DNA from: Pseudomonadota bacterium
GTDB taxonomy: Bacteria; Pseudomonadota; Alphaproteobacteria; UBA11222
Reading direction: 5' to 3'
DNA length: 64,000 nt
Assembly: GCA_036758605.1 (NCBI GenBank)
Contig: DAIOWE010000001.1
Location: 935 to 64,934, forward strand
Shown: piece after piece, positions 1-64,000 of the stretch
Position numbering within the stretch: position 1 is the stretch's first letter
How the letters are laid out: each line of letters starts with the position of its first letter
Program-made: the position numbers and the translations under genes
Notes under the pieces: generated by a model
Told to the model about the DNA's origin: nothing
The model's database searches: none
The model's input: only the letters and a program-made list of their open reading frames with translations

Positions 1-823
1 GTCCGAGGATCAGAAGCAGGCGCTGCTGCCAGGTGTCGCTGCAGGTGAGACGGTAGCGACCTTGGCGTTTACCGAAGAAAATGGCCGCTGGGATAGCAAT
101 GGAGTCACCTTGACGGCGAAGGCGCAAGGTGACAGCTATCGGCTGGATGGGGTGAAGAGCTTCGTTCTGGATGGCCATACGGCGGATGTGATCGTGGTGC
201 TGGCGCGCAAACCTGGAACCAGCGGCGATGAAGGCCTGTCATTCTTCACAGTGCGTGGCGACGCCAAAGGGCTGGAGCGGCGATTGCTGAAATCGGTGGA
301 TGCCACGCGCAAGCTGGCGCTGCTGAAATTTGATGGGGTGCAGGCAGATCTGCTGGGAGAGGCGGGCGCCGCTGCGGCGCCATTTGCCAGGACGCTGGAT
401 CAGGCCGCGGTTTGTCTGGCGAATGAGATGGTGGGCGGGGCCGACCGGTTGCGACAATCGGCGCTGGATTATGTGATGATGCGCATGCAGTTTGGCCGCC
501 CCATTGCCAGCTTTCAGGCGATCAAGCACAAATGCGCCGATATGCTTGTGGATGTCGAGCTTGCGAAATCTGCGGCCTATTATGCGGCCGAGGCTGCGGC
601 GGAAGAAGCGGCGGACCTGCCCGCCATTGCATCGCTTGCCAAGGCCTGTGCGGCGGACGCATTCATGCAGACTGCGCGGGAAACCATTCAACTGCATGGC
701 GGCATTGGTTTTACTTGGGACAATGACACCCATCTGTGGTTCAAGCGCGCGAAAAGTTCCGAGGTGTTTCTGGGCAGTCCGAAATATCACCGCGAACTGC
801 TGATGCAGCGTTGGAATGTATGA
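1..823 (+). CDS. Acyl-CoA dehydrogenase, C-terminal portion. The 5' end lies outside the window; the track ORF at 62 begins on an internal TTG.
   Basis: Translation shows the acyl-CoA DH middle/C-terminal domain pattern (…GVKSFVLDGHTADVIVVLARK…, C-terminal helical domain with QLHGGIGFTWDNDTHLWFKRAK). Stop TGA at 821-823. Confidence 0.7.
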   Translation, partial: SEDQKQALLPGVAAGETVATLAFTEENGRWDSNGVTLTAKAQGDSYRLDGVKSFVLDGHTADVIVVLARKPGTSGDEGLSFFTVRGDAKGLERRLLKSVDATRKLALLKFDGVQADLLGEAGAAAAPFARTLDQAAVCLANEMVGGADRLRQSALDYVMMRMQFGRPIASFQAIKHKCADMLVDVELAKSAAYYAAEAAAEEAADLPAIASLAKACAADAFMQTARETIQLHGGIGFTWDNDTHLWFKRAKSSEVFLGSPKYHRELLMQRWNV

Positions 824-840
824 GGGCGGAGGGAAATAAA

Positions 841-2103
841 ATGAGCGAAGCAAACGAAGAAACTGTCCGCGCGGAAGTACGAAAATGGCTGGAAGCAAAC
901 TGGGATCCGGACATTGATCTGGTGCAGTGGCGCAGCACACTGGCTGATAGCGGCTGGGGCATGCCGACCTGGCCGAAGGAATGGTACGGCAAGGGGCTTT
1001 CCGCCGTTCTGGGGGCCGCGGTTGAAAGTGAATTCCGCAAGATCGGCGCCATTGGCGTGGCGCGCAGCGGGGTGCGGCTGCTGGCCGCCGCCACTTTGTT
1101 CGAGCATGGATCAGATTTTCTGAAACAGAAATTCCTGCGCCGTATTCTGACTGGCGAAGATAATTGGTGCCAGCTTTTCAGTGAACCGGGAAGCGGCTCT
1201 GATCTGGCGGGGGCCATGACCCGTGCCGATCTCAAAGACGGAAAATATATTATCAACGGCCAGAAAGTGTGGACCACCAGCGCGCATCATGCGCAATATG
1301 GCCTGCTGCTGGCGCGCACCGACTGGAACGTGCCCAAGCATCAGGGATTGTCTTATTTCATCATTGAAATTGAACAACCCGGCGTGACCGTGCAGCCCTT
1401 GCGCCAGATGAATGGCCATGCCTCATTCAATCAGGTGTTTTTTACGGATGCGGTGGTTGCACCGGAATATCTTGTGGCGAAACTGGGTGATGGCTGGAAG
1501 GTGGCGACAACCACGCTGATGCATGAACGGCGCGGCGCGGCGGATGGCATTGCGGCGGGTCCGGGGCAGGGGTCAAAACGTGTTGGCAAGGCCTATGATC
1601 AGGAGCGCGCCGAAATCGCCATCACGATGGAGCCGTACAGATGGTATCCCCAGCGCGCGGGGCGCGCCGATCTGGTGATTGAACGCGCCAAGGCGGCAGG
1701 CAAGAATAATGATCCCGTGATACGTCAGGAAATCGCCAAGCTATTGACCATGTATAATGCCGCGCAATGGACCGCGCGACGCGCCCGCGCCGCGCAGCAA
1801 ATGGGACGCCCGCAGGGGCCGGAAGGATCATTGGGCAAGCTGGTGGGCAGCCATGTGGCGCGCGCATCGTCTAATGTGCATACGCTGATCAATGATGCGG
1901 ATGCGATGCTGACCGGCAGTGACAGTCCGATGAATGGTGTGATTGCCGAAATTCTTGTGTCAACACCGGCGGCATCCATTGCCGGTGGCACTGATGAAAT
2001 TCAGCGCAATATTATCGCCGAACGGGTGCTGGGGATGCCGAAGGAACCAGTCACCGGCATGGACCGGCCCTTCAAGGATGTGCCAAAAAATACTGTTTCG
2101 TGA
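841..2103 (+). CDS. Acyl-CoA dehydrogenase family protein (420 aa).
   Basis: ATG at 841 preceded by GGAGGGAAATAAA. Translation MSEANEETVRAEVRKWLEANWDP… with typical ACAD N-terminal and middle domains (…CQLFSEPGSGSDLAG…). The track ORF from 736 is an in-frame upstream extension overlapping the previous gene. Confidence 0.8.
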   Translation: MSEANEETVRAEVRKWLEANWDPDIDLVQWRSTLADSGWGMPTWPKEWYGKGLSAVLGAAVESEFRKIGAIGVARSGVRLLAAATLFEHGSDFLKQKFLRRILTGEDNWCQLFSEPGSGSDLAGAMTRADLKDGKYIINGQKVWTTSAHHAQYGLLLARTDWNVPKHQGLSYFIIEIEQPGVTVQPLRQMNGHASFNQVFFTDAVVAPEYLVAKLGDGWKVATTTLMHERRGAADGIAAGPGQGSKRVGKAYDQERAEIAITMEPYRWYPQRAGRADLVIERAKAAGKNNDPVIRQEIAKLLTMYNAAQWTARRARAAQQMGRPQGPEGSLGKLVGSHVARASSNVHTLINDADAMLTGSDSPMNGVIAEILVSTPAASIAGGTDEIQRNIIAERVLGMPKEPVTGMDRPFKDVPKNTVS

Positions 2104-2127
2104 AATCTAACCATGTAGGGAAAAACA

Positions 2128-2502
2128 ATGTCCAACGAAGAAAAGCGTAAAAAAGGCGTCGAATTTTTTAAGAAGCTGACGGAAGGCCAGCCGCGCAATC
2201 CATCCTCCAGCAGATCATCTGTACCCGCCGCATTTTCGCGCTATACGATGGAGCATCTGTTTGGCGATGTCTGGCAGGGGGATGAGCTTCCGCTGGAGAC
2301 CCGCTCGCTGATCACCTGCACGATTCTTGTCGCGTTGAACCGCGAAGCCGAACAGCGCATACATTTTGCAGGCGCCAAAAATCTTGGCGTCAAGCGTGAG
2401 CAGCTTGAGGGCATGATATCCCATGCAGCGCATTACGCGGGTTGGCCCTGCGCCGCCAGCGCTTTCCGCGTACTGGGGGAGGTCTGGCCTGCCGAGGGTT
2501 AG
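2128..2502 (+). CDS. Carboxymuconolactone decarboxylase (AhpD-like) family protein.
   Basis: 124 aa; motif …YTMEHLFGDVWQGDELPLETRSLITCTILVALNRE…HFAGAKNLGV typical of the CMD family. RBS TAGGGAAA before ATG 2128. Confidence 0.7.
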   Translation: MSNEEKRKKGVEFFKKLTEGQPRNPSSSRSSVPAAFSRYTMEHLFGDVWQGDELPLETRSLITCTILVALNREAEQRIHFAGAKNLGVKREQLEGMISHAAHYAGWPCAASAFRVLGEVWPAEG

Positions 2503-2535
2503 TCCTTCGGCGCGCCCTCATTTATTTGGGGGCGC

Positions 2536-3348
2536 TTAATCCTTCGGCGCGCCCCAGGCGATGAAATGTGGATTGCGGAATTCCGGTTTGCCATACAGGA
2601 AGGGTGAGCCGTCCATGTTGGTGACGCGCCCGCCCGCCCCTAAAAGCACAGCCTGTCCGGCGGCGGTGTCCCATTCCATGGTTGGCCCATGTCGCGGATA
2701 AAGGTCGGCTTCGCCCGCTGCAAGGACACAGAATTTCAGGGATGATCCGGCAGCGATGATGTCTTTCACATGATAGGCGGCTAAAAATTCGTCGGTTTTT
2801 TTGTCGCGATGTGACCGGCTGGCAATTACGATGAACCCATCATCGGCGGGCTTGCGCGCACGGATTTCTTTGGGCGCGCTGTCGGGTTTGCGGTTTGGCC
2901 CCTGGTGCGGGTCAATCTTCTGCTCATAGGTTGCGCCCGGGCCTGCTGAATAGAACATGCGTTGAATGGCAGGGGCGTAAACTACGCCAAGGGTTGGAAC
3001 GCCATCTTCTATCAGGGCAATATTGACCGTAAATTCGCCATTCTTATCAATAAATTCTTTGGTGCCATCAAGCGGATCCACCATCCAGAACCGGTTGGTG
3101 ACGGAAGGCAGTTTGCCGGCCGCAGCCAATTCTTCCGCGATCACAGGAATATCGGGGGTAAGTGCGGTCAGTTCGGCAATAATAAAATGTTCGGCTGCTT
3201 CATCGGCCGCGGTTACGGGCGAGGAATCCGTCTTTTTACGAATATCCTTTTCGCCTTCATAATATTCCATGATAAGCGTCCCCGCTTTTACAGCGATGTC
3301 GCGTACAGCCAAAGTCAACTTCTGATGACCGGCGGCGGTCTGTTTCAC
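2536..3348 (-). CDS. cysQ: 3'(2'),5'-bisphosphate nucleotidase CysQ (inositol monophosphatase family).
   Basis: 270 aa; IMPase motifs …WMVDPLDGTKEF… and …WDTAAGQAVL…. GTG start at 3348. Confidence 0.75.
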   Translation of the reverse strand: MKQTAAGHQKLTLAVRDIAVKAGTLIMEYYEGEKDIRKKTDSSPVTAADEAAEHFIIAELTALTPDIPVIAEELAAAGKLPSVTNRFWMVDPLDGTKEFIDKNGEFTVNIALIEDGVPTLGVVYAPAIQRMFYSAGPGATYEQKIDPHQGPNRKPDSAPKEIRARKPADDGFIVIASRSHRDKKTDEFLAAYHVKDIIAAGSSLKFCVLAAGEADLYPRHGPTMEWDTAAGQAVLLGAGGRVTNMDGSPFLYGKPEFRNPHFIAWGAPKD

Positions 3349-3407
3349 AGCTTTTCCTCTCGATCAATATCGCTTGATAGCATCTTGATAGCTTAATGGC
3401 ATAACAA

Positions 3408-3423
3408 TTAACCAATCGTTTAC
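3408..3423 (+). promoter_or_regulatory. Candidate CtrA box (TTAA-N7-TTTAC) about 68 nt upstream of chpT.
   Basis: Sequence TTAACCAATCGTTTAC, one mismatch from the Caulobacter CtrA consensus TTAA-N7-TTAAC. Confidence 0.3.
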
Positions 3424-3490
3424 CATAAGTGCGCAAGCATTAAAGGGATCATTGATAAAATTTGTAATAACCAAAGGACAGGAAATTCTC

Positions 3491-4126
3491 ATGGATATGG
3501 AAGGGTTTGAGCTGGTTTCGTTGCTGTGCTCGCGCTTGTGCCACGATTTGGTCAGTCCGGTGGGCGCCGTTACCAACGGCCTGGAGGTTCTGGCGGACGA
3601 AACTGACGCCGAAATGCGGGAAATGGCGATGCGCCTGATTACGCAAAGCGCCGACAGGGCTGCACACAGGCTGCAATTTGCCCGTCTGGCCTATGGTTCA
3701 TCAGGCGGTCCTGATGGAATGGTCGATATGGGGGAAGCGAAAAAGGTAACCGCTGCCGTGCTGGAAGATCATAAAATTACCCTGGAATGGCGTTGTGATC
3801 TGGGTGCGACGGGGCGAATGCCGGCTAAATTACTGGCTAACGCCGCCTTTCTGGCTGCTGAATCGCTACCCAGGGGCGGAATTCTGGTCGCGGCCCTTAG
3901 GCAGGAAGGCGGGACGACGAACATAGCAATAAACGCCAGCGGGCCCATGGTGCGCCCCATTGATGGCATGGCAGAAATTCTCAACGGGAACATGGCTGTG
4001 GCCAGCCTGGCGCCCCGCGCCGCCCAGGCCTTTTATACCGGATTGATCGCCCGTCTGATGGGTGGAAATCTGCAAATGTCCGTTCAACCTGAACAATTAC
4101 TTCTGCAAGGCGCGTTCATTATCTGA
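3491..4126 (+). CDS. chpT: Histidine phosphotransferase ChpT (CtrA/CpdR phosphorelay).
   Basis: ATG 3491 with RBS AGGACAGGAAA. Motif LLCSRLCHDLVSPVGAVTNGLEVL matches the ChpT DHp-like His site, followed by a degenerate CA-like domain. About 211 aa. Confidence 0.75.
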   Translation: MDMEGFELVSLLCSRLCHDLVSPVGAVTNGLEVLADETDAEMREMAMRLITQSADRAAHRLQFARLAYGSSGGPDGMVDMGEAKKVTAAVLEDHKITLEWRCDLGATGRMPAKLLANAAFLAAESLPRGGILVAALRQEGGTTNIAINASGPMVRPIDGMAEILNGNMAVASLAPRAAQAFYTGLIARLMGGNLQMSVQPEQLLLQGAFII

Positions 4127-4245
4127 CGCCGATACTGGCTAACTTTACGGCTTCTTAATACGAATCCAGTATCTGTATTGGTACCTGGTGTTTGCAGCGT
4201 TCTAAATCCAAGCCCCAGGATAAGTGCAAAAACGGGGTCAGCGAT

Positions 4246-7056
4246 ATGGACGATTTACTTAGCGAATTTCTGACAGAAACGAACGAAAGCCTCGATGTCG
4301 TCGACGTTGAGCTTGTCCGTTTTGAAAAAAACCCGACGGATAAGGCGGTGCTGGATAATATTTTCCGGCTTGTTCATACCGTTAAGGGGACATGCGGATT
4401 TCTTGGGCTTCCACGCCTTGAATCGGTAGCGCATGCCTCTGAAAATGTGTTGGGAAAGTTCCGCGACGGTGAATTGAAGGTTTCCACGGAAGCGGTAAGC
4501 CTCATCCTGAAATCCATTGATGCGATTAAAACCATTCTGGCGGAATTGGAAGCCAATGAATGTGAGCCGGAAGGTAATGATAAAGAACTGATTGATAAAC
4601 TGAATGAAGTTGCATCCGGTAAAATGGCTGTCTCCGCCCCCTCGCAAGTAGCGGAAGCTGAAAAAAAGAAACCGGTCAAAAAAGAAATGGCCGAAGATAC
4701 CCCCTCAAACAGCTTTGCTGATGGAGAACGCAAGATTGAGCCGGTGCTTGGCCGCGAATTGCTGCCTGGCGAAGTTTCCATGGAGGAGTTGGAAGCTGCA
4801 TTCAACGCGGCGCCAGGCCCCGATGAATGTCCGGCGCCTGTCAAAGTTGCAAAATCCGTTGTGGCCGAAGCCGTTGATGATGATGATGAAACGCAGGACC
4901 ATGCGCCGCAGTCAAATTCCAAAGCTAAAAAATCATCAAACGAGGCGGCGGCAAAGAACTCCGATACATCAATCGCCAATCAGTCAGTCCGTGTAACGGT
5001 TGATCTCCTGGAAGATCTGATGACAATGGTCAGCGAACTGGTGTTGACCCGTAACCAGCTTATGCAAATCGTGCGTGATCAGGAGGACAGTAAATTCAAG
5101 GTGCCGTTGCAGCGCCTGAATCTGGTGACAACCGAGTTGCAGGAAGGGGTTATGAAAACCCGCATGCAGCCGATCGGTAATGCCTGGCAGAAGCTTCCCA
5201 GAATTGTACGTGATCTTAGCCATGAACTGGGCAAAAAGATCGAACTGAAAATGATCGGCGCGGAAACCGAACTTGATCGTCAGGTGCTAGAGTTGATCAA
5301 GGATCCGCTCACGCATATGATTCGAAATTCAGCCGATCACGGATTGGAGAAGCCGGATAAGCGGCTGGCGGCGGGAAAAACCGATCTGGGTACAATCAAG
5401 CTCAATGCCTATCATGAAGGTGGGCACGTCATTATTCAGATTTCTGATGATGGTGCGGGGCTGAATATTGAGCGGATCAAACAGAAAGCCATTTCATCTG
5501 GCCTGGCCACCGAGGCAGAGCTTGAAGAAATGAGCGATTTGCAAATCGGTAATTTTATTTTCAAGGCTGGATTTTCAACCGCCGAGAAAATCACCAGCGT
5601 TTCAGGACGCGGCGTGGGTATGGATGTTGTCCGTACAAATATCGAAAAGATCGGCGGTACAGTTGATGTTCGTTCGACGCAGGGAAAAGGATCTGTCTTT
5701 ACGGTCAAGATACCGCTGACCCTGGCTATCGTGTCGGCGCTTGTCGTGGAATCTTATGGCGAACGTTTCGCCATTCCGCAAATCAGCGTCATAGAGCTGG
5801 TTCGGGCATCAGATAATTCCGAACATAAGATTGAGCAGCTAAAATCATCGCCGGTATTGCGCCTGCGTGATCAGCTTCTGCCGCTTGTCTATCTGAATGA
5901 CGTATTACGGATGAATCGCAAGGCCCCCCCTGTATCAGGTATTGATGGGGGACAGGACAATCTGGTTGCCGGGAAACGCCCCAAGGATGACTTTGTTGTG
6001 GTGACGCAAGTTGGCGCATTTCGCTTCGGTATCGTCGTTGATCGTGTATTTGATACAGAAGAAATTGTTGTTAAGCCGGTTGCACCTATTCTGCGCCATA
6101 TATCTGTGTTCTCCGGTAACACCATTCTGGGTGATGGTAGCGTGATCATGATCCTTGATCCAAATGGTATTGCCAATATGTATGGCAATATTGCGGTTGA
6201 CCAGGATGAAACCAAGGTTGAGGCGGCAGTAACCGAGGAAGGGGATAAAAAGGTCTCGCTGCTAATTTTCCGTGCAGGTGATGACACGCCCAAGGCCGTA
6301 CCGCTATCGCTTGTAGCGCGTCTGGAAGAGCTGGATTGTTCTATCGTTGAACATTCAAATGGACGTGATGTTATCCAGTACCGTGGCCAGCTTATGCCGC
6401 TAGTGCGTATTTCGGATAATTATCCCCTGCGGACAGAGGGGCGCCAGCAGATGCTGGTGTTTACTGATGAAACGCGCACCATGGGTCTGGCAGTGGATGA
6501 AATTGTCGACATTGTCGAAGATGTCCTGAAAATTGAACTCACGTCGGATACCACCGGGATAGTAGGCACAGCAGTCATCGCTAACGCCGCTACCGAGGTG
6601 ATAGATGTAAGCCATTATCTGGTAGTGGCTTTCCCGGACTGGTTTGAGGAAAGCAGGAAAACCAGGGTGAAAGCGGCGCGGCGCATACTCCTGATAGATG
6701 ACAGCCCATTCTTCCGGAATATGCTGGCCCCTGTGCTCGGAACTGCAGGCTACAAGGTAACGGCCGTCGAAAATGCAGAGCAGGCATTGGCGCTGAGAGA
6801 TGAAGGTTTTACATTTGATGCGATTGTCAGTGACATAGAAATGCCGGGGATAAGCGGATTTGAATTGGCCTCCATGATCAAGGCGGATGAGCGCTGGGGA
6901 GATACACCGATAGTCGCAATTTCAGCCCACGGAACAGCCGATGATTTTGAGCGGGGCAGAGCGGTTGGCTTCTCTGACTATGTCGTAAAGATGGACCGTG
7001 GCGCATTGTTACGCAGCCTGACTGAAACCTTGTCGGTATATGGAGAAGCAGTATGA
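4246..7056 (+). CDS. cheA: Chemotaxis histidine kinase CheA with a C-terminal receiver domain (CheA-REC hybrid).
   Basis: N-terminus MDDLLSEFLTETNESL (P1/HPt, …HTVKGTCGFLG…). HATPase domain (…GLNIERIKQKA…GRGVGMDVV…), CheW-like domain, then REC (ILLIDDSPFFR…DAIVSDIEMPGISGFEL…). The track ORF from 4192 starts on a TTG extension. Confidence 0.9.
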   Translation: MDDLLSEFLTETNESLDVVDVELVRFEKNPTDKAVLDNIFRLVHTVKGTCGFLGLPRLESVAHASENVLGKFRDGELKVSTEAVSLILKSIDAIKTILAELEANECEPEGNDKELIDKLNEVASGKMAVSAPSQVAEAEKKKPVKKEMAEDTPSNSFADGERKIEPVLGRELLPGEVSMEELEAAFNAAPGPDECPAPVKVAKSVVAEAVDDDDETQDHAPQSNSKAKKSSNEAAAKNSDTSIANQSVRVTVDLLEDLMTMVSELVLTRNQLMQIVRDQEDSKFKVPLQRLNLVTTELQEGVMKTRMQPIGNAWQKLPRIVRDLSHELGKKIELKMIGAETELDRQVLELIKDPLTHMIRNSADHGLEKPDKRLAAGKTDLGTIKLNAYHEGGHVIIQISDDGAGLNIERIKQKAISSGLATEAELEEMSDLQIGNFIFKAGFSTAEKITSVSGRGVGMDVVRTNIEKIGGTVDVRSTQGKGSVFTVKIPLTLAIVSALVVESYGERFAIPQISVIELVRASDNSEHKIEQLKSSPVLRLRDQLLPLVYLNDVLRMNRKAPPVSGIDGGQDNLVAGKRPKDDFVVVTQVGAFRFGIVVDRVFDTEEIVVKPVAPILRHISVFSGNTILGDGSVIMILDPNGIANMYGNIAVDQDETKVEAAVTEEGDKKVSLLIFRAGDDTPKAVPLSLVARLEELDCSIVEHSNGRDVIQYRGQLMPLVRISDNYPLRTEGRQQMLVFTDETRTMGLAVDEIVDIVEDVLKIELTSDTTGIVGTAVIANAATEVIDVSHYLVVAFPDWFEESRKTRVKAARRILLIDDSPFFRNMLAPVLGTAGYKVTAVENAEQALALRDEGFTFDAIVSDIEMPGISGFELASMIKADERWGDTPIVAISAHGTADDFERGRAVGFSDYVVKMDRGALLRSLTETLSVYGEAV

Positions 7057-7547
7057 GCACGAACACCATGCAGACCGATAACGAAGCGCGCATGCCGGGT
7101 AACACTGCGACCTCAGATTATGTAACGATGAGTGTGGGGGGGCAGTTGTTTGGTATCCCGGTGCTGGAAGTGCATGATGTTTTCGTCCCAAGCAAGTTGG
7201 CCCATGTGCCAATGGCGCCGCCAGAAGTGGCGGGCGTCTTAAACTTGCGCGGTCGAATTGTTACAGCAATTGACCTGCGTCAAAGACTGGGGTTTGAACC
7301 ACGCGATCCTGGCGCTCAGGTTATGGCCGTCGTGATTGAATATCAGGGTGAACCATACAGTTTGCTGGTTGACGCGGTTGGCGAAGTACTAAGCCTTGAA
7401 GCGAATTGTTTTGAACGCAATCCATCCAATCTGGATGCCAAGCTGCGAGATGTGTCAGAAGGTATTTTCAGGCTTGAAGACAGGCTGATGGTGGTAATTC
7501 AGCTTGATAAAATCATTCTTCTGCTGAATGGGGCTATGGCGGCGTAG
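7053..7547 (+). CDS. cheW: Chemotaxis coupling protein CheW.
   Basis: 164 aa; …GGQLFGIPVLEVHDVF…VAGVLNLRGRIVTAIDLRQRLG…. 4-nt overlap with the cheA stop. Confidence 0.9.
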   Translation: MSTNTMQTDNEARMPGNTATSDYVTMSVGGQLFGIPVLEVHDVFVPSKLAHVPMAPPEVAGVLNLRGRIVTAIDLRQRLGFEPRDPGAQVMAVVIEYQGEPYSLLVDAVGEVLSLEANCFERNPSNLDAKLRDVSEGIFRLEDRLMVVIQLDKIILLLNGAMAA

Positions 7548-7585
7548 AAAACTATGTGGGCGTTGGTACAAAGGAGTGCAAGAGA

Positions 7586-7951
7586 ATGAAGTCCTGCCTG
7601 ATTGTGGATGACTCACGCGTCATTCGAAAAGTTGCCCGTCAAATTCTTGAAGATTTACATTTCGACACTCTTGAGGCAGTGGATGGACAAGAGGCGCTTA
7701 ATTTATGCCGTTCTAAAATGCCTGACGCCATTCTTCTCGACTGGAATATGCCCGTGCTGAACGGAATAGATTTTCTTCGTCTGCTTCGCGCGGAAAATGG
7801 CGGTAATTCTCCCGTTGTTATTTTCTGTACAACCGAAAACGATATCAAGCATATCACAGAGGCGATACAGGCTGGCGCCAACGAATATATTATGAAGCCT
7901 TTTGATCGGGAGATCATTGAGACAAAATTTGTCGAGGTCGGGCTTGTTTAG
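7586..7951 (+). CDS. cheY: Chemotaxis response regulator CheY.
   Basis: MKSCLIVDDSRVIRK…LLDWNMPVLNGIDFLRLLR…KPF. RBS AAGGAGTG 7 nt before ATG 7586. Confidence 0.85.
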   Translation: MKSCLIVDDSRVIRKVARQILEDLHFDTLEAVDGQEALNLCRSKMPDAILLDWNMPVLNGIDFLRLLRAENGGNSPVVIFCTTENDIKHITEAIQAGANEYIMKPFDREIIETKFVEVGLV

Positions 7952-7965
7952 TACAGGTATCAAGT

Positions 7966-9147
7966 TTGATTGAAAGGCGTAATTTTGTGTCAATTGTATC
8001 CCATCCCAATAATTCTGTTGCAGTGAATGTTGATTCAGTGGGGCCTGTCCGGGTGATGCTGGTTGATGATTCAGCCGTTATTCGGGGAATGCTGCATCGC
8101 TGGATTTCTGCTGATCCGGAGTGCCAGATCGTCGGCTCCTATCACAATGGTGCGCAGGCGGTACAGCACGTAAAATCATCCGGCGCGGAAATTGTAATTC
8201 TTGATATTGAGATGCCTGAAATGGATGGTTTGACGGCATTGCCGCTCATAATCAAGGAAGTTCCGGGTATTCAGGTATTAATGGCGTCAACGCTGACGCA
8301 CCGGAATGCGGACATCAGCATTCGCGCGCTTTCAATGGGGGCCGTTGATTATCTGCCCAAGCCTGAATCGGCACGCAGCGGTACTGCGACTGCGGATTTT
8401 CAGCGCGAGTTATTGTTGAAGGTAAAATCTCTTGGCGCCGCAATGCGCAAGGGGAAACGGGGCGGCGCGCAAATGCCCGTTCGGCCTACGGGTGTAGCAC
8501 CTCGCGCAGCGGTCAAGATGGGCACTCAAGCAAAAGAAATTATCTTGCGATCGCATTCAAAAACGAAACCGGACATTCTTGCTATTGGAAGTTCAACAGG
8601 TGGTCCACAGGCGCTGTTTGCTTTGCTTGGGGGCTTAAAAAAGGCGATTACTGTGCCCGTTGTGATTACACAGCACATGCCACCAACCTTCACTGCAATC
8701 CTGGCAGAACATATTCGGAGTTCTACTGGTATACCTGCCCGTGAGGCGGCGCATGGTGATCCGTTACGTAATGGCGAAATTTTGGTCGCACCTGGTAATT
8801 ATCACATGACAATTGTCCGTAAGGGCGCAGACAAAGTGGTTCATCTGGATCAGAATGCGCAGGTGAATTATTGCCGTCCTGCGGTAGACCCAATGTTTGA
8901 GAGCATCGCTGCAATTTACGGCGCCGGTGCGCTTGGCGTCATTTTAACAGGAATGGGTCATGACGGGCGTGACGGCAGCCGCAAACTGGTAGAGGCTGGC
9001 GGTTCTGTCATTGCGCAGGATGAAAAAAGCAGCGTCGTATGGGGGATGCCGGGCGCAGTTGCAGAAGCTGGCTTATGCAGTGCAGTTGTTCCATTATCTG
9101 AGATGGCTATATTGCTAACGCGCTATCTTAAGGGAGTTGCCGCATGA
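7966..9147 (+). CDS. cheB: Protein-glutamate methylesterase CheB (REC plus methylesterase). Start uncertain: TTG at 7966 with AGGT upstream, or ATG at 8056.
   Basis: …VRVMLVDDSAVIRGML…ILDIEMPEMDG… REC domain; the C-terminal domain …GSSTGGPQAL…HMTIV…GMGHDG… is typical of CheB. Confidence 0.85.
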   Translation: MIERRNFVSIVSHPNNSVAVNVDSVGPVRVMLVDDSAVIRGMLHRWISADPECQIVGSYHNGAQAVQHVKSSGAEIVILDIEMPEMDGLTALPLIIKEVPGIQVLMASTLTHRNADISIRALSMGAVDYLPKPESARSGTATADFQRELLLKVKSLGAAMRKGKRGGAQMPVRPTGVAPRAAVKMGTQAKEIILRSHSKTKPDILAIGSSTGGPQALFALLGGLKKAITVPVVITQHMPPTFTAILAEHIRSSTGIPAREAAHGDPLRNGEILVAPGNYHMTIVRKGADKVVHLDQNAQVNYCRPAVDPMFESIAAIYGAGALGVILTGMGHDGRDGSRKLVEAGGSVIAQDEKSSVVWGMPGAVAEAGLCSAVVPLSEMAILLTRYLKGVAA

Positions 9148-10025
9148 AACCAGGTGATTTCGAATTTCTGGCAAACTTTCTGAAGAGCAGTTCCGGCCTC
9201 GTGCTAGGAGCTGACAAGATGTATCTGGTTGAAAGTCGGCTGTTGCCAATTACGCGCAAACGAAATCTGCCCGGCCTGACTGAACTTGTTCAAGAATTAC
9301 GGCTTGGAAAAGACCAAAGTCTTATCCAGGATGTCATGGAAGCAATGACCACGAATGAGTCATTTTTTTACCGTGATAAAATGCCTTTTGATAATTTACA
9401 CGCCGAGGTGTTGCCAAAATTTTTGATGGCTCGCCAATCACAGCGGCAATTGCGTATATGGTCTGCGGCGGCCTCAACCGGCCAGGAACCCTATTCCATT
9501 GCCATGATTTTGAAAGAAATGGCGGCGTCGTTTCAGGGGTGGCGTGTTGATATTATAGGCACAGATATTTCTAAAGAAGTCCTGGAAAAGGCGCGCGCAG
9601 GCATGTACAGCCAGTTCGAAGTACAGCGCGGTTTGCCAATTCAGATGCTGGTAAAATATTTCAAGCAAATTGGTGAAATGTGGCAGGTCGATGCTGCCTT
9701 GCGCGCCATGGTTCAGCTAAAGGAAGGCAATCTGCTTTCAAGTTTTTCCGGATTGGGAGCATTTGATATAATCTTCTGCCGGAATGTGCTGATCTATTTC
9801 GACCAGGCGACCAAGAAGGATGTGCTCGAACGTATGGCAAAGCAAATGCCGGACGATGGGGTTCTGTTTCTTGGTGCGGCGGAAACCGTACTTGGTTTAA
9901 CAAATTCTCTTGTCCCCATAAAGGGATTGCGCGGTGTGTATACCAAAGCATCGTCTGTTGCGGAGAAGAGTTTGCCAGCATCATCCGAGTTGAAGGCGCC
10001 CATTTGGGCTGGCTTGGCCAGATAG
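9144..10025 (+). CDS. cheR: Chemotaxis protein methyltransferase CheR.
   Basis: 293 aa; …FFYRDKMPFDNL…IWSAAASTGQEPYSIAM…DIIFCRNVLIYFD…. 4-nt overlap with the cheB stop. Confidence 0.9.
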   Translation: MKPGDFEFLANFLKSSSGLVLGADKMYLVESRLLPITRKRNLPGLTELVQELRLGKDQSLIQDVMEAMTTNESFFYRDKMPFDNLHAEVLPKFLMARQSQRQLRIWSAAASTGQEPYSIAMILKEMAASFQGWRVDIIGTDISKEVLEKARAGMYSQFEVQRGLPIQMLVKYFKQIGEMWQVDAALRAMVQLKEGNLLSSFSGLGAFDIIFCRNVLIYFDQATKKDVLERMAKQMPDDGVLFLGAAETVLGLTNSLVPIKGLRGVYTKASSVAEKSLPASSELKAPIWAGLAR

Positions 10026-10045
10026 CTCATTCAAAATTATTTTCA

Positions 10046-10083
10046 CAAAAAAACACCCCAGGCTTATTGGGGTGTTTTTTTTG
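10046..10083. terminator. Bidirectional rho-independent terminator between convergent cheR and ctrA.
   Basis: AAAAAAACACCCCAGGCTTATTGGGGTGTTTTTTTT: 6-7 bp GC stem flanked by an A-run and a T-run. Confidence 0.6.
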
Positions 10084-10099
10084 CTTATTTGGAAATGTG

Positions 10100-10807
10100 T
10101 CAGGCAGCTTTTTCTTTGCTAGCAACGGGCGATTCAGAATCGCGAAGAACGTAGCCGCGCCCCCAAACAGTTTCGATATAATGTTCAGAGCCGGTTGCCG
10201 CCGCCAATTTCTTGCGGAGCTTGCATATAAAGACGTCGATGATCTTGAGTTCGGGTTCATCCATCCCGCCATAAAGATGATTAAGGAACATTTCCTTGGT
10301 CAGCGTCGTTCCCTTGCGAAGCGAAAGCAGTTCGAGCATCGCATATTCCTTGCCGGTCAGATGAACCCGATGGCCATCAACTTCGACGGTCTTGGCGTCC
10401 AGGTTCACGGTCAATTGCCCGGTTTTGATTACAGACTGGGCGTGGCCCTGTGATCTGCGGACAATCGCATTAATACGGGCGATCATTTCATCCTTATGAA
10501 ATGGCTTGGTCATAAAGTCGTCAGCGCCGATGCCAAGCCCCTGAACCTTGCTTTCCATATCGGACAGACCGGAAAGAATTAAAATAGGCGTGGAAACCTT
10601 TGCCTGTCGCAGTTTTTTCAGAACGTCAAAGCCGCTCATGTCGGGCAGATTCAAATCGAGAATGATGATATCGTAGTCATAGAGCTTGCCTAAATCCAGG
10701 CCCTCCTCCCCCAAATCGGTAGTGTATAAATTAAAACCGGCCTGGTTAAGCATAAGTTCAATGCCCTGAGCTGTTGCGCTATCGTCTTCAATTAGGAGAA
10801 CTCGCAT
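10100..10807 (-). CDS. ctrA: Cell-cycle / motility master response regulator CtrA (OmpR family).
   Basis: [20 protein letters not shown]…[33 protein letters not shown]…[53 protein letters not shown] is near-identical over long stretches to the remembered Caulobacter CtrA. Confidence 0.9.
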
Positions 10808-11031
10808 GGCTTTTTTTCCCGAGATGTCGTTTGGTTAATAGCAACATAAGGCAAAAAGGTTAAAAAAGGTTAACAACAATTATTTTTATTCCCAATTTTT
10901 TCGACCTGAAGTGAACAAATAAAAAATTATAAGCGTTTGTATTAATTTATATAATTAGCTCTTTACGTGGTCTTAAGTGGTTTCTCCTATTCTCCCGATT
11001 CAATGATTAAACTATTTACGGCGGTATTGGC
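10808..11031. promoter_or_regulatory. AT-rich divergent ctrA / fliI control region. Contains a tandem AAAAGGTTAA direct repeat giving TTAA-N6-TTAAC (10860-10874).
   Basis: About 70% AT in a GC-rich genome. CtrA-half-site-like TTAAC motifs 50-65 nt upstream of the ctrA ATG. Confidence 0.35.
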
Positions 11032-12336
11032 TTGCAATCCTTACTAGCAGAAATCGAACGAATCCAACCCTATAGCTATTATGGACGGGTTGTCAGTGTG
11101 CAGGGCCTGTTGATCGAGGTTAGCGGCATCCATTCTGTTAGTGTTGGGGCCCGCGGTGTGATTCACGCCCGTGACACCCAGGAAATAGGCTGCGAAATTG
11201 TCGGTTTTAGGCAGGAACGCGCTCTTTGCATGGCGTTTGGGCCGCTTGAAGGCATTGGTTTGGGCTGTAAGGTGGTCATCACGTCTCATGATCCGTCGAT
11301 TCGGCCGGCTAAAAACTGGCTTGGAAGAGTTATCAACGCGATGGGGGAGCCCATTGACGGCAAGGGGCCGCTGGGCGCCGGTCCTGCCGGTTATGCGCTG
11401 CGGGCAAGCCCCCCTCCGGCGCATTCCCGTCAGGTTGTTGGACGCAAGCTTAACCTTGGGGTCAGGGCGATTAACAGTTTTGCGACTTGTTGCCGGGGAC
11501 AGCGCATGGGCATTTTTGCGGGCTCCGGTGTTGGGAAATCGGTCCTGCTATCAATGCTTGCGAAAAACACCGATTCAGATGTCACGGTGATAGGGCTTAT
11601 AGGTGAACGTGGCCGTGAGGTGCGGGAGTTCATAGAAGAAAATCTGGGTGAGGAAGGACTTAAGCGCAGCGTAATCATCGTCGCGACGTCGGATGAGCCG
11701 GCCTTGATGCGGCGTCAGGCCGCTTATGTGACAATGGCCACGGCCGAATATTTTCGTGATCAGGAATTAGATGTTTTGTGCCTGATGGATTCCGTTACCC
11801 GTTTTGCAATGGCTCAGCGCGAAATTGGCCTTTCCAGCGGAGAGCCTCCAACAAGCAAGGGATATACGCCGACGGTATTTTCAGAATTACCGAAGCTGCT
11901 TGAAAGGGCCGGGCCCGGTATATCCAAAGGAAGTATCACTGGATTATTCACGGTGCTGGTTGAAGGGGATGACCATAATGAACCGGTTGCAGATGCGGTC
12001 CGTTCTATTCTGGATGGGCATATTGTTCTGGAACGCGCCATTGCGGAACGTGGACGTTATCCGGCGATAAATGTTTTGCGTTCAGTTTCTCGTACCATGC
12101 CGAAATGTAATTCACCTGAAGAGACTAAATTGATCATCCGTGCAAGAAAACTTCTGGCGGTTTATGAAGACATGGCGGAAATGGTTCGCCTTGGTGCATA
12201 TCGCGCCGGCGCGGACATAGAAGTTGATGAGGCCGTGAAGCGGTTTCCATTGCTCGACAGGTTTTTAGAACAGAAGCCCGATGAGCTTACTGCGTTTGAT
12301 GCGGAATTTTCGTATCTGGCGGAAATACTCGGTTAG
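11032..12336 (+). CDS. fliI: Flagellum-specific ATPase FliI (TTG start).
   Basis: Walker [14 protein letters not shown]; …ERGREVREF…; overall F1-beta/FliI pattern. Confidence 0.9.
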
Positions 12337-12349
12337 TTAGGTACTGTAA

Positions 12350-12784
12350 ATGAAAACACGCAACACTCTTGTCCGCTTGCACAAGTGGCAGGTCGATGAA
12401 AAGCGCAAGCGCCTGGCGGAACTCTATGCATCTCGCGCGGATTTTGAGAAAAGAATGCAGGCGGTGGAAATTTCTATTGTCCGGGAGCAGGCGTTCATCA
12501 ACTCGGAAACCGGAATTCATGGCGATGTAGGTTTTTCTTACGGCGCATTTGCACAGGCCGCTATCATGCAGCGCGAAAATATCCAGAGATCCATTCAGTC
12601 AATTGATGAAATGATTGTTGAAGCGCTGGAATCTGTTGGTGAAGCTTACAAGGCGCTTAAGCGGCAGGAGATTGCCGCCGCCAACCAGGCATCCCGGAAA
12701 ATAAAAGAACGGGATCGTTTGGAGCAGATTGCAAGCGACGATCAGGCGGTTGAAAGCCATCAACGCAAAGCATCCGGGAAATAA
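12350..12784 (+). CDS. fliJ: Flagellar export chaperone FliJ (coiled-coil).
   Basis: 144 aa charged coiled-coil protein immediately after fliI; MKTRNTLVRLHKWQVDEKRKRLAEL… fits the FliJ family. Confidence 0.6.
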   Translation: MKTRNTLVRLHKWQVDEKRKRLAELYASRADFEKRMQAVEISIVREQAFINSETGIHGDVGFSYGAFAQAAIMQRENIQRSIQSIDEMIVEALESVGEAYKALKRQEIAAANQASRKIKERDRLEQIASDDQAVESHQRKASGK

Positions 12785-12913
12785 TTATTATAAAAAAAAC
12801 AGGCGTACTTTACGCAGCAAAATTAACAATCCGGTTCATGGGCGGATTTTCATGCGTTGTCGCTGTAATGTGCAGGATAATTTCCATGCTGTCCTGGGCG
12901 GGGATCGCGTGCA

Positions 12914-13807
12914 TCATATCAGGCCCCGTGGCGTCCGCGTTTGCAGTGACGCTGCAATCTGCTGAACCTGCTGGGCAGATTCACTTTGCGGATAACGCGC
13001 CAGAAGCGGTGCCTGCGCGCGGATCGCCTGGGTAACGTGCTTGTCCCGGATGATATAACCCGCCATTTTTGGGGTAAATTGCAGAAAATGTTCGCAGGCG
13101 CGATGTACAGCACCGAAAGTTTTTTCGGCCTGTGTCCTGCTGTCCGCCATATTCACAATAATTCGAATATCCAGTTCAGGGTGTGTCATTGCAAGAAATT
13201 TTATCATCGCATATGCATCGGTGATTGATGTGGGATCATCCGTTACGACGATCAGCGCCTTTCCGATGCGGGAAAATAAAGGCATCATGTGGCTGTTCAT
13301 TCCGGCAGCCAGGTCCACGATCAAATGATCATACTGGATGGCAGCCTTTATCAGGTCGCTGCACAATGTTTCAATCTGCCTGCGGCTCAAAGTGTCCAAT
13401 GCGCCGGAACCAGATCTTCCTGCCAGCACATCAAAGCCCATTGCGGCACGATGCGTGGATACGCTGCCGACGCTCGCGGGTAACGCTCCGCCCGAAAAAG
13501 CGGATATGGCGCCGGCGAAGCTGATTTTACCGGCCACGACACTTGCCAGGTCATGTATGGGGGACATGGCAAGCTGCACATCCACATTGGCCAATCCCAG
13601 GTCGCCATCTACCAGTAATACACGGTTCCCAAAACCGGCCAATGCCTGTGATAAAGTAATTGAAAACCAGGTTTTTCCGACGCCGCCTTTGCCGGATGCA
13701 ACAGCAATAAGATTGCTTTGCCGCGCCAATGCGCGCCTGCTGGAATTAATTTCTCCGTCGACAGATAATATTCTCGCGGGTGAGGTCAATACGGGTTCCT
13801 CCGTCAT
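12914..13807 (-). CDS. flhG: MinD/ParA-type ATPase FlhG (FleN/MotR-like flagellar number regulator).
   Basis: Deviant Walker A AVASGKGGVGKTWFS; …LLVDGDLGLANVDV…. Start is ATGA-coupled to the flhF stop. Confidence 0.8.
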   Translation of the reverse strand: MTEEPVLTSPARILSVDGEINSSRRALARQSNLIAVASGKGGVGKTWFSITLSQALAGFGNRVLLVDGDLGLANVDVQLAMSPIHDLASVVAGKISFAGAISAFSGGALPASVGSVSTHRAAMGFDVLAGRSGSGALDTLSRRQIETLCSDLIKAAIQYDHLIVDLAAGMNSHMMPLFSRIGKALIVVTDDPTSITDAYAMIKFLAMTHPELDIRIIVNMADSRTQAEKTFGAVHRACEHFLQFTPKMAGYIIRDKHVTQAIRAQAPLLARYPQSESAQQVQQIAASLQTRTPRGLI

Positions 13808-14796
13808 TGTGCGGCCTGCTCCAGTTCTAAAAATGATTCATGTTCTGCCGGATCCTCGAGCAAAAGGCGTGCTAGTGCGACCGGTGTTATTGAGGCCAGG
13901 CCATTCGCCACAAAAGGCGTAATGCTGACATGATGCAGTGTCATGGCTGCGGCCTCAAGTGCACCTAATATGCTTCCTAACCGTCTTGTTACATCCAGTT
14001 TTGTAACAATCATGCCACGGGCGCCAAGGCCGGAAAAAATGTTGACGATCTCACATGCTTCAACAGAATCGCCACCGGCAGGCAGCACCAGAACCGGATC
14101 GCAATCAACAGCCATGACAAGGTTTCTGAGAGACTTTAGCTCAGTCAAATTAAACGGAGACGTTCCGACAGTATCAATAATGCAATTTTTTATACTCTGC
14201 TTTGAATCTAATAAGGCGGCCAATTCCATGCCGTCGGCGGCCCGGTGCATCGGTACATTCATAGATCTTGCATAAGCTTCAAGCTGCTCTGCGCCGCCAG
14301 TACGGACCAGGTCAGTTGTAATCAGCATCGTCTCGTTACCTGCAAGAACCGATCGTGCGGCGAGTTTTGCAGCGGTAAGGGTTTTACCGGCGCCAGTTGG
14401 TCCAATTAATAAAATAGGCCGCACGGGATGTATTGGAATAGAAGCAAAATCGTAACGCAACTCCAGAGCCGCAGCCAGGGCCTGTACCGGATTACAGGCT
14501 GCCATTGTTCCCAGTGTTTCCAGTAGCATGGCGTTAATTGCTTGTGGTGCGCGATGAAAGGTTAGGGCGTTTTCTATACCGTCAAATGTGTCTTGATGTT
14601 TCCCATCTAAAAAGGGGGCCTGCATTTCCTGAAATTGCGGGTTTTCCGGAGAGGAATGTTCGACTGCTGCGCGTATGGAAACCTTGCCATTGCTTGTGCA
14701 CTCGCTACTCAGGATTATCGCATCAGGGCCTAGCGTCGCGCGCAATTCTGCCATTGCGGCTTCCATGGTTGCTGCGGTAATCGTTCTAAAGCGCAC
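13804..14796 (-). CDS. flhF: Flagellar biosynthesis SRP-type GTPase FlhF (GTG start).
   Basis: N-terminus MRFRTITAATMEAAMAELRATLGPDAIIL matches the FlhF B-domain start. G-domain LLIGPTGAGKTLTAAKLAA…DTVGTS. Confidence 0.85.
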   Translation of the reverse strand: MRFRTITAATMEAAMAELRATLGPDAIILSSECTSNGKVSIRAAVEHSSPENPQFQEMQAPFLDGKHQDTFDGIENALTFHRAPQAINAMLLETLGTMAACNPVQALAAALELRYDFASIPIHPVRPILLIGPTGAGKTLTAAKLAARSVLAGNETMLITTDLVRTGGAEQLEAYARSMNVPMHRAADGMELAALLDSKQSIKNCIIDTVGTSPFNLTELKSLRNLVMAVDCDPVLVLPAGGDSVEACEIVNIFSGLGARGMIVTKLDVTRRLGSILGALEAAAMTLHHVSITPFVANGLASITPVALARLLLEDPAEHESFLELEQAAQ

Positions 14797-14810
14797 TTTT
14801 TTGGTTTTCC

Positions 14811-16922
14811 CTATATTTGCCCAATGGTGCGGATTTTAGCTTGCGGATGGATTTCATTTTGAGAGACGACGCTCGTTTGGGGGCGGAAGCGTTCCACAAT
14901 CGAACGTACGAAAGGACGGATGAATGGGCTGCACAGCAGGGCAGGGACCTGTCCTGCCTCGGCGGCCTGATCAAATTTCAGACGCACTGCACCAATAAAT
15001 TCCTGCAACCGGCTTGGCTGCATCGCCAATTGCCGGTCATCACCCTGGCCAATAATTGATTCCGCAAAGATTTGTTCCCATTCTGGTGACAGGCTGATTA
15101 GCAGTACATATCCGCTGGGACCAATATTCTGATGGCATATCTGGCGCGCCAGCCGTGCACGGACATGTTCGTTGATGGCCCCGATATTCTGACTAAATCC
15201 AACTGCTTCAGAAATACCTTCCAGTATGGTAGGCAGGTCACGAATTGAAACGCGCTCGGCAAGAAGAAGTTGCAGTATGCGCTGAATACCCGACAGGGTG
15301 ATTTGTGACGGCGAAATATCATCCAGCAATTTTTGGTGTGCCGGTGGCAGATCATCCAGCAATTTCCGCGTCTCGCCATAGGAGAGCAATTCACGCATGT
15401 TTTGCTGTACGGTTTCTGTCAGATGGGTCGTAATCACCGTGGGCGGATCGACGACCGTATAGCCGCGGAACGAAGCTTCCTCGCGCAGGGATTCGTCAAT
15501 CCACATTGCCGGCATTCCAAATGTAGGCTCTTTTGTTTCCACACCCGGCAGATCAATTGGCGCGCCACGGGGGTCCATTACCAGCAAATGGCCAATTCTA
15601 AGTTCACCACTTCCGGATTCAACTTCCTTTACGCGGATAACATAGCCGTTGGCAGGAAGCTGAATATTATCCAGAATTCGCACAGAGGGCATGACAAACC
15701 CCATTTCCGATGCAATCTGTCTGCGTAACGCCTTAATCTGATCCGTCAACGGATGATTGCCTTGCTCATTGATAAGCGGAAGCAAGCCATAGCCAAGTTC
15801 AAGGCGTAAATCATCTATTGCGAGCGCCGTTTGAATGGGCTCGTCAGTTGTCGGTGTTTGCGCTGCCTTGATTTGCTCGTCTGCAATGGTTTCCAATGCC
15901 TCGCGTTTGCTTTTGGTGACGTACCATGCCAGCCAGCCAGAACCCACCGATAACACAAAGAAGGGAAAAAATGGCATTCCGGGAAGCAATCCCATAAGTC
16001 CGAGCAGGAACGAGGACAGGCCAAGCGCCTGCGGATAGCCCGAAAGCTGGGTGACCAATACCTTGTCGGCGGCGCCGCTTACACCGGCTTTTGAAACCAG
16101 CAAACCCGCTGCTGTCGAAACAATAAGAGCAGGAATTTGCGTTACCAGGCCATCGCCGACTGTCAGCGTGGTGTAGGAGCTTCCTGCCTCTGTGAGGCTA
16201 AGGCCTTTTTGTGCAACACCAATAATGATGCCGCCAATTACATTGATAAAGGTAATCATCAACCCTGCAATGGCGTCACCACGCACAAATTTGGCGGCGC
16301 CGTCCATTGCGCCAAAGAACGAGGATTCATCCTCCAGTTCTTTGCGGCGGAATTTCGCGGTGCTTTCATCTATCAAGCCCGCACTTAAATCGGCATCAAT
16401 AGCCATCTGTTTACCAGGCATCGCGTCCAAGCTAAAGCGTGCGGCAACTTCGGCAATGCGGCCGGAACCTTTTGTGATTACGACAAAGTTTACAATCATC
16501 AATATGGCGAACACGATAATGCCGATGACGAAGTTTCCCTCCATCACCAGATTGCCAAAAGCATGAATGACCTGACCGGCGGCTTCGGTTCCTGCATGTC
16601 CCTCGGCAAGAATTAATCTTGTGGAAGCGAGATTAAGTGACAAACGAAGCATTGTTGAAATCAGCAAAATAATTGGAAAAGCGCTGAAATCCAGTGGTTT
16701 TTCAATAAACAGCGACGTCATCAAAATTAGCACGGAGAATGTAATCGATAGTGTGAGCGCAAAATCCAGCAGCCATGCCGGAAGGGGTATAATCAAAACC
16801 ACCAGAATGCCGATAATACCCAACGCAATGCCAATATCGCCACGCATTGTGGCGAGACGCACGCTGGTCATCAGTCCGCCCAGGGTAAGACCGGTGACTG
16901 GAGATGCGGGGCTATCACTCAT
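14811..16922 (-). CDS. flhA: Flagellar export apparatus protein FlhA.
   Basis: 703 aa; N-terminal membrane domain (…FPIILLISTMLRLSLNLASTRLIL…) plus cytoplasmic FlhA_C domain. Confidence 0.95.
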   Translation of the reverse strand: MSDSPASPVTGLTLGGLMTSVRLATMRGDIGIALGIIGILVVLIIPLPAWLLDFALTLSITFSVLILMTSLFIEKPLDFSAFPIILLISTMLRLSLNLASTRLILAEGHAGTEAAGQVIHAFGNLVMEGNFVIGIIVFAILMIVNFVVITKGSGRIAEVAARFSLDAMPGKQMAIDADLSAGLIDESTAKFRRKELEDESSFFGAMDGAAKFVRGDAIAGLMITFINVIGGIIIGVAQKGLSLTEAGSSYTTLTVGDGLVTQIPALIVSTAAGLLVSKAGVSGAADKVLVTQLSGYPQALGLSSFLLGLMGLLPGMPFFPFFVLSVGSGWLAWYVTKSKREALETIADEQIKAAQTPTTDEPIQTALAIDDLRLELGYGLLPLINEQGNHPLTDQIKALRRQIASEMGFVMPSVRILDNIQLPANGYVIRVKEVESGSGELRIGHLLVMDPRGAPIDLPGVETKEPTFGMPAMWIDESLREEASFRGYTVVDPPTVITTHLTETVQQNMRELLSYGETRKLLDDLPPAHQKLLDDISPSQITLSGIQRILQLLLAERVSIRDLPTILEGISEAVGFSQNIGAINEHVRARLARQICHQNIGPSGYVLLISLSPEWEQIFAESIIGQGDDRQLAMQPSRLQEFIGAVRLKFDQAAEAGQVPALLCSPFIRPFVRSIVERFRPQTSVVSQNEIHPQAKIRTIGQI

Positions 16923-16964
16923 ATTATGTTTCTACCATGACGAATGGAACTGTGTATTTCCTCA

Positions 16965-18350
16965 TCATGCAGAAACACGATCCACGGAATCTCCGGCCGG
17001 GGCGGGAATATTTATCCCCGTATCACGGTACGCATTCAGCTTGTTACGCAACGTCCTGATGGATATGCCAAGTATGTTTGCCGCATGTGTGCGGTTTCCA
17101 AGGCAATGATTGAGCGTATTCAGGATTAAATCCTGCTCTACATCCGCGACAGTGCGTCCAACCATGCCGCGCACTGTGTCTTCAGCTGTGGATGCTGCGC
17201 GAGCCGCCGGTCCAGTAGCGATGGCAGCGTGCGCGGGATATTGCTGTGTTGACCCATCAGGCAGAACAATGGCTTCCGGTTCTATCTCACTCATCTGAGA
17301 AAGTAACAATGCGCGATGAATGGTGTTTTCCAATTCACGAACATTACCTCTCCAGGGGTGCGCCTGCAGCAGGTGGCGGCTCTTTTCAGAAATAGGTTTC
17401 TGGGGCAGCCCGTTTGACTTGGCATATTTTTCTACAAAATATTTAGCCAAGGCAATAATGTCGCCCGGCCGTGCCCGCAATGGCGGGATAGAAAGATTTA
17501 CAACATTCAAACGGTACAGCAAATCCTCACGGAAAGTGCCATTGCGCACCGCCTGCAACAAATCAACGTTTGATGTGGCGATAACCCGGATATTCACCTT
17601 GATAGGTTTGCCGCCGCCGACGCGGTCAATTTCACGTTCCTGTAATGCGCGAAGCAGTTTTGCCTGTAACCGCACATCCATTTCACTAATTTCATCAAGC
17701 AGGATCGTGCCGCCTTCGGCCTCTTCGAATTTACCGATGCGCCGCGCGATAGCACCCGTGAAAGCGCCTTTTTCATGCCCGAATAATTCTGATTCCAGCA
17801 GGTTTTCCGGAATGGCAGCGCAGTTAACTGAAATAAACGGCATATCCGACCGCTTGGATTTTCTATGTACATAGCGGGCCATTACTTCTTTGCCCGTGCC
17901 GGATTCGCCGGTTATCAGAATGCTGGCCTCGCTGGGCGCAACCTGATCCGCCATGCGCAAGACGGCGGCCATGGCTGCATCGGAATAAATCACCTTGTGT
18001 GTTTCATCAGAAACCGCCTCCAGTATTGCCGCGATAAGAACGGCATCTGGGGGCAGTGGAATATATTCCTTGGCGCCAGCGCGAATGGCATTTGCCGCTT
18101 GTTCGCTGTCCGCATTAATTCCACATGCCGCTACCGGAACATGAATATGTTCAGCATCAAGCTGTTTGATCAAACGTGCAATATCAAGATTGACATCAAC
18201 CATCAACAGATCGGCCCCACGGCCGTCACGTAGCGCAACGAGAGCATCATCTATATTGCCGGCAATAGATACTTTAGCTCCTTTTTCTATGGCTATTTTG
18301 GACGCGGCCCCCATCTCGCCATTCATATTTCCTATAATCAGTATACGCAT
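16965..18350 (-). CDS. flbD: Sigma54-dependent flagellar transcriptional activator FlbD (FleQ/FlrA class).
   Basis: REC-like N-terminus MRILIIGNMNGEM…GADLLMVDVNLDIA…HVPVAACGI…AGAKEYIPLPPD closely resembles Caulobacter FlbD. AAA+ domain GESGTGKEV…GAFTGA…, C-terminal HTH. Strong RBS AAGGAGAT. Confidence 0.85.
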   Translation of the reverse strand: MRILIIGNMNGEMGAASKIAIEKGAKVSIAGNIDDALVALRDGRGADLLMVDVNLDIARLIKQLDAEHIHVPVAACGINADSEQAANAIRAGAKEYIPLPPDAVLIAAILEAVSDETHKVIYSDAAMAAVLRMADQVAPSEASILITGESGTGKEVMARYVHRKSKRSDMPFISVNCAAIPENLLESELFGHEKGAFTGAIARRIGKFEEAEGGTILLDEISEMDVRLQAKLLRALQEREIDRVGGGKPIKVNIRVIATSNVDLLQAVRNGTFREDLLYRLNVVNLSIPPLRARPGDIIALAKYFVEKYAKSNGLPQKPISEKSRHLLQAHPWRGNVRELENTIHRALLLSQMSEIEPEAIVLPDGSTQQYPAHAAIATGPAARAASTAEDTVRGMVGRTVADVEQDLILNTLNHCLGNRTHAANILGISIRTLRNKLNAYRDTGINIPAPAGDSVDRVSA

Positions 18351-18374
18351 CTTTATATCTCCTTATGACGGTCA

Positions 18375-19142
18375 TTAATCGAAATAGCGGACGCGCTTCG
18401 CCGGTGGCAAGATAGAATTAATCAGCATTTCAAGTCGTCTTGGACTTTCCTGACGGCTTATTGAAGCAGCGCCAAGGGCATAAATATTCAGCACCATGGC
18501 TTCATTCGCGGAATTCCGTTCAAGCTTTGATGCAAGCGGCGCCAGCACCATATTTGACAAGACCGCGCCATATAATGTGGTCAACAACGCCAATGCCATG
18601 GCCGGACCGATGCTTTCCGGCTGCTGTAAATTTCCGAGAAGTTGAACCAGCCCCAAAAGCGTTCCTATAAGGCCCATGGCTGGGGCAACTTCAGCAGCGC
18701 GCCGCAGCACCCCGGCGCTACGATTGTGGCGGTTTACCATGGCAGCCACTTCCTGACGCAGTATGCGCTCTACCTCAGCAGGCGGAATTCCGTCCAGCAT
18801 CATCGCAAATCCATGCGCCAGCATGGGTTTGTCATTAATTGATTTCATCAGCCGTTCGATATCCTTTTCGCCTTGACGGCGAGCACGCTCGGAAATCGCA
18901 ATGACTTCGCGCGCGATGCTTTGAATGTCATCGCGTGCAGTAAAAATGGTTTGCAATATCATGCGCTGTGTATTCATAATTTCTGGAATCGAATAGGAAA
19001 TCATTGTCACGGTGACGGTCCCGCCCATTACTATGAGTAGTGAAGGGATGTCGATAAATGCGATAGCGGAACCGCCAAGCAAGATGGCAATGAACAATAA
19101 AATGATGCCGCCGCCAAGGCCAAGAACTGTTGCGAAATCCAT
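18375..19142 (-). CDS. motA: Flagellar stator protein MotA/PomA family.
   Basis: 255 aa, 4 TM. …AAEVAPAMGLIGTLLGLVQLLGNL… is typical of the MotA/TolQ/ExbB channel family. Confidence 0.8.
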   Translation of the reverse strand: MDFATVLGLGGGIILLFIAILLGGSAIAFIDIPSLLIVMGGTVTVTMISYSIPEIMNTQRMILQTIFTARDDIQSIAREVIAISERARRQGEKDIERLMKSINDKPMLAHGFAMMLDGIPPAEVERILRQEVAAMVNRHNRSAGVLRRAAEVAPAMGLIGTLLGLVQLLGNLQQPESIGPAMALALLTTLYGAVLSNMVLAPLASKLERNSANEAMVLNIYALGAASISRQESPRRLEMLINSILPPAKRVRYFD

Positions 19143-19166
19143 TTTCCAATACTCCAGATCCAGAAA

Positions 19167-19538
19167 CTAGGTTCTGTCGCCCTTGATGATTTCAGTCATG
19201 GTCACCCCCAGCCTGTCATCAATCACAACAACTTCACCGCGCGCTACAAGACGGTTGTTAACGAAAATATCTATCGCTTCGCCGACCTTGCGATCCAGCT
19301 CAACAATAGTTCCAGGCCCCAGCTTCATAAGCTGGCTGACTTCCAGATATGCTTTTCCAAGAACAGCAGAAACATTCACCGGAATATCGAACACTGCTTC
19401 CAGTTCGTTGGCTGAGCGAGCCCCGCCTTCTTCATTTGTCAGGCTGCCATCGACATTGCCATCTGTGGTAACAGAAGGCAGGCCATGCTGAACTTCATCT
19501 TCGAGATTTTCCCAGTCAATTCCGTTTTCATTACTCAT
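19167..19538 (-). CDS. fliN: Flagellar motor switch protein FliN.
   Basis: C-terminal SpoA domain …LMKLGPGTIVELDRKVGEAIDIFVNNRLVARGEVVVIDDRLGV…. ATGA-coupled to the upstream gene. Confidence 0.85.
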   Translation of the reverse strand: MSNENGIDWENLEDEVQHGLPSVTTDGNVDGSLTNEEGGARSANELEAVFDIPVNVSAVLGKAYLEVSQLMKLGPGTIVELDRKVGEAIDIFVNNRLVARGEVVVIDDRLGVTMTEIIKGDRT

Positions 19539-20248
19539 TTTGTAGAATCCATAAATTTTTGGTTGGCATCAATTTCAGTATTTTTGGGTGTAACAAAATC
19601 CGGTTCCACACCGGCATCAATTGAATCAACCCGGGATACATAGTTGGCAATCACCTGATCGATATGCTCAAGCTGTTCAGGTGAACGGTAGCTGACCCCT
19701 CCATCTGCCCACTCAATTACACATTGCGCGGGTGTCGTGTCAGGGACGCCAATAAGTATGACCCGCCCGGGGTAGCCTGTCGTAATCGTGATGCGATCAA
19801 TTTTTTCTTTTAATATATCAATTAATTTTTCATCAACCTTCAGCACGATGCGGGGCTCTGTATTAAGATTGGACAAACATGATAGAAAAAGCGCTTCGAT
19901 TTCCGCCGTTGGATTTTCCGCTATCAATACCGATGCCAGTTTTTTGGCGATTACCAGCGCCAATTCGGCAGATTGCCTGCGCAGAATTGCAATGTGTCCG
20001 GAAACTTCGGAAATAAGCGTGGAATATTGCGAAAGTAGCGCCGACAGGGTTTCTTCAGCCTGTTTTTCAATTTTAAACAGCGCCGAATCTTTGCCCGCAA
20101 TTACGCCTTCTGCAAAAGCCGCATCCTGGATTTCTTTTATCTGGTTGTCTGTATAGGAACGTTTTTTTTGCGCCGCGAAGCTGTCCCGTAACGTATCGCT
20201 ATTTTGCGTATCCAGATTTTGAAATGTAAATTTCAGGTTTTGTGTCAT
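19535..20248 (-). CDS. fliH: FliH-like flagellar assembly protein (Caulobacter FlbE position).
   Basis: 237 aa between fliG and fliN; the C-terminal …QCVIEWADGGVSYRSPEQLEHI… resembles the FliH C-terminal domain. Confidence 0.55.
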   Translation of the reverse strand: MTQNLKFTFQNLDTQNSDTLRDSFAAQKKRSYTDNQIKEIQDAAFAEGVIAGKDSALFKIEKQAEETLSALLSQYSTLISEVSGHIAILRRQSAELALVIAKKLASVLIAENPTAEIEALFLSCLSNLNTEPRIVLKVDEKLIDILKEKIDRITITTGYPGRVILIGVPDTTPAQCVIEWADGGVSYRSPEQLEHIDQVIANYVSRVDSIDAGVEPDFVTPKNTEIDANQKFMDSTK

Positions 20249-20254
20249 GGCCGG

Positions 20255-21265
20255 TCAATACACCAATTCGTCGTCGCTGTTACTGTCGGCAATCATGATT
20301 TCGCCTTTTGCAGCGAGATCTTTGGCCAGCAACACCATTGACATTTGCGCTTCATCCACTTCGCTGAGGCGAACAGGGCCCATTGCTTCCATGTCTTCAC
20401 GCAGAATTTTTCCTGCCCGTTCTGACATATTTGAAAAGAACAGATCCCGCAATCCATCGGATGCCCCCTTTAGCGCCAGGGCCAATTTGGATTTATCAAA
20501 ATTACGCAATAATGTTTGCACACTTCCAGGATCAAGTTTTCCTAAATCCTCGAAGGTAAACATCAGTGCGCGTATGCGTTCGGCGGATTCACGATTTCGC
20601 TCTTCAAGTGACGAAAGAAATCGGTTTTCTGTTTGCCGGTCAAAATTATTAAATATTTCTGCTATCACCTCATGCGCGTCGCGGCGGTTGGTCCGGGCTA
20701 GATTGTTCATGAATTCCGTGCGTAAAGTGCTCTCGACTTTATCAAGAATTTCTTTTTGAACGGATTCCATGCGTAACATCCGCATGATGACTTCTTGTGC
20801 AAAATCTTCCGGGAGCGCCGCTAGAACGCGCGCGGCGTGATCGGGCTTTACCTTGGTCATAACCACGGCGACGGTTTGGGGATATTCGTTTTTAAGAAAA
20901 CTTGCCAGCACAGATTCATTTACATTTCCAAGTTTGTCCCACATGGTGCGCCCAGCTGGACCACGAATTTCGTCCATAATGGTGGCGACGCGTTCCTCAT
21001 CCAGAAGGTTTCTCAACAGCCTTTCGGTTCCTTCGTAGGAACCAACGACGGAGCCGGTGGTTGATAGGCGCGAAACAAATTCATGCAAAAGTTTTTCAAC
21101 GGTATCGGACTGAACCTGTCCCAGATGCGACATGATTTGGGAAAGCTCGCGTATTTCCTCGTCATCCAGCATGCGCCATAACTCAGCAGCATGTTCCTCG
21201 CCCAAAGCGAGCATAATGATGGCGGCCTTTTCCGGTCCTTCAATGTTGCGTGGTGTGCTCACCAT
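20255..21265 (-). CDS. fliG: Flagellar motor switch protein FliG.
   Basis: 336 aa; …[15 protein letters not shown]… and the C-terminal torque helix region are typical of FliG. Confidence 0.9.
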
Positions 21266-21285
21266 AATTTTCGCTGCCTCTTTAC

Positions 21286-23037
21286 TTATTCTTTGTCATG
21301 GAGCCAGGACCGCAATATCGCTATTGCTTCGTCTGGATGATTGCCAACGACTTCGCCAACTTTTTTGACCGATGACGCCTTTACCTGTCCGTCTATTTTT
21401 GCAATGTCGATCATAGAGTCGAGTTGTTGTTCTTTGGACTGAAGGATCTGAAGCATCGCCCCCGGTCCTTCCATCATGCCTGGCTGACTGGCCGTCGCAG
21501 ACTGATTTCCTGATGAAGAAGGTCCGGTTATTTGCGGCACTCCTCCTGCGCCGCCAGCAAGCGTCGGCTGCATCTGTCCGCCTGCATAAGGCCCAACTTC
21601 AAGCAGGCGCGTGATTAATGGCCGGAATACAAACAGGGCGGTCAGCAATGCAACGAGGCCCAGAATTGACGTTTCTGCGAAGCGCATCCAATCGCCGGTT
21701 TCGATACCCAGGAATGGCGCTTCACCCGCATCTTGCGACTCCAGTTCCATTTCAGAAAAACGCAAATTGGCGATTCGCACCTGATCACCGCGTTTTTCAT
21801 CATAGCCAATGGCGGTTCGCACCAGTGATTCTATCTGTTTTAATTCATCTTCACTGCGCGGGGTATATGTCCGGGCGCCATCGGGCTGTGTAGTCATGGC
21901 GCCATTTACCAGAACGGCGACGGATATCCGTTCAATTGCGCCTGCTTCTTTTGTCTTTACCCGTGTGGTTCTTGATATTTCAAAATTGGATGTTTCTTCC
22001 GTGCGCCTATCGCGAAGTTTGTCGTCGGCCTTTGCGCCAATGGTGTCGGCGGCACCCGGTAATTCGCTGGCGACGGACACACCTTCGGATTTTGGTTTTG
22101 CATCTTCAGACTCTTCCTCGACCGCACTGGTTGACCGTATTACCCGGCCATCGGGATCAAAAATTTCAGCATTTTCGGTAATGCGATCAAGATTTATCTG
22201 TGCAGTTACCTGTACGCGGATATTTTCCGGGCCAACTACACTGCCGACCAGGGTTTGTATCCGTTCCGATATAAGGGTTTCGTATTCGGTATTTTTGTCC
22301 TGAATATTTGCAACATTGCCTTTGTCGAAGTCGTCTTCAACGCCTCGCGCCAGCAATTTTCCCTTGTCATCAATCAAGGCGACCCGTGACGGGCTTAACC
22401 CCGGAACGGCGGATGCAGCAAGATGCAGTATGGCGTTGACTTGCGCGCTGCTAAGCTGTCCGCGCGATTTGATTACTATTGAAGCTGTCGGTTCCTGCTT
22501 GTTTCCCGATGCGAATAATTCACGCTTGGGAATAACCAGATGCACACGCGCATTCGAAATGCTGGAAATCGACCGGATGGTGCGGGCCAATTCACCTTCC
22601 ATTGCCCGTAACTGATTTATGTTCTGGGCAAAGCTGGTTTGCCCCAGCATATCTGATTTGTCGAATATCTCATATCCTACGGTCCCGCCTGCAGGAATTC
22701 CCTGTTCTGCAAGCGCCATCCGTAATCGCCGCGCCTGGTCCTGGGGCACCAAAATCGTGCTGCCATCGCCCTGCAATTGATAGGGGATATTCATCGCTTC
22801 CAGCTTGCTTAATATTTCGCCGGAATCCGTCATATCAAGATCGGCATAGAGCAGGGACATGGGCTGCGTTGTGAATTGCATCGTCATATATGTGAAAAAC
22901 GCAATAAGCCCAGCCGTGACAACGCCCATCGCCATCAGGCGGCCTGCGCCCAGCTTTCGTAAAAATTCTGTAAATCCGTTCAAATCCAGGTATCCGTCAC
23001 ACAGTAATCTTGTCCGCCAGGCGCCATCCTCTGGCAT
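21286..23037 (-). CDS. fliF: Flagellar MS-ring protein FliF.
   Basis: 583 aa, two TM segments flanking a large periplasmic domain; FliF family pattern. Confidence 0.9.
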
Positions 23038-23062
23038 GTCGGCAATATTTACCCAGTGCTAC

Positions 23063-23078
23063 GTGAATATCTCGTTAA
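23063..23078 (-). promoter_or_regulatory. Candidate CtrA box TTAA-N7-TTCAC immediately upstream of fliF (read on the minus strand: TTAACGAGATATTCAC).
   Basis: One mismatch to TTAA-N7-TTAAC. Caulobacter fliF is a CtrA-dependent class II promoter. Confidence 0.3.
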
Positions 23079-23104
23079 TGACGGCTCAAACTGTTTGTTA
23101 GCTA

Positions 23105-23147
23105 TAAAAAATAAAAAACCGGGAGCGTCGCCGCTCCCGGTTTTTTT
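23105..23147 (-). terminator. Rho-independent terminator for the fliK-flgD-flgE-DUF1153 transcript, insulating the fliF promoter.
   Basis: CCGGGAGCG-TCG-CCGCTCCCGG 9-bp stem, followed on the minus strand by TTTTTTATTTTTT. Confidence 0.6.
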
Positions 23148-23172
23148 GAAAAGATAATTTTGCGGAAGGAAG

Positions 23173-23460
23173 TTATTCTGGATTTTCACGATAATCCTGT
23201 ATCCGTGTCGTCCGCAGCCCCGCCAGACCGTGGCGCTCCAATGCGCTTTGCCATGCAAGGAACTCCTCAATGGTCAGAGTGTAGCGTTCGCAGGCGTCGT
23301 GCAGGCTCAGTAATCCGCCCCGAACAGCAGCTACAACTTCAGCCTTGCGACGAATGACCCAGCGTTTGGTGTTGGGTGGCGGCAGATCATCGAGCGAAAT
23401 CGGTGTTCCGTGTGGTCCCGCCACACTTAGCGATGTAATGGTCTGACTTTGGTTCAGCAT
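23173..23460 (-). CDS. DUF1153-family small protein (95 aa) inside the flagellar cluster.
   Basis: …KRWVIRRKAEVVAAVRGGLLSLHDACERYTLTIEEFLAWQ… matches the DUF1153 pattern. Confidence 0.55.
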   Translation of the reverse strand: MLNQSQTITSLSVAGPHGTPISLDDLPPPNTKRWVIRRKAEVVAAVRGGLLSLHDACERYTLTIEEFLAWQSALERHGLAGLRTTRIQDYRENPE

Positions 23461-23637
23461 TTTGTTACCCGTAGCTCATGCCAAAACTGGCTTCCTGTTA
23501 AAACTGGCTCTTTGTGATGCGGCCATTTTTATTGAGACTCATAATATCACCGGGCCATTAAAGAAGCGCTAAAGGTCACAGTTAAAAATGCGATAAAGCT
23601 ACATATTAACAATGACTTAATTAAGTATCGCAAAGCT

Positions 23638-23665
23638 TCCGGACGGCTGCTAAGCAGCCGCCCGG
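23638..23665 (-). terminator. Hairpin just after the flgE stop (possible weak terminator or RNA stabiliser).
   Basis: CCGG-a-CGGCTGC-TAA-GCAGCCG-c-CCGG; no clear U-tract. Confidence 0.25.
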
Positions 23666-23674
23666 TCAGGCGGA

Positions 23675-25006
23675 TTAGCGTTTGATACGGATCAGCTCAT
23701 CGAGCATTTCATCGGCTGTCGTGATGATTTTGGAGTTGGCCGAATATGCCCGTTGCGCTGTAATCAGATTTGTAAATTCTTCCGCCAGCTCGACGGTCGA
23801 TGCTTCCAGCACGTTAGGGTCTATTCGTCCCGCCGTGCCCCGGGTGGCTTCCAGCAGGGTAAAGGTGCCCGAAGTATCCGATTGGCCATAAGAATTACCG
23901 TTTCGCGCCGCCAATCCGTTTGGATTAGGAAACACAGCCAGCGGAATTTTGTAGATCTTCTGTCGGATGCCGTTTTCAAACGTCGCGGTTACAAACCCTT
24001 CATTGCTGACTTCCAGCCCTAGCAGGTTGCCAAACACCGCGCCGTTAATAGAGGCGGCCGCCAGAACCGAGTTGGTGGCGAACTGGGTAATACCGTCTGG
24101 TCGGCCCACCGTGCCGATATCCAGGGCGATGCTTGATGTGCCAAGACCGGTGATCGCCGTGTCCCATGCAATCGTCATCGGTGATGGGGTTGGAAATGTG
24201 GTGGCAGCATCAAGTGTGCCGTCAGTCTGGAACACCAGATTACCAGCGGCGACACGGCCCGCCGGATGGCTTGCAACCAGCACATCGGTAACCGGCGTAA
24301 CATAGGCTTCCGCCGCCCAGGTATTGGCTGCGGTTTTGATAAAGCCAAAGTTCATTGTGCGGCTGCCGCCCTGGCTGTCATAGAACTGTATGCTGCGGAC
24401 AAAATCGGGGGTGGTGATTGTGCCATCGGCGATCTGTCCCACAGCATAGGTGCCCGCGGCAGGATGCACGGGCGTGCTGGCTTTCAGGTTCGCCTGCAAG
24501 GACATTTGAGTCGTCGGATCGGCGGTGCCTGTCAGGCTGCTGATGTCGATAGGTCTAAGGGCGGATAGGTCGCTCAGGTTCGTAGGCAGATTGCCCAGAT
24601 TGTCGATGGGCCAGCCAAACAGATAATTGCCGGCAGAATTTTGCAGAAACCCCTGATCATTGGTGCGGAAAGCGCCCGCGCGGGTGAAATGTGTTTCGCC
24701 TTGCCCGGCTGTCGCCGAGGAAGAGGTTACAAAAAAACCCTTGCCGGTAATCGCCAGATCGGTGGGTGAGCTTGAAGCCTGCAACAGGCCCTGCTTGTCG
24801 ATATTCTGGTTTGGGGTGATCTGTACGCCGCCTGGTGAATAGGAGTGGTCGCCAGCCGGCGACGTAACCAGGGTGGAAAAGCGCGCTTTCGTGTCCTTGT
24901 AACCGGTTGTGTTCAGGTTCGCGATATTATCAGAAATAATACCAAGCGCGCTGGCGTTCGCCGTTAATCCGGATACGCCGCTAAATAGTGCACCATAAAT
25001 ACTCAT
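23675..25006 (-). CDS. flgE: Flagellar hook protein FlgE.
   Basis: MSIYGALFSGVSGLTANASALGIISDNIANLNTTGYK… and a conserved C-terminal rod/hook domain. RBS AAGAGGAAAA. Confidence 0.9.
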   Translation of the reverse strand: MSIYGALFSGVSGLTANASALGIISDNIANLNTTGYKDTKARFSTLVTSPAGDHSYSPGGVQITPNQNIDKQGLLQASSSPTDLAITGKGFFVTSSSATAGQGETHFTRAGAFRTNDQGFLQNSAGNYLFGWPIDNLGNLPTNLSDLSALRPIDISSLTGTADPTTQMSLQANLKASTPVHPAAGTYAVGQIADGTITTPDFVRSIQFYDSQGGSRTMNFGFIKTAANTWAAEAYVTPVTDVLVASHPAGRVAAGNLVFQTDGTLDAATTFPTPSPMTIAWDTAITGLGTSSIALDIGTVGRPDGITQFATNSVLAAASINGAVFGNLLGLEVSNEGFVTATFENGIRQKIYKIPLAVFPNPNGLAARNGNSYGQSDTSGTFTLLEATRGTAGRIDPNVLEASTVELAEEFTNLITAQRAYSANSKIITTADEMLDELIRIKR

Positions 25007-25125
25007 TTGATTTTCCTCTTGCGGGCGTCACTTGTTCGAAGCGCCGACCGGCTTCCTGTTAAGGCGCATCATTCATTACGCCGATTGAGATTTGAATGAC
25101 GCCCGTATGGACGCCATTGATTTTT

Positions 25126-26295
25126 TTACGATCCACCTGTTGTGGCTGTGGCTGTTTTTGCCGGTTCCGTCACGGTGAGAACATCACTGAGATTGATCTT
25201 CACGCCACCGACTACCAAAACGGGCTGATTGCCTGATGAGTCAACACTGGTCACCGTGCCATTAGTGAACACCTTGCTGCTGACGGGAACATCGTTCTTG
25301 TCAACCGCCGTTATGCTGATGCTGTACACACCATCGGGCTGCTGATCGCCGTTTTTATCCACGCCATTCCACGTCAGGGTATTCAGACCGGCTTCCGGTG
25401 TTACATTCTGTTCAAGCATCACTTTGCCCGCGCTATCCTTCAGTGTGACGACAGTGCTGGCGGCCTTTGGATCAACTTCATAGGTCCAGTTTGCGGTTCC
25501 ATTGGCAAGGTTCGTGTTTGTATTTATTGTTCTGATTTCACGCCCGATGTAATCGAGTGGCGCGCCCGCACTGCTGCTCCTGGTTACAGACAGCACATCC
25601 TTGAGAGGGACTTTGACGCTACCAATAAAGAGCGATGGCTCATCGCCAGAAATCTCCACATTGGTAACGGTGCCGGTTGTGAAAACCTTTGCCGTGACGG
25701 GTTTTTTGTTGAGATCAAGTGCCGAAACGCTAAGACTGTAGACACCATCAGGGAATGGATTGCCGTTTTTATCTTTGCCGTTCCATGAGAAATTATGCGT
25801 GCCAGCGCCTGTTACGCCTTCTACAGTAAATACGGCATTGCCTTTTGCGTCCAGGACAGTGACGGCACTGCTTGCTGCTTTCGGATCAACCTCGTAGGAC
25901 CAGTTCGCCATTCCGTTAGACAGATTGGTACTACTGTTGGCCATTCTTACTTCGCGACCAATGTAATTAAATGCGGCGCTAGATGTATTGCCGCTGGTAA
26001 GCGCAATCAGCTTTTCCAGATTTTTGTTAGACTGAATTGACTGTTCAACCGACGTAAACTGCACCAATTGGCTGGTAAATTCCTTTGAATCCATAGGTTC
26101 CAGCGGATCCTGGTTTTGCAACTGGGTAGTCAGCAATGTCAAGAAGCTGTCAAAATCATTTGCCAGTTTATTCAGTGCATTACCAGAAGCCGTAATAACG
26201 GGTGCAGGCGTCGAAGTTGAAGCCGCAGACGCTGCTGCCGTCGAGGGATTTTTTGGATCCGAAATTATTGCCGGGGACAGCCCGTTTATAGCCAT
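25126..26295 (-). CDS. flgD: Hook assembly/capping protein FlgD, unusually long (389 aa) with two tandem copies of the C-terminal Ig-like region.
   Basis: N-terminal FlgD domain …FLTLLTTQLQNQDPLEPMDSKEFTSQLVQFTSVEQ…, then two ~138-aa repeats each starting YIGREV/IR. Confidence 0.85.
   Translation of the reverse strand: MAINGLSPAIISDPKNPSTAAASAASTSTPAPVITASGNALNKLANDFDSFLTLLTTQLQNQDPLEPMDSKEFTSQLVQFTSVEQSIQSNKNLEKLIALTSGNTSSAAFNYIGREVRMANSSTNLSNGMANWSYEVDPKAASSAVTVLDAKGNAVFTVEGVTGAGTHNFSWNGKDKNGNPFPDGVYSLSVSALDLNKKPVTAKVFTTGTVTNVEISGDEPSLFIGSVKVPLKDVLSVTRSSSAGAPLDYIGREIRTINTNTNLANGTANWTYEVDPKAASTVVTLKDSAGKVMLEQNVTPEAGLNTLTWNGVDKNGDQQPDGVYSISITAVDKNDVPVSSKVFTNGTVTSVDSSGNQPVLVVGGVKINLSDVLTVTEPAKTATATTGGS
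25138..25965 (-). repeat. Internal tandem duplication within flgD (2 x ~414 nt, diverged).
   Basis: aa 111-248 and 249-386 align (…NWSYEVDPKAASSAVTV… / …NWTYEVDPKAASTVVTL…; …NGKDKNGNPFPDGVYSLSVSA… / …NGVDKNGDQQPDGVYSISITA…); the DNA similarity is visible by eye. Confidence 0.7.
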
Positions 26296-26306
26296 AATCG
26301 TTTTTC

Positions 26307-28322
26307 CTAAATTTGGATATTAATGGCGCGGTTCGCAAAACGCGCTGCTATAGGCGCAACAGTGTCATCCCAGTCATCTGACAAAGGGTCGCCGCCTCTA
26401 TCAGGCCCGTTATAGGCTAAGTCAGCATGCTGCTGATCCTGCCGCCCGCCCTTGAGCGAGAAGCTCAGTGAATTACTGTCGGTCTTCAGGCCAGCTTCCA
26501 TCAGGCTTCGTTCCAGAGCGCGTGAATCACGTTGCAGCAAATCCAGTGTTTCCGGTCTTTCTACCGCTATGACGGCACTCAGTTTTCCTTCTGCGGAAAC
26601 TTCCATGCGCACATCCACACGGCCCAGTTCTGGCGGATCAAGCCGCAACTGAAAGCGGTTCGCTACCGTGTCAGTATGCTGCGCAATATGAATGGCGATA
26701 TCGCGTATCGGCGGGCTTACATGCTGGGGCGGCGTTTCAGCGCGCGGTAGTACCGGCCCGGCGCCGGAGCGAAGGGCCTCCGGCTTGTCCATCATAACAA
26801 TATTGCCCGTTTCGCTCTGCGTCAGATCCGTGCCGACGAATTGCTGTAAACCATCGGGGGCCGCGGCCAAAAGCCCTTCTGAAGCCTGGACTAATGCCTG
26901 CGTAAAACCTTGCCCATCCAAAATTGTTTGCGGCTGTGATGTGATTATTTGTGCTTGCACGGCCGTTGTAACTGGCGGCGTTGCAGCCGACACGGCGACA
27001 CGGCCTGCATTCGAATCCGGCAAGGGCTGAATGGGCAACTTATCCTGTTGGCGCACCAGCTGCGTTTCCGCAGGAATATTGCTGCCGGTTGCTGGTTTCA
27101 TATTCAGGGGCGCGGCTAATTCTGCTGATAAAACCTGCGCTGCTGCTTCAGAAGCCGCCGGATTAGCCCCGTGCTGTGGCGTTGTATTTTTACGCGGGGA
27201 TGTTGGCGTTAAATTCTGCTGCCGACTGTCAAGCTGCGGTTCCAACGCAGCAGCAGATTCGACTGGAATTTGCGGATCCAAGGGTTGCTGTAACGCCACA
27301 GTATCAACGGTGCCGGTCAATATTTCGGGTTTCTTTTTTTGTGTAGTGTTCTGGTCAACGGTTTTGGAGTTTGACGCGCCCTGGATGGCAATTGGCGGCG
27401 GGTTTGTTACTGCCTGTTGTGGTGTAATGGATTGGTTAATAGAAGCATGTGCGGAATCTGGGGCAATTTTCAGGGCGCTGGAAATTATTTCCCTGGAATC
27501 TGTATACAGATTACTATCTTCTGCTTGAGCCGTGATGAGCGTTTGTTTGTGTAAAGGTTCCTGTGCGGGAGCTATCGTGTTCAAGGGAACATTGTCAGTA
27601 ACCGGCAAGGATATGGCTGCGGCGCTATTCAGCAACTTATCGGTCAGGGACACCGTTTTATTTTCCACGGATGTGGACATCGAATCAGTATGATTTTCCT
27701 GTGATGTTTGAAAAATATTAATTTTCATGTCTGAGGTTGCGGCCAGCGCAGGCGCAGATGAAGTAGATGCTATGTTTTCTGTTTCTGCATCAGATGGCCT
27801 GGTTACGATAGTGGTAACTTCCGAGTCTGGCAGCAGGTTGATTTTTGGATACATAATTCCGGATTTTGTATCCGCTGCAATATTCTGATCCGCTGTTTCA
27901 GGTTTTTTTTCATTTCCGGAAGACGTAGTTAGGGTGCCAGACGAAAGCAGGCTGTTTTTCGGCGTTTGCCCGTTATTTGACGCAGCTTCGTCTGCTGAAA
28001 TTACAGAAGAAAGGGCTTTCGTCACAATGGCAGGCGGCAAAACGGTTAGCAGCGGGTTCGTGAATATATTTGAAAAATCAGTAACGGCGCTGGTTCTGTC
28101 GTCCATGTTCTCTGGTGCAGGGGTAAGCCCCAGAATAATGTCTAATAGGTTTCCGAATTCTGCAATAACCTTGGGGTTGTCTTGATGGGGGCTGTCAGGC
28201 GTGACGCCTGCCGACAAACCGGTAGTGCCAGTGCTTGCAGGAACAGTGCGGGATGCAATAGAAGCGGCCGTATTTGTTATTCCCTGGCCGGGCAGTGCAA
28301 ATATATTCTGTAACAGTTCCAT
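26307..28322 (-). CDS. fliK: Flagellar hook-length control protein FliK (671 aa, long Pro/Thr/Ser/Ala-rich central region).
   Basis: C-terminal Flg_hook domain …RFQLRLDPPELGRVDVRMEVSAEGKLSAVIAVERPETLDLLQRDSRALERSL…. Confidence 0.75.
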   Translation of the reverse strand: MELLQNIFALPGQGITNTAASIASRTVPASTGTTGLSAGVTPDSPHQDNPKVIAEFGNLLDIILGLTPAPENMDDRTSAVTDFSNIFTNPLLTVLPPAIVTKALSSVISADEAASNNGQTPKNSLLSSGTLTTSSGNEKKPETADQNIAADTKSGIMYPKINLLPDSEVTTIVTRPSDAETENIASTSSAPALAATSDMKINIFQTSQENHTDSMSTSVENKTVSLTDKLLNSAAAISLPVTDNVPLNTIAPAQEPLHKQTLITAQAEDSNLYTDSREIISSALKIAPDSAHASINQSITPQQAVTNPPPIAIQGASNSKTVDQNTTQKKKPEILTGTVDTVALQQPLDPQIPVESAAALEPQLDSRQQNLTPTSPRKNTTPQHGANPAASEAAAQVLSAELAAPLNMKPATGSNIPAETQLVRQQDKLPIQPLPDSNAGRVAVSAATPPVTTAVQAQIITSQPQTILDGQGFTQALVQASEGLLAAAPDGLQQFVGTDLTQSETGNIVMMDKPEALRSGAGPVLPRAETPPQHVSPPIRDIAIHIAQHTDTVANRFQLRLDPPELGRVDVRMEVSAEGKLSAVIAVERPETLDLLQRDSRALERSLMEAGLKTDSNSLSFSLKGGRQDQQHADLAYNGPDRGGDPLSDDWDDTVAPIAARFANRAINIQI

Positions 28323-28412
28323 TTTGATCCCTGTTCGTCACCACCATTTTTATGGCGGCCATTCTGTGTAGCCACGCCTGATCACAAACAGGCATAAGAC
28401 GAACTATCACTA

Positions 28413-28427
28413 GCAAGGGGCGGGCCA
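28413..28427 (-). promoter_or_regulatory. Sigma54-type promoter (minus strand TGGCCC-N5-TTGC) for fliK-flgD-flgE.
   Basis: Minus-strand read TTGGCCCGCCCCTTGC has GG-N10-GC spacing and matches the Caulobacter-style flagellar sigma54 consensus; about 90 nt upstream of fliK. Confidence 0.45.
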
Positions 28428-28630
28428 AGTTATAAAAATCCCAAAAAGCGCGAAATTTTCGATCCGGGAAAACCACTATTTCCGGTTTTTTGAGATGACC
28501 GGCAAACATCGCCCGGAAACTAGCGCCAACAGGGAAAATTCTTCCATGCGCGACAGCCGACATCTTTCTGCGCGGCGCAAAAATTCTAAAAAATGGCTAT
28601 TTTCTGGGATTAGTCCGCTTTCCGGGAGTC

Positions 28631-28646
28631 TGGCATCAAGCTTGCA
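28631..28646 (+). promoter_or_regulatory. Sigma54 promoter for flgK-flgL.
   Basis: TGGCATCAAGCTTGCA fits TGGCAC-N5-TTGCA with one mismatch; 28 nt upstream of the flgK ATG. Confidence 0.55.
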
Positions 28647-28673
28647 CACATATATGCGAGAAAGGATGTCAAA

Positions 28674-30803
28674 ATGTCTGGAATTGGAATTCTTGGTAAT
28701 GCGATTAGTGGCTTGCAAACAAGCCAGACGGCACTTCGCCATACATCTACCAATATCGCAAATGTAAATAATCCGGATTTTGCACGGCGTCAGGTCAATT
28801 TTCAGTCACGCGCATTGGGTGGCGTTGAAATTTCAGATGTAACCCGCATAGCCAATGATTTTTTAACCCGTGAATCTTACAGGGCAACATCAAACGCAGA
28901 AGCGGCGGGAATTATTTCGAAACTCCATGACCGGCTGCAATCAACGCTGGGGGATCCGTCAGCTAACAATTCTATCGCCTCAAAAATTAATGCGATGTTT
29001 GCCGATCTTTCCGAGATGCAGATCGATCCGACATCGAATGTCCGGCGTGGAGCCGGTGTGAATAGCGTACAGGCGTCCCTTGATGAACTGGGAAAACTTG
29101 CAACATCTGTGCAACAAATCAGGGGTGATGCGGATCAGGATATTTTCGGTCGCATCGGAATTGTCAATGACCTGTTAAAAAACATCTATGATTTAAATGT
29201 TCAAATTGTCGCTTCAAACTCATTAAGCAATGACGCAGGCGCCCTGATTGATCAGCGTCAGCAGTCGTTGACGGCGCTATCCAAAATTATAGATATTCGT
29301 ATTTCACCCCAGGCAGACGGACGAACATTTGTTGCGACATCGGATGGTATTTTTATGGTCAGCACCACGCTGACAAAAATGAAATATGAGTCTGGGGCTA
29401 CCGTTACGCCAGACACCATTTTTCCACGTATAACGCTTCATAATACCGACTTTGCCACGGGTGCGGTTAGTCCGGTTGGGCAACCGTTGGAGACGCATAT
29501 TTTATCAGGTGAGCTGCGCGGTCTGCTTGATATGCGGGATGTGACCCTGCCAAAAATTGCAGAAGAGGTTGGAGAGCTGGCCTCAAAACTCGCGGACCAA
29601 TTGAATGCAATTCATAATGATAGCTCGGCAGTGCCGGCGCCCAATCGATTGACGGGTATTAATACGGGACTTCTTGCAGCTGATGCGCATAATTTTTCCG
29701 GCATCAGTAATTTCAGTGTTACGGATGCTACAGGCCTGACTGTCGTCAGTGTCCAGGCTGATTTTACGAATAATCAATACCGGATTAATGGCGGTGCGCC
29801 TGTAGCGTTTGGCGGCGCAACGATTGGGGACGCTGTTGCGGCCATTAATACCGGGCTTGGCGCCAGTGGCAGCCTCACCTTTGTGAACGGCGTAATGACG
29901 CTTTCCGCCACAAACCCTGCCCATGGCGTGGCGATGGTGCAGGATAGCGCATTACCCAGCTCGCGGGCGGGACGTGGCTTTGCGCATTTCTTTGGTCTTA
30001 ATGACCTGGTGAGGGCCGATAAGCCAAGCCATTATCAAACAGGTATCTCGGCTGGCGCCGCTCATGGGTTCACGCTTGGCAGTACGGCGCAGTTCAAATT
30101 CATCGATGCACAGGGACAGATCCCACTGGATTTTACACTCACGGTGGCCGGCGCGACTGTGGGTGATGTGATTACGCAACTCAATACAGGCGTAGCTCCT
30201 TATGGAAGTTTTGCTTTGGATGCCAGTGGTCAACTCGCTTTCACACCTGCACCTGCGTACGAGGGGGGAGCGCTATATTCGGTGAATGATTTAACAAACC
30301 GTGGTGGCACGGGACTTGGTCTTTCACAGATTTTTGGAATTGGGCCTGGTGCACGGCAAAACCAGGCGATGGGTATGGAAGTACGTTCCGATATCTTCTC
30401 GAACAATAACCGGCTTGCACTGGCAAAACTAAATGTAACAGCGCCCGGGACCGCTGCGCTTGGTGTCGCGGATGATCGCGGGGCAATAGCATTTCACGCG
30501 CTGGAAGACAAAATAACAAAATTTGATGCGGCCGGGCATATCACAGGGCTGTCTGCAACCCTGAGCGATTATAGTGGTCAGATTCTGTCAACTGCTGCCA
30601 GACTGGCGGCGCAGGCCAAGGCGATCGGCGATGATCGTAGCGGCATCCGGGACGAAATAAACTCTCAGATCAGCGATATTTCTGGCGTCAATCTTGACGA
30701 AGAACTGGCTAATCTTGTGGTCTATCAGAACGCTTATAATGCGGCTGCCCGCATGATTAAAGCCGCCGAGGAATTGTTCAATGCGCTGCTGGATGCTGTG
30801 TAA
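28674..30803 (+). CDS. flgK: Hook-associated protein 1 FlgK.
   Basis: MSGIGILGNAISGLQTSQTALRHTSTNIANVNNPDFARRQV…; C-terminal …EELANLVVYQNAYNAAARMIKAAEELF…. Confidence 0.9.
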   Translation: MSGIGILGNAISGLQTSQTALRHTSTNIANVNNPDFARRQVNFQSRALGGVEISDVTRIANDFLTRESYRATSNAEAAGIISKLHDRLQSTLGDPSANNSIASKINAMFADLSEMQIDPTSNVRRGAGVNSVQASLDELGKLATSVQQIRGDADQDIFGRIGIVNDLLKNIYDLNVQIVASNSLSNDAGALIDQRQQSLTALSKIIDIRISPQADGRTFVATSDGIFMVSTTLTKMKYESGATVTPDTIFPRITLHNTDFATGAVSPVGQPLETHILSGELRGLLDMRDVTLPKIAEEVGELASKLADQLNAIHNDSSAVPAPNRLTGINTGLLAADAHNFSGISNFSVTDATGLTVVSVQADFTNNQYRINGGAPVAFGGATIGDAVAAINTGLGASGSLTFVNGVMTLSATNPAHGVAMVQDSALPSSRAGRGFAHFFGLNDLVRADKPSHYQTGISAGAAHGFTLGSTAQFKFIDAQGQIPLDFTLTVAGATVGDVITQLNTGVAPYGSFALDASGQLAFTPAPAYEGGALYSVNDLTNRGGTGLGLSQIFGIGPGARQNQAMGMEVRSDIFSNNNRLALAKLNVTAPGTAALGVADDRGAIAFHALEDKITKFDAAGHITGLSATLSDYSGQILSTAARLAAQAKAIGDDRSGIRDEINSQISDISGVNLDEELANLVVYQNAYNAAARMIKAAEELFNALLDAV

Positions 30804-30822
30804 TAGCTGAGGGAATAGTGAT

Positions 30823-31743
30823 ATGACGCGAATTTCAACGCTTTCACAACAGCAGTCCATAGTCAGCCAGATGCTACGCGCACAAAACCTGGTGGCGGAT
30901 GATCAGCGTCAGGTGGCGACCGGGTTCAAAGCTGATCGTTATGACGGGATAGCGCGCGATGCAGCAACTCTTGTTAGCGCCCGGACGGTTGAAAGCCGGA
31001 CTTTACAATTTATTGAACTGGGGCAACAGATCGGCGCGCAGGTCAATTTTCAGGATACCGGATTGACGGCAATGTATGATTCCGCAAAAACATTACGCGA
31101 CAGTATATTGGGGTCATTGGCGACGAATAGTGGCCGTACCGTCTCCATCGATCTGGATAGCGCATTTGTGTCGGGTAAAGCTGTGCTGAATACCCGGTTT
31201 GCAGGCAGGTTTCTTTTTGCCGGATCACGAACAGACGTGCAGCCATTCAATGCCGTGGATCTGGCTGATCTGGCGACGGTTGCATCGCCTATTGCAAGTT
31301 TTTTTGATAACAGCCAGCAAAAGGCTCAGGTGCGCGTTGAACAAAATCTGACCATCGAACACAGTATTCTGGCGGACGAGATGGGTATTAACATGATGGC
31401 CTCTGTCAAGCGGTTGGCGGAATATAATGCAGCGACACCATTTAATCAGGTTTTGACGCCGGCCGACCGCGCGATTCTCCAGGCTGAAGTGACCAATCTG
31501 GATAATGTGCTTTCCGAAATTATCAAATTGCAGACAAACAACGGGTATATCTCAAAACGTATCGAAGCCGTAACGATCCGTAATGAAGCACTGGATAATG
31601 TGAACAAGCAGCTTATTTCCGATTTGTCGGAAGTGGATATGGCGGAGGCCATCTCCAGGTTTAATCAGGATAAGCTGGCGGTGGAGGCCTCCTATAACTT
31701 GCTCCGTCAAATATCCCAGCTCAGTCTGCTGAACTTCCTCTAA
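30823..31743 (+). CDS. flgL: Hook-associated protein 3 FlgL.
   Basis: 306 aa; flagellin-like N- and C-terminal heptads (MTRISTLSQQQSIVSQMLRAQ…, …LLRQISQLSLLNFL). Confidence 0.8.
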   Translation: MTRISTLSQQQSIVSQMLRAQNLVADDQRQVATGFKADRYDGIARDAATLVSARTVESRTLQFIELGQQIGAQVNFQDTGLTAMYDSAKTLRDSILGSLATNSGRTVSIDLDSAFVSGKAVLNTRFAGRFLFAGSRTDVQPFNAVDLADLATVASPIASFFDNSQQKAQVRVEQNLTIEHSILADEMGINMMASVKRLAEYNAATPFNQVLTPADRAILQAEVTNLDNVLSEIIKLQTNNGYISKRIEAVTIRNEALDNVNKQLISDLSEVDMAEAISRFNQDKLAVEASYNLLRQISQLSLLNFL

Positions 31744-31748
31744 AGCAC

Positions 31749-31767
31749 GGCGCTTGCCGTAAGCGCC
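31749..31767 (+). terminator. Possible terminator hairpin after flgL.
   Basis: GGCGCTT-GCCGT-AAGCGCC; weak U-tract. Confidence 0.3.
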
Positions 31768-31788
31768 GGGTGCCTGTATTTAGGCGCG

Positions 31789-32934
31789 ATGTCACATACA
31801 CTGCAATTAACCAATTTGGGCCTGCCGGGCGTACCCGGTGCAACGCGGGTCGTCGTCGCCATGTCGGGGGGCGTCGATTCATCTGTTGCCGCCGCGCTGC
31901 TGCATGAACAGGGCTATGATACGGTTGGCGTCACCCTGCAATTATATGACCATGGCGCTGCGGTTTCGCGCAAGGGCGCCTGCTGTGCAGGACAGGATAT
32001 TTATGACGCTCGCTTTGTAGCTGAAAAAATCGGTATTCCACATTATGTGCTGGATTATGAAAGCCGGTTTCGTCAAACAGTGATGGATGATTTTGCAGAT
32101 AGTTATCTTGCCGGTGAAACACCGGTTCCCTGTGTGACCTGTAACCAGACGGTAAAATTCACCGATTTGCTTCAGGTGGCGCGCGAGCTTGGCGCACAGG
32201 CTCTTGTTACCGGTCATTATGTGCGCCGGATAATGGGCAAGCAGGGGCCAGAACTGCACCGCGCCGTGGATCCTGATCGCGACCAGAGCTATTTTCTGTT
32301 TGCAACCACTGGCGCGCAACTGGACTATTTACGCTTCCCGCTGGGTGATCTGTACAAGGATGAAACCCGCGCCATCGCGGGGCGCCTTGGTTTGGCGGTT
32401 GCGGACAAGCCGGACAGTCAGGATATCTGTTTCGTGCCGCAAGGCGGCTATGCAAGCGTAATCGAAAAACTGCGCCCCGATGCGGTGGGTCCCGGCGACA
32501 TCGTGCATCTCGATGGCCGCGTCCTGGCGCGTCATCAGGGTATCATTCATTATACGGTTGGTCAGCGCCGCGGCCTTGGGGTTGGCGGGGGCGAACCCCT
32601 GTTCGTTGTGCGCCTGGATGCGGGTCGGCGCCAGGTGATTGTCGGGCCGCGCGAAGCATTGCTTCGCCGTCATGTGCGGGTGCGTCAGCTTAACTGGCTT
32701 GGGGATAGTCCGCCTTCTATTGAAGGGCAGGAAGTTGCGGTCAAGGTACGCTCTACACGGCCAGCGGTTCCCGGGGCACTGTTCCCGGACGGTGCAGGTG
32801 GCGCCAACATTACCCTGCACCAACCGGAAGAGGCGGTGGCCCCCGGCCAGGCCTGCGTGATTTATGAGGCGGGCGAAAGCAGCCGTGTGCTTGGTGGCGG
32901 CTGGATCATGCGCGATGTGCAGGCTGCCTCGTAA
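31789..32934 (+). CDS. mnmA: tRNA-specific 2-thiouridylase MnmA.
   Basis: PP-loop [15 protein letters not shown]; …[27 protein letters not shown]…[10 protein letters not shown]…. Confidence 0.9.
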
Positions 32935-33051
32935 AATCCGCTAAAATGGCCATTGCGTCAGATCTAACATGCTGATCCTTGTTTATGCTATGAAAGTTAG
33001 GGGGCAGGATCGGTCGGCAGACGACCCGGCCAGTTGGTTCAGCATTTTTAA

Positions 33052-34143
33052 ATGGTCATTTGGCGCGTGTCTGAAACGGGACAAAATCCGGATTTGAAGC
33101 AAGGCCGCATCACAGCGTTTCTGCGCTGGTGGGGTGCTGAATTGCGAACGCTCGTCCCGCCCCGGCTGGCTGTACTGTCCGGGCTTGCCCGCGAAGTGAT
33201 AGTGCTGGTTCCAGAGGGAAATGATTTTACCGTGCGGCGATGTGTTGGGGGCGCCGCGCAAATGCTAGGACTTTTATCACAGGCCGGAAAGGGTGACCAG
33301 GTGGCGCGCTATCGCGCAACAGGCGCCGAATGTGTTCTGCGCATTCCATCGGCGCAGGGGTTACGGCGGCAGGCGCCCATAGCGGTTTCTGCATTGCCAC
33401 GGGGCTATGATGCCGTTGCAGGTGAAATTGAACGGCAAACCCCATTTGCGCCAGATCAGGTCTATCTGGGCTATCACGTAGAAGATACGATTGATCCTCG
33501 TGGCAGGGTGATGGCGCATCTGGCGCTGGTTCCATGCGCCAGCACGGATATGGTGCTGCAAACATTGTCCAGATCAGGGATTGTTCCGGATCGGATTACA
33601 CTGGCCGATGATGCGAACGAAAATTCAGCTGGCGATACCGTTCACATTCTTAGGCCACTGCGCAAAGAACCAGCGCCTAAAATTTTGCTGGCGGTTGTAT
33701 CCATCTTGTTGCTGGTTTCACTGGTATCGCCTTTCTGGCGAAATTCAGTGGCGTTATCAGATGTTGAAAAGGCACTTGCTCAAGCGCGGCAGGCCGCATT
33801 GCCGGACAATCCAGGGAATGGGGCAGGGGATGCGCAATCACAGATGACCTATCTGGTGGAATTGCGTGGCCAGAGACCGCCTGTTACAGCATTGTTGAAT
33901 GCAATCAGCACCGCACTTCCCGATACGGCGCATCTGGCGCAGTTTGAACTTTCCGGCCGCACCCTTGCATTACAGGGCGTAGCCCATGCGGCGCCAGACT
34001 TGATTGCGCCACTGGAGGCGCTCGATCAGGTGGCAAAGGTGGAATTCACTGCGCCCACTTTGCGTGACCCGGTGCAGGGGCTGGAGCAATTTCAGTTGAC
34101 CATTCAGTTGCGCGCAGCATCAGTGGCGGAGCAGACAGAATGA
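33052..34143 (+). CDS. GspL-like inner-membrane platform protein (cytoplasmic domain, one TM, periplasmic domain).
   Basis: 363 aa; single TM (ILLAVVSILLLVSLVSPFW) about two thirds of the way in; GspL/PilM-N-like architecture. ATGA-coupled to the next gene. Confidence 0.45.
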   Translation: MVIWRVSETGQNPDLKQGRITAFLRWWGAELRTLVPPRLAVLSGLAREVIVLVPEGNDFTVRRCVGGAAQMLGLLSQAGKGDQVARYRATGAECVLRIPSAQGLRRQAPIAVSALPRGYDAVAGEIERQTPFAPDQVYLGYHVEDTIDPRGRVMAHLALVPCASTDMVLQTLSRSGIVPDRITLADDANENSAGDTVHILRPLRKEPAPKILLAVVSILLLVSLVSPFWRNSVALSDVEKALAQARQAALPDNPGNGAGDAQSQMTYLVELRGQRPPVTALLNAISTALPDTAHLAQFELSGRTLALQGVAHAAPDLIAPLEALDQVAKVEFTAPTLRDPVQGLEQFQLTIQLRAASVAEQTE

Positions 34144-34694
34144 GCGCGCTTGAAAATATGCGCGGGCGCGCAGTGGCGTTATTGTTATTATTGGGCGCAA
34201 TCATGCTGGTATGGTTTGGCGCGGCGCATCCTTATCTGGAAGCGCTTTCCAATACCAGGCACAGGCTGGAGGCGGCCTCGGCGCAATTGCAAATTTATCA
34301 GCGCGCCGTTGCGCGCGGAAAAGTGGCCCATGCCGGAAAAAATGATGCGCTGGATGCATTGTTGCTGCCAGGGGAAAGCGCCGCCGCCGCCGCTGCTTAT
34401 TTGCAGCAACGCATGGGCGAGATAGCGGCGGACAGCGGGGCATTGTTATTAAGCTTCGAATTATTGCCGGTGACAAATACTGATGACGCACCATTGAAAG
34501 CCGCCATGGGCCGTATCCGGGTTACGGCGAATACACAGTCCCTGCGCGCACTTTTGCATGCAGTGGAAAGTCACCGGCCGCTGCTATTGCTGGATAATCT
34601 CTTTGTACGGGCGCGCAGCGATCAGGATAGTGTGCCGGGCGGTCATCTGGACGTGCAGATGGATGTTTCGGGCTTTCGTCGGGCAGCAGAATGA
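34140..34694 (+). CDS. GspM/PilO-like bitopic membrane protein.
   Basis: 184 aa; N-terminal TM (AVALLLLLGAIMLVWFGAA) then a periplasmic domain; by position and size corresponds to GspM. ATGA-coupled. Confidence 0.4.
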   Translation: MSALENMRGRAVALLLLLGAIMLVWFGAAHPYLEALSNTRHRLEAASAQLQIYQRAVARGKVAHAGKNDALDALLLPGESAAAAAAYLQQRMGEIAADSGALLLSFELLPVTNTDDAPLKAAMGRIRVTANTQSLRALLHAVESHRPLLLLDNLFVRARSDQDSVPGGHLDVQMDVSGFRRAAE

Positions 34695-35164
34695 TCATGC
34701 GCAAGATTTTGCTGACGGCGGGCGCCGTGTTGACCGGGATCGCAATTATACCCTGGTTGCGCGATCCCATGGTCACAGACAGCGGGCCGGGGATAGCCAT
34801 AAATGCGCCGCAGGCCCCGTCAGATTTCAATGATCCGGGGCCGCTTGAGAAATATGACGAAATCGTCCAGCGTCCGGTTTTTGTGGCCACCCGGCGTCCG
34901 GTTGCGGCCCCGGCCTTGAATCCTGGCCATACAGGCGAGGTCATGCTGCTGGGCATTTATCCGGTGGTAGGGGTGGTGATTGCGGGGCAACAGCGCCTGG
35001 TCTTGATCCGCAAGGCCGCGGGTGACACAGTGAGCCGGATAGCGCAGGGGGCAGAACTGGACGGCTGGACTTTAACAGAAGTGTCGCGCGCGCGGCTGGT
35101 CCTGGAAAAGGCCGGAAACCGCAAGGAAGTATCCCTGCAGAATAATGGCGGTAGTGCAGATTGA
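34691..35164 (+). CDS. GspC/PilP-like secretin-interacting protein.
   Basis: 157 aa; N-terminal TM then a beta-rich segment …EVMLLGIYPVVGVVIAGQQRLVLIRKAAGDTVSRIAQGAELDGWTLTEVSRARLVLEK… resembling the HR/PilP domain. Confidence 0.4.
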   Translation: MIMRKILLTAGAVLTGIAIIPWLRDPMVTDSGPGIAINAPQAPSDFNDPGPLEKYDEIVQRPVFVATRRPVAAPALNPGHTGEVMLLGIYPVVGVVIAGQQRLVLIRKAAGDTVSRIAQGAELDGWTLTEVSRARLVLEKAGNRKEVSLQNNGGSAD

Positions 35165-37401
35165 ACAGGCTCATGAGTATTTTTAAGCGGCGGCATCTAT
35201 CAGGGCCTGATGATTTTAGGTTGATCCCTTGCCCTTCCCGTATCGCTGTCATTACCCGGCTTGTCCGCGCAATGACAATGCAGGGGGATTCAATCCAATA
35301 TCATCCCACTCTAAATGCAGCATTTCTATTTTTAGCGATGTTTGTTGCGCTGGCCGGTTGTGCGGATCAGCGCCAGCGTTTGGCTGTACCCGTGCCCCAG
35401 CCCCCGGTTGCGAAAGCTCCCCAGAATCCATCCCCTGTATCGGCCGCTGCGACACCCTTGAACGCTCCGGCAAAGCCCATTGAGGAATATTATCCCGCAC
35501 CCGGCGGTTCAGCGCCCGATGCTACGCCGCGCACGGCCACGGCTGCGGGGGATATCAGCCTGAATTTTCAGAACGCCAGCATTGCGGAAATTGCGGGCGT
35601 CATCCTGGGCGACCTGCTGAGGGTTCCATTCACCATTGATGCAGGCGTACAGGGGAGTGCGTCGCTGAATACCGGCATGCCGGTTAACCGCGACGCGCTG
35701 ATTCCGGTGCTGGAAGCGATCCTGTCCAGCATGAATGCCGTGTTGATCAATCAGGGCGAGGTATATCGTATCAAATCCGCCATCGGCATGGATTTACCGG
35801 GCGCGCCGGTGGGCGCTGGATTGCCGTCTGGTACGGGTGCGGGTTTCGAAGTGTTTGCACTGTCTTATATTGGCGCCGCTGAGATGGCGAAGCTAATCGC
35901 GCCGCTAGTGCCCGAAGGCCGCCCGGTAAATGTCGATGCACAGCGCAATCTGCTGATCGTCGGCGGCACTGGGCCGGAACGTCAGTCGGTGCGTGAAACC
36001 ATTGCTCTGTTTGATGTGAACGCCATGGCCGATCAGTCGGTGTTGCTGATCAGCCTTGAGCATGTCGATGTCCGAACCATTTTGTTTGAGTTGGAGAATA
36101 TTTTCGGCGATACCGGAAAGGGACCGCTTGCGGGCCTTGTGCGCTTTGTACCGGTCGAGCGATTGAACGCGCTGATGGTGCTGTCTTCACAGCAGAACTA
36201 TTTAAGTCAGGCGCGCGACTGGATCCGGCGGCTGGACCGTACGCGCCGCGCCGATGAACAGACGGTGTTTGTGTATTTCATGCAGCATGGCTCCGCTCCC
36301 GATATGGTGAAAACCCTACAGGAAATTTTTACCAGCGCATCGGGCGCGCGCGAAACGGCGCCGGATGCAACCCAAACCGGTACAGATGTGGAGATTGCAT
36401 TGCCAATCCCATCGGGAAATTCTGCGGGCATTGCCCCGCCCCCCCTGCGCATCACGGCGGACCGGTCCAAAAACGCACTGCTGATTCAGGGCAATGAACG
36501 CCAGTATCAGCAGGTCAAGGACGTACTGGGAAAACTGGACATCGCCCCGCTGCAAGTGATGATTGAGGCGCAAATCGTAGAGGTCAGCCTGGGCGACACC
36601 CTACGCTATGGGGTGCAATATTTCCTGGATACGGGCGGACTGAAAATTGATGAAGACAGCATCACCCAACTGACATCGGGCGCGTCGGCCACAGGCATTG
36701 CGCCAAACCTGTCATCGCCACCGGGCGGCGGCTTTGCGTTTTCGCTATCGGGCAGGGCAGGGCAGAACCGGGTCGTGCTGGATGCGCTGTCGGATTTAAC
36801 CAGCGTCAACATGATTTCCGCGCCGACACTTTTCGTGCTGGACAATCAGGTCGCGCGGTTGCGTGTCGGCGATGAAGTTCCGATCATCACACAAACTGCC
36901 GACGGGCTGACAAATGATTCCCGTACGCTGAATACGGTGCAATATCGCAGTACCGGCGTATTGCTGGAAGTAACCCCGCAGGTAAATTCCGGCGGCATGG
37001 TAACCCTGCAAATCGTGCAGGAAGTCAGCGCGGCGGTAAACACCCAAAGCTCGGGCAGCTCTACCATCAATTCTCCCACCATTCAGCAGCGCAGCTTCCT
37101 TAGCACTGTGGGCGTGCGCGATGGCGAAACCATTCTGCTGGGCGGCCTGATCCGTGAACAGGCCTCAAAAGGCCGCAGTGGCATCCCCATCCTGCATCAG
37201 GTGCCGGTGCTGGGCAATCTGTTCGGGCGCACCAATAATTCGGCGCAACGCACCGAGCTGCTGGTGATGATTACCCCGCGCGTTGTGCGTGACACACAGC
37301 AAAACCGTGATGTCACCATGACCATCCGCGAAAAATATCAGGGGATATTGTTGCTCCAGGAAAAAGGCGCGGAACGTCCTCGAAGAGTGTATGGGGAATA
37401 A
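35161..37401 (+). CDS. Secretin (GspD/PilQ family), probably a lipoprotein. Start uncertain: TTG 35161 coupled to the upstream stop, or ATG 35173 / 35272.
   Basis: Lipobox …FLAMFVALAGC… near the N-terminus; N0/N1-like domains (…ISLNFQNASIAEIAGVILGDLLRVPFTID…); C-terminal secretin domain (…VLLEVTPQVNSGGMVTLQIVQEVS…ILLGGLIREQ…IPILHQVPVLGNLF…LLVMITPRVV). Confidence 0.85.
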   Translation: MNRLMSIFKRRHLSGPDDFRLIPCPSRIAVITRLVRAMTMQGDSIQYHPTLNAAFLFLAMFVALAGCADQRQRLAVPVPQPPVAKAPQNPSPVSAAATPLNAPAKPIEEYYPAPGGSAPDATPRTATAAGDISLNFQNASIAEIAGVILGDLLRVPFTIDAGVQGSASLNTGMPVNRDALIPVLEAILSSMNAVLINQGEVYRIKSAIGMDLPGAPVGAGLPSGTGAGFEVFALSYIGAAEMAKLIAPLVPEGRPVNVDAQRNLLIVGGTGPERQSVRETIALFDVNAMADQSVLLISLEHVDVRTILFELENIFGDTGKGPLAGLVRFVPVERLNALMVLSSQQNYLSQARDWIRRLDRTRRADEQTVFVYFMQHGSAPDMVKTLQEIFTSASGARETAPDATQTGTDVEIALPIPSGNSAGIAPPPLRITADRSKNALLIQGNERQYQQVKDVLGKLDIAPLQVMIEAQIVEVSLGDTLRYGVQYFLDTGGLKIDEDSITQLTSGASATGIAPNLSSPPGGGFAFSLSGRAGQNRVVLDALSDLTSVNMISAPTLFVLDNQVARLRVGDEVPIITQTADGLTNDSRTLNTVQYRSTGVLLEVTPQVNSGGMVTLQIVQEVSAAVNTQSSGSSTINSPTIQQRSFLSTVGVRDGETILLGGLIREQASKGRSGIPILHQVPVLGNLFGRTNNSAQRTELLVMITPRVVRDTQQNRDVTMTIREKYQGILLLQEKGAERPRRVYGE

Positions 37402-37408
37402 AGGCGGC

Positions 37409-38698
37409 TTATTTTGCCGTCAGCGTGGTATTGATCTGATACTTGCCATTTCCGCCACAGCAGTGCTGGACGGAAAGCAGATAGGTACCCGGATTAACCG
37501 GTGTGTTAAGCCCGAAATTATAGCCCGCGCCACCATCGTCATTACTTGCCACCGGGTTGCCGCGACTATCCATCAGACGGGCGGTGACATCGCTGGACCC
37601 GCGCGAATTCACGGCAAGCATTCCCGGTTCAGATACGCGCAGTGAAAACATATCGACATCGTTGGCTGCGCTAATTTGTCCTTCGAGGCTGGCGCGTGTT
37701 GCGCCCGCCTGTAACAGTGTCATTGCGGTTCTGGCAGTTGCACCATAATCATCGGGTTCCGCCCCTGTCGCACCGGCGCGGCCAGCACCCACGGCTATGT
37801 CGAAACTGGCAACCGGCCTTAGCGCATCACCGCTGCGGTATAAATATAGTTTTGCGAAACCTTCCGGCGTGGTTTCAGAAAAAACGGTGCTGGCCTGCAA
37901 ACGTCCGCCTTCCGTTTTGAGTATGTTGATCGTACTGCCGGGTGGCCCCGCCAGAATGGCGTCGGCGCCAGCGCGCGCGATTTCGGGACCGGAAAGCGTA
38001 ATCACAGTGCGCTGATTTCGCAGGACGCGCGCCACGGGGTAGGGGGGCGCAAGCATGCCGGGACTGCTCAGGGCCGCAGCCAGTTGTGGCAGCCATGCGG
38101 CTGCGGATGCCGGCAGGCCGCTATCTGTTCTGGCAATGTCTTGCAGCGCCCCCCCCATGGCGGCGCCAAGCGAGCGGGACAATGTTCCGGCCATGCCTTC
38201 GCGCGCCGCAAACAAACCGTTTTTTGTGCGCTGTAACAACAGTGCTCGGGTTCCCGTCTGGCCGCCCAGTGACCGGTACAGGTTGAACAAACGCCGCGCG
38301 GATTCTGCCAATGCCTGATCCGTGGCGGAAAGTGTGCTTTTATCCGCCGCACTTACCGCGCCATCGGGTGTAATACGCAATAACGGGCCTTCGCCGCTCA
38401 GGGCATCGGGGGCAATGCGATTTGCATCGGCGAATAATTGTGAGAGGTTGGCCAGATATTCCGGGTTGCTATCCGCTTCTATGCTCAATGTGGATTGGGC
38501 GTGGGCGGGGGAGGCGAGGATGATGAAAGCGGTTAGTAAGATAAGAGAAATTTTTACTAACGTAAATTTTTTCGCAGCCCCCCACCCCAACCCCTCCCCA
38601 CGAGGGGGAGGGGCTTTGCCACCGAGTGCGGAGTTTCTTCTCCCCCCCCCTCGTGGGGAGGGCCGGGGTGGGGGGCGCAGTATGAGAAAATTCTTCAT
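37409..38698 (-). CDS. Secreted protein with a C-terminal PPC (pre-peptidase C-terminal) domain. Its N-terminal region contains an in-frame GC-rich palindromic element.
   Basis: The ATG at 38698 overlaps the GNAT stop as ATGA. Hydrophobic signal-like segment LVKISLILLTAFIILASPAHA. C-terminal …NDVDMFSLRVSEPGMLAVNSRGSSDVTARLMDSRGNPVASNDDGGAGYNFGL…PGTYLLSV… fits the PPC pattern. Confidence 0.6.
   Translation of the reverse strand: MKNFLILRPPPRPSPRGGGRRNSALGGKAPPPRGEGLGWGAAKKFTLVKISLILLTAFIILASPAHAQSTLSIEADSNPEYLANLSQLFADANRIAPDALSGEGPLLRITPDGAVSAADKSTLSATDQALAESARRLFNLYRSLGGQTGTRALLLQRTKNGLFAAREGMAGTLSRSLGAAMGGALQDIARTDSGLPASAAAWLPQLAAALSSPGMLAPPYPVARVLRNQRTVITLSGPEIARAGADAILAGPPGSTINILKTEGGRLQASTVFSETTPEGFAKLYLYRSGDALRPVASFDIAVGAGRAGATGAEPDDYGATARTAMTLLQAGATRASLEGQISAANDVDMFSLRVSEPGMLAVNSRGSSDVTARLMDSRGNPVASNDDGGAGYNFGLNTPVNPGTYLLSVQHCCGGNGKYQINTTLTAK
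38576..38675. repeat. 100-bp GC-rich imperfect palindromic element (REP/MITE-like) inside the 5' coding region of the PPC gene.
   Basis: Arm 1 CCCCCCCACCCCAACCCCTCCCCACGAGGGGGAGGGG, a 28-nt spacer, and arm 2 as its near-perfect reverse complement. Each arm itself holds a CCCCTCCCC/GGGGAGGGG hairpin. It reads as Pro/Gly/Arg-rich peptide without stops in the gene frame. Confidence 0.65.
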
Positions 38699-39300
38699 AA
38701 TAACCGTGGCGCTCTCGCCGCCAGATCACTTTCCAGCAGCGCAAACAATAGATGGTCCTGCCACACGCCGTTGATACGCAGATAGCGGCGCGCCAGACCT
38801 TCTTCCTGAAAGCCCGCATGACGTAACACGGCCTTGGACGGTTCATTGTTGGGTACGCAGGCCGCTTCCAGCCGGTGCAGGCCAAGCTGTTCAAACACAA
38901 ATGGCACTATACAGCGCGCCGCCTCGCGCATATAGCCCTGGCCCGAATATGGCTGTCCCATCCAGTATCCCAGCGTACCGGATTGCGTCACACCGCGCCG
39001 GATATTGCTGAGGGTAAGGCCGCCGATCAATGCGGAATCTTCCTGACGAAATATGAACAGGGCATAGCCCGTATCCTCGCGCATTTCCTGTGCATAGCGT
39101 TTCAGGCGGCGGCGGTATGCAGGGCGGCTAAGATCATCTGCGGGCCATATAGGTTCCCATGGAGTCAGGAATGCACGGCTGGTTTCGCGCAATGTGGCCC
39201 ATTCATCAAAATCACTGACAAGGGGGGCGCGCAGAAAAACCCTGCGTCCCTCAATCCGCACCTGTTCACTCATCAACACCGATGGCCGTAATAAGGACAT
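38695..39300 (-). CDS. GNAT family N-acetyltransferase (RimJ/RimL-like).
   Basis: 201 aa; …ALFIFRQEDSALIGGLTLSNIRRGVTQSGTLGYWMGQPYSGQGYMREAARCIV… acetyl-CoA binding motifs. RBS GGGGAGAA. Confidence 0.7.
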   Translation of the reverse strand: MSLLRPSVLMSEQVRIEGRRVFLRAPLVSDFDEWATLRETSRAFLTPWEPIWPADDLSRPAYRRRLKRYAQEMREDTGYALFIFRQEDSALIGGLTLSNIRRGVTQSGTLGYWMGQPYSGQGYMREAARCIVPFVFEQLGLHRLEAACVPNNEPSKAVLRHAGFQEEGLARRYLRINGVWQDHLLFALLESDLAARAPRLL

Positions 39301-39347
39301 AATCCTGAATGATTCTCCCCGAACGCAGCCATTTTAACGCTGCGAAA

Positions 39348-40619
39348 TTATCCCGCGCCGAATCTTGCCGCTATTTTGCTGCTGGATTCAAGCTGCGTAA
39401 TGGGGCCTAGCGCAGAAACGGCTAATTTTGGCTTGTTCAACATCCTGTCGGCATAGCGTTGCACCGCCGCAGCATCGACCGAATCAATTTTTTCCACCAG
39501 TTCGGCATTGGTTAGCAGGCGCCCCCGGATCAGCAGATGGCGCGCCATCTGCTCACACCGGGAACTGGGGGATTCAAGCCCCATCAGCAGGCCTGCCTTT
39601 AACTGTGCGCGGGCGCGTGCCACTTCGTCGGAACGCACAGAACCGGCCACTCCCTGCATTTCATTGACAAGGACCGGCACAAGTTCACCCAATCTGTCTG
39701 GTCCCGTTCCGACATATACACCGGTAATTCCCGTATCCACGAAAGAGCTGGAAAATGCATAAACTGAATAACATAGACCACGTTTTTCACGCACCTCCTG
39801 AAACAGGCGCGACGACATGCCACCGCCCAGAATAGTGGTGAAGACCTGACTGGCGAAATAATCCGGGTCGTCATAAGTGACACCTTCCAGCGCCATTACC
39901 AGATGCACCTGTTCCAGATCCTTGGTTTCACGGGCGTCGCCGCCATGATATTGCGCATGCTGCAGATCACGGTGCGTCGATTGACCAAGGCTGGAGAATT
40001 TTTCCTCGGCCAGTTTGACAAGTGCATCATGGTCAATGTTACCGGCCGCCGACAGCACCATGTCCTGGGCGCGGTAATTGCGCGCCATGTGTCCGCGCAA
40101 AATCTCCGGCGTCATACCGCCCACACTGTCCGGCGTTCCAAGAATCGTGCGGCCGATGGCCTGATCGGGATAGGCCATTTCCTGCAGGCGGTCATAGACC
40201 AGATCATCGGGGGTATCCAGCGCCTGACCGATTTCCTGCACGATCACATCCTGTTCGCGCTCCAGTTCTGACGGGTCGAACACGGATTCCTGCAGAATGT
40301 CCGCCAGCATATCCACCGCCAGGGCCGCGTCATTTTTCAGGACACGGATATAATAAGCGGTGTTTTCACGGCTGGTATAGGCGTTGACATGCCCGCCAAC
40401 CGCTTCGATTTCTTCTGCGATCTGTAAGGCGCTGCGCCGTTTTGTGCCTTTGAATGCCATATGCTCCAGCAGGTGCGAAATGCCGTGCATCTGCTGGGTT
40501 TCATGGCGCGCGCCGCTATCCACCCAGATGCCAATGGCGACGCTTTCCAGATGTGGCATATGTGCGCTTACGACGCGCAGGCCGTTGGCTAATGTTGTTA
40601 CGCGGGGTGCCAGTGTCAT
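39348..40619 (-). CDS. M16 family zinc peptidase (pitrilysin / processing-peptidase-like).
   Basis: Inverted zinc motif HGISHLLEHMAFKGT…E…; 423 aa. Confidence 0.8.
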   Translation of the reverse strand: MTLAPRVTTLANGLRVVSAHMPHLESVAIGIWVDSGARHETQQMHGISHLLEHMAFKGTKRRSALQIAEEIEAVGGHVNAYTSRENTAYYIRVLKNDAALAVDMLADILQESVFDPSELEREQDVIVQEIGQALDTPDDLVYDRLQEMAYPDQAIGRTILGTPDSVGGMTPEILRGHMARNYRAQDMVLSAAGNIDHDALVKLAEEKFSSLGQSTHRDLQHAQYHGGDARETKDLEQVHLVMALEGVTYDDPDYFASQVFTTILGGGMSSRLFQEVREKRGLCYSVYAFSSSFVDTGITGVYVGTGPDRLGELVPVLVNEMQGVAGSVRSDEVARARAQLKAGLLMGLESPSSRCEQMARHLLIRGRLLTNAELVEKIDSVDAAAVQRYADRMLNKPKLAVSALGPITQLESSSKIAARFGAG

Positions 40620-42007
40620 TGGATTTTCGCCTCAATAAAAGCTTCAACAGTTGCAAGATCATTCACCAGTGTGGTGCAGCGTTCGGGTGATTTCAGCAGA
40701 TCGTGATAGCGCGACGGCAGTTGCGGGCGAATGCCGGTTGCTTTTTCCACCGGGTCGGGGAATTTTGCCGGGTGCGCTGTGGCCAGGGTCACCATCGGGA
40801 TTTTCGAATCGTTCTGGTGCAAACGCGCCGCCGCGCGCCCTACGGCGGTATGCGGATCGATCTGCATGCCGGTTTCCTGAAAGGTGCGGGTGATTTCATT
40901 CAAGGTTGCTGCCTCGTCCACGCGATGGGCGCTGAACTGGCTGGTGATATAATCATGCGCTGCGGGCGACAGGGTAAAGCTGCCCGATTGTGGCAAAGCA
41001 TCCATTTGCACCGTCACGCGATCTGCGTCCCTTGAATTGGCTTCAAACAGCAACCGCTCAAAATTGCTGGATACCTGAATATCCATGCTGGGGCTTAAGG
41101 TTGGGTGAACCTGCCCCAGTGTGTATTTTCCCGTGGCCAGGGTGCGCGCCAGAATATCGTTGTTATTCGTGGCGATCAGCAGCCGGTTGACAGGCAGGCC
41201 CATGCGTTTGGCGGCATAACCCGCATAGATATCGCCAAAATTCCCTGTGGGTACACTGAAATCCAGGGGCCGCAAGCCGCCCCCCAGGGATAGCGCCGCG
41301 TGAAAATAATAAACGATCTGCGGCATCACCCGCGCCCAGTTGATCGAATTCATGCCTGACAGGTGGGTGCGGGCACGAAAATCGGCATGATTGAACATGG
41401 CTTTCACCAGATTCTGGCAATCGTCAAACGTGCCCTCAACGGCAATGTTATGCACATTGGCATCCAGCACCGTGGTCATCTGGCGGCGCTGAATTTCCGA
41501 CGTGCGGCCTTTGGGATGCAGCACGAATATGTTTGCCGCCTCCCGCCCCTTGATGGCGTGAATCGCGGCGCTGCCGGTATCACCCGAAGTCGCCACCAGA
41601 ATATTCACGCGCTGCTTGCGTTTCGTCAGCACATGGTCAAACAGCCGTCCAACCAGTTGCAGAGCCACATCCTTGAACGCCAGTGTCGGCCCGTGAAACA
41701 GTTCCAGCAACCAGTTATTATGATCAAGCTGCACCAGAGGCGTGACCGCCACATGGTCAAAGCTGGCATAGGATTCATCAATCAGACGTTTGAGTGTGGC
41801 CGCCTCGATAGCGTTACCGACCAGCGGCTGCATGATGCGCAGCGCCAGTTCCGCATAGGGAAGCCCAGCCATCTTGTGAATGTCCTGAATGAAAAACTCG
41901 GGCCAGTAAAGTGGTACATACAGGCCGCCATCGTCGGCGAGGCCAACCAAAAGCGCTTCGTCGAAATCCAACTGCCGGGCCTGCCCACGGGTACTGATAT
42001 ATTTCAT
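40616..42007 (-). CDS. thrC: Threonine synthase.
   Basis: MKYISTRGQ…; PLP-lysine motif …FHGPTLAFKDVALQ…; 463 aa. Confidence 0.85.
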   Translation of the reverse strand: MKYISTRGQARQLDFDEALLVGLADDGGLYVPLYWPEFFIQDIHKMAGLPYAELALRIMQPLVGNAIEAATLKRLIDESYASFDHVAVTPLVQLDHNNWLLELFHGPTLAFKDVALQLVGRLFDHVLTKRKQRVNILVATSGDTGSAAIHAIKGREAANIFVLHPKGRTSEIQRRQMTTVLDANVHNIAVEGTFDDCQNLVKAMFNHADFRARTHLSGMNSINWARVMPQIVYYFHAALSLGGGLRPLDFSVPTGNFGDIYAGYAAKRMGLPVNRLLIATNNNDILARTLATGKYTLGQVHPTLSPSMDIQVSSNFERLLFEANSRDADRVTVQMDALPQSGSFTLSPAAHDYITSQFSAHRVDEAATLNEITRTFQETGMQIDPHTAVGRAAARLHQNDSKIPMVTLATAHPAKFPDPVEKATGIRPQLPSRYHDLLKSPERCTTLVNDLATVEAFIEAKIQ

Positions 42008-42022
42008 AAAGTCTGTTCCGGC

Positions 42023-43540
42023 CTAACCAGGTAAATAACGTGCGCGAAGATGCGCCTTGAAAGCCGCCGTGCCTAGTGGTGCGCCGGTCGCTCTCTGCAA
42101 TAATTCATCACTGCTGTAGCGGCTACCCCATTGATGCACATTATCATTCAACCATCCCATCAAAGGATAAAAATTTCCCTTTGATAATTCAGGAAGAATT
42201 TCTGTTATGTCTTTTCTCGCAGCATCAAAAAACTGCGCCGCCGCCAGCGCCCCTAGCGTATAGGTAGGGAAATAACCGAACAGTCCAGCCGCCCAATGCA
42301 CGTCCTGCATACAGCCATCAGAGTCATTGGGGGGCGTAATGCCCAGAAGATCGTGCATCCCTTCATTCCATGCGCCGGGCAGATCACGGATTTGCAGATC
42401 GCCGCCGATCATCGCGCGTTCCAGACGGTAACGCAGTATCACATGCAACGGATAGGTCACCTCATTGGCATGCACCCGGATCAGATCGGCTTCCACATGC
42501 TGAAACATGCGCAATAGATTGTCCGGTGACCAGGCCGCCTGATCGCCAAAAGCCATCGCCAATTTTGGTGCAAGATAGCGGGTGAATTCGCGGCTGCGGC
42601 AGGCCTGCATCTCTATGATCAGGGATTGGCTTTCATGGGTGATCATCCCACGCGCGCGTCCGATCGGCTGACTGCGCCAGGCTTTGGGCAGGCCGCGTTC
42701 ATAAAGGGCATGGCCGGTTTCGTGCAGTACGGCCATCAGGCCCTGCAAAAACTCCGTTTCGCTATAACGGGTGGTGATGCGCGCATCTTCCGGTACGCCA
42801 CCGGAAAATGGATGGTGACTGACATCCAGACGGCCATGTTCAAAATCAAATCCCATATCCCGCATCAGGGCTACGGCAATGCTGCGCTGGCTAGCAACAG
42901 GAAACGGGCCAGAGGGGTGAATGATCCTAGGCAGGCTACGCTGGCGCTCCAGAACCGGGGGTAGGAAATCAGGCAGGAAATCTTCCAGTTCAGCAAACAG
43001 TTTATCAATCACCACCGCCGATATGCCACTGTCAAACTGGTCCAGCAACGCATCATATGGCGTGCAGCCCATAATGGCGGCTTTGGCGCTTGCTGCCTCC
43101 CGGCTTAATTGCAGCAACACATCAAGACCAGAAGCCAGCGCCTTGAAATCATTCTTTTCGCGCGCCGACCTCCAGGTAATTTCGCATTCACATGCGGCGC
43201 GTGACAGGGCATCGACCAGATCAGCGGGCAGGGCCGTAGCATGCCGCCAGGAACGGCGCATACGGGCAAGATTGGTCTGCTGCCAGCCATCCAGTTGGGA
43301 TGCGCCGGCTTCTGCTTCGGCCAGCAGATCGGCAATCTCCGGGCTGCACAGGGTTTCGTGGCGGATCAGTTTCAGTGTGGCTAGCTGGTCTGCACGGGCG
43401 TCGGCACCGCCTTCAGGCATCATGGTCGCCTGATCCCAATCGAGTATGGACAATGCGCCGTCCAGACTGCTGATGCGGGTAAAGCGCTGCTCCAGCGAAC
43501 GATACGCGCTATTCGCGCGCGCGGAATTGCTCTGCGACAT
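42023..43540 (-). CDS. M32 family carboxypeptidase (Taq-type). Start probably ATG 43540; the track ORF extends to 43594.
   Basis: HETGHALYERG (HExxH) and …HESQS… motifs; the N-terminus …AYRSLEQRFTRISSLDGALSILDWDQATMMPEGG… is typical of M32. Confidence 0.75.
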   Translation of the reverse strand: MSQSNSARANSAYRSLEQRFTRISSLDGALSILDWDQATMMPEGGADARADQLATLKLIRHETLCSPEIADLLAEAEAGASQLDGWQQTNLARMRRSWRHATALPADLVDALSRAACECEITWRSAREKNDFKALASGLDVLLQLSREAASAKAAIMGCTPYDALLDQFDSGISAVVIDKLFAELEDFLPDFLPPVLERQRSLPRIIHPSGPFPVASQRSIAVALMRDMGFDFEHGRLDVSHHPFSGGVPEDARITTRYSETEFLQGLMAVLHETGHALYERGLPKAWRSQPIGRARGMITHESQSLIIEMQACRSREFTRYLAPKLAMAFGDQAAWSPDNLLRMFQHVEADLIRVHANEVTYPLHVILRYRLERAMIGGDLQIRDLPGAWNEGMHDLLGITPPNDSDGCMQDVHWAAGLFGYFPTYTLGALAAAQFFDAARKDITEILPELSKGNFYPLMGWLNDNVHQWGSRYSSDELLQRATGAPLGTAAFKAHLRARYLPG

Positions 43541-44252
43541 AGAAGCCGTAGACGATGAGGAGGGCAACGGCGAGGCTGAACCAGGTAAGGGCATAGTTTA
43601 GATGGTCATTACTTATCTTGACGCGGCTTTGGCCGCCAATTGGCAAACCACCCGGATTGGGGGTCTCGTCCGCTTCCAGGAATATGGGGGCATAGTGCAC
43701 TATTTCATGAAATTTAGCCATCCCATCCAGATCGCCGTAGAACCAGATATTTGCCTTTGGCTCATTATCCGCAACAAAAGTATTTTGTAGCCATGGTTTA
43801 CGACCAATTCCTGCGAGTGTTACCAAACCTTCGATCTGGCCTTCCTTGCGGGTCTCGGGGTTGCGTTTGTCCATTGGCACCCAGCCACGGTTGAAGAACA
43901 CGAAGCTGCCATCGGGGCGCTCCAGCGGCGTAATAATCAGAAAGCCGGGTTTGCCCTTGGCGCTGGCCGCATACATGTGAATTTCTTTGTCATGATGAAA
44001 CCGCCCCTCAACCCGGGCTTTGCGATAGCGCCATTCCTCCGGGTTTATGTCGCCAGCGGGTAATGGACTGGCAGGAAGGGTCATTTGCGTCTCAATGGTG
44101 GCGATAATTTCAGACTTCCAGTGCAATCGTTGTAATTGCCAGACACCAAGCCCAACCAGCACGGCCAGCGCAACAAGTGTCATCAGGCTGGGAACCAGCG
44201 GAAGCCCTGTAAAAATCTGCCGCAGGGTTGGCCGGTGTGTTTCAGTCGTCAT
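43509..44252 (-). CDS. SURF1 family cytochrome oxidase assembly protein.
   Basis: 247 aa; two TM segments flanking a periplasmic domain (…LVGLGVWQLQRLHWK…); conserved position downstream of ctaE. Confidence 0.8.
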   Translation of the reverse strand: MTTETHRPTLRQIFTGLPLVPSLMTLVALAVLVGLGVWQLQRLHWKSEIIATIETQMTLPASPLPAGDINPEEWRYRKARVEGRFHHDKEIHMYAASAKGKPGFLIITPLERPDGSFVFFNRGWVPMDKRNPETRKEGQIEGLVTLAGIGRKPWLQNTFVADNEPKANIWFYGDLDGMAKFHEIVHYAPIFLEADETPNPGGLPIGGQSRVKISNDHLNYALTWFSLAVALLIVYGFYVAEQFRARE

Positions 44253-44306
44253 CTATCTGGCTACTTCCGGCTTCATGTCCGAATTACAGGGCTGTCATAA
44301 CGTAGA

Positions 44307-44330
44307 ATACCGCCGGTTTATCGGCGGTAT
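44307..44330. promoter_or_regulatory. Perfect 9-bp-stem palindrome between ctaE and the SURF1 gene.
   Basis: ATACCGCCG-GTTTAT-CGGCGGTAT. Confidence 0.25.
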
Positions 44331-44369
44331 TCGTCTTGTTGAAGTCTCGTTATAAACCGGAATGGCGTA

Positions 44370-45161
44370 TCAGCCGCCCCAGACATAGATGCAGGCAAAC
44401 AGGAACAGCCAAACGACGTCCACAAAGTGCCAGTACCAGGCGGCCGCCTCGAAACCGAAATGGTGATCCGGTTTGAAATGGCCACGTTCCGCGCGCAGGA
44501 GACAGACGATCAGGAAGATCGTACCAACGAGCACATGGAAGCCATGAAAGCCGGTCGCCATGTAGAATGTGGAGCCATAGATGCTGCCGGCAAAAGCAAA
44601 GCTGGCATGGCTATATTCATAAGCCTGAACAGCGGTGAACAGTGCGCCCAACAGGATTGTCAGGATCAGGCCATAGCGCAGCCCCTTGCGGTCACCATGC
44701 ACCAGTGCATGGTGCGCCCAGGTCACCGTCGTACCGGAGGTCAGCAGTATGAGCGTATTCAGCAGCGGCAGATGCCAGGGGTCGAGGGTTTCGATGCCTT
44801 CTGGCGGCCAGATGCCGCCTGTCGCATCCGGAAACAGACTGGCATTGAAGAATGCCCAGAACCAGGCCACAAAGAACATAACCTCAGAGGCAATAAACAG
44901 CAGCATGCCATAGCGATGATGCAGTTGTACCACGGGCGTGTGATTGCCTAGATGTTCGGCCTCGTTGATAACGTCGCGCCACCAGCCGATAAAGGTGTAG
45001 GCCAGTCCGGCAGCACCCAGGAAGAAGACCCATGCCGGACCTTCATGCATGGAGATGACGCCGCCAACGGCAGCAATAAAGGCGCTGATAGAGCCGATAA
45101 CCGGCCAGGCGCTGGGTTCAACCAGATGATAGTCATGTTGTGGGGCGTGTGCGTCTGCCAT
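44370..45161 (-). CDS. ctaE: Cytochrome c oxidase subunit III.
   Basis: 263 aa, 7 TM; …[23 protein letters not shown]…. Confidence 0.9.
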
Positions 45162-45184
45162 GCTTTTTCTCTTCAGTTGCGCCG

Positions 45185-45763
45185 TTACGGGGTCGCCGTT
45201 ACGGCTACCTTAGGGTGGGTTGGATGGAAGGTGTAGGAAAGCGTTATGGTCTTTACGTCGTGCATGTTTTCATCCTCATCAATCGATGGATCGATGAAAT
45301 ATTGCACAGGCATGTCTATTTCCTGACCGGCAGCAAGCTGCTGCTCAGTGAAGCAGAAACATTCGATCTTGGAAAAATATGCGCCAGCTTTTGCGGGTGT
45401 GACATTAAAGCTGGCGGTGCCGTTGAGCGGTTTGTCCGACAGATTTTTGGCGCGGAAAAACGCCAGTCCAACCTCGCCGACTTTTAATTTCTGCGGGCCC
45501 TGCGCCGGGGCGAATTCCCAAGCGAGGCTGCGCGCCACGCTGGCATCAAAGCGTATTGTCATCTGGCGAACCAGAACCTGTTCGGGGGCGGCCTCTGCCT
45601 TGTTGGTTGTGCCGCCAAAACCGGTCATCTGACAAAATATACGATAGAGCGGAACAGACGCGTAAGACAGGCCAATCATCCCGGCAACAACAGCAACGCA
45701 CAGTATCGCAATTCTGCGCGACGCATTGGCCCGGTGATGCAGCCTGATGAAAGTTTGCGTCAT
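45185..45763 (-). CDS. ctaG: Cytochrome c oxidase copper-insertion protein CtaG/Cox11.
   Basis: 192 aa; TM then …[17 protein letters not shown]…CFCF… Cox11 motifs. Confidence 0.85.
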
Positions 45764-45768
45764 GGGTA

Positions 45769-45888
45769 TTAACCACCGCTCAGTTTAACAAGGGTCAGGG
45801 CAAATAAGAGCGCCATAATTCCCAACAAAATTCCCGCAACTGTAAAGTTTTTAGCCCGTTTGCGTTTGTGTAATTCGGTGATTGGCAT
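45769..45888 (-). CDS. Small conserved membrane protein (39 aa) between ctaB and ctaG, below the ORF-track length threshold.
   Basis: MPITELHKRKRAKNFTVAGILLGIMALLFALTLVKLSGG: basic N-terminus plus one TM. ATG lies 2 nt after the ctaB stop. Confidence 0.4.
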   Translation of the reverse strand: MPITELHKRKRAKNFTVAGILLGIMALLFALTLVKLSGG

Positions 45889-45890
45889 GA

Positions 45891-46940
45891 TTATGCGCGG
45901 CTTCCCAGATCAAAAACGCCTTCTGCCAGCAACGCGGAAAACAGCAGCATCAGATACAAAATTGAATAAGCGAATAGATGTTTGGCTGGTTTGTCGCCCG
46001 CGTCGCCAGTAATGTTGCGCACATTCCATACGCGCACGGCAAGCACAGCAAAGATCACACTGAGAGCGGCGGCGCTTGCGCCATAATAGATGCTGGCAAA
46101 CCCCATCAACCAGGGCGCAAGGACAACCGGTATCATCAGCGCCGTATAAATCAGGATCTGCCTGCAAGTTTCAACGCGGCCAGCGACCACAGGCAACATG
46201 GGTACGCCAACCTTGGCATATTCCCCGCTACGATATAGCGCCAGCGCCCAGAAATGCGGCGGCGTCCACATGAATATAATCATGAACAGCACGATGGATT
46301 CGATGCTGACAGTACCTGTTACGGCGGCCCAGCCAATCATCGGCGGAAAGGCGCCGGCAGCACCACCAATCACAATATTCTGGGGCGTCCGGCGCTTCAG
46401 CCACATTGTGTAAATGAACATGTAAAAGCCAATGGTCAGCGCCAGCAACGCAGCAGTCGTCGCGTTTACGGCAATCCCGATCAACAATATTGAACCAAGT
46501 GACAGCGTGACGCCAAGATTCAAGGCTTCTGCGGGGGCGACCCGTCCCATCGGAATGGGGCGCGTTTTCGTGCGTTCCATTTGCGCATCAATGTCGGCGT
46601 CATACCACATGTTCAGTGCACCGGACGCGCCTGCGCCAACAGCAATGCACAGCAATGCGATAAACCCGATCACCGGATTAATTTGGCCGGGGGCCATCAT
46701 CATGCCGACAAACCCCGTAAATACAACCAGTGACATCACGCGGGGTTTCAGCAGCGCAAAATAATCACCCACGGTGGCTTCTTCGGTAACAATATTGGGC
46801 TGTGGTGCGCGCGAAATTTCGTTACGCGCGGCATTGAACATCCGGGCAGCAGGTAATGAAGCGCCACGTCCGCTTCCCGCAACCGTATCAGTGGCCTGCT
46901 TGGCCATTCTGTACACAGAACCGTCCTGATGCCTGTCCAT
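45891..46940 (-). CDS. ctaB: Protoheme IX farnesyltransferase (heme O synthase). The N-terminus may start at an internal Met.
   Basis: UbiA-family polytopic membrane protein; …[17 protein letters not shown]…; position within the cta cluster. Confidence 0.85.
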
Positions 46941-47021
46941 TATAATACCTGACTGGTTTACGCTGATGATGTTTTCGGGGAAATCAAGTAATTCGCTTTC
47001 CCCGAAAACAAACTCTGACCT

Positions 47022-48629
<1,608 letters not shown>

Positions 48630-48669
48630 CTAAACTACTCTCTCTCGAATCATCTAGTTGCGTATGGGA

Positions 48670-49521
48670 TTAGCGAATGGCGGCGGATGCCAGGCCAATC
48701 GATTTCGGCGTGGCCGTGGAAGCATATTTCACCTTTGCTTCCTCAATCCATGCGGCAAAGGCCTCTTTGCTCACGACTTTAAGCGCTGTGGGCATGAAAG
48801 CATGCCGGGAGCCGCAAAGCTCGGAACATTGGCCATAGAATGTACCCTCACGGGTTGCCTTGAACCAGGTTTCGTTCAGGTGCCCGGGGATGGCGTCAAT
48901 CTTGACGCCCATCACAGGCAGGGCAAAGGCATGAATCACGTCAACCGAAGTGGTCTGCACCCGAATCGTTGTGCCAACCGGCACCACGATATCATTATCG
49001 ACAGCCAGCAGGCGCGGCGCATCCACAGGGCGGTCCGCATCTTCGAGCATGGTAATGTCGTAGGTCAACGAATCATGGTCAGGATATTCCACATTCCAGT
49101 ACCACTGATTACCCGTAAGCTTCAGTGTCATTTCGGCTTCCGGCACCACATCCTCCTGATACAGCAACCGGAACGACGGGACCGCCATAACGACAAGAAT
49201 CATGATCGGGATCACAGTCCAGATCACTTCAAGTGCCGTATTGTGGGTGGTGGTGGTTGGAACCGGATTGGCCCGGGAGTTGAAGCGCACCATGATGTAC
49301 AGCAACAGGGCCAGTACAAACAGGGTAATGGCTGTAATCAATATCAGCAGAGTATGATGGAAACTGGTAAGTTGCTCCATGACCGGTGACGCCGCTGGCT
49401 GGAATCCCATCTGCCATTCGACCGCCGTTTCAGCCATCGCGGCCCCCGCTGATACAAAAATCATAAACGCTGCCGTCAGTGCTTCACTTGCGAAGCGGCG
49501 GCCCTTGGATATACAACGCAT
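48670..49521 (-). CDS. ctaC: Cytochrome c oxidase subunit II.
   Basis: CuA motif …HAFMPTALKV…CSELCGSRHAFMP…; signal peptide plus 2 TM. Confidence 0.9.
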   Translation of the reverse strand: MRCISKGRRFASEALTAAFMIFVSAGAAMAETAVEWQMGFQPAASPVMEQLTSFHHTLLILITAITLFVLALLLYIMVRFNSRANPVPTTTTHNTALEVIWTVIPIMILVVMAVPSFRLLYQEDVVPEAEMTLKLTGNQWYWNVEYPDHDSLTYDITMLEDADRPVDAPRLLAVDNDIVVPVGTTIRVQTTSVDVIHAFALPVMGVKIDAIPGHLNETWFKATREGTFYGQCSELCGSRHAFMPTALKVVSKEAFAAWIEEAKVKYASTATPKSIGLASAAIR

Positions 49522-49704
49522 CTGTTTTCCCTGTTGTTTTTACCCGCACCGGGTCTTGCGCAAGGCAGACCCGAATCCAGTCCCTCACAAACCACAGCCG
49601 CCATGAAACTGCAAGTACAGATGACATGCGTGAGAAGATAATATTTAAAAAAACGGCTAAAATGAGCCAACTATTGAGAATAGTTACTAATAGCGGGGTG
49701 CCCC

Positions 49705-50268
49705 TTACATATTGTGCTCCTTATAGGCGGCTGCACGTGCGGCATCCCCTTCGACCGCAACTTCATAAAGCGGTTTCAGCATGGTGGCGATATCGATTTG
49801 CCCCTGTTCAACGGATTGTTGCAGCGCCCAGATTAATTTATCGCTCAGACGGCGCGTATATTCTGGTTCATCTGTATTAATGCCGCCACCGAGGGGTGGG
49901 TGGTTGTTGCCATGCAAGCGAATATCGTCTGCCACCTGTTGTTCTGCCTTGCGCGCCTCTACGGCTATAACGCCTATTACCGCGGCAAGTTGCGGCAGGT
50001 CCAGTTCCAGCGCCTGCTCGATGGCCCATATCAGCTTGTCGGAAAGGCGGCGGGTGTAGCGGATGGTATCTCCTCTTTCGAGTATGATTTTGCGTACTGT
50101 CAGCCATTTTTTATAGCCTGCAAGATCATTTGCGGTGACAGCATCGGACAGCGACAGCGCGGCGACATTCTGGGCGGATGGTCCGTGTTTGGCGATAAGC
50201 GAATCGGCTATTTCTGATGCTTCCTGTGCAATGGCCACGCTTTGCGGCATTTCTTTTCTCCCGGGCAT
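49705..50268 (-). CDS. Hypothetical cytoplasmic protein (187 aa) with an internally duplicated YTRRLSDKLIWA(I/L)(E/Q)Q motif.
   Basis: Two copies of …YTRRLSDKLIWAIEQALE… / …YTRRLSDKLIWALQQSVE…; no family assigned. Confidence 0.4.
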   Translation of the reverse strand: MPGRKEMPQSVAIAQEASEIADSLIAKHGPSAQNVAALSLSDAVTANDLAGYKKWLTVRKIILERGDTIRYTRRLSDKLIWAIEQALELDLPQLAAVIGVIAVEARKAEQQVADDIRLHGNNHPPLGGGINTDEPEYTRRLSDKLIWALQQSVEQGQIDIATMLKPLYEVAVEGDAARAAAYKEHNM

Positions 50269-50355
50269 GTTAGACTTCTTTCAGGGGCGTCAGTGTACTA
50301 TATACGGTCTGACGCATTGGATGCGCCAGATTGTCTTTAGCTGGATACAGCTTGA

Positions 50356-51834
50356 TTGACTGGAAGGAATAGGAATTTGACCAATTCTCCCCAAGCTAGT
50401 GGTTTCTCCGGAAATATTTCAGAAGATTTGTTCTTCACCCAATCTGGTATGGACCGCAGGCGTGTGCAGTCGCTGGTGGATGATGCGCTGCATCGTGGCG
50501 ATGATGGGGAGCTGTTCCTTGAATATTCGGTTTCTGAAAGTTTTGTCTTTGACGATGGGCGGCTTAAAAATGCTGCATTTGACACGGGACAGGGGTTTGG
50601 ATTGCGCTCGGTCGCTGGTGAAGCGACAGGTTATGCGCATGCCGCAGATCTAAGCGAGGCAGCAATAGCCCGGGCCGCGCAAACAGTTCGCGCTGTGCAA
50701 AGCGGCAAGTCCGGTCAGCTTTCGGTTGGACCGTCGCGAACGAATCGCGCGCTCTACAGTTCCGACAACCCCCTGGATACGGCGTCATTCGAGACAAAGA
50801 TAAAGCTTCTTGAAGACATGAACGCCTACGCCCGCGCAAAAGATAGCCGGGTGCGGCAGGTGAGCTGTTCCCTGGCAGGGGAATGGCGCGTGGTGGAAAT
50901 CCTCCGCCTAGGGGGCGAAAGCGTCCGTGATATCAGACCCCTGGTGCGATTGAACGTATCTGTTGTTGCAGGCGAGGGGGATCGTCAGGAATCTGGCAGT
51001 CATGGCGTTGGGGGCCGGAATGGCTACACCGCATATTTGACCCCGGACAAATGGCAGCCTTTTGTGGATGAAGCGCTGCGTCAGGCGCTGGTCAATCTGC
51101 AATCCGTCCCGGCGCCTGCGGGGGAGCAGATGGTTGTGCTTGGCCCCGGATGGCCCGGAATATTGCTGCATGAGGCCATCGGGCATGGTCTGGAGGGCGA
51201 CTTTAACCGCAAGAAAACCAGCGCCTTTGCAGGCTTGCTTGGCCAGCAGGTGGCGGCAAAGGGCGTAACGGTGGTGGATGACGGCACGTTGGCCGGTCGA
51301 CGCGGCTCGCTAAGTGTGGATGATGAAGGAACACCTACATCCAATACGGTTCTGATCGAAGACGGCATCCTGAAAGGCTATATCCAGGATCGGCTGAATG
51401 CACGGCTCATGGGCATGGCGCCTACTGGAAATGGCCGCAGGCAGTCCTATGCGCATATGCCGATGCCGCGCATGACCAATACCTATATGCTGTCTGGCGC
51501 CATGAACCCCGCAGAGATACTGGCCTCGGTTAAAAGCGGAATTTACGCGGTTTCTTTCGGGGGTGGCCAGGTGGATATCACCAGCGGTAAATTCGTCTTT
51601 ACCTGCACCGAAGCCTATCGCATAGAAAATGGCAAAATTGGCGCGCCGGTTAAGGGCGCGACGCTCATCGGAAATGGTCCCGATGTGCTGAAGCGGGTTG
51701 CAATGATCGGCAATGATATGGAACTGGACCCCGGCATCGGCACCTGCGGAAAAAGTGGCCAGGGCGTGCCTGTTGGCGTTGGGCAGCCAACATTGAGAAT
51801 CGATGGTCTGACTGTGGGGGGGACTGCAGGTTAA
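50356..51834 (+). CDS. tldD: Metalloprotease TldD (TTG start per the track; true start uncertain).
   Basis: …DDGELFLEYSVSESFVFDDGRLK…GLRSVAGEATGYAH…; C-terminal …HEAIGHGLEGD…; PmbA/TldD family. Confidence 0.85.
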   Translation: MTGRNRNLTNSPQASGFSGNISEDLFFTQSGMDRRRVQSLVDDALHRGDDGELFLEYSVSESFVFDDGRLKNAAFDTGQGFGLRSVAGEATGYAHAADLSEAAIARAAQTVRAVQSGKSGQLSVGPSRTNRALYSSDNPLDTASFETKIKLLEDMNAYARAKDSRVRQVSCSLAGEWRVVEILRLGGESVRDIRPLVRLNVSVVAGEGDRQESGSHGVGGRNGYTAYLTPDKWQPFVDEALRQALVNLQSVPAPAGEQMVVLGPGWPGILLHEAIGHGLEGDFNRKKTSAFAGLLGQQVAAKGVTVVDDGTLAGRRGSLSVDDEGTPTSNTVLIEDGILKGYIQDRLNARLMGMAPTGNGRRQSYAHMPMPRMTNTYMLSGAMNPAEILASVKSGIYAVSFGGGQVDITSGKFVFTCTEAYRIENGKIGAPVKGATLIGNGPDVLKRVAMIGNDMELDPGIGTCGKSGQGVPVGVGQPTLRIDGLTVGGTAG

Positions 51835-52079
51835 GCCTTACTCAAGCGGTAGATTATTCAAAATTTTGGATGGCGTGGGGCGCAATAGATATGGTTGCAG
51901 CAACCTGGATCCCAGCCTTTACATTTTTCAGCCGCATTCATCACGAAAACTTTACCAAAAACTCTGGTTTCCGGGGCCGTATTGCCCTGAGTTAACGTTT
52001 TCTTGAATTGAGTGGCAGGCTGTTGTCGTGCCATGATTCAGCTTGGAATCAATCAGTAATAATAAAGAAGGGCACCAAC

Positions 52080-53453
52080 ATGATTGTAAAAAACATCCTC
52101 TTTGCCACTTCGTTTACGGCATTGCTGTCGTCTGCGGCGCTGGCAGGGGTGCCAGCTGAGGTCGCAGACCGGCTTGGCAAAGACCTGACCCCACTGGGTT
52201 CGCAGAAATCAGGCAACAAGGAAGGCACGATCCCGGAATGGACGGGTGGATTGTCGGAGCCGCCGTCAAATGTGACCTATAAAATTGGCGATCGTCACCC
52301 GGACCCCTATTCGGCTGATAAGCCGCTATTCACAATCACAGGGGCGAACAGCGCACAGTATGCAAAAAATCTGAGCGAAATGCCTTTGGCGATGTTCAAG
52401 GCGTATCCTGATTCCTTCAAGATGAACATCTATCAGACCCGGCGCTCCTGTGCACAGCCTGCGGCGGTGTATGAAGTTGTGAAAAACAATGCACTGAATA
52501 GTGAGCAGTCGATGGATGGCGCCGGCATGTCGGGTGCGATTCGCTCGACCGCTTTCCCGATCCCGAGCACGGCGCAAAGTTTGATCTGGAACCATCGTCT
52601 GAAGTATCGCAATTTCAAGGCGACTCGTCAGTTGGTGTTTGCCGCGCCAACCCGCAGCGGTGACTTTACCCATTATGTTGCGCAGGACGAAGTGTTGCAG
52701 AATTATGGTGATCCTGCGATCAAGGATGTGTCAGAGCTTAACAACATCTCTCTCAAATATATCTCCAACACGATCGCTCCGGCCCGTAGCGCGGGTAACG
52801 TGATCCTGATTCACGAAACCATCAACGTCGCCCAAGGCCGCCGCAAGGCATGGGTGTACAGCCCCGGCACACGCCGTGTGCGCCGCGCGCCGAACATCGC
52901 GTATGACAATCCCGGCACCAATTCTGACGGCCTGCAAACGACCGATTCGTTTGGCGGCTTTAGTGGCGCGACCGACCGTTATGACTGGACCTATATCGGC
53001 CGTCAGGAAACCTATATGCCAGCCAATAATTACCGGCTGGCGCAGCGCGACCTGCAATATAAGGACATCTTCATTGCTGGCCCGCACATCAATCAGGATC
53101 TGCCGCGTTACGAATTGCAGCGCGCGCATGTTTTTGAAGCTAAGGTGCGCCCTGAAACCCGCCATATCTATGCCAAACGCAAGTTCTGGATGGAAGAAGA
53201 TAGCTGGTTCATCGTGCAAACCAGCGCCTATGACTCACGCGGGGATCTGTGGCGCGTACAGGAACAGTTTGCGCAAACCTATTATGAAGTTCCGGTTTGC
53301 GACCGCGTCGGCGCGGTTTCCTATGATTTGAACGCCGGCCGTTATCTGGTCGACAGCTTCGTCAACCAGGAGCCGCAGATCAGCTGGAACGCGGATGAAC
53401 TGTCCGAGGACCGTTATACCCCGGACGCGATCCGCCGGTTGGGCGTTCGTTAA
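52080..53453 (+). CDS. Secreted DUF1329-like protein (LolA-like fold family).
   Basis: Signal peptide MIVKNILFATSFTALLSSAALAG; …GTIPEWTGGL… and overall length are consistent with DUF1329. RBS AAGAAGGG. Confidence 0.45.
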   Translation: MIVKNILFATSFTALLSSAALAGVPAEVADRLGKDLTPLGSQKSGNKEGTIPEWTGGLSEPPSNVTYKIGDRHPDPYSADKPLFTITGANSAQYAKNLSEMPLAMFKAYPDSFKMNIYQTRRSCAQPAAVYEVVKNNALNSEQSMDGAGMSGAIRSTAFPIPSTAQSLIWNHRLKYRNFKATRQLVFAAPTRSGDFTHYVAQDEVLQNYGDPAIKDVSELNNISLKYISNTIAPARSAGNVILIHETINVAQGRRKAWVYSPGTRRVRRAPNIAYDNPGTNSDGLQTTDSFGGFSGATDRYDWTYIGRQETYMPANNYRLAQRDLQYKDIFIAGPHINQDLPRYELQRAHVFEAKVRPETRHIYAKRKFWMEEDSWFIVQTSAYDSRGDLWRVQEQFAQTYYEVPVCDRVGAVSYDLNAGRYLVDSFVNQEPQISWNADELSEDRYTPDAIRRLGVR

Positions 53454-53477
53454 GCCGTCTGATTATCTGACTTAAAG

Positions 53478-53508
53478 CAAACGGGCCGCCCGAAAGGCGG
53501 CCCGTTTT
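53478..53508 (+). terminator. Rho-independent terminator after the DUF1329 gene.
   Basis: AAACGGGCCGCC-CGAAA-GGCGGCCCGTTTTGTT. Confidence 0.6.
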
Positions 53509-53542
53509 GTTATACCAACGGCCTGATGAACAGACCCGTTGT

Positions 53543-53611
53543 GTCATTCTGAGCGAAGCGAAGAATCCCCATCCATTTCGGGGAGATCCTTCGCTTCGCT
53601 CAGGATGACAG
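53543..53611. repeat. Palindromic dispersed repeat, copy 1 (69 bp).
   Basis: GTCATTCTGAGCGAAGCGAAGAATCCCCATCCATTTCGGGGAGATCCTTCGCTTCGCTCAGGATGACAG; a second inverted copy lies at 59024-59122. Confidence 0.7.
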
Positions 53612-53647
53612 GTCAGAGCATAGGGCTGTTGGTATTATTGAACTGGT

Positions 53648-55108
53648 TCAGCGTTTTACCTGCGACAAAAGCATTTTCCGCAAGCGTGGCGTAAATGGCG
53701 GGCGCATGAAACGGCCAATATCAAAAATCCCGCCCTGTTCATAAACAGCCTTGGCGTGGCTGAAATTCTTGAAGCCGTCATAGCCGTGATAGGATCCCAT
53801 GCCACTGGCCCCGACGCCGCCGAATGGTAAATCTTCCTGGGCGACATGCATCATGACGTCATTTATGGCGACGCCGCCCGAAGTAGTGCGCTCCAGCAGT
53901 CGCCGTTTTTCGGCCGGGTCATTGCCGAAATAGTACAAGGCCAGCGGGCGCGGATGGGCGTTGACGTAATCGATAACCTCATCGATCCCGGCATAGGATT
54001 TGACCATCAGCAATGGCCCAAAAATTTCTTCCTGCGCGATCTTCATGTCTTCGGTTACATCAAGCAAAAGCGTAGGCGGGATTTTATGCGCGGGCTGCTG
54101 CGAAAAATCTTCATTGGCCGGATTAATTTCAACAATCCTCGCCCCCTTTGACCTGGCGTCGGCGACATATCCCTGCAAACGGTCATAATGGCGCTGATTG
54201 ATGACCGATGTGTAATCCGGGTTTTCCTTCAGAGTGGGATACATGGTTGCGACGGATCGCTGGGCCGAGGCGACAAAGGCGTCTTCCTGGCCTTTGGGGA
54301 CATAGACATAATCCGGCGCCAGACATATCTGACCGGCATTCAGCATTTTGCCATTCATGATGCGGTCGGTGGATGTCTGCATCTGGCATGACTTGCTGAT
54401 GATGGTTGGGGACTTACCGCCAAGCTCCAGCGTTACCGGCACCAGATTTTCGGCGGCTGCGCGCATGATGCTCTTGCCAACCGATGTTGCCCCAATGAAG
54501 ATGATATGATCAAAGGGCAGGGCGCTGAACGCCTGCCCAACCTCTGGCCCGCCGGTGAATACCGCAACCTCATTTTCATCAAAGGCTTTGGCGAACATGT
54601 GCGCCAATAATTCGGCGGTGCGCGGCGTATATTCCGAAGGCTTCATCATCACCCGGTTTCCCGCCGAAAATATTCCCGCGAGCGGCGAAAAGGTCATCGC
54701 CAGGGGAAAATTCCAGGGTGTAATCAGGCCGACGGTTCCAAGCGGCTGATATTCCACCCGCGACTTCGCTCCCGTAAGATTAAATGGAAATGTACTGGCG
54801 CGTTGATCCGGCCGCATCCATTTGCGCAACTGTTTCTTTGCTTCTTTTAGGCCGCCAAGACAGCCAACAACATCGGACATGATGGACTGATCCGTACTGC
54901 GATGGCCGAAATCGGCGCTAAGCGCAGAGCAGATTTCATCCTGATAATCAACGATCAGGCCAATGGCGCGATTAATGCGGTCGATGCGCAGTTCAGCGCT
55001 TGGCGTACCCTCATGGATATGGGCCTGCTTCTGGCGCTCCAGTACTGTGCGCATTTGCGCCTCCCTGCTCGTGTTTCCGTCTTTAGATAAATTTTCCGTG
55101 GCGCTCAT
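53648..55108 (-). CDS. NAD(P)-dependent aldehyde dehydrogenase (coniferyl-aldehyde DH-like subfamily).
   Basis: 486 aa; …ELGGKSP… catalytic region …GQICLAPDYVYV… (Cys); strong RBS GGAGGAAG. Confidence 0.8.
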   Translation of the reverse strand: MSATENLSKDGNTSREAQMRTVLERQKQAHIHEGTPSAELRIDRINRAIGLIVDYQDEICSALSADFGHRSTDQSIMSDVVGCLGGLKEAKKQLRKWMRPDQRASTFPFNLTGAKSRVEYQPLGTVGLITPWNFPLAMTFSPLAGIFSAGNRVMMKPSEYTPRTAELLAHMFAKAFDENEVAVFTGGPEVGQAFSALPFDHIIFIGATSVGKSIMRAAAENLVPVTLELGGKSPTIISKSCQMQTSTDRIMNGKMLNAGQICLAPDYVYVPKGQEDAFVASAQRSVATMYPTLKENPDYTSVINQRHYDRLQGYVADARSKGARIVEINPANEDFSQQPAHKIPPTLLLDVTEDMKIAQEEIFGPLLMVKSYAGIDEVIDYVNAHPRPLALYYFGNDPAEKRRLLERTTSGGVAINDVMMHVAQEDLPFGGVGASGMGSYHGYDGFKNFSHAKAVYEQGGIFDIGRFMRPPFTPRLRKMLLSQVKR

Positions 55109-55279
55109 ATTATTCTTCCTCCAGGTAGCAGGGCACAGACTAACATGTTGCCGGTGTCCGGCAAGCAGTTCTCAAGACAGTAAAATTTGATACTAATCGG
55201 AGCGAACGGGTTAATAAAATAATTACGCATCGTCAGCATAGTAAGCCAGGTTAATACCCCCCTAATTAATTAGGTATAA

Positions 55280-56377
55280 ATGACTGTAATCAGACCCACT
55301 TCTGCGGGATCCGCAGCGAACCATGCCGGCGTGGCGATGCGGCTTATGGAAGAGCATGAAGTCGAACCAAATCCATTCAATTACCGGCTCTGGTTTGCGT
55401 ATGCGAGCGGCGAAAACAAAAAGATCAACCAGACAATTAATATCCTGCTGTCAAACAAACGCAGATTTAGCGCGGCCATATGCGACGATCTCTATTATCA
55501 ATTCTTTCAGAGTCTGGATGAAGTGACGCGGTTAGCCGATGTCACCACGGACATCGAAAGCCAATTGGTTGAACTGATGTCCAGCCTGTCAAATGCCGGC
55601 GTGGAGACTTCGCAGTTCGGTCAGGCGCTTGAAGGGGCCTCGAAAGCCCTCAAAGTTTATCCGGGGACGGAAGAAAGTTTAAGACCAATAGTTAATTTGC
55701 TGATGACGGCGACACGGCACATGGGGGCGAACAATCAAAATCTTCAAACCCATCTGCAAAGGTCAAGCGAACAGATAATGGATTTGAAATCCACCATCGA
55801 AACAATCCAGGCAATTTCGGTGACTGATCAGCTTACGGAGATTGGTAACCGCCGGTCCTTTGATGATCACTTGCGTGAATACGCCATGCAGAGTATGGAA
55901 ACCGGGGATCCGCTTTGCCTGTTATTGCTGGATATAGACAAATTCAAGAACTTTAACGATACATGGGGGCATACGCTTGGCGATCAGGTGTTGCGCCTGT
56001 TTGCCTCATGCATGAAACACGCGGTTGGGAGTAAGGGATTCTGCGCCAGATATGGTGGCGAGGAATTCGCGGTTCTCCTACCTGACAAAAATATAGCGCA
56101 ATCGGTGAAAATAGCCAACGCTATCCGGAAATCCATTTCCGGAAGGGAAATAGTAAATCGGTTCAATGGCCAAAAAGTGGGTACGGTTACCGTATCCATT
56201 GGCGCCGCGCAATTTTCCCAAGGCGAACCGCTTACGTCCCTCGTTGAACGCGCGGATGCCGGGCTTTATGCAGCAAAGGAAAACGGCCGCAACCGGGTTG
56301 TTTGCGAAAACGAACTGCGCAACATGCAGCAAAGTCGTGACACTCCTGGAACAACTAAAATATCGAGCGCTTCTTGA
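55280..56377 (+). CDS. GGDEF-domain diguanylate cyclase with an N-terminal coiled-coil region (DgcB-like).
   Basis: …DQLTEIGNRRSFDDHL…LLLLDIDKFKNFNDTWGHTLGDQVL…RYGGEEFAVLLPD…. Confidence 0.8.
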   Translation: MTVIRPTSAGSAANHAGVAMRLMEEHEVEPNPFNYRLWFAYASGENKKINQTINILLSNKRRFSAAICDDLYYQFFQSLDEVTRLADVTTDIESQLVELMSSLSNAGVETSQFGQALEGASKALKVYPGTEESLRPIVNLLMTATRHMGANNQNLQTHLQRSSEQIMDLKSTIETIQAISVTDQLTEIGNRRSFDDHLREYAMQSMETGDPLCLLLLDIDKFKNFNDTWGHTLGDQVLRLFASCMKHAVGSKGFCARYGGEEFAVLLPDKNIAQSVKIANAIRKSISGREIVNRFNGQKVGTVTVSIGAAQFSQGEPLTSLVERADAGLYAAKENGRNRVVCENELRNMQQSRDTPGTTKISSAS

Positions 56378-56465
56378 GTGCTTGTTGCGGCCGTCCGGAT
56401 CACTACTCTCTACTCTCAAAGTATGCTTAACTCATTGCTTCCCAACCAGCACAGGGCAGCAAACA

Positions 56466-57257
56466 ATGGAATATCAGCATATCCTATTCACGTGGTCCGA
56501 TGGGGTCGGCCATATCTCCTTTAATTCACCAGGCACACTCAACGCCCTGACACGCGATATGTTGCATGAGTTTGAGGCGGCGATGGATTTTTGTGCCACA
56601 CCTGAAAGCGGTGTGCGCTGTCTGTTGCTGACGGGCGAGGGGCGCGGCTTTTCTTCCGGCATGAATTTGGCCGATCCGGGCGGGCCCAGGCTGCCCCGGC
56701 CGGATGCGGGCCAGGTTCTGGACGAAATTTTCAACACGCTTTTGCTGAAACTGCGGGATATGGAAATTCCCATTGTCGTGGGTTTGCAGGGGGCGACGGC
56801 GGGCATTACCATGAGTATTGCGCTGATGGGTGATATTATACTGGCGGCGCGTTCGGCCTATCTGTTGCAGCCCTTTGCAAATATCGGATTGATACCGGAT
56901 GGCGGCGCCACCTGGCTGTTGCCACGCATTCTGGGCAAGGCGCGGGCGTTTGAACTGTCGCTGTTGGGAGACCGTTTGTCTGCTGAAAAGGCATTGGCCT
57001 GGGGCTTGATCAATGATGTGTTTGACGATGACAAATTGCGCGATGCGGCAATCGCCATGGCGCACCGTCTGGCGCAGGGGCCGACCCGCGCCTATGCGCT
57101 GACCCGCAAGGCGTTCTGGGAAGGCTTTGATAATTCGTTCAGGGAGCAACTGCTTGTGGAGCGCATGTATCAGCGCACAGCCAGCCGCACCGCAGATGCG
57201 CAAGCCGCCGTGCGCGCCTTTCTGGCAAAAAAGCCCCCGGTATTTACGGGCAAGTAA
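56466..57257 (+). CDS. Enoyl-CoA hydratase/isomerase family protein.
   Basis: MEYQHILFTWSDGVGHISFNSPGTLNALT…GEGRGFSSGMNL… crotonase fold; the track ORF from 56166 is a spurious N-terminal extension overlapping the GGDEF gene. Confidence 0.8.
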   Translation: MEYQHILFTWSDGVGHISFNSPGTLNALTRDMLHEFEAAMDFCATPESGVRCLLLTGEGRGFSSGMNLADPGGPRLPRPDAGQVLDEIFNTLLLKLRDMEIPIVVGLQGATAGITMSIALMGDIILAARSAYLLQPFANIGLIPDGGATWLLPRILGKARAFELSLLGDRLSAEKALAWGLINDVFDDDKLRDAAIAMAHRLAQGPTRAYALTRKAFWEGFDNSFREQLLVERMYQRTASRTADAQAAVRAFLAKKPPVFTGK

Positions 57258-57271
57258 GGACGTTTCAGTAG

Positions 57272-58369
57272 ATGCAATTGACAAATGACGAACAGAAATT
57301 CGGGCTTGTCGCAAAGCTGTTTCACTGGGGCGCGGCGCTGCTTGTATTCGCGCTGCTTCCCATAGGTTGGTACATGCATGATTTACCGCGTGGGTTAGAG
57401 AAGTTTCGCTATGTGGAACTGCATAAATCGCTGGGGCTTTTGCTGTTGGCGTTTATGATCGGGCGCAGTCTTTGGCGGGCCTATAATCCGCCGCCGCCAT
57501 TGCCCGCCGGTCTGCCCATCTGGGAAGTGCGCGCCGCAATACTGACGCATTGGGCGCTTTATGGGGCGCTGTTCGGGCAGGTTTTTATCGGCATGGGACT
57601 GGTCTGGACCGCGAATTCACCACTCACATTTTTTGGCTGGATTCCCGTGCCCAGTCCATTTGCCCCCGACCATGATCTGCATGAACTGGGTGAAGAGCTT
57701 CATGAGTTATTCGCGTTCGGCATTGTTGGATTGCTCGTAATGCATATAGGCGCGGCGCTACGCCATCATTTTATTCTGAAGAATGATATTTTGCGGCGGA
57801 TGCTGCTCGTGATGCTGATCGCATCCGGCGTTTTTATAATAGCGCCGGTTAATGCAACAACATGGAATGTGGCGCCGGCGAGCCAGCTTCTGTTCCATTT
57901 TACGCAGTCTGGCATGTCCATCACCGGAAAGTTTGAGCGCTTTGACGCGCGCATCGAGTTTGATCCGGACAAACCCGAGGATGGGCGCATCGATGTCACT
58001 ATCGATATTGCCAGCCTGGATACGCAAAACGCGGAACGCGACGCCACGCTGCGTTCGGCTGAATTGTTTGACGCCGAAAAGTTTCCGCAGGCGCAGTTCT
58101 CCGCTGATAAAATCCGGGTTGCATCGGAAGGACAATATGAGGCCGCAGGCACACTTACGATACGTGACATTACATTGCCGCTGGTGTTACCCTTTGCCCT
58201 GCAACTGGAAAATGATGATGAGGGCGGTCGTAATGCATCTGCTTCCGGCATGGTTGCCATTTCACGCCGCGATTTCGGTCTGGCGCGGGGACAATGGGAA
58301 GCCACAGATATTGTGGCGGATGAGGTCAAGATAGAGATCAGGCTGGAGGCCGTGCAGGCGCCGAATTGA
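57272..58369 (+). CDS. Fusion protein: cytochrome b561 (CybB-like, 4 TM) plus a C-terminal periplasmic YceI-like domain.
   Basis: N-terminal …KLFHWGAALLVFALLPIGWYMH…HKSLGLLLL…HWALYGALF…HIGAALRHHF…; C-terminal …FERFDARIEFDPDKPEDGRIDVTIDIASLDTQNAERDATLRSAELFDAEKFPQAQF…. Confidence 0.75.
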   Translation: MQLTNDEQKFGLVAKLFHWGAALLVFALLPIGWYMHDLPRGLEKFRYVELHKSLGLLLLAFMIGRSLWRAYNPPPPLPAGLPIWEVRAAILTHWALYGALFGQVFIGMGLVWTANSPLTFFGWIPVPSPFAPDHDLHELGEELHELFAFGIVGLLVMHIGAALRHHFILKNDILRRMLLVMLIASGVFIIAPVNATTWNVAPASQLLFHFTQSGMSITGKFERFDARIEFDPDKPEDGRIDVTIDIASLDTQNAERDATLRSAELFDAEKFPQAQFSADKIRVASEGQYEAAGTLTIRDITLPLVLPFALQLENDDEGGRNASASGMVAISRRDFGLARGQWEATDIVADEVKIEIRLEAVQAPN

Positions 58370-58390
58370 AAATCCGATCCAAGGGGGAAA

Positions 58391-58993
58391 ATGATGCGAA
58401 GTGTGAAAGCTAAACTGGTTTCAGCCGGCGCCGTTGTGGCCATGGCGGGTCTGGCTCTGTCCGCAAACGCGGCGGATAAATTTCTGCTGGATCCCACCCA
58501 TGCCAGCGTTTTATTTGGTGTGTCGCATCTGGGATTTTCAAAAACCTTTGGGCGTTTCAATAAAGTTGAAGGGGCCTTTACGCTGGACGCGGACGCGCCG
58601 GAAAAATCATCCGTCGTCGTCACCATGGACGCGGCCAGCCTCGACACAAATCACGAGAAGCGGGACGAACATTTACGCGGCAAGGATTTTTTTGATGTCG
58701 CGCAGTTTCCAGCACTTACCTATAAAAGCACATCGGTGAAACTGACGGGTGAAAAGACGGCGATAGTTACAGGTGATCTGACGATGCATGGAGTGACGAA
58801 GTCTGTGCCGCTTGACGTGACGCTGGTGAATGTCGGGCCAAATCCGATGGACCCTACCAAGACCAAAATAGTCGCCGGGTTTTCCGCGCGCGGAACCCTT
58901 AAACGCTCTGAATTCGGCATGGGGTATGCGGCACCGGTGCTGGGCGATGATGTGGAAATAATCATCGAGGTGGATGCAATCAAGCAGCCGTAA
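58391..58993 (+). CDS. Periplasmic YceI family protein.
   Basis: Signal peptide; …HASVLFGVSHLGFSKTFGRFNKVEGAFTLD…ASLDTNHEKRDEHLRGKDFFDVAQFPALTY…. Confidence 0.8.
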   Translation: MMRSVKAKLVSAGAVVAMAGLALSANAADKFLLDPTHASVLFGVSHLGFSKTFGRFNKVEGAFTLDADAPEKSSVVVTMDAASLDTNHEKRDEHLRGKDFFDVAQFPALTYKSTSVKLTGEKTAIVTGDLTMHGVTKSVPLDVTLVNVGPNPMDPTKTKIVAGFSARGTLKRSEFGMGYAAPVLGDDVEIIIEVDAIKQP

Positions 58994-59023
58994 TGCGTTA
59001 TATCAGCGGCCCTATGCCCTGAC

Positions 59024-59122
59024 CTGTCATCCTGAGCGAAGCGAAGGATCTCCTCGAAATGGATGGGGATTCTTCGCTCTCGCCGCGCAGGCGCTGGCGC
59101 AGCGGGTCGCTCAGAATGACAG
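59024..59122. repeat. Palindromic dispersed repeat, copy 2 (99 bp, inverted relative to copy 1, with a roughly 27-bp internal insertion).
   Basis: Its reverse complement aligns to copy 1 end to end apart from the extra segment CCCGCTGCGCCAGCGCCTGCGCGGCGAGAGC. Confidence 0.7.
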
Positions 59123-59149
59123 CGAGTCTGTTCATCAGGCCGTAATGCA

Positions 59150-59515
59150 TTACTTCTTCTTGACCAGGCGCGGGGCTTTTTTGATGGCGGCGCGTTGTGC
59201 AGCGGCAAACGCATTCTTTGCCCACACCGCCAATTCATCTGTATCGTCATACAGCGCATCGGGGATGAGGTAATAGGACATGGCCATGGTGCGGCCATCC
59301 TTGCGTTCAAACAGGAACGGATCCTGGCCCGCGTTCTCAAACTCCGCGCGGTTGTGATCATCCACTTTCAGATAAATCTGATCGTCAATGATAAGGCCGA
59401 ACATGAGGTCATCACGAAAAATGCCCGCACCGCCGAACATGCTGCGGATACGAATGGCGCCAAAAGCGGTGAACAGATCACGTACATATTCGCGGTATTC
59501 CTCGCTGACCGGCAT
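59150..59515 (-). CDS. TfoX N-terminal-domain family protein.
   Basis: 121 aa; …YVRDLFTAFGAIRIRSMFGGAGIFRDDLMFGLIIDDQIYLKVD… resembles TfoX_N. Confidence 0.5.
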   Translation of the reverse strand: MPVSEEYREYVRDLFTAFGAIRIRSMFGGAGIFRDDLMFGLIIDDQIYLKVDDHNRAEFENAGQDPFLFERKDGRTMAMSYYLIPDALYDDTDELAVWAKNAFAAAQRAAIKKAPRLVKKK

Positions 59516-59523
59516 AGCTCAGG

Positions 59524-59919
59524 TCAGCTAACGCGGAAGGATTCGCCGCAGCCGCAGGTATCGACGGCATTTGGGTTTTTGAACACAAAGCCGGATTCGA
59601 ATTTGTCGGTTTTGTAATCCATTTCGGTGCCGATCAGGAACAACACCGCTTTGGGATCAATCAGGATAGTAACGTCCTTGTCCTCGACCTTTTCATCCAG
59701 CGGGTTCAATTCCGACGCATATTCCATCGCGTAGGACATGCCGGCGCAGCCGGTGTTTTTTACACTGATGCGCACGCCAACAACTTTGCCATCGGCGCGC
59801 GCCATGATTTCTTTAACGCGGTGTGCGGCGGCGTCGCTCAGGGTAATGGCTTTAGGGCGCGGGCGCGCGGGCCTGCGTACGGGCTTGCCGGAATTACCGT
59901 CGGTTATTTCAATCGCCAT
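59524..59919 (-). CDS. sufA: Fe-S cluster insertion protein (HesB/IscA/SufA family).
   Basis: …GCAGMSY… and C-terminal …CGCGESF. Confidence 0.8.
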   Translation of the reverse strand: MAIEITDGNSGKPVRRPARPRPKAITLSDAAAHRVKEIMARADGKVVGVRISVKNTGCAGMSYAMEYASELNPLDEKVEDKDVTILIDPKAVLFLIGTEMDYKTDKFESGFVFKNPNAVDTCGCGESFRVS

Positions 59920-59934
59920 TGTTGCCGTACCTTT

Positions 59935-60303
59935 TCAAAACATATCCAGCGCAACCTGCGCCTCGTCCGACATGCGTGATTTATCCCAGGGCGGATCAAA
60001 CACCATATTCACTTCACATCCCCGCACACCGGAAACCTGAATGACCGCATCTCGCACCCATATCGGCATTTCACCGGCAACCGGGCAGGCGGGCGCGGTC
60101 AGGGTCATATCAATATCGACCATGCCCTGTTCATTGATATCCAGGCGGTAAATCAGCCCAAGCTCGTAGATATCGACAGGAATTTCCGGGTCATAAACCG
60201 TTTTAATGGCGGCCACGACAGGATCGTGCAGCAGATGCGGATCCACTAGGCCAGAAATATCTGCGCCGGTTTCCGCTTTTGCCATTTCTTGTTCCATATC
60301 CAT
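59935..60303 (-). CDS. sufT: SufT/DUF59 Fe-S assembly protein; coordinates are 59935..60303 (ATG at 60303; the track ORF extends to a TTG at 60330).
   Basis: …VYDPEIPVDIYELGLIYRLDI…MTLTAPACPVAGEMP… DUF59 motif. Confidence 0.7.
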   Translation of the reverse strand: MDMEQEMAKAETGADISGLVDPHLLHDPVVAAIKTVYDPEIPVDIYELGLIYRLDINEQGMVDIDMTLTAPACPVAGEMPIWVRDAVIQVSGVRGCEVNMVFDPPWDKSRMSDEAQVALDMF

Positions 60304-60322
60304 GCTGGGCACCTGTTTCCAT

Positions 60323-61582
60323 CTAACCAAATAATTTGCGGCAGTCTTCCAATGCGCGCACCAGAATATCGACTTCTTCTTTTGTGTTATATAATGCGAA
60401 CGACGCCCGCGCCGTGGCGGTAACGCCCAGATGCCGCATCAGCGGTTCGGCGCAATGCTGGCCTGACCGCACGGCAACGCCGGACTGATCAATGATGGTG
60501 GCGATATCATGCGGATGAATGCCATCAATGCCAAAAGAAATGATCGCGCCCTTTTCGCGCGCCTGACCATATATGGTAAGCGCATTGATTTCCGACAAGC
60601 GTGCCGTGGCGTAATCCAGCAAGGATTTTTCATGGGCGGCAACGGCCGCGCGATCCAGCGACAACATGAAATCAATGGCGGCGCCCAGGCCGATGGCCTG
60701 CACGATGGGCATGGTTCCGGGTTCAAACCGGAACGGCGGGTCAGCATAGGTGACATTGTCCTGAGTGACCTGGCTAATCATTTCGCCGCCACCGAGAAAA
60801 GGCGGCATGGCGTTGAGATGTTCCGCCTTGCCATACAACACGCCAATGCCGGTCGGGCCATAAACCTTGTGGCCGGTGAAGGCGTAAAAATCGCAATCCA
60901 GATCCTGCACATCAATTGGCAGATGTGGCGCCGCCTGACTGCCATCCACCAACACCGGCACACCTTGCGCATGGGCCAGCCGGATGATTTCCTTGATGGG
61001 CGTCACCGTGCCCAATACGTTCGAAACATGGGTAATGGTCACCAGTCTTGTGCGGGGCGACAAAAGTTTTTCAAATTCATCCAGTTGCAATTCACCCCGC
61101 CCATCGACCGGAACCCATTTCAGAACAGCGCCTTTATCCGCCCGTAAAAAATGCCAGGGTACGATGTTGGAATGATGTTCCATCACGGAAAGGATGATCT
61201 CATCACCTTCCTTGATGCGCGGGCGGGCAAAGCTGGACGCCACAAGATTAAGCGCGCCGGTGGCGTTGCTGGTAAAAATAATTTCTGATGTCTCACGCGC
61301 GTTCAGGAAAGTGCGCACCTTTTCCCGCGCCGCTTCATATTTTTCGGTCGCAAGTGTGCTGAGATAATGCGCGCCGCGATGAATATTGGCGTAAGAGGTG
61401 CGATAGGTATTATCCAGCGCATGCAACACCGACTCGGGCTTTTGCGCCGACGCGGCATTATCGAAATAGACCAGCGGCTTTGCGTTCACCCTGGTTTGCA
61501 GAATTGGAAACTGCGCACGGGCATGCGCTACGTCAAACCCGGTTGATGTTGTAGCGGGGCGAATATTGGCCGGTTTAGACAT
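60323..61582 (-). CDS. sufS: Cysteine desulfurase SufS (ATG at 61582; the track ORF extends to a TTG at 61588).
   Basis: PLP-lysine …TGHKVYGPTGIGVLYG…; C-terminal …RSGQHCAEPLM… catalytic Cys. Confidence 0.9.
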   Translation of the reverse strand: MSKPANIRPATTSTGFDVAHARAQFPILQTRVNAKPLVYFDNAASAQKPESVLHALDNTYRTSYANIHRGAHYLSTLATEKYEAAREKVRTFLNARETSEIIFTSNATGALNLVASSFARPRIKEGDEIILSVMEHHSNIVPWHFLRADKGAVLKWVPVDGRGELQLDEFEKLLSPRTRLVTITHVSNVLGTVTPIKEIIRLAHAQGVPVLVDGSQAAPHLPIDVQDLDCDFYAFTGHKVYGPTGIGVLYGKAEHLNAMPPFLGGGEMISQVTQDNVTYADPPFRFEPGTMPIVQAIGLGAAIDFMLSLDRAAVAAHEKSLLDYATARLSEINALTIYGQAREKGAIISFGIDGIHPHDIATIIDQSGVAVRSGQHCAEPLMRHLGVTATARASFALYNTKEEVDILVRALEDCRKLFG

Positions 61583-62882
61583 TTTCAATCACCAATTTCT
61601 GCGCCAGCCATGTATTGATTGTGTCCCGTATGTTTAGCTGAATTTGACCGGCATCCAGCGCATCGCTACCCTGAATCTGGGAGACCGCATCATCCAGAAA
61701 CGCGCCGATCAACAACGCTCGCGCCTGCGCCTCAGCTATGCCGCGCGCGCGCAGATAAAACAGTGCAGCCTCGTCAAGCTGTCCAACCGACGCGCCGTGT
61801 GCGCATTTCACGTCATCCGCAAAAATTTCCAGTTCCGGTTTGGAATTTTGTACGGCATGCGGCGATAACAGCATGGCCTTGATCTGTTGCGTGGCATCGG
61901 TACGTTGCGCAGGTTTTGCAACGCGGATAAGGCCCTGAAATATGCCCTGGGATTTACCATCAAGCACAGAGCGAAACATCTGGTTGCTGCGGCTTCCCGG
62001 CGCGCGATGGTTCATGACGCAGGTGGTGTCGGCAATCTGCGATCCGTTCAGCATGCTGACACCGTTCAGGCCGCACAGTGCGTCACTGCCCGCAATTTCG
62101 ACATGCGCCTCAGATCGCGAAAGGCGGGCGCCACGGGTTAATGTGAAGCCATCATAAACCGTATGCGCGTCAAGCCGGGCATTCAGAAAATGAAAATGCA
62201 GGGCGTTTTGGCTTTCTGCCTGATCACGGTAATGGGCCAGACGCGCCCCTTCGCCAAGCTGCACATCGCTTGCGTTATTGACAAAATATTCTGCGCCTGT
62301 CGGCCCGTAATGGCTTTCAAACAGCATCAGATTGGCGCGCGGTTCCAGCACAACAAGATTGCGGATTTGGGCATTCCCGGTATTAAAAAAAACAAGATGC
62401 AGTGGTTTGGAAAGCTGTGTATCCGCTGCAACGCAAATATATGCGCCATCGTTCAACAAAGCGGTATTCAACGCAAGGAATGGCGCGCCGGCGCTATCGC
62501 GCAACCGGTCCGCTATCACAGCATCATCCTGCAAGGCGGCGCGCAAAGATTGCGCACACAAGCCGGGGGGCAGATCGCTTGCTTCACCTTGCAACACGCC
62601 ATTCACAAAAATCAGCCGCCATGCGTCAATGTCCGCAAAGGCTCCTTCCAGTTTCTGAAAATCGGCGGCTGGCACCGTCACACGGTGGGGCTGTTCCCGC
62701 AACAGCGATAAATCCGTCCACCGCCAGGCTTCATCCTTGCGTGTCGGAAAACCCGTTTCTGAAAAAAGCTTCATCGCATTCTGACGCATGGCGCGAAGAC
62801 GCGGCGAAACAGACGCCAGGCCCGCTTCCTGCGCCTTAATCTCGCTTAGCAGCGAGTGCTCCAATGTTGCTGTTTCAGCCAT
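61575..62882 (-). CDS. sufD: Fe-S cluster assembly protein SufD (ATG 62882 overlaps the sufC stop as ATGGCTGA; the track ORF extension to 63023 is rejected).
   Basis: 435 aa from MAETATLEHSLLSEIK…; SufB/D C-terminal beta-helix pattern. Confidence 0.8.
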   Translation of the reverse strand: MAETATLEHSLLSEIKAQEAGLASVSPRLRAMRQNAMKLFSETGFPTRKDEAWRWTDLSLLREQPHRVTVPAADFQKLEGAFADIDAWRLIFVNGVLQGEASDLPPGLCAQSLRAALQDDAVIADRLRDSAGAPFLALNTALLNDGAYICVAADTQLSKPLHLVFFNTGNAQIRNLVVLEPRANLMLFESHYGPTGAEYFVNNASDVQLGEGARLAHYRDQAESQNALHFHFLNARLDAHTVYDGFTLTRGARLSRSEAHVEIAGSDALCGLNGVSMLNGSQIADTTCVMNHRAPGSRSNQMFRSVLDGKSQGIFQGLIRVAKPAQRTDATQQIKAMLLSPHAVQNSKPELEIFADDVKCAHGASVGQLDEAALFYLRARGIAEAQARALLIGAFLDDAVSQIQGSDALDAGQIQLNIRDTINTWLAQKLVIENV

Positions 62883-63630
62883 TGACCACTTCACCATAAC
62901 CTTCGCGGTCCAGTTCAAGCGCCAGTTCCTTGCCGCCGCTGCGTGTGATTTTTCCTTTGGCCAGCACATGCACGAAGTCCGGCACAATATGATCCAGCAG
63001 GCGCTGATAATGCGTGATGACAATCATCGCGCGATCGGGTGCGCGCAACCCGGTGACTCCATCGCCAACCAGACGCAGGGCATCCACATCCAGCCCGGAA
63101 TCCGTTTCATCCAGTACGGCCAGCAGGGGTTGCAGCACCGCCATCTGTAAAATCTCGCAACGCTTTTTTTCGCCGCCGGAAAAACCGGCATTCACCGGAC
63201 GTTTCAGCATGTCTGCGGATATTTTAAGTTTTCCCGCTTCACGCTGCACCAGCTTCATGACGCCCATGGCGTCCAGTTCATCTTCGCCGCGCGATTTGCG
63301 CTGCGCATTGATCGCGTGTTTCAGAAAGGTCATGGTTGCGACACCGGGAATTTCCACCGGATATTGAAAACCCAGAAAAATCCCTTTGGCGGCGCGCGCT
63401 TCGGGCGGCATGGCGGTAAGGTCTTCACCAAAATAAAGCACACTGCCTTGCGTGATTTCATAGCCGGGGCGTCCCGCCAGAATATAGGACAGCGTGCTTT
63501 TGCCAGACCCATTCGGGCCCATGATGGCATGCACTTCGCCCGCCTTCACAACAAGATCAATGCCACGCAGAATTTCCTGCCCGCCGGCGGACACATGCAG
63601 ATTTTTGATTTCCAGCATTACCTTACTCAT
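62875..63630 (-). CDS. sufC: Fe-S cluster assembly ATPase SufC.
   Basis: Walker A GPNGSGKSTL; ABC signature …FSGGEKKR…; 251 aa. Confidence 0.9.
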   Translation of the reverse strand: MSKVMLEIKNLHVSAGGQEILRGIDLVVKAGEVHAIMGPNGSGKSTLSYILAGRPGYEITQGSVLYFGEDLTAMPPEARAAKGIFLGFQYPVEIPGVATMTFLKHAINAQRKSRGEDELDAMGVMKLVQREAGKLKISADMLKRPVNAGFSGGEKKRCEILQMAVLQPLLAVLDETDSGLDVDALRLVGDGVTGLRAPDRAMIVITHYQRLLDHIVPDFVHVLAKGKITRSGGKELALELDREGYGEVVNG

Positions 63631-63631
63631 T

Positions 63632-64000
63632 TTACCCGACGCTGCCTTCTAAACTCACACCGACCAGCTTTTGCGCTTCGACGGCAAATTCCATCGGCAG
63701 ATGCTGTAACACTTCACGGCAAAAACCATTAACCAGCAGCGCCACCGCGCTTTCCGCATCCAGTCCGCGCTGGCGGCAATAGAATAATTGCTCCTCGCTC
63801 AGCTTGGACGTGGTCGCCTCGTGTTCCACCTGCGCCGCCGGATTGCGCACCTCGATATAGGGCACGGTATGCGCGCCGCATTTATCGCCAATCAACAGGG
63901 AATCGCATTGGGTGTGGTTGCGCGCTCCCTCGGCTTTGGGATGTATGCTGACCAATCCGCGATAGGTGGACTGGCTGGCGCCCGCAGAAATGCCCTTGGC
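63632..64000 (-). CDS. sufB: Fe-S cluster assembly protein SufB, C-terminal part (the gene continues beyond the window end).
   Basis: …[39 protein letters not shown]… is typical of the SufB C-terminus. Confidence 0.75.

Follow-up and report, generated by a model that had tools for sequence, protein, structure and literature searches.

The window, the 64-kb stretch of DNA analysed here, carries two copies of a palindromic repeat between convergent genes, raising the question of what this repeat is, how it reached these sites, and whether it serves the adjacent genes. An earlier note had described a 69-mer at 53543–53611 and an inverted copy at 59024–59122, and both are present as claimed, with none expected by chance. 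Mismatch-tolerant arm and core scans show that there are only two copies of the element within the window; the 25-nt arm (two or fewer mismatches) has three matches compared to 0.00 expected (100 shuffles), and the 15-nt core has three compared to 0.10.

Structure of the two copies

Similarity between the copies extends about 29 nt beyond GTCAT...ATGAC on both sides, and these motifs, earlier taken for the element termini, are instead tags that face outward from a pair of inner hairpin modules. The full unit of copy 1 is 122 nt (53513–53634, + strand; family orientation, with the GATGAACAGAC end on the left), as delimited by empty-site alignment and family identity. It begins with the left terminal inverted repeat TACCAACGGCCTGATGAACAGAC (53513–53535, +), corresponding to a left end conserved in all complete family copies, and over its first 11 nt it is inversely complementary to the right end. 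Module A (53542–53570, +) matches the core 25-mer exactly and consists of TGTC, the stem halves ATTCT/AGAAT, tandem G.A, GCGAAGC, and the tail CCC. An 11-nt spacer conserved among family copies, ATCCATTTCGG (53571–53581), leads to module B (53582–53610, −), which reads TGTCATCCTGAGCGAAGCGAAGGATCTCC and is a C/G stem variant whose two mismatches to the 25-mer fall precisely on the pair of covarying stem positions discussed below. In one other locus (L166) the spacer is flipped along with the inner stem halves. The right terminal inverted repeat GTCAGAGCATAGGGCTGTTGGTA (53612–53634, +) has the conserved right end GTCAGGSCATAGGGCCGYTGGTA. The unit is flanked by TTA on the left (53510–53512) and on the right (53635–53637), the latter assigned by family-locus comparison.

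Copy 2 is 149 nt long (59001–59149, −), inverted relative to copy 1, with TTA on each side (58998–59000 and 59150–59152). One end is damaged, with AATGCA at 59144–59149 in place of the family's TGGTA. Its + strand module (59025–59053), identified by arm match, is a C/G stem variant with the minimal tip, and the − strand module (59066–59121), which reads TGTCATTCTGAGCGA[28 nt]AGCGAAGAATCCCC, has an extended tip predicted to form a branch hairpin. An extra segment of roughly 27 bp had been noted in this arm; it is present, but comparison of the copies gives a length of 28 nt (59079–59106, −) and shows it to be an extension of the hairpin tip and not a random insertion. The same extension occurs in independent copies elsewhere (L130b, L178, L184/L195, L201). 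The TGTC tags lie at 53542–53545 and 59025–59028 on the + strand and at 53607–53610 and 59118–59121 on the − strand.

The reported convergent-gene setting is correct for both copies. Copy 1 lies between a DUF1329 gene (+, ending at 53453) and an aldehyde dehydrogenase gene (−, stop codon 53648–53650), and copy 2 between a YceI gene (+, stop codon 58991–58993) and a TfoX_N gene whose − strand stop codon (59150–59152) doubles as one of the flanking TTA triplets.

Insertion sites and dispersal

In relatives with TfoX proteins 83–90% identical, the sites of both window copies are empty, and both copies are therefore insertions. At copy 1, L303/L304 (TfoX 87% identical) have a DUF1329/aldehyde dehydrogenase spacer of 72 nt that lacks the element; the alignment gap is 131 columns (93 + 38, interrupted by a 9-nt stretch of ambiguous placement) versus 125 nt for the element plus TTA. 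At copy 2, the element is absent from L305 and L307–L310 (TfoX 83–90% identical), in which TfoX and YceI are 4 nt apart. Three of these (L307–L309) read ...GCCGTAATGCG TTA TTTCTTC..., where the window has TTA-[149 nt]-TTA, and the triplet on the YceI side of copy 2 corresponds to the single TTA of this empty site, GCAGCCGTAATGCG-TTA-TTTCTTC.

The description of the repeat as dispersed and mobile holds: there are at least 13 distinct loci with the full element (window plus metagenome contigs), all with different flanks. One carrier contig is from a near-identical strain and one from a more distant relative. Full copies are present in L130 (twice), L131, L158, L163, L166, L178, L184/L195, L225, L241, and L242, and partial copies in L157, L176, L201, and L210; copy 1 is 93–95% identical to those in L130, L157, L176, L242, and L225. 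Target duplications, which the earlier note had proposed looking for, are evident as identical TNA triplets on both sides at 11 of the 13 distinct loci (TCA/TCA, TAA/TAA, or TTA/TTA), as direct and not inverted repeats; L178 and L242 lack a perfect duplication. All complete copies have the ends TACCAACGGCC...GGCCGTTGGTA, which are terminal inverted repeats, and a 3-bp TNA target is duplicated on insertion. The outer unit thus behaves as a MITE. Duplications of this type are typical of some groups of the IS5 family, and the element ends are unlike GAG/GGC, which we take to be the ends of that family. No candidate parent IS with the element's ends was found in the fetched loci, and no transposase-like neighbour recurs among 178 loci (Pfam check: GIY-YIG cluster only). 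The sole nearby IS in a relative, in L306, has ends unrelated to those of the element.

The inverted arrangement of the copies could also reflect a 5.4-kb composite transposon or an invertible cassette, with two 94%-identical inverted repeats bracketing genes for aldehyde dehydrogenase, GGDEF, enoyl-CoA hydratase, cytochrome b561-YceI, and YceI. Contigs of exactly this segment do exist, with three independent Logan contigs of 5446–5447 nt terminating precisely at the two copies; assemblers end contigs at repeats. However, each copy is bounded by a TTA duplication of its own, gene content, order, and orientation between DUF1329 and TfoX are unchanged in relatives lacking both elements, and no contig with an inverted segment was seen among those examined. 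We find a composite origin scarcely credible.

A role as a bidirectional terminator or stabiliser, as the earlier note suggested, finds no support, with neither copy listed in a scan of 53300–59400 for intrinsic terminators, defined as G+C-rich hairpins with an immediately following T run. The RNA hairpins are predicted to be very stable (−66 and −77 kcal/mol; z −9 and −6), both copies are in the 3' regions of convergent genes, copy 2 is followed on the + strand by the U-rich ACUUCUUCUU, and REPs commonly lie downstream of genes (PMC3733652). However, a separate terminator-type hairpin at 53479–53509, between DUF1329 and copy 1, is conserved in relatives without the element (including L303/L304), and other relatives manage with a 4-nt YceI/TfoX spacer. 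Because this empty site is only 4 nt wide, the element was not selected there as a terminator, and target duplication together with dispersed copies accounts for its presence without a function. It is thus quite improbable that the elements are kept as terminators or 3'-end mRNA stabilisers of convergent gene pairs, although a side effect on transcripts is conceivable.

We conclude that each copy is probably an independent insertion of a ~122-nt non-autonomous MITE-like element carrying a pair of REP-type hairpins. Its cargo is an inverted pair of short modules with TGTC tags facing outward, kin of NTS/dRS3 and SRM. The outer element was presumably moved in trans by a transposase making 3-bp staggered cuts, acting at the TACCAAC...GTTGGTA ends and not through cleavage at the hairpins. 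At both window sites, which lie 3' of convergent genes, it appears to be little more than a passenger that is tolerated, and what the window shows is two ordinary insertions without any demonstrated influence on the genes nearby. In practical terms, such elements break assemblies, with contigs ending at them, and yield spurious small ORF calls.

The hairpin module and adjacent GIY-YIG genes

At the core of the element, two modules of the form TGTC-ATYCT-GA-GCGAAGC-GA-AGRAT-C lie in inverted orientation to each other. As the earlier note stated, copy 1 is an imperfect palindrome; its 29-nt arms are 90% complementary with a spacing of 11 nt, and the whole 122-nt copy as DNA is predicted to fold into a single long hairpin (−40.7 kcal/mol; z −10.2), but what is conserved as a unit is each arm by itself and not the long palindrome. 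Among 137 exact matches with both variable stem positions left free, drawn from many phyla, 77 are T/A, 60 are C/G, and none are mixed. Other compensated stems include ATTTC/GAAAT, ATTCC/GGAAT, ACCCT/AGGGT, ATGCT/AGCAT, GTCCT/AGGAC, and ATGTT/AACAT. The arms differ in their stems in 35 of 57 dimers with an intact partner arm, each arm still being self-complementary. The arms of copy 1 likewise carry different variants (T/A and C/G), and pairing between them is therefore broken at exactly the covarying positions. The minimum free energy structure of module A is ....(((((..((...))..)))))...., and single-arm DNA energies are no better than those of shuffles (−1.9 and −2.7 kcal/mol; z −0.8 and −0.5; nearest-neighbour), so it is the covariation that argues for each arm as a hairpin with its own stem. 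The tip sequence, GCGAAGC, conforms to GCGNAGC, a motif of DNA mini-hairpins (PMC13037366). The module is found in more than 12 phylum-level groups and in 58 viral contigs; modules from other phyla have longer hairpins of 6–26 nt in place of the minimal tip, and elsewhere the same core is surrounded by lineage-specific outer palindromes, such as CAGGCTGCGGAAAAA in L043, L049, and L086.

Some modules are adjacent to small genes of the GIY-YIG type. A profile search of all fetched loci gave only five matches, all adjoining a module: four are 0–88 nt from an exact 25-mer and the fifth is truncated by a module. Four intact genes (L013, L114, L126, L293) code for single-domain proteins (PF01541) of 93–109 aa and have modules on both sides. 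Pfam identifies only GIY-YIG in these proteins, NCBIfam gives nothing specific, and the sole PDB match is to the UPF0213 protein 1zg2 (E 0.001). The same profile search found no GIY-YIG (Ssn) gene in the window or in the fetched element-carrying loci.

Tagged hairpin repeats had no known partner enzyme until the 2025 description of Ssn proteins, small GIY-YIG nucleases that cut NTS/SRM hairpins as ssDNA (Chenal et al. 2025, PMC11893778). In Neisseria, SsnA cleaves only a few nucleotides upstream of the hairpin, and such sites flanking genes reduce transformation (PMC11893778). By analogy, the modules here may fold in single-stranded DNA, and an Ssn-type nuclease, if the genome encodes one, would bind them and cut a few nucleotides upstream. 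Single-stranded DNA containing TGTCATYCTGAGCGAAGCGAAGRATCYCC would be the expected substrate of the GIY-YIG proteins from module-flanked genes (e.g. L114 and L126).

These genes also bear on whether the element could be a REPIN-like doublet copied by a hairpin-specific nuclease, a GIY-YIG enzyme of the Ssn type serving as a domesticated transposase, with no DDE-type transposase involved and with the outer palindrome a mere lineage-specific extension of the doublet. The module-gene-module layout resembles an insertion sequence (discussed in PMC11893778), the same core is enclosed by different outer palindromes in other lineages, and CGTC REP dimers of Halothiobacillus neapolitanus were reported to lie in longer palindromes that have no free copies (PMC3733652). 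However, the boundaries defined by the empty sites and TNA triplets are 29 nt outside the tags, unlike the SsnA cleavage position, and no GIY-YIG gene was seen in the fetched element-carrying loci. A target duplication is present, whereas single-strand hairpin-based transposition (IS200/IS605, REPINs) to our knowledge makes none. We consider copying of this kind unlikely, and favour the MITE-like insertion.

More tentatively, and with some doubt, GTC-ATYCT-GA-GCGAAGC-GA-AGRAT-C might be a distinct, uncatalogued Ssn-type hairpin class with a clade of small GIY-YIG nucleases to itself, and its hairpin pairs could in addition hitch-hike within ordinary TSD-forming MITEs. If so, MITE hitch-hiking would be a second, nuclease-independent dispersal route. 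This variant recurs in essentially unchanged form in many phylum-level groups and in phage contigs, and also adjoins small GIY-YIG genes.

The tandem G.A stem with its mini-hairpin DNA tip is overlooked by the published SRM search string, HGTCWYN(0-2)YYVSBRHN(0-5)WNVSBRGN(0-2)RNCYNB, which matches neither arm stem variant; the NTS consensus does match. The only match of the SRM string in the window is an unrelated site at 5962–5992.

Comparison with known repeat families

The sequence features of the module agree with those of the CGTC/TGTC-tagged REP superfamily (Di Nocera, De Gregorio and Rocco 2013, PMC3733652), to which the NTS/SRM hairpins belong, along with Neisseria dRS3 and Rickettsia RPE-4/RPE-6. 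It shares with CGTC REPs an unpaired 5' tag (here TGTC) and a short C-rich 3-nt tail (consensus CCA); tails after AGRAT are CCC or CTC in the window, with CTC, CTG, CTT, and CCC predominating overall. CGTC REPs are mostly inverted dimers, frequently heterodimers, sited between convergent (or unidirectional) genes and at times nested in a longer lineage-specific palindrome, and each of the two window copies is likewise an inverted heterodimer with convergent genes on either side. Published stems are 8–9 bp with the first two positions complementary A-T, and the window stem has nine positions (ATYCTGAGC/GCGAAGRAT) starting A-T, T-A. It differs in holding two tandem G.A mismatches outside the published range (positions 6–7, G.A/A.G, non-Watson-Crick), and three window arms have a 3-nt loop (GAA) in contrast to the published 4–5 nt, the fourth having its tip lengthened by 28 nt. 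The sequence type is also present here in phyla beyond the five named, and we found no report in the available sections of PMC3733652 of terminal inverted repeats and a TNA duplication around CGTC REP dimers.

The module shares with NTS/SRM the framing HGTCWY – hairpin – RNCYNB (flank match judged by eye) and the bracketing of genes; NTS, CGTCATTCCCGCGMAVGCGGGAATCYRG, has GTCATTC...GAATC and the overall architecture in common with it (PMC11893778). The four loci with modules on both sides of small single-domain GIY-YIG genes parallel NTS-ssnA-NTS, whereas the profile search found no ssn gene in either the window or the fetched element-carrying loci. The element resembles REPINs and GTAG REPs in having two self-folding inverted units that can also form one long hairpin, and in the presence of singlets alongside doublets; it differs in its tag (TGTC, not GTAG), the lack of a nearby RAYT gene, and its target-site duplication.

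Like MITEs, the outer unit is ~120 nt, lacks an ORF, and has terminal inverted repeats, a 3-bp TNA duplication, many dispersed copies, and empty sites in relatives, but in contrast to MITEs derived from DDE-transposase IS elements its interior is a REP dimer and not a deleted transposase gene. Hairpin pairs can thus be cargo of a conventional target-duplicating mini-transposon, which offers them a route to new intergenic sites in a lineage with no nuclease gene seen. The element is of a known kind, a tagged REP pair, with some new details.

Extent and insertion of the two copies

Both repeat sequences described in the earlier note are present in the window, where the 25-nt arm GTCATTCTGAGCGAAGCGAAGAATC matches with at most two mismatches at 53543 (+), 53585–53609 (-) and 59026 (+), and the fourth arm, in copy 2, is split by a 28-nt segment; no such matches are expected by chance (0 in 100 dinucleotide-preserving shuffles). 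The boundaries drawn there, at palindromes of 69 and 99 nt, need to be moved outwards, as a repeat finder reports an inverted match of 79 nt (94%) between 53557–53635 and 59000–59078 and a further match between 53518–53542 and 59119–59143. Similarity thus runs past the palindrome and the repeated unit is ~120–150 nt, with copy 1 at 53513–53634 (+; 122 nt) and copy 2 inverted at 59001–59149 (-; 149 nt). No third copy of the element is present anywhere in the 64-kb window; an exact match to the terminal sequence TACCAACGGCC at 3571 lies inside an ORF and is a chance match. The copies lie between convergent genes as noted earlier, with Pfam identifying DUF1329 (+) and aldehyde dehydrogenase (-) at copy 1 and YceI (+) and TfoX_N (-) at copy 2, and a GGDEF protein, an enoyl-CoA hydratase, and a cytochrome b561-YceI fusion between them. 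ORF finders place small spurious ORFs over copy 2 (58998–59225, -; 58974–59273, +), and metagenome gene callers report a spurious 50-aa product at this copy in contigs L001–L003 (e.g. L001 10608–10760).

Syntenic contigs of relatives were reached through TfoX protein homologues. The relatives met in this analysis derive from GCA_040960765.1, GCA_030841465.1, ERZ27235085 and JGI 3300006007. In L303 and L304 (TfoX 87% identical) the DUF1329/aldehyde dehydrogenase spacer is 72 nt, lacks the element and retains a terminator-type hairpin, and alignment with the window leaves a 131-column gap at copy 1, split by an ambiguously placed 9-nt stretch. In L305 and L307–L310 (83–90% identical) TfoX and YceI are 4 nt apart; the empty site in L307–L309 reads ...GCAGCCGTAATGCG TTA TTTCTTC..., and the window ...GCAGCCGTAATGCG TTA [59001–59149] TTA CTTCTTC.... 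Each copy is an insertion that duplicated 3 bp of its target. Among the matches listed for the wider family, 11 of 13 distinct loci have the identical triplet on either side (TCA/TCA, TAA/TAA, TTA/TTA), and these TNA triplets are a direct duplication rather than an extension of the inverted repeat. The relative L201 is unusable as an empty-site comparison, as synteny stops at the element.

The pair could also be read as the ends of a composite transposon or mobile cassette, but this is excluded because the relatives L303–L305 and L307–L310 keep the same gene order and orientation between the two sites. A 13-nt direct repeat, CCGTAATGC(G/A)TTA, flanks copy 2 (58988–59000 and 59140–59152), and the last six nucleotides of the element are AATGCA (59144–59149) instead of the family's terminal TGGTA, as though GCCGT microhomology had allowed a damaged end to be repaired with sequence of the opposite flank; copy 2 is probably no longer able to move. 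In the more distant relative L306 an unrelated IS (9380–10295; DDE_Tnp_1, ends GGGCGTGTCGTCAATT) directly follows TfoX, where synteny stops, and insertions seem to recur at the TfoX 3′ end. This IS was considered as a parent element and rejected, its ends being unrelated.

A role as a bidirectional terminator, proposed for the repeat previously, finds no support, because neither copy has a hairpin-plus-T-run signal, a conserved terminator-type hairpin is already present at 53479–53509, and the ancestral YceI/TfoX spacer is only 4 nt. The hairpin at 53479–53509, with an A-run before and a T-run after (AAACGGGCCGCCCGAAAGGCGGCCCGTTTTG), is common to the convergent DUF1329 and aldehyde dehydrogenase genes; relatives lacking the element have kept it, and copy 1 is inserted between it and the aldehyde dehydrogenase stop codon. 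No Rfam family reaches its gathering threshold across the whole window, and the sub-threshold matches around copy 1 are chance ones, the best (STnc70) scoring partly through the adjacent terminator hairpin. A hammerhead ribozyme suggested by CUGAUGA in the left arm was rejected, with no GAAA following and no Rfam match.

Dispersal of the element

Scanning metagenomes for the junction CTCAGGATGACAGGTCAG recovers, among the matches listed, complete elements with other flanks in L130 (two copies), L131, L158, L163, L166, L178, L184/L195, L225, L241, and L242, all ending in TACCAACGGCC...GGCCGTTGGTA, and truncated copies in L157, L176, L201, and L210. Contigs of 5446–5447 nt ending at both copies occur in three independent assemblies. 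The earlier assignment to a dispersed mobile repeat class was broadly right, with insertion, TNA duplication and dispersal all observed. A BLASTN search of a plasmid collection gave no match to the element, the query probably being too short for the E-value limit.

Around copy 1 the strain L211 is 96.8% identical to the window; L201 is a relative with ~75–80% identity over window 30.5–37.4 kb. Between 55054 and 56822 the strains are mosaic, the 96.8% identity of L211 holding up to 55054 and then falling to 70% over the GGDEF and hydratase genes. L303 and L304 are without the GGDEF gene (window 55280–56377); between YceI and TfoX they instead carry a FAD_binding_3 gene. The L166 copy (6322–6443) differs from all others in that its central segment, from one hairpin tip to the other, is turned round, so that T/A and C/G stem halves are mixed; this points to an inversion, or to template switching, between the arms.

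The hairpin module and its spread

Each arm is a hairpin module. It was scanned for as GTCATYCTGAGCGAAGCGAAGRATC in one genome per species, leaving the Y and R positions free, and among the 137 matches listed these are T...A in 77 and C...G in 60; neither T...G nor C...A occurs. Freeing the five-base stem halves completely leaves 149 of the 163 sites listed fully complementary, and there are further compensated variants. From this strict complementarity the arm is read as tag GTC, stem ATYCT, tandem G.A, tip GCGAAGC, tandem G.A, stem AGRAT, and C. The tip fits the GCGNAGC 'mini-hairpin DNA' motif (PMC13037366), and in many copies it is swapped for a longer hairpin. The 28-nt segment of copy 2 sits exactly at the module tip, and the same extension is found in one of the two L130 copies (L130b), L178, L184/L195, and L201. 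A 23-nt insert, CCTGAAGATGCAGGTACCAATAA, follows GTCATTCTG in one arm at L130 3720–3891 (-) and L131 7398–7539 (-). The module interior is a recurrent addition site.

The long palindrome had been taken as the structural unit, but it is the single arm that covaries. Among the 57 listed dimers with an intact partner arm, 35 have arms that differ in stem, each self-complementary, and copy 1 is itself such a heterodimer; selection therefore acts on the single arm, leaving the long hairpin as a by-product. By nearest-neighbour DNA folding, single-arm energies are no better than those of shuffles; the whole element folds very stably as RNA and as DNA.

The pattern GTCATYCTGAGCGAAGCGAAGRATC is present in at least 120 stretches, whose hosts, among the matches listed, include Acidobacteriota, Nitrospirota, Chloroflexota, Bacteroidota, Bacillota, Patescibacteria, Gemmatimonadota, Verrucomicrobiota, Planctomycetota, Cyanobacteria, Ignavibacteria, Bdellovibrionota, Omnitrophota, and Nitrospinota, and the exact 25-mer is found in 58 viral contigs (IMG/VR; L245–L302). 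Six of these (L250, L266, L273, L279, L301, L302) have several protein clusters in common, some resembling phage structural proteins by eye, with the 25-mer among those genes. In loci from several phyla (L024, L030, L033, L037, L044, L048, L116) a complete module is immediately preceded by a tandem array of 2–4 5′ half-modules, e.g. GTCATCCTGAGC plus ~8 nt, with a period of 19–21 nt. L043, L049, and L086 (Acidobacteriota, Saccharimonadales) have the same core dimer within a different outer inverted repeat (…CAGGCTGCGGAAAAA…), so that this core may commonly be enclosed in lineage-specific shells.

GIY-YIG genes and known hairpin families

All five GIY-YIG profile matches in the fetched loci adjoin a module. 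Four are intact genes (L013, L114, L126, L293) encoding 93–109 aa with Pfam GIY-YIG alone and a module on each side, and the fifth (L177) is truncated, cut off by a module. GIY-YIG proteins of other genomes carry N-terminal extensions (e.g. AKRRI) that are translated from the module. Among the neighbour genes of 178 loci no transposase-like cluster recurs. By eye, the largest cluster contains sensor-kinase/receiver/GGDEF-like sequences; the viral clusters reflect related phages, and the small GIY-YIG cluster alone is informative. The window and the fetched element-carrying loci contain no Ssn-type nuclease gene, and literature searches with sequence strings of the repeat returned nothing relevant.

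Chenal et al. 2025 (PMC11893778) showed that ssnA genes are flanked by the NTS of Neisseria (CGTCATTCCCGCGMAVGCGGGAATCYRG) and by hairpins of the related SRM type. The gene product is a 94-aa GIY-YIG nuclease that binds the hairpin solely as single-stranded DNA and cuts a few nucleotides upstream, and DNA flanked by NTS transforms less well in its presence. The modules described here would be putative substrates of an Ssn-type nuclease when single-stranded, if the organism encodes one. We infer that the 122-nt unit would be moved in trans by a transposase cutting with a 3-bp stagger, because the unit ends 29 nt beyond the tags on either side, Ssn cuts within a few nucleotides of the hairpin, and a target duplication is present. 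Hairpin-based single-strand transposition is not known to leave a duplication.

The repeat is real, mobile, and of a known kind. The NTS and SRM repeats were earlier classed as CGTC/TGTC-tagged REPs, which have an 8–9 bp stem starting from A-T, a 4–5 nt loop and a 3-nt tail, occur mostly as inverted dimers and often as heterodimers, sometimes within a longer palindrome, and have no known transposase (Di Nocera et al. 2013, PMC3733652). The window module resembles these REPs and NTS in its tag, A-T stem start, tail, dimer organization, and GTCATTC...GAATC frame. It differs in that the literal SRM search string is not matched, and the G.A-interrupted stem and triloop fall outside the ranges published for CGTC REPs; it is therefore filed as a variant of the REP/SRM kind rather than as a verified SRM. 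New here are the sequence variant and its packaging, a REP/SRM dimer inside a MITE that forms target-site duplications.
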